From the NCBI GenBank assembly GCA_045613705.1, contig JAZLBM010000081.1:1-35707 (forward strand): 35,707 nucleotides of DNA, read 5' to 3'. A program made the position numbers and the translations under genes. The notes under the pieces were generated by a model. The model had not been told where the DNA came from, did not search any database, and saw only the letters and a program-made list of their open reading frames with translations. This DNA comes from Eubacteriales bacterium. Lineage in GTDB: Bacteria > Bacillota > Clostridia > Oscillospirales > CAG-272. Below are positions 1-35,707 of the stretch, in pieces; within the stretch, counting starts at the first letter, position 1, and each line of letters begins with the position of its first letter.

Positions 1-17
1 TGGCTACGATCCGACTT
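1..17 (-). other. MGI/DNBSEQ sequencing adapter remnant (artefact)
   Basis: TGGCTACGATCCGACTT is the reverse complement of AAGTCGGATCGTAGCCA, the start of the MGI read-2 adapter; phage sequence resumes at 18. Confidence 0.9.
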
Positions 18-30
18 CCTTGGATGCAGG
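18..30 (+). repeat. Terminal overlap with 35695-35707 (circular contig junction)
   Basis: CCTTGGATGCAGG occurs at 18-30 and 35695-35707; joining the ends keeps the 32630 ORF in frame. Confidence 0.9.
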
Positions 31-204
31 ACTATGGCCGTAACAGATGCGAGAACCACAATCAAGTTTGCCGCCTCTGACGCGCCTGCCGGGGAAGAAA
101 TTGAGGTAGATGCATCTCAATGGAACGACCAATACGGAGATATCAAATACATCCGTGTCTGCGGAAAGTGGACGGGCAACGCGCCTGAAATTTACGCTGA
201 ATGA
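31..204 (+). CDS. C-terminal 57 aa of the 32630-start metallophosphoesterase/repeat protein
   Basis: Reads TMAVTDARTTIKF...DIKYIRVCGKWTGNAPEIYAE*, matching the DIKYIRVSGKWTGxPPEVY ends of repeats 1 and 2 in the 32630 ORF. Confidence 0.9.
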   Translation, partial: TMAVTDARTTIKFAASDAPAGEEIEVDASQWNDQYGDIKYIRVCGKWTGNAPEIYAE

Positions 205-266
205 AAATAGGCGACATCATGCGGTAGGCCGATAAAACATAAAAAGCAAACGAGGAGGACAAACCA

Positions 267-665
267 ATGCGCATCTATCTGGCTAACCACCACGAGGCTA
301 TCGTCATGGATGACGGAAGCCACCTTGTAACCATTACCCCCGCCACAGACGGCATTCTGACGGTAGGGGGGGTGTGTTACCCCATCACAAACGGCGGGGA
401 TGCCCCCGCCATCACTCCCACAAATGCCCCCCAGACAAGGGCGGTATTTACCACAGGCGGCGGCATCCACTACACGGTAATCGCGCCCAGAGTCGACAAG
501 GGGGTGCTAACCTCGCGCCCGGATCCGTACGCTTATATACTCAATCTGCGGATCCTTGTCGATAAGCTGGAAAAGGATTTGGAGCAGACCCGCAAGGAGC
601 TACGCAAACATCGCGGCAAGGAGGAGCACCGCGCCCTCAATGCCATTATTAAAAAGGAGGCGTAA
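267..665 (+). CDS. Hypothetical protein, beta-rich N-terminus and C-terminal coiled coil
   Basis: GAGGAGG RBS, 132 aa; heptad-like LVDKLEKDLEQTRKEL. Confidence 0.8.
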   Translation: MRIYLANHHEAIVMDDGSHLVTITPATDGILTVGGVCYPITNGGDAPAITPTNAPQTRAVFTTGGGIHYTVIAPRVDKGVLTSRPDPYAYILNLRILVDKLEKDLEQTRKELRKHRGKEEHRALNAIIKKEA

Positions 666-671
666 ATTAAA

Positions 672-1475
672 ATGAAAAAAATCATCTACATTCTGGCGGC
701 TGTTCTGGTCGCCCTGTCCCTCACCGTCGGCGTAGCTGCCGAGGACATCACCACCGAGATCCCGCTGGAGACCACAGAAATCCCCGTAGAGACTGACACC
801 GAGACTGTTGCAGAGACGGACACCGAGACCGCTACCGAGCCTACGGATGAGCTGGCGGAGCTTCTGGGGGCATCCACGCCCGAGCAGGTGGAGATTGTCA
901 AGAAATATCTTCTGTATGGCCTGCAGACTTTGCCGTTTTCCGAGAAAACCAAGATCGCCATGTTGGATCATCTTAACGAGATCGCATGGTGTCTCACGGC
1001 TCTTGCTTTCGTGGTGATGGGTCTGATTTATGTCCGATCCAATAAAAAGAGTGGCGACAACAACAAGATAATGGCCGATAACGCGACCGCCCTATATGAG
1101 GAGGGCACGGAGCGATCCGAGACCGCCGCCGCTCGTATCGAGGAGGCGGAGACACGCATTACCAATATCACCACGGCGGCATTTTCCGCCATCAAGGAGG
1201 CGGGTCAAACCGCCGACAAGACCCTCAATGAGACCGCAGAAAAGCTCGTCCAGATGGTCAAGGAGTCCAACGCCGAGGCTGCCAAGATCATGGCAGAGGC
1301 CGCCTCCAAAGAGACGGCGATCACCGAGGCCGTGCTTACCATGGGCGATCTGATCGTGCGTCTGGTCAATGACTCCGACATCCCCGAGGCTGACCGCGAT
1401 GCATACACCCGGATCTACAACACCGCCATCGAGCGCATCAAGGAGGTGACGGGCGATGACCGCACGGAGGATTAA
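672..1475 (+). CDS. Predicted type I membrane protein: Sec signal peptide, acidic T/E-rich stalk, one TM helix, cytoplasmic coiled coil
   Basis: MKKIIYILAAVLVALSLTVGVAA signal; ETDTET repeats; TM IAWCLTALAFVVMGLIYV followed by RSNKK; AAGGAGG RBS. Confidence 0.8.
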   Translation: MKKIIYILAAVLVALSLTVGVAAEDITTEIPLETTEIPVETDTETVAETDTETATEPTDELAELLGASTPEQVEIVKKYLLYGLQTLPFSEKTKIAMLDHLNEIAWCLTALAFVVMGLIYVRSNKKSGDNNKIMADNATALYEEGTERSETAAARIEEAETRITNITTAAFSAIKEAGQTADKTLNETAEKLVQMVKESNAEAAKIMAEAASKETAITEAVLTMGDLIVRLVNDSDIPEADRDAYTRIYNTAIERIKEVTGDDRTED

Positions 1476-1884
1476 GGCCGCCGTAGCGGCGCTATACACC
1501 CTGTCCGTCATCTGCTTCTTTGCGCCCGTTGTCTGGTCGATATGGGACAAATTCCCCCTGTGGCGTTCACAGGGGGGAGGCGGCCTCGCCATCGGTAGCG
1601 GCGTGGTGATCGTCTGCGTGGTCATCTATATGACCTTTAAGCGATACATCACCGCGTTTGCTGCCGAAAAGCTCGGCACGATCAGCGCGGGCATAGCCCT
1701 TGTATTTTTATGGTTTGGCCTCGCTATCGCGCTGTATGCCGTCGCAAGCCTCGCCACCATGCTCAATGACCTGTCCACGGTATTCCTTTGGGCGGGTATC
1801 GGCGCTACTGGCGGTGTAGCACTCCAACTTGGGGCAAAATGCCTTAAAAAGCGTATAGAGGAGGATGACACCGATGCCCCTTAA
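1456..1884 (+). CDS. Small 4-TM membrane protein (possible holin-like)
   Basis: Four hydrophobic segments in 142 aa; AGGAGGTG RBS; overlaps the upstream stop. Confidence 0.75.
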   Translation: MTARRIKAAVAALYTLSVICFFAPVVWSIWDKFPLWRSQGGGGLAIGSGVVIVCVVIYMTFKRYITAFAAEKLGTISAGIALVFLWFGLAIALYAVASLATMLNDLSTVFLWAGIGATGGVALQLGAKCLKKRIEEDDTDAP

Positions 1885-2932
1885 AGAGTTACCCCGCAAC
1901 GATAGGGAATACCGCGAAAAAAAGCGAAACGAAAACGCCAAGATAATGGCCAAGACTGTCACCCAAAACCTCTATACCTACCTCTGTATAGCTATCCCTC
2001 TGCTGTTGATAGCCACCATCTGGACGGATTTCACCCTGCCCGATCTGGGCTGGGGGCTTGCGGGAGACGGCATCCTCACCGTAGCCCTCATGGTGGTCGG
2101 AGAGCGGCTCATGGTTAAGGTCGGCGCATTCGGCGGAAAGCTGGACGATGAGTATACCGCCGCTGTTAAGCGGTGCAAGGAGGCGAGAAAGGCCGCCAAG
2201 TCTAGAAACACGGCTCTGCTGACCCCATACTGTGAGTGGCAGATAGACCAAGAGTTTGAGCGGGCGCGGAGGGCGCGGTGCTCCCGAATCCGCATCAAAT
2301 ACGATGACTATCTCACCATGTATGAGGGTAAGACTCTCGACCAACTCAAAACCATGCTCCCTCTTGACAAGGCCATCGCGGTAGACCAGATCAACCGCCT
2401 TGATCCTGTCGAGCTGACCCCCGATATGCTCTTGTATGATTGTGGGCGCGGCAACAGCCGCCGCGATATCCCCGAGAGCGGAGAGGAGTACGAAGACCGA
2501 AAGGTCTACGGCAAGAAAGGTCTCGCAATCTCTGCCGTCACCTGTATCATCTGCGTAGGCGTACCGCTTGCGTGGAGCGGGGCGATCACCCTGTCGCGTG
2601 TCATCTATACCCTCGGCAAGCTGGTAGTATTGCTCTACCGCATGTTTAAGGGTTACGGCGACGGCGCGAGAGCATACCACACGGTTGAGGTAAAGCACCT
2701 CAATGCAATCTCCGACTATCTGGAGGAGTTTGTGGATTTTGCCGACAACAAAAAATATCTACTCATAGCAAACGAGTACACGGAAATTAACCGCATCATG
2801 GGGCTGGAGACCCCCGAAAAGAGCGAAAATGTCGAAATTCCGTGTGTCGAATCTAACCAAGAGAGAGCTGGAGACGGCGATCTCGGATGCCAACCTTACC
2901 CCCTTGCAGACCCGAATCGTGCTTGCGCTTAA
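1874..2932 (+). CDS. Membrane protein, 2 TM + large soluble loop + 2 TM
   Basis: AGGAGG (1859-1864) spacing favours ATG 1874; hydrophobic pairs LYTYLCIAIPLLLIATIW/GILTVALMVVG and GLAISAVTCIICVGVPLAW/VIYTLGKLVVLLY. Confidence 0.75.
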   Translation: MPLKELPRNDREYREKKRNENAKIMAKTVTQNLYTYLCIAIPLLLIATIWTDFTLPDLGWGLAGDGILTVALMVVGERLMVKVGAFGGKLDDEYTAAVKRCKEARKAAKSRNTALLTPYCEWQIDQEFERARRARCSRIRIKYDDYLTMYEGKTLDQLKTMLPLDKAIAVDQINRLDPVELTPDMLLYDCGRGNSRRDIPESGEEYEDRKVYGKKGLAISAVTCIICVGVPLAWSGAITLSRVIYTLGKLVVLLYRMFKGYGDGARAYHTVEVKHLNAISDYLEEFVDFADNKKYLLIANEYTEINRIMGLETPEKSENVEIPCVESNQERAGDGDLGCQPYPLADPNRACA

Positions 2933-3050
2933 CCGCGAAGAATTGACCGACGTAGGGATTATGATGTCGTTACACATCCCGCATAATCGCTATTATGCGG
3001 AGAAAAAAACCGCCCTCCAAAAGCTAAAGAGAGCGGCAGAAAATACATAA
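2829..3050 (+). CDS. Small HTH protein (sigma-70 region 4 / LuxR-like)
   Basis: LTPLQTRIVLAL...LTDVGIMMSLHIPHNRYYAEKKTALQKL fits an r4-like HTH spacing; overlaps the upstream gene by 104 nt; RBS weak. Confidence 0.55.
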   Translation: MSKFRVSNLTKRELETAISDANLTPLQTRIVLALNREELTDVGIMMSLHIPHNRYYAEKKTALQKLKRAAENT

Positions 3051-3061
3051 AAATCTATAAG

Positions 3062-3102
3062 AAAACAGGGATATATCCAACAGGGTATATCCCTGTTTTT
3101 TT
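3062..3102 (+). terminator. Rho-independent terminator
   Basis: Stem AAAACAGGGATATAT / GTATATCCCTGTTTT with 8-nt loop and U-tract. Confidence 0.75.
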
Positions 3103-3110
3103 GTTACAAT
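3102..3110 (+). promoter_or_regulatory. Extended -10 promoter element for the 3144-6027 cassette
   Basis: TGTTACAAT (TGnTACAAT) 34 nt upstream of ATG 3144; no consensus -35. Confidence 0.5.
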
Positions 3111-3143
3111 AAAGGCACAAAAGCACCCCGAAGGAGGCAAAAA

Positions 3144-3506
3144 ATGTTTAACAATTATAGCAATTTCCCGCAGTACGGAGGCTATCAGCAAGCCCCCGTG
3201 ATGAATCAGGCTCCTGTGAACTACGCACCTCCGCCTGCCACGAATAAGGTATATGTGGTATCCGCGGAAGATGCCATAGCTCGGTACGCATCACCCAACT
3301 CGGTCATGCTTTACGTGCTTCAGGACGAGTCGGCGGTGATCGAGGTGGCTACCGATCCGCAGGGACGCAAGACCCACCGTGTAAGGGTGTTGGCAGAGCC
3401 TCCCCAGCGCGAGGAGGTAAAGACGGAGGATTTTGTCCGCCGTAACGAGTTTGAAGAATTCCGCGCAGAGATGCGGAAGATCTACGAAGGAGGTAAGACA
3501 GAATGA
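3144..3506 (+). CDS. Hypothetical protein with Q/N/Y/P-rich N-terminus (cassette gene A)
   Basis: AAGGAGG RBS; MFNNYSNFPQYGGYQQAPVMNQAPVNY; C-terminal FVRRNEFEEF helix. Confidence 0.85.
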   Translation: MFNNYSNFPQYGGYQQAPVMNQAPVNYAPPPATNKVYVVSAEDAIARYASPNSVMLYVLQDESAVIEVATDPQGRKTHRVRVLAEPPQREEVKTEDFVRRNEFEEFRAEMRKIYEGGKTE

Positions 3507-3724
3507 GCTTCAACCAGAACGCCTTCCAGCAGATGCTCCAAGGCATGATGAGACAGGGTGGGCAGAACCCCTCCGCTTTTGTCAACGGATTTTTGCAAAA
3601 CAATCCGCAGTTTGCCCAACAGATACAGGGCAAAAACGTCCAGCAAGAGGCGGCCAACGCCCTGCTGAAAATGGGATACCCTGCCGATCAAGTCCGGCAG
3701 ATGTTTCCCGGCGCAAAATTTTGA
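3503..3724 (+). CDS. Small Q/N/M-rich helical protein (cassette gene B)
   Basis: AGGAGGT RBS, ATGA overlap with gene A, 73 aa. Confidence 0.85.
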   Translation: MSFNQNAFQQMLQGMMRQGGQNPSAFVNGFLQNNPQFAQQIQGKNVQQEAANALLKMGYPADQVRQMFPGAKF

Positions 3725-3750
3725 ATAAGACCGCCACGGCCGGGTGGTTT

Positions 3751-3800
3751 TAAATATCAACAAATACCAGCAAATCACAACAAATCACATTAAATACCAA
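3751..3800 (+). repeat. Five tandem imperfect 10-bp repeats (YAAATMHCAN)
   Basis: taaatatcaa caaataccag caaatcacaa caaatcacat taaataccaa directly before the RBS of gene C; preceded by a hairpin at 3727-3751. Confidence 0.7.
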
Positions 3801-3820
3801 ATAAGGAGGTAAAAAACAAA

Positions 3821-4561
3821 ATGAGTGAATTTGCAGAAGGCTACGCCATGGGCGCAGATCGAAACAACAATTGTTGCGTCATGCCTTGGGGCATGGGAAT
3901 GGGCATGGGCGGTGGCTTCGGCGGCTGGGGCGGCGATTTGCTTGCCATCATCGTCCTCGCGGCTCTGTTCGGAGGCGGCGGCTGGGGCTTCGGTGGCTTC
4001 GGCGGCGGCGGTGGCGGCGGCATCTACGGTGATATCCAGAGGGGCTTCGACACCTCTGGGATCAACAACAAGCTGAACGGCATCGAGAACGGCCTGTGCG
4101 ATGGGTTTTATGCCCAGAACACCAACACCCTGAACGGCTTCGCGGCTGTACAGAACGCCCTTTGCCAGGGCTTCAACGGCGTGAACACGGCCATCTACCA
4201 GAACGGCTACGACACCCGTACCGCCATCACAGATGTGGGCTACGCCCTGAAGGACTGCTGCTGCCAGACCCAGCGAGCCATCGACGGCGTGAACTACAAC
4301 CTCGCTACCCAGTCCTGCGAGACTCGTCGGGCAATCGAGGACAACACCAATCGCGTCATCGCCTTCTTGACGAACGAGAAGATCGACAGCCTGCGTACCG
4401 AGAACGCCGCGCTCACCGCACAGCTCTCCCAGAACGCGCAGACAGACCGCCTGATCAATCGTCTTGCCCCTTACCCCATCCCCGCTTATCCTGCCTGCCC
4501 TCCTACTGGTCCCTATAACTGGGGCGCCTGCGGAGGCGGCAACTCTTGCGGCGGTTTCTGA
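3821..4561 (+). CDS. Gly/aromatic-rich, single hydrophobic segment, Cys-rich coiled-coil protein (cassette gene C)
   Basis: AAGGAGGT RBS; GGGFGGWGG-DLLAIIVLAALF-GGGGWGFGGF; GF recurs every 11 aa; CCC motif; 11 Cys. Confidence 0.9.
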   Translation: MSEFAEGYAMGADRNNNCCVMPWGMGMGMGGGFGGWGGDLLAIIVLAALFGGGGWGFGGFGGGGGGGIYGDIQRGFDTSGINNKLNGIENGLCDGFYAQNTNTLNGFAAVQNALCQGFNGVNTAIYQNGYDTRTAITDVGYALKDCCCQTQRAIDGVNYNLATQSCETRRAIEDNTNRVIAFLTNEKIDSLRTENAALTAQLSQNAQTDRLINRLAPYPIPAYPACPPTGPYNWGACGGGNSCGGF

Positions 4562-4574
4562 TGGGTTCCAATTC

Positions 4575-4598
4575 GCGGGGGGGCAATAGCTCCCCCGC
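4575..4598 (+). other. GC-rich intercistronic hairpin without a U-tract
   Basis: GCGGGGGGGC-AATA-GCTCCCCCGC between the gene C stop and the gene D RBS. Confidence 0.6.
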
Positions 4599-4616
4599 TT
4601 GAAAGGAGAAAAAACA

Positions 4617-5003
4617 ATGTGCAAAAATAATTGCAAAATCTGCGACAACATCGTGATCTCCGACTCTGTGACCTTGGTGACGGTCGATGGCGTTGATACC
4701 GTCGTGATCGACGTCCCCGCCCAGAGCTTTAGGGACTGTCAGAAGATCTGTCTGGTGATCGCCCAGACTATCCCCACCACAGCCACCATCGTAGCCCCTG
4801 TGGCTATCTCCATCGGTGGCGACACAACTACGGTTTACCCGTTGGTGCGCTGTGACTGCGCACAGGCCACCGTGTGCGCGATCCGCACTCGAACCCGCTA
4901 CCCCTTGGTGGTCAGCACAAACACCACGGGCGGCGTTTTCAAGGCTCTGCGCGGCCTTTCCTGCGCACCCGATAACGCGCTACCCGCCATCCCCGCACCC
5001 TGA
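4617..5003 (+). CDS. Cys-rich all-beta protein (cassette gene D)
   Basis: GAAAGGAG RBS before ATG 4617; MCKNNCKIC N-terminus; alternating V/I/T strands; 9 Cys in 128 aa. Confidence 0.85.
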   Translation: MCKNNCKICDNIVISDSVTLVTVDGVDTVVIDVPAQSFRDCQKICLVIAQTIPTTATIVAPVAISIGGDTTTVYPLVRCDCAQATVCAIRTRTRYPLVVSTNTTGGVFKALRGLSCAPDNALPAIPAP

Positions 5004-5021
5004 CGAAAGGAGGATAACAAC

Positions 5022-5663
5022 ATGAACGACAACGCAAGACGCATGATGCGAGACCGCATGGATCGGAGAGACTACCGAGACAGAGAAGATCGCGAAAACG
5101 ACGGCAGACGGGACGGAAGAAGCGAGTACGAGGGAAACTTCCGAGGCTCCTATGAGCGAGAAGACCACCGCCGTGATCGCGACTACGAGGACTCCATGGA
5201 TCGCCGCGATAGGGGCGACTACCGCCGCGACCGCAGGGACTACGGTGAGGACTACGGCTATCGGCGCAACCGCTACGGAGAGTTTACCGACCGCCGCAGT
5301 CGTGATTACGCAGATGGTAAGGAGCGACTTGGCCGTAAGGAGCTGGAGGAGTGGGGTAAGATGCTTGTCAATGCCGACGGCTCCAAGGGTGAGCGGTTTA
5401 CGCGCAAGCATATGGAGGAGGTTGCCCGGAGCATCGGTGTAAAGTTTGAGAGTTATACACCCGAAGAATTTGCCCTGGTGGCCAACATGCTCTACTCCGA
5501 CTTTTGCAAAGCCATGAAGGGTCTCGTCCCCACGGATCCTGAAAGGGAGGCTATGGCGTACGGCAAGCTCGCCCAAGCATGGCTGGAGGACGAGGACGCC
5601 CCCGAAGGATCCGAGAAGCTGGCTCTGTACTACTACTGTATTATCGATAGCGATGAGGAGTGA
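5022..5663 (+). CDS. R/D-rich low-complexity N-terminus plus helical C-terminal domain (cassette gene E)
   Basis: AGGAGG RBS; about 95 aa with repeated RDY/xDY; C-terminal ANMLYSDF...KLAQAWLEDEDA...KLALYY. Confidence 0.85.
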   Translation: MNDNARRMMRDRMDRRDYRDREDRENDGRRDGRSEYEGNFRGSYEREDHRRDRDYEDSMDRRDRGDYRRDRRDYGEDYGYRRNRYGEFTDRRSRDYADGKERLGRKELEEWGKMLVNADGSKGERFTRKHMEEVARSIGVKFESYTPEEFALVANMLYSDFCKAMKGLVPTDPEREAMAYGKLAQAWLEDEDAPEGSEKLALYYYCIIDSDEE

Positions 5664-6027
5664 CCGCTATCGGTACTACAATCGAAACCCCGATAAGGTA
5701 AAGGAGGAGGACTGTGTATGCCGCGCAATCAGCACGGCTCTCGGAATCCGCTACGATGCCGCCGGTCGCCTCCTTGACCTGTCGGCGGAGGTCAACCAAT
5801 GCGACACCCTCTGTGTTTGCTGTTACCGTTATCTTTTGAGCGATATACTCTGCCTTGACGGGTACACCGTAGACGGATCTGTAACGGTCGCAGACGTTGC
5901 CGCAGATCATCCAAACGATAAGGTGATCATCCGTGTGGACGGTCATCTAACCTGCTCCATTAACGGTGTTGTTCTGGATATCTGGGACTGCACCGACGAG
6001 CTGGTGGACTGTTTTTGGGTGGTGTAA
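5653..6027 (+). CDS. Putative papain-like (C39-like) cysteine peptidase (cassette gene F)
   Basis: NP...DCVCRAIS (Cys), GHLTC (His), DIWD (Asp) in papain-fold order. Confidence 0.6.
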   Translation: MRSDRYRYYNRNPDKVKEEDCVCRAISTALGIRYDAAGRLLDLSAEVNQCDTLCVCCYRYLLSDILCLDGYTVDGSVTVADVAADHPNDKVIIRVDGHLTCSINGVVLDIWDCTDELVDCFWVV

Positions 6028-6061
6028 AAACGCCCCACCTATGTATTTGGTGGGGTGTTTT
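6027..6061. terminator. Bidirectional terminator between the cassette and the integrase
   Basis: AAAACGCCCCACC / GGTGGGGTGTTTT between convergent genes. Confidence 0.75.
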
Positions 6062-6062
6062 G

Positions 6063-6108
6063 TTATCATAAATTACAATTCGGTGAGCCGAACCGCAAAA
6101 TATGATAA
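6063..6108. mobile_element. Putative attP for the serine integrase
   Basis: 46-bp imperfect inverted repeat TTATCATA-N8-TTCGG-TGAG-CCGAA-N8-TATGATAA (16/21 arm matches), central GA, adjacent to the integrase stop. Confidence 0.7.
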
Positions 6109-6109
6109 T

Positions 6110-7588
6110 TCAATCCCCCCAAAAATAGATTTCCACCCGCTCCTCTGGCTTATTATACACGATCTTTTCCACGACCGTCCGCAAAGCCTCGTTCTTGGCC
6201 TCTGGCGCGACTCCATCGTCGGTGATGATCTCCAGCACCCCCGCCACCTTTGCGGCGTAGGCGGCTTTGTCGAGGCTCTGCGGGGCGTTGTCGCGCTCTC
6301 TCATGGCGGTAAGCTCTCCGATCTTGCTTGTGATCTCCTCCTTGGCGGCGGCGTACTGCTCAATGGTATCCACGCCCGCAAGGTAAGCATCTTTAGCACG
6401 CTCCATGCGCCGCTCCTCCAAGGCGATCAGCTTGTCGTAGTCCACTCCCTTGCGCTCGGTCTGCTGGGGCTTGCGGGGGGTGACAGCAAAGGTCTGGGAG
6501 CCGACCGCTTGACGCAGACCGTCTATCACGGCGGCATCGATCCTCGGAACGGTGATGCCGTGGGAGACGTGGCAAGAGCCGATGTTATAAGCGCAACATT
6601 GCAAGCAGCGCGCCTTATTTTTCCCGGACTTAAACCCCGTTCTGGTGAGCGCACCGCCGCAAGCACTGCACCGCACAAGGCCTTTGAGCATATACCCAAC
6701 GGACTGATCTTGCCGCTCATAGGCGCGGTAGGTCTTTTTTTGTTGGGCAAGCCGCGCCTGTACCCGCTCCCATAGTTCGGTGTCGATCAACGGTTCGTGG
6801 CTACCCTGCACGGTCATGATGCTTTCGTTATCGTATTTGAGACGAGTTACGGCGCGGGTGCCGTCGGTGCTCCAGCGGATCTTCCCTATGAAGCACGAAT
6901 TATTAAGGGTGTACATTACCCATCTCTTGTCGGGCTTGTTCCCCGCCTTTGTCCTAACCCCCCTCTCGCCGAGAGCTACGGCAATCTCCCGCGTACTATT
7001 GCCGTCGGCGTACCTCCTGAAGATCTCCCGTACTACATCCGCCGCGCCGCTCTCCTCGTCGGGGTAGTAGCGACCGTCCCGCATCACATAGCCAAAAGGG
7101 GGAGCGCAAATCGGCTCCCCTCTGCTTGCTTTTTCGGTCATGCCGCGCCGCACCTCGGTGGATAGGTTTGTAAGGTAAAACTCATCCATCCACTCGATGA
7201 TACGCTCGATAAGATCGCCGTAGACACCATCCGGCAACGGCTCGGAGACGGACACAACGGCCACGTCATGCTTGCGGAGTAGGTTCTTATAAACCAAGGA
7301 TTCCTCTTGATTTCGCGCGAATCGGGAGAATTTCCACACGTAGATCTTATCAAACGGGTGGTTTTTCTCCTTGGCAACGGCGATCATCAAGTTAAACTCC
7401 CCGCGCTTGCGGGTGGACTTTCCCGAGATGCCGTCATCGTAGAACACATAGTCATCGGGTATCTGGTATCCCTCTTTAGCGGCGTACTCGCGTATCTTTT
7501 TGAGCTGGCTGTCGGGGCTGTACTCGTCCTGTCTCTCATCGCTGACGCGGATATATGCCGCGCCGATCCTTAATAACGGCTCTGCCAT
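6110..7588 (-). CDS. int: Large serine recombinase (phage integrase)
   Basis: AAYIRVS catalytic motif, DDGISG, SRFARN, recombinase domain (PFGY, HEPLID), Zn-ribbon CSACG, coiled coil. Confidence 0.95.
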   Translation of the reverse strand: MAEPLLRIGAAYIRVSDERQDEYSPDSQLKKIREYAAKEGYQIPDDYVFYDDGISGKSTRKRGEFNLMIAVAKEKNHPFDKIYVWKFSRFARNQEESLVYKNLLRKHDVAVVSVSEPLPDGVYGDLIERIIEWMDEFYLTNLSTEVRRGMTEKASRGEPICAPPFGYVMRDGRYYPDEESGAADVVREIFRRYADGNSTREIAVALGERGVRTKAGNKPDKRWVMYTLNNSCFIGKIRWSTDGTRAVTRLKYDNESIMTVQGSHEPLIDTELWERVQARLAQQKKTYRAYERQDQSVGYMLKGLVRCSACGGALTRTGFKSGKNKARCLQCCAYNIGSCHVSHGITVPRIDAAVIDGLRQAVGSQTFAVTPRKPQQTERKGVDYDKLIALEERRMERAKDAYLAGVDTIEQYAAAKEEITSKIGELTAMRERDNAPQSLDKAAYAAKVAGVLEIITDDGVAPEAKNEALRTVVEKIVYNKPEERVEIYFWGD

Positions 7589-8001
7589 TACTCGCCCCTC
7601 TTGATGATGCCCATGTAGTAGTTATGGACGGCGAGAAGCTCATCCTTGTGGTTGAGCTTTAGATTGAGTAGCTCCACCTCTGCCGTCAGAGCGGCAACCT
7701 TGTCGCGCAGGATTTTGTTTTCTGCGGCGATCAGCTCACCCTCGGCCTCTGCTGCCCTCGCGGTCTCCTTGACTTCTACGAGGCTCTCTGTCGCAAGCAC
7801 CGCGTTCGTATCGGCCAGCACATGGTCAAGGGATCCGCCGAGGCAAATCACGATTTGACGGATAGTCGAAATGCGAGGATCATCCGTACTACCGCCAAAA
7901 ATGCGCTTGATGGTAGATTCGGGTATTTTTGTCTCCTCGGCGATCTGCGCGGACGTTTTGCCGGACTTCTTTTTGAGCTCTTTGAGATTGTCTATCCACA
8001 T
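7588..8001 (-). CDS. XRE-family HTH regulator with C-terminal leucine zipper
   Basis: LKELKKKSGKTSAQIAEETKIPESTIKRIF HTH; GAGGT RBS before ATG 8001; TAATG coupling to the integrase. Confidence 0.85.
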   Translation of the reverse strand: MWIDNLKELKKKSGKTSAQIAEETKIPESTIKRIFGGSTDDPRISTIRQIVICLGGSLDHVLADTNAVLATESLVEVKETARAAEAEGELIAAENKILRDKVAALTAEVELLNLKLNHKDELLAVHNYYMGIIKRGE

Positions 8002-8098
8002 AATTGATACCTCGCTTAATGTATTTTGGTGCATAAATATGCAAAATCTGTACTTTTCGGGGGTTAAAATTGGTATAGCCGAACGATAAACTTGGGTA

Positions 8099-8127
8099 TT
8101 GCATTTTTACCGTGGCGGTCGTATAAT
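8099..8127 (+). promoter_or_regulatory. sigma-A promoter for the 8181 ORF
   Basis: TTGCAT-N17-TATAAT. Confidence 0.65.
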
Positions 8128-8180
8128 GTTATCAACACAAAACCCCACAGCATGTGGGCAACAGCGAAGGAGAAACCGCC

Positions 8181-8348
8181 ATGACCGAGAGAAACACAGA
8201 CAACAGGAGCCGCGCGGAGCTGATGGATATGCTTCGGGATGCCGCCCGAAACGGATTCCTCACAACCGCTGATTTATACGAGCTGGCAGAATATGCCCGC
8301 CGACTCAAACGGGAGAGCGATGGGACTCCCGAGGCCGAAACAGCCTGA
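8181..8348 (+). CDS. 55-aa protein, candidate anti-repressor
   Basis: GAAGGAG RBS, own promoter and terminator; helix resembles the C-terminus of the 9124-9498 repressor. Confidence 0.65.
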   Translation: MTERNTDNRSRAELMDMLRDAARNGFLTTADLYELAEYARRLKRESDGTPEAETA

Positions 8349-8371
8349 ATCTCCCTCGGTACTCGTTTGCT

Positions 8372-8404
8372 ACCCCCCGCCGCTGGTTACGGCAGGGGGT
8401 TTTT
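8372..8404 (+). terminator. Rho-independent terminator
   Basis: ACCCCCCGCCG / CGGCAGGGGGT stem followed by TTTT. Confidence 0.7.
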
Positions 8405-8416
8405 ATTAAATTTCTA

Positions 8417-8445
8417 TTGACAAAATGCGAAAGGTCTGGTATACT
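8417..8445 (+). promoter_or_regulatory. sigma-A promoter of the type I toxin mRNA
   Basis: TTGACA-N17-TATACT with TG extension. Confidence 0.8.
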
Positions 8446-8566
8446 GGTTCTCGGATCCGCAAGGATCCCGTAGGAGTTGCCAGTACGGCGGCGGCCGCTT
8501 CCTCTTTTTGAGGAAGTCGAAATCTTTTCCCTTCCTCAATGCTTTGCAAAGAGGGAGGTGATATAC

Positions 8567-8656
8567 ATGTTTGTGACTTGGGAGACTCTTCTCCTGTTTT
8601 GCGCGCTGATTGTAGCGATCATTGGTCTAATCGTGGATATATACAGAAAAAGATAA
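8567..8656 (+). CDS. Type I toxin-like hydrophobic peptide (29 aa)
   Basis: GGGAGGTG RBS; MFVTWETLLLFCALIVAIIGLIVDIYRKR is one TM helix with a basic tail; absent from the ORF track. Confidence 0.8.
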   Translation: MFVTWETLLLFCALIVAIIGLIVDIYRKR

Positions 8657-8729
8657 CCGCCCGTCGCCCAACAGTGCGGTTATCTTTAACCAAATCTTAA
8701 GGAAGTGACCGTTGCCGGTAGCTCCTACG
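8645..8729 (-). ncRNA. Antisense antitoxin RNA (type I TA), approximate ends
   Basis: Minus-strand TTGACA(8763-8758)-N17-TATCAT(8740-8735) with TG; ends at hairpin AAAGATAACCGC/GCGGTTATCTTT plus U-tract over the toxin stop. Confidence 0.7.
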
Positions 8730-8781
8730 CCCTTATGATACCACAATCTCGGCTATTTGTCAATACTATTCGGAAAACTTT

Positions 8782-8812
8782 TGCACTCCTTTTGGGGTGC
8801 TTTTTTATTTTT
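8782..8812 (+). terminator. Terminator of the toxin mRNA
   Basis: GCACTCC-TTTT-GGGGTGC followed by TTTTTTATTTTTT. Confidence 0.7.
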
Positions 8813-9099
8813 TAATAATGAAGTTTTAGCGCCCGAATCCCACAAGGCGGCTCTATAGGCTCATGGTCGCCCAGGGATTCCGTAGAAACGCCGAGATGGT
8901 CTGATATGCGCCGTTGTAGTTCCACGGCGGGAAACGCGCCGTAGCGGAACTCTGTGAGGCACGTGGGCGGCAGATCCAGCGCGGCGGCTACCTCCTCGGG
9001 GGTAGTGCCCTTATCGGCGCAGAGGCGGGTGAAGATATCCCAGAAGCTCATAGAAAAGCCCTGTCCAGCTCGCGGAGGTGCTTGCGGTTTTTCAGCCAT
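8812..9099 (-). CDS. XRE-like HTH protein, paralogue of the repressor N-terminus (start may be 9051)
   Basis: FWDIFTRLCADKGTTPEEVAAALD...RRISDHLGVSTESL resembles FYKRLVALCAEKNTNPTALCDALG...RKIADYFGVSVSYL. Confidence 0.7.
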   Translation of the reverse strand: MAEKPQAPPRAGQGFSMSFWDIFTRLCADKGTTPEEVAAALDLPPTCLTEFRYGAFPAVELQRRISDHLGVSTESLGDHEPIEPPCGIRALKLHY

Positions 9100-9123
9100 C
9101 GAATCAATCTTTTCATGTTGCCC

Positions 9124-9498
9124 TCATTTCTTACTTATAAGATATTCTGCGTACTTCCGTAGCTCCTCCACCTGCTCCTCCGTGAGCTGATCCACAAGAC
9201 CACCGAGAGCCGCCAAGGCTTCAAGCTGTTGACCCAGCTCCTCTACCAACGGTAGGAGGGGCGGGTCTTTTTTACTGGGATCCACAAGAGCGATGGGGTC
9301 GGGATCGTCTACCGCGCCTATCAGATAGGACACGGACACGCCGAAGTAATCAGCGATCTTGCGGAGGGTGGTGTCGCGGGGGACGGATCCTTGCTTCCAC
9401 CTTGTAGCGGCTGATTGTGCAAAGCCAAGTGCATCGCACAGGGCTGTTGGATTGGTGTTTTTTTCTGCGCAAAGCGCAACAAGTCTTTTGTAAAACAT
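9124..9498 (-). CDS. cI: CI-like XRE repressor without an S24 peptidase domain
   Basis: HTH with KIADYFGVSVSYL; divergent from the cro-like gene; AGAAAGGT RBS before ATG 9498. Confidence 0.85.
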   Translation of the reverse strand: MFYKRLVALCAEKNTNPTALCDALGFAQSAATRWKQGSVPRDTTLRKIADYFGVSVSYLIGAVDDPDPIALVDPSKKDPPLLPLVEELGQQLEALAALGGLVDQLTEEQVEELRKYAEYLISKK

Positions 9499-9589
9499 TA
9501 TTTTATACCTTTCTTTAGTCAAAAATGCACAGTCTTCACAAACTTGATTTGTGCAAACAAACGATTGTTAAGAAAATCAAGAAAACTAC

Positions 9590-9618
9590 TTGACTTTGTG
9601 AAGTTTGTGTAGTATAAT
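9590..9618 (+). promoter_or_regulatory. Rightward (lytic) promoter with TTTGTG operator-like repeats in the spacer
   Basis: TTGACT-N17-TATAAT; TTTGTGAAG/TTTGTGTAG in the spacer, inverted copy CTTCACAAA at 9534-9542. Confidence 0.75.
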
Positions 9619-9753
9619 AACATCACACCACCCGAAAGGCTCTCGCCCAGCCTCCGAGTGAAGAACGGTTTCCATTTGTGTCAAATTCTTCTCCCCCGCT
9701 ATCACAGGCGGGGGAAAGGAAACGGGCACAATTAACCAAGTTAATCCGAAACC

Positions 9754-9783
9754 ATTATAGCACACGGAAAGGGTGATTGTCAA
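9754..9783 (-). promoter_or_regulatory. Leftward promoter facing the rightward promoter
   Basis: Minus-strand TTGACA-N18-TATAAT with TG extension. Confidence 0.7.
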
Positions 9784-9808
9784 GATGTTTTGACCGAAAG
9801 GAGGAAAA

Positions 9809-10006
9809 ATGTTAGATAACGCAAAGCTAAAAGAGCTTATGGAGTCCCGATCCGTTACCCAGAAGGAGCTGGCCGACGTGGCGGGAGTCTCCGAGGCCGG
9901 AATGAGCTATTTTGTGCGGGGAGTCAAGCAGCCCTCCCTCGCCGTAGCCAAGAGAATCGCCGACAAGCTCGGCGTGACCGTTGACGAGCTGCTGACCGAA
10001 AATTAA
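9809..10006 (+). CDS. cro: Cro-like XRE regulator
   Basis: VTQKELADVAGVSEAGMSYFVRGVKQPS...IADKLGVTVDELL; AGGAGG RBS. Confidence 0.85.
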   Translation: MLDNAKLKELMESRSVTQKELADVAGVSEAGMSYFVRGVKQPSLAVAKRIADKLGVTVDELLTEN

Positions 10007-10029
10007 TAGAAAAAAAGGAGAACTACACA

Positions 10030-10305
10030 ATGGAAACCAATTATAACGGCATGGACTACGACAAGCTCCGCACCAACATCGAAATGCTCACCAACGCGAG
10101 AGGCCTGTACCCCGTGGACGTGGCCGCCATGCTCGGCATCAGCAAAGAAATCTACCGCGGCAAGCGCAAGTGTCCTTGGACGTTCAAGATCGACGAGCTG
10201 GATAAGCTGGCAAAGATCTTCGGCGTGGATCTGCCGACGCTTATGTTTGGATCCTGCTATCTGGCTACCAAGCACAGCAGACAGAGACTCAATATTTGTT
10301 TCTAA
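10030..10305 (+). CDS. XRE-like HTH protein
   Basis: DVAAMLGIS...FKIDELDKLAKIFGV. Confidence 0.75.
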   Translation: METNYNGMDYDKLRTNIEMLTNARGLYPVDVAAMLGISKEIYRGKRKCPWTFKIDELDKLAKIFGVDLPTLMFGSCYLATKHSRQRLNICF

Positions 10306-10336
10306 CTTCCAGAAAACAGAAAAAGGAGAAAGAAAT

Positions 10337-10993
10337 ATGAACTATACACTTGAAGAACTTAGAAAGATGATGGACGCGAACGGCGGCTACCTCGACCTTC
10401 GCGGCACAGCCATCACGGCACTCCCCGACGGCCTCACGGTTGGCGGCTACCTCGACCTTGAGGGTTGCACAGCCATCACGGCACTCCCCGACGGCCTCGC
10501 GGTTGGCGGCTACCTCTACCTTCGCGGCACAGCCATCACGGACACCTCAAAAGTCAACAGAAAATTCCCCGATGTGATTTACAAGGAAGGAAAGTTCATC
10601 TTCTGCGATGGGATCCTCACCCACATCAAAAAAGAAAGAAAGTTCGGGAAATTCACCTTCTTTTACGGAAAAATCAAGGGTAAAAACGTTATTTTCGACG
10701 GCGAAAACTACGCCCATTGTAAAGAATTCAAGTCTGGCGTGATCGACCTCGAATTTAAGGCGGCGAAGAACAGAGGCTCGGAGCAGTACGAGGGTCTCAC
10801 TCTTGACAGCGTTGTAAAATATGAGGATGCTATCGTCATGTACCGCGTCATCACGGGAGCTTGTCAGCAGGGGACGCAGAGCTTTCTTGATAGCCTACGG
10901 GAAATCAAGCAGGAATATACGGTACGCGAAATTATCGAGCTGACCAAAGGTCATTACGGAAGCAGTGTTTTCTCGGATTTTTTTAAATCGTAA
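10337..10993 (+). CDS. Phage protein with short LRR-like GGxLDLxGTxITxLPDGL repeats
   Basis: AAGGAG RBS before ATG 10337; about 2.6 repeats; C-terminal YRVITGAC motif. Confidence 0.8.
   Translation: MNYTLEELRKMMDANGGYLDLRGTAITALPDGLTVGGYLDLEGCTAITALPDGLAVGGYLYLRGTAITDTSKVNRKFPDVIYKEGKFIFCDGILTHIKKERKFGKFTFFYGKIKGKNVIFDGENYAHCKEFKSGVIDLEFKAAKNRGSEQYEGLTLDSVVKYEDAIVMYRVITGACQQGTQSFLDSLREIKQEYTVREIIELTKGHYGSSVFSDFFKS
10382..10541 (+). repeat. Tandem 60-63 bp coding repeats
   Basis: GGCGGCTACCTC(G/T)ACCTT...ACAGCCATCACGG starts at 10382, 10442 and 10505. Confidence 0.9.
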
Positions 10994-11049
10994 TACAGCG
11001 CAACAACCCCGAATAGGATGGGCACAAGAACTTGAAAGGAGATAAGAGC

Positions 11050-11226
11050 ATGGCAAGAGGAAAGCCGTTAACCGTTGTTCTGTACTATAAAGGCGAGCAG
11101 GTCGAGACCCTGCCCCAAGAGGCGCGTGATCGTATATCCGAGCGGTTGACGGAGGTCATGTCTACATATTATACCGCCCATCCCGAGGAGTACCGGGCAG
11201 TTAAATCGGTTAAAAAGGAGGAGTAA
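11050..11226 (+). CDS. Hypothetical early protein
   Basis: AAAGGAG RBS, 58 aa, in operon. Confidence 0.65.
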   Translation: MARGKPLTVVLYYKGEQVETLPQEARDRISERLTEVMSTYYTAHPEEYRAVKSVKKEE

Positions 11227-11227
11227 T

Positions 11228-11542
11228 ATGCAGATTATCAAAGCGGCCAGAAATCGGCCGAAGCCGTCCTTCCACCGGGTGAGCCGAGAAGTTAAGCACC
11301 TATACAAGGTAGGAGATCGCGTAGTTTATAACGCCGTCGGCTACGGAAACACGGATCTCAACGGCAAGGTCGGCACGATCATTTACGTGGATAATACCGG
11401 GGCGCCGTATACCGTGCAGTTCGACGATTGGAACGATATTCACAACGGTGTCCACGATCTGAGGGCAGAAAAGGGCGGCATCAAGTACCCGCCGTTCTCG
11501 CAGTGGTTCTGCAAAGAAGAGAACCTTAAAAAAATCAAATAA
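11228..11542 (+). CDS. Hypothetical protein with SH3/KOW-like fold (YKVGDRV)
   Basis: YKVGDRVV...GKVGTIIYVD...YTVQFD...W; GGAGGAG RBS. Confidence 0.7.
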   Translation: MQIIKAARNRPKPSFHRVSREVKHLYKVGDRVVYNAVGYGNTDLNGKVGTIIYVDNTGAPYTVQFDDWNDIHNGVHDLRAEKGGIKYPPFSQWFCKEENLKKIK

Positions 11543-11558
11543 AAAGGAGAAAAAAGAC

Positions 11559-11687
11559 ATGAATAAGCTGTGGCAGAAGATCAAGGAGTGGTTTGTTTGG
11601 CTTACGTCCAAGAGAGTGATGGAGGCCATCAACAGCGGAGCGACCTATGAGGAGGTCTGCGAGGTAGTCAAGGAGGACATGAGATGA
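11559..11687 (+). CDS. 42-aa hypothetical protein
   Basis: AAGGAG RBS; MNKLWQKIKEWFVWL...; ATGA overlap with the next gene; below the ORF-track cutoff. Confidence 0.65.
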   Translation: MNKLWQKIKEWFVWLTSKRVMEAINSGATYEEVCEVVKEDMR

Positions 11688-12130
11688 GGGCTAATACCAG
11701 AGGCCGGATTGCGGAGTCCAACAAGCCCCGCGTTACGATGATGCGGTACAACATCAGGGCTCAGGCGCAAGCCGAGGTGCAGAAGTTAGTCGAGGAAGAG
11801 AACGCCCAGAGAGCGAAGGAGTACGAAGCGTACGCGAGAACCATCGACGAGACAATCCTGCTGGCTCTCCACACCTTCCCTAAGACCAGGTTCGGCAAGA
11901 AGCGAATCAGGGAATTCTGGGAGCATATGTACAAGCTCCGCCTTGATGCCCGTATCTTTTTCCGCGACGGAACCGTTGCATACCGGGAGCAGCCGACCGG
12001 GCAGAACATCGAGGACTACGGAATCCGCGCCGAGCTGGAAAAGATCGGCATCAACATGGACGAGTGGCTGGTGGAGCAGGTCGAGCTGACCGACGAACAG
12101 ATCGCGGCCTTGACAGGAGGCCGCAAATGA
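11684..12130 (+). CDS. Hypothetical phage protein (FGKKRI motif)
   Basis: AGGAGG RBS; LLALH...FGKKRIREF. Confidence 0.75.
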   Translation: MRANTRGRIAESNKPRVTMMRYNIRAQAQAEVQKLVEEENAQRAKEYEAYARTIDETILLALHTFPKTRFGKKRIREFWEHMYKLRLDARIFFRDGTVAYREQPTGQNIEDYGIRAELEKIGINMDEWLVEQVELTDEQIAALTGGRK

Positions 12131-12453
12131 CACGAGCTGACGTGATCCTCATGATCCAATTTAACGCCCTCATCATCTACCGTACCGCAGACGGCCATGA
12201 GCATCACGGATATGTGATCGGGGACTCTTATTCACGCTTCAACGGCAAGAACACCTACACCATATCCGTTCGGGATCCCCACGCCTACTCCGTATCGGGG
12301 TGCTATCTGGATGAGATAGTGCGGGTGGTGGATTGGCATATCCCGGAGGAATACGCGGATAAGGCGGAGGAGGTAGTCAGACAGCAGATCATCAATACTT
12401 ACTTTAAGGATGGACTTCCCACCTTGACATACCAAAAGGAGGACATAGCATGA
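12127..12453 (+). CDS. Hypothetical protein
   Basis: AGGAGG RBS, ATGA overlaps on both sides. Confidence 0.7.
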   Translation: MTRADVILMIQFNALIIYRTADGHEHHGYVIGDSYSRFNGKNTYTISVRDPHAYSVSGCYLDEIVRVVDWHIPEEYADKAEEVVRQQIINTYFKDGLPTLTYQKEDIA

Positions 12454-12911
12454 CGCTTTATGAGATCGACAGACGGATCGAGGATCTGATCGACCCCGAG
12501 ACGGGCGAGATCACCGACTACGCCGCGCTGGATGCGCTGTCCATGGCGCGAGAGGACAAGATCCGGCAGATCGTCTACGCCCGCCGAAACGCCCTTGCAG
12601 ATCTGAACGCCGTCAGCGCGGAGATCGCCCGATTGAAGAAAATCGAGGAGACCCTCGGCAATCGCGTGGAGTCCATCGACGGATATCTCAAATACGCCCT
12701 GAACGGCGAGAAGTACAAGGACGAGACCACGACCATCTACTACCGCAAGACCGCCGCCGTGGTGGTCGCTGAGGACGCTGTAGTGCCCGAGGAGTTCTTG
12801 CGGTACGGGAAGCCCACCGTCAACAAAACGGCTCTTGGCGAGGCCATACGGGGCGGTATGGTCATCCCCGGCGTGAGCATCGAGGAACGAAACAACATCA
12901 TCATCAAGTAA
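12450..12911 (+). CDS. Siphovirus Gp157-family protein
   Basis: MTLYEID...DPETGEI; C-terminal VPEEFLR...NKTALGEAIRGG.VIPG. Confidence 0.85.
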   Translation: MTLYEIDRRIEDLIDPETGEITDYAALDALSMAREDKIRQIVYARRNALADLNAVSAEIARLKKIEETLGNRVESIDGYLKYALNGEKYKDETTTIYYRKTAAVVVAEDAVVPEEFLRYGKPTVNKTALGEAIRGGMVIPGVSIEERNNIIIK

Positions 12912-12932
12912 AACAAGAAAAAGGAGAATCCT

Positions 12933-13577
12933 ATGGCACAAGTAATCGCAGTAATGGGCGACAGCGGCGCGGGAAAAACTACGTCCCTCCGCAACCTCAA
13001 TCCCGAGACAACCTACATCATCGACGCGGACAAGAAGGGCTTGCCGTGGCGCGGATGGCGCACCCAGTACAACGCCGAAAGAAAGAACTACTACAAGTGC
13101 GACAACGCCGCCGACATCCAGTATATCTTGCAGGGCATCAACGAGAAGCGCCCCGACATCAAAGTGGTGGTGGTGGACACCATCAACGGCATCATGGTGG
13201 CAGACGAGATGCGCAGGAGCCGCGAAAAGGGCTATGACAAGTGGCTGGATCTTGCGACCGCCGTCTACTATCTGGTTGACAACGCGCTTTACTTCCGAGA
13301 CGACTTGACCGTCGTTTTCATTGCCCACACCCAGACAGACCGCGAGGAGGACGGCTACCGCATGACCCGCATTAAGACCTCCGGCAAGAAGATCGACAAG
13401 ATCGTGCTGGAGAGCAAGTTCCCCGTGGTGCTGCTGGCCAAGGTAGTGGACGGTCAGCACGTCTTTGAGACTCGCGCCAACAATTCCACCGCCAAGACTC
13501 CAATGGGAGCCTTTGAGACTGACACCATCCCCAACGACCTCGCAGAGGTTATCAAGACCCTTGAAGATTACAGATAA
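12933..13577 (+). CDS. AAA_24 / Sak4-like recombination ATPase
   Basis: Walker A GDSGAGKT, Walker B VVVVD, IAH motif, AKTP; context Gp157-ATPase-SSB. Confidence 0.85.
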   Translation: MAQVIAVMGDSGAGKTTSLRNLNPETTYIIDADKKGLPWRGWRTQYNAERKNYYKCDNAADIQYILQGINEKRPDIKVVVVDTINGIMVADEMRRSREKGYDKWLDLATAVYYLVDNALYFRDDLTVVFIAHTQTDREEDGYRMTRIKTSGKKIDKIVLESKFPVVLLAKVVDGQHVFETRANNSTAKTPMGAFETDTIPNDLAEVIKTLEDYR

Positions 13578-13600
13578 ACATAAAAAAGGAGAATAAAATA

Positions 13601-14296
13601 ATGCTTAACAAACCCACAGATTTTGAGGCCGCACAGGCCTACGGAGAGTTCCCCCCCATAGCCGTCGGCGGCCACATCATGCGCATTATGGGCGTGGAGG
13701 TAGTCACCTCCAGCACCGGCAAGGAGATGCTGAAGATCTCTCTCGACACCGCCTCCGACGATTCCCAGCCCGCCTACTTTGCCGCGAAGTACCGCGCAGA
13801 TACACGAACCGACAAGAAGTGGGGATGTGTGATGTATCAGCTGGTCTACGACGATCAGGGCGCAACCAATCGCGGATTCAAAACGTTCATCACATCGGCA
13901 GAGGAATCCAACCCCGGATTTAAGGTAGCATGGGGCGCGGCATTTGAGTCGTGTCTGAAGGACAAGCGTGTGGGCGCGATCTTCCGCGAGGAGGAGTACG
14001 AAAAGACCAACGGCACCATCGGCAAGAGCACCAAGCCCTTTGCGTTCCGGTCCGTGGCCACCATCAAGGAGGGCGTGGAGATCCCCGAACCCAAGCTGCT
14101 GAACAAGCCCACGGGTGGCGGTATGCCGCAAAGCTCCTACGGTAACGGAGGGTACAAGCCCAGACAGACCGCATCGCCGTCGGTGGCGGACGTAGTCGGC
14201 AACAATCCGTTCTTTCCTCCCGCCGCCGAATCTCCCGCACAGCCTCAGCAGTTCGGCTTTGAGGCCGTCGGATATGGAGACGATCTCCCCTTCTGA
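13601..14296 (+). CDS. Single-stranded DNA-binding protein (DUF669-like)
   Basis: SSTGKEMLKI, REEEY motifs; low-complexity linker; acidic DDLPF tip. Confidence 0.75.
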   Translation: MLNKPTDFEAAQAYGEFPPIAVGGHIMRIMGVEVVTSSTGKEMLKISLDTASDDSQPAYFAAKYRADTRTDKKWGCVMYQLVYDDQGATNRGFKTFITSAEESNPGFKVAWGAAFESCLKDKRVGAIFREEEYEKTNGTIGKSTKPFAFRSVATIKEGVEIPEPKLLNKPTGGGMPQSSYGNGGYKPRQTASPSVADVVGNNPFFPPAAESPAQPQQFGFEAVGYGDDLPF

Positions 14297-14330
14297 TCGC
14301 TTCTGAACCCTTCGGAGAGGAGGCGAGCGT

Positions 14331-14765
14331 ATCACTCTACAACAAGCGTTTTTAGACTTTTACGATGCCCTCGCCTCCCGTCCTGTATCAGCGGAGGCGC
14401 AGGCGTTGTATCTTCGACTCCTGTACTACGCCAACGGAGCGAGGTACAAGCAGAGCGGCGGCGAGTGGGTGTTCAGGAGGTGGGTGGAGGTGTCAAGCAA
14501 GGATCTCGTGAGAGACATGGGTGTCTCGCGTCCCACTCTATACAAGATGAGAGACGAGCTTACATCGGCCGGGTATATACGCGTAAAGCCGGGAATAGGT
14601 TCGGGAAAGACCGAGTATATGCTACATATGCTGTTTGATGGGAAGCGGGTTAGCAACTCGCCAACGTGCGACGAAAAAACGTCGAAAAATCCAAAACAAG
14701 GGTCATTTGATCTTGACGAGTTCTATGCGGACGCTGTTCGGAAGAGCCTCGGAGAAGACCCGTAG
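14331..14765 (+). CDS. Replication initiator (DnaD-like winged-helix N-terminus), probable ATC start
   Basis: AGGAGG at 14318-14323 lies 7 nt before in-frame ATC; FYDAL...AQALYLRLLYYAN...LYKMRDELTSAGYI; C-terminal SFDLDEFY. Confidence 0.7.
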   Translation: MTLQQAFLDFYDALASRPVSAEAQALYLRLLYYANGARYKQSGGEWVFRRWVEVSSKDLVRDMGVSRPTLYKMRDELTSAGYIRVKPGIGSGKTEYMLHMLFDGKRVSNSPTCDEKTSKNPKQGSFDLDEFYADAVRKSLGEDP

Positions 14766-14771
14766 GGGGAG

Positions 14772-14838
14772 TGTCAAAAATCTTACACTCCCCTCTGTAA
14801 AAAATCTTACACTCCGTATGTAAAGATTCTTACACTCT
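14772..14838 (+). repeat. Three 20-bp iterons (probable replication origin), followed by an AT-rich tract
   Basis: TGTCAAAAATCTTACACTCC, TGTAAAAAATCTTACACTCC, TGTAAAGATTCTTACACTCT at 14772, 14796, 14819; AT-rich 14839-14870. Confidence 0.75.
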
Positions 14839-14934
14839 AAAAAATTCCCATCTATTTTTATTATATTAACAGAGTTTACAGAGAGAGAAAGCCCGAAAAA
14901 TTAAGCCTTTTTGGGGCGAAAAAAGGAGAAAAAC

Positions 14935-15105
14935 ATGGAAATTGAAAACCGTGACAAAATGAATCAAGTCGTCGGAATGCTATACGCCATTGAGACCGTA
15001 TCGGAAGAGGACGGTGTCTGCTCGGTGGCGCATGACGCAAGGGTCATGCTTGTAGATATCCTGGACAGCGACAGATCGCTGATGATCAAGGAGGATGGCA
15101 AGTGA
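14935..15105 (+). CDS. Hypothetical protein
   Basis: AAGGAG RBS, 56 aa. Confidence 0.6.
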   Translation: MEIENRDKMNQVVGMLYAIETVSEEDGVCSVAHDARVMLVDILDSDRSLMIKEDGK

Positions 15106-15503
15106 TGGCAAACGGATATATCAACATCGCCCACCTCTACAAGCGGATGCCCGTCCTCACAGACACCAACGGCGACTATCTGGTCGCCGTGTCCGACCTC
15201 CGCACCGCTATCGCTATGGCGGCGGTGGAGACGGGGAATGTGCACCCCTTGCCGTGCAATATTGGCGACAAGGTATATAACGTTCTGTACGACGACGCGA
15301 CCGACACGCACATCGTGGACGAGCTGACCGTTACTGAGGTCGGCATCGAGGGTATTTTTGTGTCAGCGTTCTCGCCCGCCTGCGGAGATTTTGGAGACTA
15401 CCTCCAATATGCCGAACTCGGAGACGAGTGGTATTTTGGCAGGGAGGATGCCTGCAAGGAGAGAGACAGGAGGGCAGACCATGAGCAAAGAAAAGCAGAT
15501 TGA
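15102..15503 (+). CDS. Hypothetical phage protein (LPCxIGDxVY motif)
   Basis: LPCNIGDKVY...WYFGREDA; AGGAGG RBS. Confidence 0.75.
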   Translation: MMANGYINIAHLYKRMPVLTDTNGDYLVAVSDLRTAIAMAAVETGNVHPLPCNIGDKVYNVLYDDATDTHIVDELTVTEVGIEGIFVSAFSPACGDFGDYLQYAELGDEWYFGREDACKERDRRADHEQRKAD

Positions 15504-15792
15504 GGAGATGGCGAATGCTATGTGTTCTCTTGGCGAATCGAATTGTCAAGAGTGTGCTACTCATTGGGAATTTGTTACCATCCCCAAATGTGATTTAGTG
15601 GCAAGGGCAGAACGGCTTTACAACGCAGGCTACCGCAAGCAGAGCGTGGGGGAGTGGAAAGAGAATGTCATAGCCTTTTGCAATGTATGTTCGGTGTGCA
15701 AGGCCAAGGTTGACAGATATGCGATTAAGTGCAACAGCGGAAAACTACATTACTGCCCCAACTGCGGGGCGAGGATGGGAGGCGGGGAGTGA
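15481..15792 (+). CDS. Zn-ribbon phage protein
   Basis: CSVC...YCPNCGARM; GGAGG RBS. Confidence 0.75.
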   Translation: MSKEKQIEEMANAMCSLGESNCQECATHWEFVTIPKCDLVARAERLYNAGYRKQSVGEWKENVIAFCNVCSVCKAKVDRYAIKCNSGKLHYCPNCGARMGGGE

Positions 15793-15793
15793 C

Positions 15794-16327
15794 ATGAAAT
15801 CCGTTTTAATCAGCATACGACCGAAATGGTGCGAACTTATTGCATCGGGCAAAAAGACGATTGAGGTGCGAAAGACCAAGCCAAAACTGGAGCCGCCTTT
15901 TAAGGTGTATATCTACTGCACAGGAGGCCCGCCGTATCTCAACAGCCACAATGGCTACTGTTATCTGGAAGAGCGGGATGTTTTGGGATACAGAGGAGCA
16001 GGCCTTTATTGCAGGATGAACAACGGGGTGATCGGTGAGTTTGTGTGCAATAAGATGTTGGAAAGCTTTCTCAACAATAACGATGGATGGTTTGTAGAAA
16101 AAGGGTGCTTGACACCAAAAGAAATTGACGAATATCAAGGAGATAAAGCCATTCTTTACGGTTGGCACATCTCCGATCTCAAAATCTACGACCATCCGAA
16201 AAAGTTGAGTGAGTTTCGGGCTCATGATGTGAGAACTTATACAGACGAGAAAGGCTACCTCATGCCTACGCACGAGATGACCAGACCGCCGCAGTCGTGG
16301 TGCTACGTCGAGGAAGGCGGTGAGTGA
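15794..16327 (+). CDS. ASCH-domain protein
   Basis: LISIRPKW...GKKTIEVRK...VYIY...PPQSWCYV. Confidence 0.85.
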   Translation: MKSVLISIRPKWCELIASGKKTIEVRKTKPKLEPPFKVYIYCTGGPPYLNSHNGYCYLEERDVLGYRGAGLYCRMNNGVIGEFVCNKMLESFLNNNDGWFVEKGCLTPKEIDEYQGDKAILYGWHISDLKIYDHPKKLSEFRAHDVRTYTDEKGYLMPTHEMTRPPQSWCYVEEGGE

Positions 16328-16502
16328 TATGACACCACTTGAAAAAGCAAGGCTCCGATCCAAGGAACCGCCAGTCTGCAAGGATTGCCACAAATCAGAG
16401 AGGGTCGGGAATCTGCTATATTGTCAGGTTTCGGGGAAAATCATCATGCCGCAATATGAGAATATTTCTATTTGCCGAGGCGAGAGATTGAAAGGAGTTT
16501 GA
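16320..16502 (+). CDS. Small Cys-containing hypothetical protein
   Basis: 60 aa, CxxC..C..C, in operon. Confidence 0.55.
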   Translation: MSDMTPLEKARLRSKEPPVCKDCHKSERVGNLLYCQVSGKIIMPQYENISICRGERLKGV

Positions 16503-16503
16503 T

Positions 16504-16773
16504 ATGTCAAAAATAGTTGATATTACCGGGAATACATACCATATGCTGGAAGTTATCGCCTTTGACCATTGCGAAAACCGACGAAGCTATTGGAAATGCA
16601 GATGTAATTGCGGAAATAATGTGATTCTTAGGAAAGATAATTTTGCATTCAAAGGTAGCAAGCAGATAAGCTGCGGGTGTTGGCACAGAAAAGAATCATC
16701 CATTCGAATGACTGAACGACATAGAAAAGCAAGGGAGATCAGAAATGACCAGAATAGAAAATCATTGCTGTGA
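16504..16773 (+). CDS. Cys-rich domain of the type found N-terminal in phage HNH/AP2 proteins, without a nuclease domain
   Basis: DITGNTY..LEVI...WKCRCNCG...SCGC; lower GC. Confidence 0.65.
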   Translation: MSKIVDITGNTYHMLEVIAFDHCENRRSYWKCRCNCGNNVILRKDNFAFKGSKQISCGCWHRKESSIRMTERHRKAREIRNDQNRKSLL

Positions 16774-16987
16774 CTGCGCTGCACCCGGTTATCCCTGCCG
16801 CGGATCTTATTGCCCCGACCGCCATGTGACTGTCATGTACTGCGATAATACAAGATGCCTTGCCCACAGCACGGGAGCCGATAGGCTCTTCCTTGTCAGC
16901 GGTGTGGAGCTGTGCGTGGACTGCGTGGCATCAATTGCCGAGCGGAACGGGATTGAGATCGAGGATCTGATTGAGGGGGAGGTGTGA
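16745..16987 (+). CDS. Cys-rich Zn-binding hypothetical protein
   Basis: ENHCCDC...C...C...LCVDC. Confidence 0.65.
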   Translation: MTRIENHCCDCAAPGYPCRGSYCPDRHVTVMYCDNTRCLAHSTGADRLFLVSGVELCVDCVASIAERNGIEIEDLIEGEV

Positions 16988-16988
16988 C

Positions 16989-17759
16989 ATGAGCGAACAT
17001 ATCCTGTCCCTATCCTACGGCAAGGACTCCCTCGCATGTCTCGGAGCCATCGAGGCATTGGGCTGGCCGCTTGATCGCATCGTCCACGCCGAGGTCTGGG
17101 CGACCGATACCATTCCGGCAGACCTTCCGCCCATGGTGGAATTCAAGGCAAAGGCGGACAGGATCATAAAGGAGAGGTGGGGGATCGAGGTTGAGCATAA
17201 CCGGGCAAAGGTCTCGTTTGAAAATCAGTTTTACAAAACGCGTCGAAACAAGGATACGTCCGAAATGCATATATACGGTTTCCCTATCGTTAAGGGGGCT
17301 TGGTGCAATTCCAAACTCAAGATGGCGGCAATTCCAAAACCGAAAATCGGTGATGTTTATTACATTGGCATCGCCGCCGACGAGCCAAACCGCTTCCACA
17401 ATCTCACCGAAACCAAACGATCCCCGCTTGTAGAGGCAGGCTGGACGGAGGCCTACTGCAGATTGTGGTGCGAGATGCGAGACCTGCTCTCCCCGATCTA
17501 CACCACGGCGGCGCGGGGCGGTTGCTGGTTCTGCCATAATCAAGGTGTAGATCAGCTTCGTCTGCTCCGCCGCGACTACCCCGAATACTGGGCGTTGCTC
17601 CTTAAGTGGGACAAGGACAGTCCCGTGACTTTCAAACCCGACGGGCATACCGTACACGATTTCGACCGTCGCTTCGCCCTTGAGGACGAGGGCATTGTGA
17701 ATCCCATACACCCCTTCCGGTGGACAATGCTGGACGGGGATGTGCAACTGAGATTTTAG
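16989..17759 (+). CDS. PAPS-reductase-like (PP-loop) protein
   Basis: SLSYGKDS PP-loop, WCNSKLK, IGIAADE, RGGCWFC; GGAGGTG RBS. Confidence 0.85.
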   Translation: MSEHILSLSYGKDSLACLGAIEALGWPLDRIVHAEVWATDTIPADLPPMVEFKAKADRIIKERWGIEVEHNRAKVSFENQFYKTRRNKDTSEMHIYGFPIVKGAWCNSKLKMAAIPKPKIGDVYYIGIAADEPNRFHNLTETKRSPLVEAGWTEAYCRLWCEMRDLLSPIYTTAARGGCWFCHNQGVDQLRLLRRDYPEYWALLLKWDKDSPVTFKPDGHTVHDFDRRFALEDEGIVNPIHPFRWTMLDGDVQLRF

Positions 17760-17768
17760 GAGGACACC

Positions 17769-18176
17769 ATGAAACGTAACATTGCTCAAGCCAGTCCCTG
17801 CGCCTACATCGGCGCGACCGAGGACGAGGCGACCATCGCCGTCGTGGAGTATTGCACCCTGCGCGGTGTTCCCGTTGCGCACGTGCCAAACGAGGGTAAG
17901 CGATCTCCCCAGCAGGGGGCAAAACTCAAGCGAATGGGACTTAGTCCGGGCTTCCCCGATTTGATCATCCCTCTTCCTCGCGGCAACTACCACGGACTCT
18001 ACATCGAGATGAAGGTCGGCAACAACAAAACCACCTCCAAGCAAAAGGAGTGGCTGACCAACCTCGCCAAGAACGGATACGCCGCTACCGCCTGTTGGGG
18101 CGTGGATGAGGCGATCAACACCATCAACACATACATCCGCGGCGGGGTGATCCCACTCAAACTGACAAAGGCGTGA
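17769..18176 (+). CDS. VRR-NUC domain nuclease
   Basis: HVPNEG...MGLSPGFPDL...LYIEMK...QKEW. Confidence 0.9.
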   Translation: MKRNIAQASPCAYIGATEDEATIAVVEYCTLRGVPVAHVPNEGKRSPQQGAKLKRMGLSPGFPDLIIPLPRGNYHGLYIEMKVGNNKTTSKQKEWLTNLAKNGYAATACWGVDEAINTINTYIRGGVIPLKLTKA

Positions 18177-18301
18177 CAGACCGCCTACAAGCCCCACAAA
18201 CGGCGCAGAGGACTATACCCTACCAAACTTGGAGGGGGCAAGCACCAAAACGCCACACGCGCCGTTTACGGGGCAAATAAACGCACAGAAAGGAGAATGT
18301 T

Positions 18302-18646
18302 ATGGACAGAGCGCAACAGCGCAGAGAAGCTACGGAGGCTTTCCGTAGATACGCCGCCCACGGAGAGCGGGCAGACCGAGACGAGATGCTATCCCCCGAG
18401 GCATGGCAGAGTGATACAGACGTGTCCAAGACCCTCTCCGTTCTGACCGCCGAGGGCAAGGAGTACGTGGTGGATGCGGTGCGCGAGGTCTATTTTGTAG
18501 AGCCTTGCCGACCGCTCCAAAAAAACGATATCGAGATGCGGATCACTCGCTACTGCGTTACCAAGCACGTCTCACGGTCTGCCGTATACGAGTGGTTGGC
18601 CATCGCTCGGAAAATCTTCTGGGCGATAGCGCATCATAAGGGATAA
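18302..18646 (+). CDS. Putative late-transcription regulator (RinA/ArpU-like position, C-terminal HTH)
   Basis: Last early gene before terS; HVSRSAVYEWLAIARKIF. Confidence 0.6.
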   Translation: MDRAQQRREATEAFRRYAAHGERADRDEMLSPEAWQSDTDVSKTLSVLTAEGKEYVVDAVREVYFVEPCRPLQKNDIEMRITRYCVTKHVSRSAVYEWLAIARKIFWAIAHHKG

Positions 18647-18652
18647 TCATAC

Positions 18653-18680
18653 GCCCCGCTTCGGCGGGGCTTTTTCTTTT
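18653..18680 (+). terminator. Rho-independent terminator ending the early operon
   Basis: GCCCCGC-TTCG-GCGGGGC followed by TTTTTCTTT. Confidence 0.85.
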
Positions 18681-18780
18681 AATCCGCCAAAAGGCGGACT
18701 CACAGACTCGTTTTATTGGGTAAAATGGTAGCATGTAAAGCCATAGGAGGGGCTGGCGAAAATCTGAAGGAGGTGAGCGC

Positions 18781-19155
18781 GTGGCTAATCCTCAAAACCT
18801 CGTTCCGCCTTTTCAAAGCCCGAGCGAAGCCCGAGAGAAAGGTCGCAAAGGTGGCATAAAGTCGGGCGAATCAAAGCGGCGCAAGAAGTCCATGCAGGAA
18901 CTCGCGCAGGCCATGCTTTCGTGCCGCGTGACGGATGACGCGCTTAAAGATAAATTCGCATCGCTGGGCTTTGACACCAAGAAAATGACCATGGCGGAGG
19001 CAATGATCGCGGGGCAAGTTATGGAGGCAATGAAGAACCCCAACTCCTTCAAGCTCCTGCTTGAACTGGTTGAACCGCGCGACGAAATCAAACCCGACAC
19101 CGTCGAGGATCTTTCCCCCCTTGCGGATCTGTTGAGAGGTGACGACGATGCCTAA
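18781..19155 (+). CDS. terS: Terminase small subunit
   Basis: MANPQNLVP...EAREKGRKGGIKSGESKRRKK; directly upstream of terL; AGGAGGTG RBS, GTG start. Confidence 0.75.
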   Translation: MANPQNLVPPFQSPSEAREKGRKGGIKSGESKRRKKSMQELAQAMLSCRVTDDALKDKFASLGFDTKKMTMAEAMIAGQVMEAMKNPNSFKLLLELVEPRDEIKPDTVEDLSPLADLLRGDDDA

Positions 19156-20482
19156 ATGCACGATCCCGTGGTCTCCCTTCTCCTCCAAACACCGCGCCTA
19201 CATCAAGAACGCCCTCAAGGTCAAGATGTCCGTAGCCGAGGGGGCGGTGCGAAGCGGTAAGACCATTGACCACTGCATCATAGCGGCGGCGTACCTTGAA
19301 ACCTGCCCCGACAAGATCCACCTCGCCAGCGGATCGACACTCCCCAACGCCAAGCTCAACATAGGCGACTGTAACGGCTTCGGGTTGGAGCATCTGTTCC
19401 GTGGTCGGTGTAAGTGGGGAAAATATAAAGACAACGAATGCCTCCGACTGTACACGCAGACGGGGGAAAAGGTGGTCGTATTTGCGGGCGGCGGCAAAGC
19501 AGACTCTTACAAGAAGATACTCGGTAACTCCTACGGCCTGTGGATCGCCACCGAGATAAACGAGCATTTCGACAGCGACGACGCCCGCGTGAGCTTCATA
19601 AAGGTCGCCGCTGACCGACAGATCGCCGCGCAAAAGCCCATGCGCCTGTGGGACTTGAACCCCTCCAATCCCAACGCCAGCATCTACACGGAGTACATTG
19701 ACCGCTATCAAGATCCCGCTATAGCCGAGGCCATGGGCGGGTATCAGTATCAGCATTTTACCATTGCAGACAATCTTTCGGTGAGCGATGAACGCCGAAA
19801 GCAGATAGAGGCGGAGTACACCGTCGGCACCATACGCTACCGTCGGAACATCCTCGGTGAGCGGTGCATAGCCGAGGGACTTGTATACCCCCGATTCTGC
19901 GATAGCGAGGACGACTACTACATCACCGCCGAGGAAGTACCCGAGGACATTCGCCCGATATGCGTGGGGCAGGACTTCGGCGGCAATAAATCCAAACACG
20001 CCTTCTGCGCTTCCGCATTGAGCCGAGACGGTCGCACCTTATACGTGCTTAAATCGGCCGAGGATCGCGCCACAGGCACGAACGTGGATTACATCTGTAA
20101 TTCCCTTGAGTCCTTTATAAACGCCGTACAGGGTATTTATAACCGCCCTGTGACGAGGGTATACGCCGACAGCGCAGAGCAGGCTATCATCAATACCGAG
20201 CGGGGACGGTTTCCCGGTATGATCCAAAACTCCATCAAAAACGAGGTCATTGACCGCATCCGTGCCGTTGACCTTCTTCTCTCCACAAAGCGGATCAAAA
20301 TCGTAAAGAGTGAGAACGAGTCCCTGATCAGTGCCCTCCGCTCGGCTACCTATGACCCCAAATCAGCAAAGGATTCACGCCTTGATATACCGGGCGTGAC
20401 CAACATCTGCCCCCTTGATGCTTTTGAGTATTCGTGGGAGGCCTACATCCGCGATCTAACGCGAGATACATTCAGGAGGTGA
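19148..20482 (+). CDS. terL: Terminase large subunit (PBSX-like)
   Basis: Walker A GAVRSGKT, DLNP, FTIADN, nuclease GQDFG / YADSA / LDAFEY. Confidence 0.92.
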   Translation: MPKCTIPWSPFSSKHRAYIKNALKVKMSVAEGAVRSGKTIDHCIIAAAYLETCPDKIHLASGSTLPNAKLNIGDCNGFGLEHLFRGRCKWGKYKDNECLRLYTQTGEKVVVFAGGGKADSYKKILGNSYGLWIATEINEHFDSDDARVSFIKVAADRQIAAQKPMRLWDLNPSNPNASIYTEYIDRYQDPAIAEAMGGYQYQHFTIADNLSVSDERRKQIEAEYTVGTIRYRRNILGERCIAEGLVYPRFCDSEDDYYITAEEVPEDIRPICVGQDFGGNKSKHAFCASALSRDGRTLYVLKSAEDRATGTNVDYICNSLESFINAVQGIYNRPVTRVYADSAEQAIINTERGRFPGMIQNSIKNEVIDRIRAVDLLLSTKRIKIVKSENESLISALRSATYDPKSAKDSRLDIPGVTNICPLDAFEYSWEAYIRDLTRDTFRR

Positions 20483-20487
20483 CCGCC

Positions 20488-21912
20488 ATGCAGACGGTTG
20501 ATATTCAGGCGGGTGCCGCCATTGTCTGGGGGCGCCAATTCTTGAAGAGCGCCATGCGCCTGTTCTCCCTTCGTGGCAAGGCGCGGGAGTCTTACCTTGA
20601 CCAGCGCGTAGAGGAGAGGTGGGACGCAGACTATAAAAACAAGCTCCGCATCAACTTTGTGGAGATTTTCGCAAACAGGCTCTCCACTTACGCCACGAAC
20701 GGTAGCACGGTGTCCTGCGACGACGAAACGCTGGATGAGCTTCTGTATTCCGTGTGGGGCAGGTCGTCCAAGTGGCTTCCCCTTGCGCTCGGTGTCGGTC
20801 GCATCTACCTCGTTCCGTACATCCTCGGTGATCGGGTCTATACCGACTACGTGAGCCAGTCCAACGTCATCGCAACCGACTTTGAGGGAGATGATCTCGT
20901 CGGATTTGTTTGTGTTTCGGACATCAAGACCGTGGGCGACAAGAAGTATGCTCGTCTGACCCACCACCAGTACGACGCCGACGCAAAGACCTATACCGTG
21001 GTCAACAAGGCGGTGCTTCATCGTAATGGCAACTTCGGAGGTGACGTGCCTTTACAGGTCGTACCCGAGTGGGCAGACCTTCTCCCCGAGATCACCTTCA
21101 CAGGCGTTGAGGATCGCCCCTTCGGCTTTGTCGATTCACCAAAGGACAACCGCAACGCGGACAAGCTGCAGGGCGCGTCCATCTGCGACGGGTGCCAGGA
21201 CACAATCAAGGAGATATACGACACCATTGAGGAGTACCGAGTGGAGTTTGCCCACAAGCGCTCGGTGCTGGGCGTTGACCGCACTATGATCGACCCCGAG
21301 GCCATGCGCCGTAACGGAGGCCGCGTGGCTATCGCGCAGGAGCATATTCTGACCGAGAATACAGGAAAGCTTGGAACGGGTGGCTCGGATCTGTTCTCTG
21401 TTTATTCGCCCGACATCCGAGATGCGGCATACCGGGATCGACTCCTCCACCTCTTCGGTCGGTTGGAGAAGCAGGTTGGCACCTCCAACGGCATCCTGAC
21501 ACCCGCCGACACCAGCATGGCGACGGCTACGCAGGTAAAACGCTCCATGTACGACACGTGGGCGATGGTTGGCCGTATGCGCGATTCCATCGAGTCTGCT
21601 ATGCACCACCTTGCCTACGGTATGGCGGTCATGCTATCGGTGATCGGCGTTTCCGTCCCTGACGACTACTCGCTAACCTTTGATTGGTCGCAGGATCTTC
21701 TGAAGGACAGCGCCGAGGAGTTCTCGCAGATCAGCCAAGGCCACTCTGCAAAGGTGCTGAGCGACGTGGAGTACCGCCGATTCTTTTATGCAAACGAGTC
21801 CCCGGAGGAGGCGCAGGCCGCCTTGGAGGAAATCCGCAACAGCCAGCCCGATCCATTTGAGGAGGCATTTCCGGTTGAGACGTTCCCCGAGGAGGGAGGC
21901 GGCGTTGAGTGA
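20488..21912 (+). CDS. Portal protein (A118/SPP1-like)
   Basis: Follows terL; 474 aa; GASI, YSPDIR, ATATQV, FDWS motifs. Confidence 0.85.
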   Translation: MQTVDIQAGAAIVWGRQFLKSAMRLFSLRGKARESYLDQRVEERWDADYKNKLRINFVEIFANRLSTYATNGSTVSCDDETLDELLYSVWGRSSKWLPLALGVGRIYLVPYILGDRVYTDYVSQSNVIATDFEGDDLVGFVCVSDIKTVGDKKYARLTHHQYDADAKTYTVVNKAVLHRNGNFGGDVPLQVVPEWADLLPEITFTGVEDRPFGFVDSPKDNRNADKLQGASICDGCQDTIKEIYDTIEEYRVEFAHKRSVLGVDRTMIDPEAMRRNGGRVAIAQEHILTENTGKLGTGGSDLFSVYSPDIRDAAYRDRLLHLFGRLEKQVGTSNGILTPADTSMATATQVKRSMYDTWAMVGRMRDSIESAMHHLAYGMAVMLSVIGVSVPDDYSLTFDWSQDLLKDSAEEFSQISQGHSAKVLSDVEYRRFFYANESPEEAQAALEEIRNSQPDPFEEAFPVETFPEEGGGVE

Positions 21913-23126
21913 GTAAATACACCTACGCCAAAAAGAACCTCCCCGATTGGGACGAGCACGCCTCGCAGGAGCTGAAGACCCGAATCAAGGCGTTTTGCCT
22001 TAAAAAGGTCTTGCTCAAAGCATCAAGAGAAAAGGTCTTTGAGTGGATCACCGCCGAGATCGCGGAATTTGTAGGCGAATTTGACGGAAACGACATTGAG
22101 CGGGCAATAGGAGAGAGATACCGCGCCGAACTGACCGAGTATGCTTCAGAGGCTTACGACAAGGCCGTGAAGATGGTCGGTAGCTTTACGCCGTATATGT
22201 TCGCGCAGGCTCTTGTCAAGCCTACCGTGCTGACCAAAGCCCAAAAGGACAACCTTGGACGCACCGCTGGTATGGAGATCCGCTATAATCAGCCGTCCGT
22301 TGAAAAGCTCTTGCAGACCACGCCGCGATTTACCGAGGAGGGAGCGCGGAGGGCTACGGCTGGCAACACCTACTACAAGGAGATACACGCCGCTGTAAAA
22401 AGCGGTATGACCGACTACACAGAGTTCAAGGCCGCCGCCGCGCGTCCGTATCTGCTCAATGTCAATCAGCGGAACATCGTGGAGATGGGCATCCGATTTG
22501 CAAAATATCAAGAGCAAAAACGGCGGCTAATTGAGAAGGGCGTGAGAGTCGTTTACGTGCCTCCCCACGCCAACTGTTCCGCTCGCTGTCAGCCCTACCA
22601 AGGCAAGTGCTACAGCCTCACAGGAGAGCCTGAAAAGTACGACAGAGGCGTTGCCCGACCAATCGAGGAAGCCGCTGATAATGTCACGGTACGGGGCAAA
22701 AAAGACCCTTCCCGCGTATACGCGGCTGGTCTGTTCGCTTACAATTGCCGCCATACCATGGTCGCCTACGAGGCGGGGCAAAACCTCGAGGTCATACCCA
22801 AGGACGTGATCGAGCGTCAGCGCAAGATTGAGGTCAAGCAGAGGGAGCTGGAGCGCGAGATCCGAGCTCTTGCGGAAAAGGATCTATTGTACCGAACGGT
22901 CATGGAAACCTCCGGCAACAAAAACATGAAGCCCGAATGCACAGAGATCCGCAGACTATGGCTTGCGAAAAGAGCCGAGTACCGCGCATTCTGCGCGAAA
23001 AATAAAGTCCCCCGCTACGACGACCGCTTGAAGGTCATCGAGGGCGAGGACATCTACAAAAGGACATCCGGGAGAAGAGACTCCCGTGTTGCCAATATAA
23101 GCATCCCCTCGGCCGCAAAGCCGTAA
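21909..23126 (+). CDS. Minor capsid / head morphogenesis protein
   Basis: HANCSARC...YQGK, YNCRH, QRELEREIR motifs; follows the portal. Confidence 0.8.
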   Translation: MSKYTYAKKNLPDWDEHASQELKTRIKAFCLKKVLLKASREKVFEWITAEIAEFVGEFDGNDIERAIGERYRAELTEYASEAYDKAVKMVGSFTPYMFAQALVKPTVLTKAQKDNLGRTAGMEIRYNQPSVEKLLQTTPRFTEEGARRATAGNTYYKEIHAAVKSGMTDYTEFKAAAARPYLLNVNQRNIVEMGIRFAKYQEQKRRLIEKGVRVVYVPPHANCSARCQPYQGKCYSLTGEPEKYDRGVARPIEEAADNVTVRGKKDPSRVYAAGLFAYNCRHTMVAYEAGQNLEVIPKDVIERQRKIEVKQRELEREIRALAEKDLLYRTVMETSGNKNMKPECTEIRRLWLAKRAEYRAFCAKNKVPRYDDRLKVIEGEDIYKRTSGRRDSRVANISIPSAAKP

Positions 23127-23178
23127 AACTAAACTTCATCGTGAGCAACCACGTAAAAAGAGTGAAGGAGGAATCCCC

Positions 23179-23718
23179 ATGGAAAGAGCAAAACTCGAAG
23201 GTTACGGCCTCACAAAGGAACAGATCGACGAGATCATGGCAGACCACGGCAAAGCCGTGAACGCCGCCAAGGAGGGAGTCGATACCCTGCGACAGACCGT
23301 GGCAGACCAAACCGCTCAGATCCAGCGGTACGCAGATTACGACGACATCGTAAGAGAGCGGGACGAGCTCCGCACAAACTCGTCCGCTGATCAGGAGGAG
23401 CTTGTGCAGCTCCGAGAGTTCAAGCGATCTCGGGTGTATGGCGACCGCATGGCCACCGCCGTTGGTGGCAAGCAATTCGTTAACGATGTGACGAAGGATC
23501 ACGTTTTCAACGCCTTCGTTGCCGAGGCGGAGAAGCCCGAAAATAACGGCAAAACCGACTCAGAAATCCTCCAAACCGTTGTCGGCGGTCATGAAGAGGA
23601 GTATTTCAAGGCCAAGTTTGGCGTCCGCATGACCCCCATCCAGACGGGCAAGACCCTCGACGACGTGAGATCTGTGCAGGATGCCAAGTACAAGGACAAC
23701 CCTTGGTATAAACCCTAA
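23179..23718 (+). CDS. Capsid scaffolding protein
   Basis: MERAKLEGYGLTKEQIDEIMADHGK, coiled coil, precedes the major capsid gene. Confidence 0.8.
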   Translation: MERAKLEGYGLTKEQIDEIMADHGKAVNAAKEGVDTLRQTVADQTAQIQRYADYDDIVRERDELRTNSSADQEELVQLREFKRSRVYGDRMATAVGGKQFVNDVTKDHVFNAFVAEAEKPENNGKTDSEILQTVVGGHEEEYFKAKFGVRMTPIQTGKTLDDVRSVQDAKYKDNPWYKP

Positions 23719-23743
23719 AAACAAAAACGAAAGGAATTAAATT

Positions 23744-24628
23744 ATGCAGGACATTATTTACGGATCCATGAACGTAGACCAGCGATTCGCCGCATCCTTT
23801 GCCCCCAACCTCTACCACGAGGCATGGATGATCCCCGGCGTCACTTTCTCAAACCAGTACCAGCTGGGTGTCGCAGGCGGCTATCAGGTACATAAGTACG
23901 TGAAAGAGGAATCCATCCGACCCGGTAAGCCCGGAAGAGATTTCGATCACGAGGATGCCGAGGACGATCTGGTATCCATCGCCCTCACCAACAACTTCAT
24001 GAAGAGCCGAAAGCTTTACGGCGTGGCCATTAACGCCATTGAGGCACCCGCCGCCGAGGAGCTGCTGGCCGACACCACCAATCTGGCCAAAGAAAGCATC
24101 AACGGCTCCGGCCTTGCCGCTCTGGTGACCGAGGCTACCGCTTTTTCGGAGAAGGGCAACGTCGACAAGGACAACATCAAGGACGCCATCCTGTCCCTCC
24201 GCGCCTCTCTGTCCACCAAGGGCGCAAGCTCCGCCAAGGTGATCCTCGCATCCCCCGAGGCATATTCCGCATTCCTCGGTGCCGCCGGTAAGGACTTCAC
24301 CAACGGTCGCAACGAGAACATTCAGGGCACGGGCGTGATCCGTGACTGGTACGGCTTCACCATCATCGAGGCCTCACAGCTGGGCGCTTCTGGGTCTTAC
24401 TACTATCGCAACTACGCAGACGTGGAAAAGGAGGCAACCTCCGCCACCCTGAACAACATCAACTTCCTCGTCTACGATTACCGCGCATTCTTCGCCCTGA
24501 CCAACCTTGAGGTATTCCGCCTCATCGACGGCGGCAAGGACTTCAACGGCGTGCTGGCTCAGGTCGAGGTCAACATGGGCTTCCGTGTGACCAACCCCGA
24601 TCTGGTGTATATGCACACCAAGGCATAA
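23744..24628 (+). CDS. Major capsid protein
   Basis: 294 aa after the scaffold; ILASPEAY, G.IRDWYGFTIIE, GFRVTNP typical of HK97-fold coat proteins. Confidence 0.85.
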   Translation: MQDIIYGSMNVDQRFAASFAPNLYHEAWMIPGVTFSNQYQLGVAGGYQVHKYVKEESIRPGKPGRDFDHEDAEDDLVSIALTNNFMKSRKLYGVAINAIEAPAAEELLADTTNLAKESINGSGLAALVTEATAFSEKGNVDKDNIKDAILSLRASLSTKGASSAKVILASPEAYSAFLGAAGKDFTNGRNENIQGTGVIRDWYGFTIIEASQLGASGSYYYRNYADVEKEATSATLNNINFLVYDYRAFFALTNLEVFRLIDGGKDFNGVLAQVEVNMGFRVTNPDLVYMHTKA

Positions 24629-24649
24629 CACCACAAAGGAGGCCTCGCC

Positions 24650-25141
24650 ATGAAACCCTACTCCGACAACCACTTGACCTACGATGCCTCTGTACACCGC
24701 TACAAGCTCACCGAGCTGGGCGTATTGCAGAGACTCAACCGTAACTTGGGGGATGTCCTCGCGGACAATGGCGGGGCTTCCGACCCCAGAAACGAGCCGA
24801 ATATCGTCCTTGACCGAGTGTCTCGACAGATCTACGGCTTTATTTACTCCCACACCGCCGCCCCGTTGCGGCGGGAGCGGGAGATGGCACTCAATCCAGC
24901 CTACCGTGCGCCTCTCATGGAGGCGATGGAGGAGCAGCTGATATACGTGCTCAACAACGGTGATATGTCCGCGCATACGGGTATCAACCTCGACACGGGT
25001 ATGACCGTTGACCCCAACCGCCTGCGACAGGCAGAGATCGCGCCTATGGCGCGGGATATCCTCACCCGTTGCGGCCTCTGCTCCGTGGTCATCAATTACT
25101 GGTCGGATATCGTTCCCGACTACGATGGGGAGGGATACTGA
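24650..25141 (+). CDS. Head-tail adaptor
   Basis: Helical, follows the capsid gene; AMEEQLIY...IAPMARDILTRCGL. Confidence 0.7.
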   Translation: MKPYSDNHLTYDASVHRYKLTELGVLQRLNRNLGDVLADNGGASDPRNEPNIVLDRVSRQIYGFIYSHTAAPLRREREMALNPAYRAPLMEAMEEQLIYVLNNGDMSAHTGINLDTGMTVDPNRLRQAEIAPMARDILTRCGLCSVVINYWSDIVPDYDGEGY

Positions 25142-25515
25142 TGTACGACCACCTCAATCCTCACCCCACAACTCACCGCTGGGGGCGGTACTGGCGTGAT
25201 GCCTCCGTCCCCCAAAGGATCCCCGTGACAGACCCGGGGAGACCGTTCCGCTTTGCCTACGCCGACACCAACGTCACTATGGCGGAGATGACTGGAAATC
25301 TGGAGGTAGCGGAAAACACGATCACCATCACAACTAAATATGACTTCAATTGGAGCTGTGACGGCGCGATCTCGATTGACGGACGGCTCTACAAGATACA
25401 GGACGGCATCACCTCGCAGATGGTTGCCGACAAGACATACGGCCTCGCCAAGGGATTGATCAGACGGTATACCATCCGCCTCATGGAGATCCCCAACCCC
25501 GTGGGGGTGAGGTAA
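25141..25515 (+). CDS. Putative head-closure protein
   Basis: 124 aa beta-rich, ISIDGRLYKI; TGATG coupling. Confidence 0.6.
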   Translation: MYDHLNPHPTTHRWGRYWRDASVPQRIPVTDPGRPFRFAYADTNVTMAEMTGNLEVAENTITITTKYDFNWSCDGAISIDGRLYKIQDGITSQMVADKTYGLAKGLIRRYTIRLMEIPNPVGVR

Positions 25516-25519
25516 CGCC

Positions 25520-25816
25520 ATGACAGACGAGCAGTTTACCTCCCTTATGACCTCTCTTGTGGCCAAAATCCGAGACGATACGCCCATCGACACGGGAAAC
25601 CTACGATTAACAGCCACCAGCGGCAGACCGATAGGCGGCGGGGCGTTTGTCATATCCGTTTCGGCGAGAATCGCTCCGTATTTCCCAGCTGTAAACTACC
25701 GAGAGCGGTACGAAAACGGCCAACCAAACCCCAATTACCATTATTTCGAGAACTCTTTAGAGCGACACCTCGAAACAATAGCCCAGCAGATAGGAGGAGT
25801 AATAGAGTATGAGTAG
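25520..25816 (+). CDS. HK97 gp10-like neck protein
   Basis: TPIDTGNLR motif, APY..VN. Confidence 0.7.
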   Translation: MTDEQFTSLMTSLVAKIRDDTPIDTGNLRLTATSGRPIGGGAFVISVSARIAPYFPAVNYRERYENGQPNPNYHYFENSLERHLETIAQQIGGVIEYE

Positions 25817-27104
25817 CTTTGACTACACAGCGATAGCGCAGATCATCTCCGACGAGCTGGGCTATCACCTTTTTGTGGACTACGGCACGATTGAGGCCAA
25901 GGACGCGCCATACCGCAAGATCAACGAGATCATCACCCCCATTATGGGCGTTTTCCGCATTAACCCTGCCAAGATCACCGCCCTGCCGTACCCCTATATC
26001 GGCGTAGGCTCTGCCACCATTGACATTCCAGCCCCGACCGATATGGCAGAGGACGTTCGCGCCGCCCTCAATGACCTTGCAGGGCGGCTCCACTCAACCG
26101 CGTGGAAGATCAAGCAAGGCGACACCACGTACTCGGTGGTCTACACCTTCGAGACTCCCATCGTCGGCACTCGCCGCAGAGACGTACCCGCATACGCGGG
26201 CGAGGTTATACCCATCACGCAGGTCATGACCATTACCGTGGTCGAGTCTGGCGTATCTGCGTTTGACGTGGCTGTCAAGATCAACGGCCTTGACGTACCG
26301 CTCCTCAACATGATGGAGACCCGCACCGCCGCCTCCGAGACTACCCCCAATGCAAACGCAAAGGGTGAGGTCACGATCTCGCAGGAGCTGTACGGCGTGA
26401 CCCTGACAACCGCCGCCGCGGAGAACACCCTCGGCGATCTGCTGGGGGAGATCGTCAGCGACGGAAACGGGAACCGCGCCCATGCCGTGGAGGTCATCCG
26501 CGCGGGCGTGTCAAGGGTCTACATGATGACTGTAGGCACGTCAGGAGCCACGGTACAGCCTCCTAACAACGTAGGGTATAACTTATCCCTTGCGGAGGCT
26601 TCCGCACAATCTGCGAGGTTTAGCGGCCTCTGGAAGGCCGTCAAGGTAACGGGAGCGTATGTGACCCGCAATCTCTCCGACGGCGTGATCTTTTGGGGAG
26701 ACGGAACGGGAGTCCGCGTAAAGGGCTACGCCACGCACACGTATCTTGACGGACGGGAAACCCACACCATATACTATATGACATACGGCGATACCTCCAG
26801 ATGGGGAGCCATCAGCAAGGGCGATACCCTCCGAGGGAAGCGCATTGCCCCCGCCATTGATGTGGTGTACACCAATTCTCTCCCCGTGTCTGTCATCACG
26901 ATGGATTCTGGAGACTCCCTAGGCATCGTTGACGGTCGCCTCAGGATGACCGTAGACGGGCGTGAGTACACGGTGGACAGATATACCACCGACGGCAACT
27001 ACGCGCTTCCTGCGCCGTTTGTGAGCCTCCTACGCGGTTCTGTGACCGCTATCAACACCGATCTGCTTGTATATGACCGCTGGGCGGCGGGATCGGAGGG
27101 CTGA
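25809..27104 (+). CDS. Structural protein, possible terminator/tube-like fusion with a PKD-like Ig domain
   Basis: Position after the gp10-like gene; 431 aa; IFWGDGT...HTY PKD-type motif. Confidence 0.55.
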   Translation: MSSFDYTAIAQIISDELGYHLFVDYGTIEAKDAPYRKINEIITPIMGVFRINPAKITALPYPYIGVGSATIDIPAPTDMAEDVRAALNDLAGRLHSTAWKIKQGDTTYSVVYTFETPIVGTRRRDVPAYAGEVIPITQVMTITVVESGVSAFDVAVKINGLDVPLLNMMETRTAASETTPNANAKGEVTISQELYGVTLTTAAAENTLGDLLGEIVSDGNGNRAHAVEVIRAGVSRVYMMTVGTSGATVQPPNNVGYNLSLAEASAQSARFSGLWKAVKVTGAYVTRNLSDGVIFWGDGTGVRVKGYATHTYLDGRETHTIYYMTYGDTSRWGAISKGDTLRGKRIAPAIDVVYTNSLPVSVITMDSGDSLGIVDGRLRMTVDGREYTVDRYTTDGNYALPAPFVSLLRGSVTAINTDLLVYDRWAAGSEG

Positions 27105-27105
27105 C

Positions 27106-27609
27106 ATGGCCAGCGGTAAGAGCATCAACATCACCATTCGCAACGAGACCGACGGCGACCGCGTACCCGTATCGACTCCCAACGAGCCGCAGGGCACGAA
27201 ATCGGGCGCACCTGTGTCCGTGGCCAAGGCCGAGCGGGAGCAGAGCAAAAACGCCCTTGTGGCGGGATTTGTAGTCGCCCAGCAGGTCAAGCCCTACGTG
27301 GATCAAGTCATTGGATTCTCGGTGTCCCAGATCCAAGCCACGACAGGATCGTCAGAGCTACAGCAAAGGGCGCAGGTGGTCTCGGGCGCGGTGTCTGCCA
27401 TAGCCAGCATCGGCATAGGCGCGGTGGTCGGTGGCGTTCCGGGCGCGGCCATATCCGCCGCATTGACCGTAGTCAGCGGCACGATCTCCGCCGTCCAAAA
27501 CGGTATTGCCATCGACACCAACCGCCGCATCGAGAGCGAGAGCATCGACCGCAAGACCTCGCGCTACGGCCAGACCATCAACAGATCCCGAACAGGAGGC
27601 GTGACATGA
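27106..27609 (+). CDS. Very short tape-measure-like / pilot protein (167 aa)
   Basis: INITIR N-terminus; A/G-rich hydrophobic GAVSAIASIGIGAVVGGVPGAAISAALTVVSG; precedes the large tail gene. Confidence 0.5.
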   Translation: MASGKSINITIRNETDGDRVPVSTPNEPQGTKSGAPVSVAKAEREQSKNALVAGFVVAQQVKPYVDQVIGFSVSQIQATTGSSELQQRAQVVSGAVSAIASIGIGAVVGGVPGAAISAALTVVSGTISAVQNGIAIDTNRRIESESIDRKTSRYGQTINRSRTGGVT

Positions 27610-30479
27610 TTAACAGCAAATATAACCGCCTCGTAATCGGCGGAGAAGATTACACCGAGTATTTCACTTTTCCCTTCATGGTGCAGAGAGCCCTTGACGA
27701 GACTCTTGATTTTGCGGTGGTAGAGCTTCATAATACCCGCCGAAAGAATCCCTTTACCCCATTCACCCCCGTGGAGATCGGGCGCGGGGAACACGCTATG
27801 AGCTTTATCGTGGCCATCGACGAGGTGGAGGAGAAGATCGGCGCGAACCGATTCAAGCACACCGTCACGGTCATGGAGTACACCAAGGAGACCGAGCGGA
27901 TCCTGTGCGGGGCGAAGGCGTTTACCAATCCGCTGGTGAGGGACTACACGGACGGGCAGACCTATGCGCTGGGTTTGCAGGTTCTCCCTATGTCCGGCAA
28001 CGAAGAATTTTTCAGTTTTACTTCCACCACTTTGCAAGATCCAATCAAAGCAGGTTTTACTGTCAGCCCTGTAGTAAATAAAGGCGTTCTTTCTGTATAT
28101 GCGGATTTTGGAATTGCTCAAATGGCGCACGCCGCAGACACCTATACTGTGGATCTGTACTATTCCTCAAAATACACTTTACAAAGAGAGACAGATAAGA
28201 ACGGCAAGGAAACGGGCGGATTTGAGATTGTCGGTAAAAAGATTTGGAGCAAGTCCATACCGTATGACAAGCAGGGATTGATCGAAAATGTAGATATATC
28301 CGCATACGGTGACGGGCAATACTTCATCATGTACCGCCCCACTCTCAATATCACACCGTCCCTGTATATTGCTACGCAGATACAAGTCGTACAGGAGGCC
28401 ATAGACAAGCCCCCCTACACCGTAGAGGACGTGGTCAATATCCTCCTTGACACCTGCGAAACCCTCCGCGAAGATCTGGACTCTCCCCGATACCGCCTCC
28501 GCTACAAGAGCGACAGACAGATGGAGATCTTCCGCAAGGCCGCCCCCGAGTTCCGCTTCTCCAACGGTCGGAGTCTATGGGAGTGCTTGCGAGAGGTAGG
28601 ACAGTACGTCCATGCAATCCCCCGCGCCGTCCATGACCTCACCGACGGGCTTGATTACATCGAGTTCGACGAGCTGGGAGGACTGGAACGGGCAGACCTG
28701 TCAAATGGTACACGCTACGGCGGCTCATCCACCGTCACCGTGGGCGATTACACAGCAGGGCTTGAAGCACTCGCCTCAAACCTCGTCAACCTTGACGATG
28801 AGGCGGACGGAAGCATGACAGAGCCTTTCGGCGGCGCATATATGTCTCTCCGAGCCTCTACCGAGGAGGTACGCATCACCGAAGGGACGGGCATTATCAA
28901 GACCGTCCACCCCATCGAAAAGCTCATAAAGGTAGAGGTTGGCTCCTTTACCGTAGGCGGGAAGACCTACGCAGGTGGCGATATTACCCCTTACATTTTT
29001 GAGAAATCCGAGTATGACATCCTCTCTGGATTCTCTGGCGCATATCCCACCTCCAAGACCTACGCCGTCTACTACAAGCAGGGCGCACCCAACATCGAAG
29101 GCCTGTGGTACAAGGCGCAGGATGCCGCCGTAGAGGCTCTCAACGCCTCGGAGGACTACTCCATCACCAACGTCATCACGGCAGTCACAGGCGCACCCTC
29201 GGGCATTTTGAGGGGGCTGGATTACCCTAATCTCATGTTCCGCGTGACCTACATTCCCTCCGTTACCGCCCGAGTGAGGGCGTACAAGCCCACCTATGAC
29301 GGCGCGTTTCCCTCGGTTCTGGCTCATAACCAGTCCGCAAATAAATTGTCGTCCCGTCAATTTGGGGAAAACCTGCGCGGCCAGCTTGCTATGATGGCCT
29401 CCTCCTCGGACTCCATGATGTATATGTTCCGGCGGCTGGAGGACGTTCCCTCCCCCGGGACTCTCTACGACGATGACAATTACATCTCCTCCGTGACGGC
29501 GCGTGTCTACCATGACTTTGTGCTGGCCAACATAGCCCTGTCCACGGGCTACAACCAGCTCGGCGCACGGGTGGAGATCAACAACGCCATCCGCCAATTT
29601 GAGATACCCTCATCGGAGGATCGCTACACGGTGCTGGAGGAATTCTGTGAGATCGGGCAAAAGACCGCCGACGATGCCAACACCGCTATGACCGCCGCCC
29701 TCCGTACCGAGGTTTTGCGGGCGTTTGCAAGCCAAGCATACGGTAAAGACGTGAGCCTTGCAGAGGTCACCACCTATGACGAGGACGGGAACGCCATCAC
29801 GCCTACCGCCGTGGCTCTGCCTGTCGTATCCCTTGCGCTGGGTACGTCCCTGTACTTTGGCTGGAGATTTGAGGACAATTTCGCGGCGGGATCCAAGTCC
29901 ACCACGGGAGAAAGCGGATATCGTATACAGGATTACGTCCCCTATGGGGATCCATTCTACGCACAAGCGCATTCGGTAGGCTTTAGGCTCTTGACGGGAG
30001 CCACCTCCTCCAATGCCCTTGAAACCGCCCACGGCTTGCCAGAATCGACGGGAATCACAGGGGGTACGGTTATGGCCGATACGGGCGCACACCCCATCCT
30101 GTGGCACAAGGACAGCGCAGACGCTGGGTGTCTGTCTTACCAACTCCACTACATCACCAATGACGGCTTGATCATCGGCGACGGCATAGCCTACCATTGC
30201 GCTGCCGTTCGTCAATCCCAAGCGGCCACCTCTGCGCAGATCTATTTCTACGCGCACCGCATAAACCAGCTCACTGGTACGACCGACGAGCGGGACTACC
30301 TCGCCACCTTCCCTGTCACCGTGGACACGGTCAATAATTGCTTGACCTACGTCGGCACACCGCCCACGGGATTTGAGAGCTGGGCGATCATCAAGGGCGG
30401 TAGGTTTATGATCGGCAAAAATACCCGTGTCGAACCGGGTAAAATCTACTTTAATTTTAAAAGGAGGCTTAAAACATGA
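27606..30479 (+). CDS. Large tail tip / baseplate hub protein
   Basis: 957 aa beta-rich; LVIGGEDYT start; SLWECLREVGQYVHAIPR hub-like motif. Confidence 0.65.
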   Translation: MINSKYNRLVIGGEDYTEYFTFPFMVQRALDETLDFAVVELHNTRRKNPFTPFTPVEIGRGEHAMSFIVAIDEVEEKIGANRFKHTVTVMEYTKETERILCGAKAFTNPLVRDYTDGQTYALGLQVLPMSGNEEFFSFTSTTLQDPIKAGFTVSPVVNKGVLSVYADFGIAQMAHAADTYTVDLYYSSKYTLQRETDKNGKETGGFEIVGKKIWSKSIPYDKQGLIENVDISAYGDGQYFIMYRPTLNITPSLYIATQIQVVQEAIDKPPYTVEDVVNILLDTCETLREDLDSPRYRLRYKSDRQMEIFRKAAPEFRFSNGRSLWECLREVGQYVHAIPRAVHDLTDGLDYIEFDELGGLERADLSNGTRYGGSSTVTVGDYTAGLEALASNLVNLDDEADGSMTEPFGGAYMSLRASTEEVRITEGTGIIKTVHPIEKLIKVEVGSFTVGGKTYAGGDITPYIFEKSEYDILSGFSGAYPTSKTYAVYYKQGAPNIEGLWYKAQDAAVEALNASEDYSITNVITAVTGAPSGILRGLDYPNLMFRVTYIPSVTARVRAYKPTYDGAFPSVLAHNQSANKLSSRQFGENLRGQLAMMASSSDSMMYMFRRLEDVPSPGTLYDDDNYISSVTARVYHDFVLANIALSTGYNQLGARVEINNAIRQFEIPSSEDRYTVLEEFCEIGQKTADDANTAMTAALRTEVLRAFASQAYGKDVSLAEVTTYDEDGNAITPTAVALPVVSLALGTSLYFGWRFEDNFAAGSKSTTGESGYRIQDYVPYGDPFYAQAHSVGFRLLTGATSSNALETAHGLPESTGITGGTVMADTGAHPILWHKDSADAGCLSYQLHYITNDGLIIGDGIAYHCAAVRQSQAATSAQIYFYAHRINQLTGTTDERDYLATFPVTVDTVNNCLTYVGTPPTGFESWAIIKGGRFMIGKNTRVEPGKIYFNFKRRLKT

Positions 30480-31378
30480 TCCTTTTCCATGCAAAGCGGG
30501 ACGGGACGGTAACGACTACGCCGCAGCTCGTCCCGCACGGATCCTCCATGCAGGATTTGATGGTGGTAAGCGAGTTTGATTATGCATATTGTACAATCAA
30601 GCTCACGCCCGCCTCGGGTATGTATATCCCCGACATCCCTTGCACTCCTATCCTGCAAAGCAACGGCACAACCATCTGGACGGCGTATTTGCCGCCCGAG
30701 GCAACCGTAGTAGCAGGATCTGTGACCTATCAGCTTATTTTCACCGCGGCGGACGGGACCCGTCAAGGTACCTTAGATGGATGTTTTACAGTCCCCAGAG
30801 GGGCTATCACCAATACCCCCGATACCGTTGGGAAGCTGGAAAACAAAACCGTAAATGACCTTTATACGGTCTTGTCCAATATCTATGCGTCCTTTGTTGG
30901 ACACGAGATGGATATCAACGCTCTCAAAAACAAGGTAACATCCGGGGAAATCTACGTCGGCTCGGGCGAGATGCCCGAAAATTGCATACTGCAGATTATT
31001 CTTGACGAGGACGAACCCGACGAACCCGAAGAACCCGAAGAACCTGAAGATCCAGATGAGCCAAATACCGCGATACAACATAATGTCGAGTATAAATTTT
31101 ACGACACCAATCAAGTCTTAACGTCTATCTCACACGAGGGCAAAGTTACAGCCGGCGAGCCGTTGAATAAAACGATTTATGGAAAAACGGGACAAACGAC
31201 CGAGAGCATAAGTGTGCAAATGGGAGAGACAACAATCACCGCTGCGAGGGGAGATACCAAAAACAACGGAATCATCACTTGCTTCCTTGACGCGGACGGG
31301 GGCGAAGGCGGAGTAATTATCTCTGCAGTAACCGGTGATGTAATTGTCTCTATCGTAACGGCCAAGATCGAAGGATAA
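30476..31378 (+). CDS. BppU-like upper baseplate/fibre-anchor protein with EP linker and C-terminal beta domain
   Basis: LPPEATVVAGSVTYQL BppU-like motif; DEPDEPEEPEEPEDP linker; SVQMG...ISAVTGDVIV domain. Confidence 0.6.
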   Translation: MILFHAKRDGTVTTTPQLVPHGSSMQDLMVVSEFDYAYCTIKLTPASGMYIPDIPCTPILQSNGTTIWTAYLPPEATVVAGSVTYQLIFTAADGTRQGTLDGCFTVPRGAITNTPDTVGKLENKTVNDLYTVLSNIYASFVGHEMDINALKNKVTSGEIYVGSGEMPENCILQIILDEDEPDEPEEPEEPEDPDEPNTAIQHNVEYKFYDTNQVLTSISHEGKVTAGEPLNKTIYGKTGQTTESISVQMGETTITAARGDTKNNGIITCFLDADGGEGGVIISAVTGDVIVSIVTAKIEG

Positions 31379-31392
31379 GGGAGGACAAAATC

Positions 31393-32616
31393 ATGGCTAA
31401 AATGAGAGTAAGAAAACCCGACGGAACGATCGAGACCGTGCCTTTGGGATCCGGCGTACATATCGGAACCGACGAGCCTACGGACGGCAGCACGGTATGG
31501 ATCGACACCGACGAGCAGGAAGAGCCCGATGAGGAAGAGGTCGTAGGCATTCAGTCCATCGAACAGACTGAGACCTCCACCGCTGACGGTGGTGAGAACA
31601 TCATTACCGCCACCCTGACAGATGGTAGCGAGAGCGTTTTCAGGGTGAGGAATGGCTCTAAAGGTTCTAAGGGCGACAAAGGCGACAAAGGCGACAAGGG
31701 CGACCCCTACACCTTGACAGCGAGCGACAAGCAGGAGATCGTGTCCGATGTCATCGGTAGCCTGCCCGAAACTCCGAGCTCGGGAACCACCATCGACGTA
31801 GTTGCGGAGGTCGGACAGACCATCGTGGTCAAGGAGGTGGATGCCGGCGGCAAGCCTACGAAGTGGGAAGCGGCTGACTATCAGCCGAGGACGCACTATC
31901 CCACGATTGTAGACCACGATATTGTGCCTTTAATGACATTTGAAACTGCTTTTGACTCAATGTTTCAAGCCTTTGCATATGATTTTGAAACACCTTTTGA
32001 ACTCGTAGAAGGCAAGGAATATAATGTCACCTACGATGGGGTAGAGTACACTCAATCTGCTTTTTCAGGTTCATTCCAAGGGATTCCGTTTGTAGCAATC
32101 GGAAATGCTGTCCTTGCTGGTTTGGAAAATACGGGTGAGCCGTTCTGTGTCGTGGTCATAGGGGGTATGTCCTGTACCTGTTTCTGTATGACCGACACGG
32201 CTGAAACCGAACACTCAATTCGTGTGTTTGAGAAAGGGCTAAGCTATAAGACGATTGACGAACATTATTTACCTAATCGTCTGAAGCCTTATATTGTGAA
32301 AGTCATAGATGGCCAAATTGACGATGCAATTATTCCAAATACCGGCGGTACTTGTGTTGTAGATTCTATAAGTTATGACGAGTTTGCCGAGCATATTTAT
32401 AACGGCGGCGAATTCATATTGGAATTCCGGAACAGTCTTGGGGATATTGAGCGACTTTATCCTAGAAAGTGGACGTATTATGTCTTTGGGAAGTCTATAT
32501 CATTGCATTTTATCTATGGATATCGTAGTGTCGAAGTAAACAATAATTATGTTAGTGACATACTGGAGTTAGAGCTTATATTCAGAAATGGCACTTGGAC
32601 ACCGCCCACGGATTAA
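31393..32616 (+). CDS. Tail fibre/adhesin with short collagen-like repeat
   Basis: HIGTDEPTD..VWID; GGENIITATLTDG...NGSKG(DKG)n; lower-GC C-terminal region. Confidence 0.75.
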   Translation: MAKMRVRKPDGTIETVPLGSGVHIGTDEPTDGSTVWIDTDEQEEPDEEEVVGIQSIEQTETSTADGGENIITATLTDGSESVFRVRNGSKGSKGDKGDKGDKGDPYTLTASDKQEIVSDVIGSLPETPSSGTTIDVVAEVGQTIVVKEVDAGGKPTKWEAADYQPRTHYPTIVDHDIVPLMTFETAFDSMFQAFAYDFETPFELVEGKEYNVTYDGVEYTQSAFSGSFQGIPFVAIGNAVLAGLENTGEPFCVVVIGGMSCTCFCMTDTAETEHSIRVFEKGLSYKTIDEHYLPNRLKPYIVKVIDGQIDDAIIPNTGGTCVVDSISYDEFAEHIYNGGEFILEFRNSLGDIERLYPRKWTYYVFGKSISLHFIYGYRSVEVNNNYVSDILELELIFRNGTWTPPTD

Positions 32617-32629
32617 AGGAGGCTAAATC

Positions 32630-35600
32630 ATGAGCGTACTGAAATACAAAGACCCCGTAACGGGGAAATGGAACGTATGCAAGGTGCTGAAGATCGTGGA
32701 GACCTCGCCTCCCTCCGAGGAGATGCCGTCTGATATTCCGTATCACGTAAAAGCAGAAGCCATGCGCGTGGCCGAAAATGTCAAGGGTGTGCTGAGAAGC
32801 GATAGCATCGTGTCGGTCAATATGTCGGACAGCCACTACGTTGGCGAGAAGGCTACGACCGATGAAAATAAGCAGAACGACGTGAGCAGCGTCCGTGCCT
32901 GTATGGCTCTGAAGGCCTTGACCTATCTGCTTCCCGTGGATTTTGTCGCACACCTCGGAGATCTGGGAAGGGGAACGGCGGCAGAGGACAACGCCACACA
33001 CAAGAAGCAGATCACAGACTACATGGGGTATTTCCGAGAGGCTGTGGGAAACGTTCCTGTGTTTGCCTGTATCGGAAACCACGATACGGCTATCTACTAT
33101 CACAAAACCCAGAACGAAGCCGGAAATATCGGCATTCATACCCTTCCCGGTGATTGGCTCTACGAAAACATCACGTCATTGTCGGAAAGCGGAAACACCG
33201 TTATGGCGGGAAAGACGAACGGCGGCTACTGTTATCGGGACTTCCCGAACAAGAAGCTCCGTGTGTTTATGCTGAACACCAGCGAAAATCTGATTGCCAA
33301 TCAGTACGACAGCGGAACGAGCGAAGCCCAGCAGCTGTGGGTGGCGCAGGCTTTGCTGGAGCTGAACGAAAAGCCCGACGCATCCTCTTGGGGATTCATC
33401 GTCCTTTCCCACTACGCGCTGGATTACGGAGACGCATGGTGGATCTCGCGGGTATTCAACGCATACGTTGACGGGGGAAGATTTACTATTGGCGGTGAAG
33501 AAAAGGCGAACTTCGCCGAAAACAATTCTGCAAAGTTCCTTGCTCAATTCCACGGCCATTTCCATTGCTTCAAGACGGACAATATTCATGGATCGACAAC
33601 GGGAGATGGGTGGTCTATGCAGCCCTACGGTGTGTGGAGACTTTGTACCCCCAACGCGGGGTACAACGCGGAAAACACATACAGCGGCAGATCGTTCTAC
33701 AACATCAGCTTTGGCGAACAGGACACCTACCACAAGACGGCGAACAGGGCAGATGAAACCTCTCTGGTGGTCAACGTTGTCAACCCCTCCGAAAACAGAA
33801 TCTATTCGTTCTGCTACGGAGCGGGCTATGATCGGATGCTTGCGACGGACGGCGAGATTTCCTACAGTGTAACCAAGAATCTCACATACGTTACAATCGA
33901 GGACGAAAGCGGCGAATCCATCCGAGAGGGTGACAGCTACTTTGCCCGGATCGTTCCCGGCAAGTCGGGCGTGATTCAATCCGTGGTTGTTCAAATGCGC
34001 GGCGAGGACGTGACCTCCCGGTGTTACAATGCAGACACGGGAGAGATCAGCATTGAGGCTGTCACAGGCTTGATCGTAATCACGGCTGCGGCAACAATTC
34101 CCTCGGAGGTCAATCTCGTTACGCTGGCTACCGAACCGGATGGGAAGACCCCATACGGAGACAACTACGACGGCGTTGGAGAAAACGACGGCTACAGAAT
34201 CGGGACACAGCTTGGAAGCTTTGTTGAGGTTAACACCGATAAGACGGTGGATGCAGTATCTACCGGTTATATTGCGCTTGTCCCATACAACAAGACCATC
34301 ACAATCAAAAACATCGGCACAACGGTGGTTAATTTTACAGCCGCGAGAATCGTAGGATACCGCAACAATACGGGAGTCAACCACGAACGGGACAAGGTGG
34401 CCTTTGAGGCGTCCCTCGCCCCGGACGGAGAAAGCATCATCGTCACACCTGACAGATGGACGGACACGTATCGTGACATTAAGTATATCCGCGTAAGCGG
34501 AAAGTGGACGGGTAAGCCTCCCGAGGTCTATGCAAGCGACATCATCTCCTATGGCGTGACCAAGAATTTGTCCTACGTCTCCATTGAAAACGACAGCGGA
34601 TCCGCCGTAGAAGCAGGGGGCACCTATTCCTGCAAGATCGCGCCCAAGAAAGGGTGTGTTCTCAAATCTGTATACGTGGGAATGGGAGGCAAGGACGTGA
34701 CCTCCGATGCTTACACAGAGGAAACGGGAGAGATTCGCATTTCGCCTGTAACGGGGGCGGTTATCATTACCGCTGTGGCGACTGTAGCACCCGGTACCAA
34801 TCTCGTCACGTTGGCAACGGCAGAGGATAAGGTTTCTCCCTACGAAGGTGACGGATACAGACGAGGTACAATGCTCGGCTCGTTCACAGAAGTTTCCTCC
34901 GAGGAGTTCGCTGATGGAGTGGCCACGGGATGGATCGAGCTTACGCCTTACAACAAGACCATTGTTATCGCCAATATCGGTACGGAGAAGGTCAATTACA
35001 CAGCCGCGAGAATCGTAGGCTACCGAAACACGGGAGTCAACAACGAGCGGGATGCGTTGGCTTTTGAAACCGACCTCGCGCCGAACGGTGAGATCATCAC
35101 CATAACCCAGGATATGTGGACTGACACCCATCGTGACATTAAGTACATCCGCGTGAGCGGCAAGTGGACGGGAAGTCCTCCCGAGGTCTACGTGGCAAGC
35201 GGAACTTCCCATGGAGTGACCAAGAATCTGACGTATGCCTCGGTTACGAATGAAACGGGAAGCGTGATCGCGGACGGCGGAAGCTACGCCTGTACCGTGG
35301 TTCCGAACCTGAATTGCACGATTGAATCGGTCGTTGTGACCATGGGCGGCGTGGACGTAACATCCGAGTATTACACCGAGGCAACGGGAGAAATCCGTAT
35401 TCCCTCTGTAACGGGTGCGATTGTCATCACCGTGGTAGCCAAGGCTCCCAACGTAAACCTTGTTTCGCTGGCGACGGAAGCAGACGGAGCAACACCGTTT
35501 GGTGAGGACTACAATGGCGATGGTGTGGCGGACGGATACCAAAAGGGAATGTTTATCGGCAGCAGCAGTGAGATCACAACCGATGCCGTGGCAGATGGAG

Positions 35601-35707
35601 TGTCTACCGGTTGGATCGCGCTGGTTCCTTACGGAAAGACCATTACGATCAAGAATGTCAGCACTACAGCGGTTAACTGGTCTGAGGCAAGAATCCTTGG
35701 ATGCAGG
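32630..35707 (+). CDS. Calcineurin-like metallophosphoesterase with three ~225-aa tandem repeats (continues at 31-204; 1083 aa total)
   Basis: AAGGAGG RBS; open for 1026 codons to the window end; motifs SDSH, HLGD, IGNHD, LSHY, HGHFH. Confidence 0.88.
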   Translation, partial: MSVLKYKDPVTGKWNVCKVLKIVETSPPSEEMPSDIPYHVKAEAMRVAENVKGVLRSDSIVSVNMSDSHYVGEKATTDENKQNDVSSVRACMALKALTYLLPVDFVAHLGDLGRGTAAEDNATHKKQITDYMGYFREAVGNVPVFACIGNHDTAIYYHKTQNEAGNIGIHTLPGDWLYENITSLSESGNTVMAGKTNGGYCYRDFPNKKLRVFMLNTSENLIANQYDSGTSEAQQLWVAQALLELNEKPDASSWGFIVLSHYALDYGDAWWISRVFNAYVDGGRFTIGGEEKANFAENNSAKFLAQFHGHFHCFKTDNIHGSTTGDGWSMQPYGVWRLCTPNAGYNAENTYSGRSFYNISFGEQDTYHKTANRADETSLVVNVVNPSENRIYSFCYGAGYDRMLATDGEISYSVTKNLTYVTIEDESGESIREGDSYFARIVPGKSGVIQSVVVQMRGEDVTSRCYNADTGEISIEAVTGLIVITAAATIPSEVNLVTLATEPDGKTPYGDNYDGVGENDGYRIGTQLGSFVEVNTDKTVDAVSTGYIALVPYNKTITIKNIGTTVVNFTAARIVGYRNNTGVNHERDKVAFEASLAPDGESIIVTPDRWTDTYRDIKYIRVSGKWTGKPPEVYASDIISYGVTKNLSYVSIENDSGSAVEAGGTYSCKIAPKKGCVLKSVYVGMGGKDVTSDAYTEETGEIRISPVTGAVIITAVATVAPGTNLVTLATAEDKVSPYEGDGYRRGTMLGSFTEVSSEEFADGVATGWIELTPYNKTIVIANIGTEKVNYTAARIVGYRNTGVNNERDALAFETDLAPNGEIITITQDMWTDTHRDIKYIRVSGKWTGSPPEVYVASGTSHGVTKNLTYASVTNETGSVIADGGSYACTVVPNLNCTIESVVVTMGGVDVTSEYYTEATGEIRIPSVTGAIVITVVAKAPNVNLVSLATEADGATPFGEDYNGDGVADGYQKGMFIGSSSEITTDAVADGVSTGWIALVPYGKTITIKNVSTTAVNWSEARILGCR
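33860..35707 (+). repeat. Three tandem ~660-690 bp coding repeats
   Basis: Units start at 33860, 34547, 35207 with S(Y/H)xVTKNL; share GxDVT, GEIxIxxVTG, NLVxLAT, KYIRVxGKWTG. Confidence 0.85.

Follow-up and report, generated by a model that had tools for sequence, protein, structure and literature searches.

An add-on gene cassette of gut and rumen phages that may encode an anchored two-piece fibre

The operon and its distribution

What do six tightly packed, co-directional ORFs, every one of them annotated as hypothetical or DUF, contribute to the phages that carry them? The ORFs, A to F, occupy positions 3144-6027 of the window, which is the entire 35,707-bp MAG contig analysed here (no terminal overlap; the contig breaks inside a tail gene). 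They lie 3' of a small ArpU-like regulator gene, are convergent with a large serine integrase gene and are flanked by two intrinsic terminators. The earlier note on this DNA had described a terminator-bounded set of six genes with particular compositions; ORF calls and translations agree with that description, and a hairpin with a T-run is present on either side, at 3079-3097 and at about 6033-6057. The stop of A overlaps the start of B, E shares 11 nt with F, and elsewhere the genes are 18-96 nt apart. The features are as follows.

2829..3050, + strand: R, 73-aa sigma-region-4/ArpU-like HTH regulator that travels with the cassette (profile matches, synteny)
3079..3097, + strand: hairpin and T-run, intrinsic terminator-like, closing the regulator gene (terminator scan; stem extendable in the sequence)
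3102..3110, + strand: possible extended -10 element TGnTACAAT for the A-F operon, followed by the putative ribosome-binding site GAAGGAGG (by eye)
3144..3506, + strand: A, 120 aa, Q/N/Y/P-rich N-terminus, conserved beta-rich domain of ~55 aa, C-terminal helix (alignment A6)
3503..3724, + strand: B, 73-aa Q/N/M-rich helical protein whose start overlaps the A stop (translation, family comparison)
3821..4561, + strand: C, 246 aa, short acidic N-tail, W/G-flanked hydrophobic anchor, hendecad coiled-coil rod, PxPAY...GCGC tail (phrog_16490 at 1.2e-24)
4617..5003, + strand: D, 128-aa Cys-rich all-beta protein (alternative TTG start at 4599, 134 aa; model, fold matches)
5022..5663, + strand: E, 213 aa, R/D/Y/G mixed-charge tract and DUF7841 domain (Pfam PF25223, alignment A5)
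5653..6027, + strand: F, 124-aa minimal papain-fold (clan CA-like) Cys/His/Asp peptidase, optional (phrog_3754 at 1.6e-15)
about 6033..6057, + strand: terminator-like hairpin and T-run after the F stop codon (read from the sequence)
6110..7588, - strand: large serine integrase, convergent with the cassette (Pfam Resolvase, Recombinase, Zn_ribbon_recom; phrog_95 at 3.7e-102)

The regulator matched NCBIfam TIGR01637 (ArpU) at only 21.4 bits, where the cut-off is 43.1 (E 2.3e-4), over its C-terminal HTH part only, and a PHROG transcriptional activator at 0.033. The candidate promoter was not called by the consensus scan, and near the end of F the terminator scan reported only a weaker site, at 5991-6006. 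In a search of sequencing runs, the cassette matched only small shares of runs; one metatranscriptome held contigs, about 90% alike, with pieces of A, C, D-E (one 945-nt contig) and E-F and with the flanks hardly covered, a pattern to be read with the caveat that contigs from an RNA library do not prove transcription and that the flanks may simply differ.

Synteny was compared among 50 non-identical related loci with enough flank. A homologue of A lies upstream of C in 42 of these and a homologue of B directly upstream of C in 29, probably an undercount; a regulator homologue is found within 4 kb upstream of C in 36, D-slot and E-slot proteins occur in 43 and 45 loci, respectively, the complete A-B-C-D-E set in 24, and F in 15. 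The conserved core is regulator-A-B-C, and F is optional. This synteny bears out the proposal that the genes form a self-contained, mobile unit and are found together in different phages. As to the make-up of the six-gene set, the A-C core recurs, but the set is not fixed, given the distribution of F and the unrelated families that fill the D and E slots; nor are the six genes the whole unit, to which the upstream regulator belongs as well.

At least two unrelated families occupy the D slot and at least three the E slot, and hhalign comparisons between slot families (D1 vs. D2; E1, E2 and E3 mutually) gave probabilities of at most 0.7%. A ferritin-like reading of the E3 family found no Pfam support, and a MazG-like reading of the partner gene in phages PY100 and eiAU no Pfam match. 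One complete phage genome of 43.6 kb (L003) retains all of A-F in this order, at 39-62% identity.

The cassette is a real add-on unit common to very many gut and rumen phages. Relatives of C number at least 505 in IMG/VR and were placed in 53 genome loci across several phyla; the phages that carry them infect Firmicutes, Bacteroidota, Proteobacteria and others, the place in the genome varies, and isolated phages of Yersinia, Edwardsiella, Klebsiella and Clostridium perfringens are among the carriers; C relatives are found also in bins of Bacteroidota, Negativicutes, Treponema and Gastranaerophilales. In one lineage (L026), all 58 usable contigs keep the cassette (22 further contigs were too short), a count that is uninformative on whether the cassette is optional. 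The 355-aa gene upstream, used as bait, retrieved no relatives. The arrangement recalls stf-tfa of phage lambda and S-U of phage Mu, in which a fibre-like protein with small helpers and swappable tips likewise moves between unrelated phages; unlike these, the present cassette has its helpers upstream, its own regulator and terminators, a membrane-type anchor, and low-complexity partners and a peptidase.

We found no publication on the cassette, and the main text of the 2021 Yersinia phage paper says nothing about these ORFs. A conserved, self-regulated module with swappable parts suggests a general, still unnamed phage function; working it out would annotate thousands of genes and could uncover a novel mode of handling the cell envelope or of decorating phage particles, and the swappable fibre-tip protein D and the small peptidase family F are new material for protein engineering.

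The rod and the knob

Protein C carries the architecture that the earlier note had assigned to a membrane-anchored shaft, and at the sequence level that assignment stands: a hendecad coiled coil, a hydrophobic anchor and conserved cysteines are all present, as are the single hydrophobic helix, the 11-residue period and the 11 Cys. Over residues 75-215, hydrophobicity power is 72 at a period of 3.667 and 3.6 at a period of 3.5; the family means are 62.6 and 6.9, respectively. Near-invariant cysteines in the family are C93, C146-148, C166 and C243 (alignment A4). The one hydrophobic segment, at residues ~36-55, has G and W on both sides, and the N-tail ahead of it is net acidic (mean K+R 1.6 vs. 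D+E 3.7). Among the C N-termini compared, no cluster of positive charge was found on either side of the segment, so that membrane topology is not fixed.

Right-handed or hendecad coiled-coil stalks, such as those of trimeric autotransporter adhesins and tetrabrachion, share with C the 11/3 periodicity and a polar, N/Q/T-rich rod; C differs from them in its N-terminal hydrophobic anchor, its CCC motif and its PxPAY...GCGC tail, and has no beta-barrel anchor. The i-spanin Rz and phi29 p16.7 resemble C in having an N-terminal hydrophobic segment followed by a Cys-containing coiled coil. Rz-type spanins, a TMD and coiled coil paired with an outer-membrane lipoprotein gene, are confined to diderm hosts, whereas C occurs in Clostridia phages; compared with Rz and p16.7, C has no evident lipoprotein partner, is found with monoderm hosts and is hendecad rather than heptad. 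Holins are small membrane proteins (about 70-220 aa) that have one or more TMDs, end in a charged C-terminus and are encoded beside an endolysin; in C, the single hydrophobic segment is accompanied by a rod of 140 residues and a Gly/Cys tail, and Pfam and PHROG scans gave no Pfam match and no holin PHROG match.

Protein D, claimed to be all-beta with 9 Cys, proved so by Cys count and in a predicted structure of pLDDT 90.3. Its best PDB fold match is a baseplate/tail-fibre chain of Pseudomonas phage Pa193 (9b45_2; Z 6.3 over 100 residues, Foldseek probability 0.84), and the next fold match, at Z 3.6, is 2.7 lower. In BFVD, D had 15 matches at E<=1e-3, annotated tail-fibre proteins among them, and a DUF7841 protein with a D-like domain matched at E 2.3e-3. 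On these models, D is predicted to fold like the distal (C-terminal) knob of phage tail fibres. Such knobs form the C-terminal end of a long trimeric fibre chain, whereas D is a free-standing 128-aa ORF with a Cys-rich N-terminal peptide and, in a PDB sequence search, no sequence similarity to them. The D family comprises 208 clusters at E<=1e-3, with members mostly of 110-180 aa. A reading of D as Ena (DUF3992) or as the BclA C-terminal domain found no support: neither D nor five D-slot variants had a Pfam match, and both families were absent among the fold matches listed. One BFVD match to D bears the name 'coiled stalk of trimeric autotransporter adhesin'.

The proposed division into C as shaft and D as tip fits by analogy: the D fold is that of a tail-fibre tip, and C is rod-like. 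A complex prediction of C(160-246)x3 with Dx3 scored 0.03, which bears on contact neither way.

The low-complexity partners and the peptidase

For the A family (38 sequences in alignment A6), the Pfam scan of A and a PDB sequence search with the A profile gave no match; a word-based search recovered only 6 close homologues, and ESM Atlas searches with A and C returned only viral clusters named 'hypothetical protein'. For the low-complexity A and B, composition may help matches of iterative profiles. An STI1/UBA (ubiquilin-like) identity of B was set aside as too weak (only DUF1421 at 0.022, and XPC-binding in 2 of 13 members at 0.045). The mixed-charge R/D tract of E, with a further domain, was recognised correctly from the sequence, and that domain is DUF7841 (PF25223; 55.8 bits vs. 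a cut-off of 25.2, E 6.7e-15, residues 100-202); the E profile gave nothing significant in the PDB sequence search. The relatives L109 and L134 match DUF7841 too, and among Segatella loci, as well as in one crAss-like phage, C has a DUF7841 partner next to it.

F had been read as papain-like with Cys, His and Asp. The predicted papain fold (pLDDT 87) and the invariant C21/C23, H98 and D109 agree with this; F has 142 homologues, and the full set of invariant residues is D20, C21, C23, H98 and D109. Fold matches are almost exclusively papain-fold. The best, with Z in the range 5.0-6.2, are Josephin, AvrPphB (C58) and C39; C39-type structures include the ComA PEP (Z 5.5), the C39-like 3erv (Z 5.5) and PCAT 6mpz (Z 5.4), and wall peptidases (PeiR Z 5.3, Lys2972 Z 4.4, Tae3 Z 4.2, Ly7917 Z 4.1) rank below or tie with the non-wall peptidases. 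The Z values are tied within 1 and therefore single out no peptidase family. F matched 0 Pfam families at E<=1 (and thus no Peptidase_C39, CHAP or NLPC_P60), and no PDB sequence at E<=10. Clan CA peptidases (Josephin clippases/DUBs, AvrPphB, ComA, PCAT1) share with F the fold and the Cys/His/Asp set; F differs in being only 124 aa long, with no sequence-family match and no ABC transporter or ubiquitin-like partner seen.

What the cassette might build

Our tentative preference is for a mobile, self-regulated late accessory cassette of tailed phages that would build an anchored two-piece fibre. The regulator would switch on the A-F operon late in infection, whereupon C might oligomerise into a rod of ~20 nm with metal or disulfide cross-links at its Cys layers. 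The hydrophobic segment near the N-terminus would hold this rod in place, the simplest site for it being the infected cell's cytoplasmic membrane. A and B, encoded upstream of C, may be dedicated assembly or holding factors; D would cap or partner the rod, E (DUF7841) could serve as an adaptor, and F may trim one component. When infection ends, the structure would act on the cell envelope and serve exit, tethering or exclusion. This reading is favoured by the synteny of the 50 loci and the A-F order in L003, by the rod of ~140 residues with 11/3 periodicity and conserved Cys, by the net acidic N-tail of C, by the fold of D, by the fold and invariant triad of F, by the terminators on both sides of the operon, and by A, B, D, E and F showing no hydrophobic leader by eye. 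A link to the envelope is suggested by two relatives (L221, L222) in which a 95-aa holin-like gene and an Amidase_3+SPOR gene stand exactly where the window phage has the regulator and A-F, and by the crAss-like cr109_1, in which the E1-C pair directly follows a holin and a lysis-regulator-like gene. Against the anchored fibre, the charges around the hydrophobic segment of C leave its topology undecided, and the hydrophobic core is only 12-14 residues long. The genes upstream of the cassette are mixed (methyltransferases, terminase, endolysin, tail, head), with no constant lysis link. In eiAU, the C-like gene follows tail-fibre genes, and a complete lysis cassette and an Rz-like gene of the phage's own lie elsewhere in the genome. 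Finally, D is without an export signal, and an outward-facing fibre therefore cannot carry it.

A close rival, somewhat less probable in our judgement, is an accessory fibre kit for the virion, whereby C and D would come together in the cytoplasm, as any tail or head fibre does, and then be fitted to the particle. C would plug a virion socket with its hydrophobic N-terminus, much as reovirus sigma-1 is anchored in its virion, D would serve as an interchangeable tip that binds a receptor or a glycan, A and B would be chaperones shielding the hydrophobic end, and F would mature the fibre. The tail-fibre-tip fold of D, the lack of visible export signals in A, B, D, E and F and the regulator's likeness to the ArpU late-gene type all suit this kit, as does the swapping of the D slot between unrelated beta families, which receptor-binding tips also undergo. 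Cassette position speaks for it where the cassette follows tail-fibre genes (L007, the window phage, G001 and eiAU), lies inside head modules (Dulem virus 35, L102) or sits in a structural block (cr109_1), but against it where the cassette is among early or accessory genes (the L026 lineage, PY100, CPD1). Virion fibres seldom have a segment that is hydrophobic throughout and flanked by W, and the cassette, unlike ordinary fibre genes, has its own regulator and terminators.

A more specific form of the anchored fibre is doubtful: a plug-in organelle kit, traded by phages of many phyla, in which a metal- or disulfide-stapled hendecad rod C with a fusion-peptide-like Gly/Trp anchor and swappable D knobs would be assembled by a prion-like A and a Met/Gln-rich holdase B, and which would have displaced the holin-endolysin pair in such lineages, so that it could share in progeny exit. 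Equally doubtful is host-cell exit as the role in this lineage, with F a new minimal Cys-peptidase endolysin and C a membrane-active holin substitute. The holin-like gene and Amidase_3 at the same site in L221 and L222 suit it, as do wall peptidases (PeiR, CHAP endolysins at Z 4.1-4.4, Tae3) among the fold neighbours of F. No known endolysin domain was detected on the window contig (ten wall-hydrolase Pfam families, six-frame; five endolysin proteins; 29 ORFs scanned), six-frame searches with PF05257 and PF00877 gave nothing there, and the complete relative G001 matched none of five of these families. At least one amidase, recognised in L010 by eye, escaped the six-frame search, however, and an unrecognised endolysin elsewhere on the window contig, which ends inside a tail gene, is quite possible. 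Furthermore, F is absent in 35 of the 50 cassettes, occurs together with a CHAP endolysin in L004 and with a PGRP-type endolysin in Dulem virus 33, and has Josephin, AvrPphB and C39, rather than wall hydrolases, as its top fold matches.

A bacteriocin-like system, in which F would be a C39-type double-glycine peptidase freeing a membrane-active killer from C (or A or B), is very improbable. F does match ComA, PCAT1 and C39-like domains at Z 5.0-5.5, its Cys-His and His-Asp spacing presumably resembles that of C39, and the N-terminal region of C is Gly-rich and hydrophobic, with many GG dipeptides; but F has no Peptidase_C39 Pfam match even at E<=1, no ABC exporter or transporter domain was found among the 29 window ORFs scanned, the 48 C N-termini have no consistently placed GG-leader motif (a double-glycine leader in C was rejected accordingly), the optional F turns up irrespective of which type of N-terminus C has, and C is a 246-aa protein with a long rod.

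Just as improbable is a spore-coat-like or condensate shell, with A, B and E phase-separating or cross-linking into a protective matrix: the Q/N/Y/P-rich A, Q/N/M-rich B and R/D/Y/G-rich E, the many Cys residues and the papain fold, which could also be that of a transglutaminase, suit it, but no transglutaminase is among the top 50 fold matches of F, the Pfam scans matched no coat, exosporium or Ena family, and the spore-coat-like role raised in the earlier note is disfavoured because C relatives span non-sporulating and diderm hosts (the Bacteroidota, Negativicutes, Treponema and Gastranaerophilales bins) and virulent Proteobacteria phages; moreover, E-slot families without a low-complexity tract exist.

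Genome setting and operon layout

The window is one entire contig of a 2.0-Mb, 311-contig metagenome-assembled genome, and no overlap was found between the two ends of its 35,707 bp. Its gene content points to a temperate siphophage-like genome: it encodes repressors of Cro/CI type, a large serine integrase, a Sak4-like annealase, a VRR-NUC nuclease, a PAPS-reductase-like gene, an SPP1-type portal with a minor capsid protein, and a long tail region, the final ORF of which continues past the contig end. This tail ORF (32630-35707, >1026 aa) carries a calcineurin-like metallophosphatase domain, and another frame is already open at base 1 of the window (1-204); probably, the genome is circularly permuted and the contig break falls within a single tail-fibre gene. 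The PAPS-reductase-like gene (16971-17759; phrog_424 at 2.9e-31) lies in the early region, adjoining the nuclease gene (17769-18176).

Features of the cassette region
2829..3050, plus strand: 73-aa ArpU-like HTH regulator
3144-6027, plus strand: cassette of six ORFs, A to F
3821..4561, plus strand: C, 246 aa
4617..5003, plus strand: D, 128 aa
5022..5663, plus strand: E, DUF7841 protein
5653..6027, plus strand: F, 124 aa
6110-7588, convergent: integrase

All six ORFs run in the same direction with operon-like packing, whereby the stop of A overlaps the start of B, E shares 11 nt with F, and the remaining gaps span 18-96 nt. A strong hairpin followed by a T-run marks the end of the 73-aa gene upstream of A, and another hairpin with a T-run lies directly 3' of the F stop, ahead of the convergent integrase. 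The earlier note had placed the cassette next to attP; what is observed in this respect is adjacency to the integrase only.

Three membrane proteins are encoded in a row at 672-2932, after the tail genes and ahead of the cassette, namely, a 267-aa protein with a signal-like N-terminus and an E/T/P-rich region, a 142-aa protein with several hydrophobic segments and a 355-aa protein. None of the three had a family match; all are conserved in the related loci L222 and L086 and in the complete phage relative G001, and they may represent the lysis or holin apparatus of this phage lineage.

Conserved and exchangeable positions in related loci

C and F belong to phrog_16490 and phrog_3754, respectively, both of unknown function; no literature was found on these PHROGs, DUF7841 or PF25223 in main texts. 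A pattern scan of IMG/VR yielded at least 505 relatives of C, and 53 C loci were obtained by the scan with one genome per species. In the relative L003, whose 43,628-bp genome is complete and has terminal repeats, A to F occur in the same order at 39-62% identity. Direct tblastn recovered the other five proteins in few loci only; when the neighbours around C were read, proteins of like kinds in like order were found in almost all loci.

Synteny was counted with iterative profiles over the ORFs on the plus strand, on which C matched, in 50 loci with non-identical C and flanks of at least 2.5 kb upstream and at least 3 kb downstream. A was found upstream of C in 42 of the 50 loci; composition may help profiles of low-complexity proteins, and A nonetheless has a conserved non-repetitive domain of ~55 residues. 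B was directly upstream of C in 29, which is probably too low a count for such a short protein, and a regulator of the 73-aa type was present within 4 kb in 36. A protein occupied the D slot in 43 loci and the E slot in 45, F was present in 15 (10 upstream, 5 downstream), and the full A-B-C-D-E set was recovered in 24. A, B and D were all absent in 6 loci, including four of Bacteroidales type with only C and DUF7841 and two with nothing.

The D slot is held by at least two families, the Cys-rich type of the window (16 loci) and a second type (26-28 loci), and the E slot by three (DUF7841 in 13 loci and two further families in 23 and 9 loci). No relation was detectable between the D-slot families or among the E-slot families (hhalign probabilities of at most 0.7%). 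Every combination of D and E families was found among the loci. Thus, the conserved core is regulator-A-B-C; D and E can be exchanged, and F is an optional member.

Protein folds and possible functions

The descriptive statements in the earlier note on the proteins, those on C among them, all held. C has 11 cysteines and a single strongly hydrophobic stretch (about residues 36-55), with Trp and long Gly runs on either side, and over residues ~75-215 its hydrophobic moment has a sharp maximum at a period of 3.667 residues (11/3). The power at this period is 72 vs. 3.6 at 3.5 (family means over 48 members, 62.6 vs. 6.9), so that the proposed 11-residue period is real and the rod is predicted to be a hendecad, not a heptad, coiled coil. 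The alignment of 46-48 relatives shows GLCDGFYAQN to be near-invariant and also contains the CCC motif of residues 146-148, C93, C166 and C243, and a PxPAY motif that precedes a Gly/Cys tail. A short N-terminal tail of net acidic charge leads into the hydrophobic segment, and no positive-charge cluster was found on either side of the segment, so the topology can be N-in or N-out.

For D, where the count of 9 cysteines is likewise correct, a model was built from a 73-sequence alignment (pLDDT 90.3). Its standout PDB match is the C-terminal 105 residues of a baseplate/tail-fibre chain of Pseudomonas phage Pa193 (Z 6.3 over 100 residues, next match 3.6; Foldseek probability 0.84). Among predicted viral structures (BFVD), there were 15 matches at E<=1e-3; outside the D family, they include proteins annotated as T7 tail fibre, as TAA-like stalk and, in Xanthomonas and Pseudomonas phages, as tail fiber. 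The D fold was also detected in one domain of A0A8S5LXP6, a 294-aa crAss-like DUF7841 protein (E 2.3e-3; TM 0.58, rmsd 2.1 over 94 columns), suggestive of a possible D-slot/E-slot fusion that would link both slots. E has a mixed-charge (R/D/Y/G) tract followed by Pfam DUF7841. A, B and E had no PDB match by sequence, and A and B had no significant Pfam match.

The best-supported architecture is a two-piece fibre, with C as the rod and D as the knob, accompanied by the presumed dedicated helpers A and B, a putative regulator of late-gene type and exchangeable accessories. On the plainest reading, the W/G-flanked hydrophobic segment of C would anchor it in the membrane of the infected cell, with the rod on the cytoplasmic side because its partners lack export signals, and the resulting membrane-bound fibre would act late at the cell envelope; we favour this reading tentatively. 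A close rival, itself somewhat doubtful, is an accessory virion fibre, in which the hydrophobic end of C would plug into the particle; it is consistent with D having the fold of a fibre tip, with tips being swapped and with the cassette often lying beside structural genes.

The F model (66 sequences, pLDDT 87) gave no strong Foldseek match; an independent fold search returned papain-fold cysteine peptidases almost exclusively, namely, Josephin-type clippases (Z 6.1-6.2), AvrPphB (5.6), ComA, PCAT1 and C39-like domains (5.0-5.5), PeiR (5.3), Staphopain and UfSP. These matches, together with the invariance of its Cys, His and Asp, make it very likely that F is an active peptidase of clan-CA type.

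A local clue comes from L221 and L222, relatives found via the integrase (63% identity; repressor 60%, upstream membrane proteins 30-35%), in which the gene order of the window is conserved. In the interval from the 330-aa membrane protein to the integrase, both encode a 95-aa hydrophobic protein, holin-like by eye, and a 238-aa Amidase_3+SPOR endolysin (compare L222:9557-10506), and the regulator with A to F occupies exactly this site in the window. No endolysin was found in 29 ORFs of the contig scanned with Pfam or by tblastn with five endolysins from related loci, and six-frame searches with ten wall-hydrolase families gave matches on other contigs only. The late end of G001 has the same order, closing with the regulator and then A to F, and this genome had no match to five of the ten families, for which control phages scored. 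F, the sole hydrolase-like protein at the site, could accordingly be a wall peptidase; the endolysin of the contig could equally be of an unrecognised kind. A lineage-specific endolysin role of F is unlikely even so. A general lysis role is at odds with the absence of F from most cassettes, with the ordinary endolysins found alongside F in L004 and Dulem virus 33, and with the complete lysis cassette located elsewhere in the genome of Edwardsiella phage eiAU according to the eiAU paper, which lists homologues of the cassette proteins as hypothetical. A C39/bacteriocin-like function is very improbable, and so is a coat or condensate shell.

Host range and genome position

Judging by record titles, and subject to possible binning errors, relatives of C occur in bins of Oscillospiraceae, Christensenellaceae, Ruminococcus and Erysipelotrichaceae as well as in those of Negativicutes, Alistipes, Prevotella, Segatella, Gastranaerophilales, Treponema, Verrucomicrobiales and one alphaproteobacterium. 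Isolated phages with C relatives include Yersinia PY100 and its kin, Edwardsiella eiAU, and Klebsiella, Aeromonas and C. perfringens phages.

The cassette follows tail-fibre genes in L007, eiAU, the window and G001, the large terminase in L010, and lysis genes in L004, L024, Dulem virus 33 and L234-type loci; it lies between portal/minor-capsid and scaffold/capsid genes in Dulem virus 35 and L102, and among methyltransferase or early genes in the L026 lineage, PY100 and CPD1. When 150 upstream neighbour ORFs were scanned against PHROG, the outcome was mixed, with no constant upstream neighbour. With this varying position and mixed neighbourhood, the A-F cassette behaves as a mobile accessory unit.

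In PY100 and eiAU, the C-like gene is the first in a four-gene cassette, and the second protein has a mixed-charge tract and a helical end. This cassette (PY100 3650-5399, eiAU 4692-6597), common to virulent Yersinia and Edwardsiella phages, encodes a C-like glycine-zipper coiled coil, the mixed-charge protein and two further proteins, of 146-173 aa and 79-85 aa; the PY100 copy lies on the opposite strand, isolated amid early genes. Phage cr109_1, which is crAss-like (NC_055892.1, 3102-4723), has a DUF7841 (E1) homologue (2.7e-34) under the annotation 'RNA polymerase sigma factor/ubiquitin-like protein'; this gene lies directly upstream of a C-like gene (3.5e-30), the pair being placed after a holin and a lysis-regulator-like gene. 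The C-like gene is annotated 'outer capsid protein/viral fiber', and table 11 gives in-frame stops in several genes there, which fits stop-codon recoding.

A variant unit without A or B adjoins a related serine integrase in L234 (9510-12511, minus strand). It comprises an amidase and a sigma-like regulator together with three proteins: a glycine-zipper coiled coil of 190 aa whose end is Cys-rich, one of 112 aa and one with DUF7841. In G001, the tail-fibre position holds a gene for a Kelch-repeat (beta-propeller) protein (14836-16209), and the same membrane genes and cassette follow downstream.
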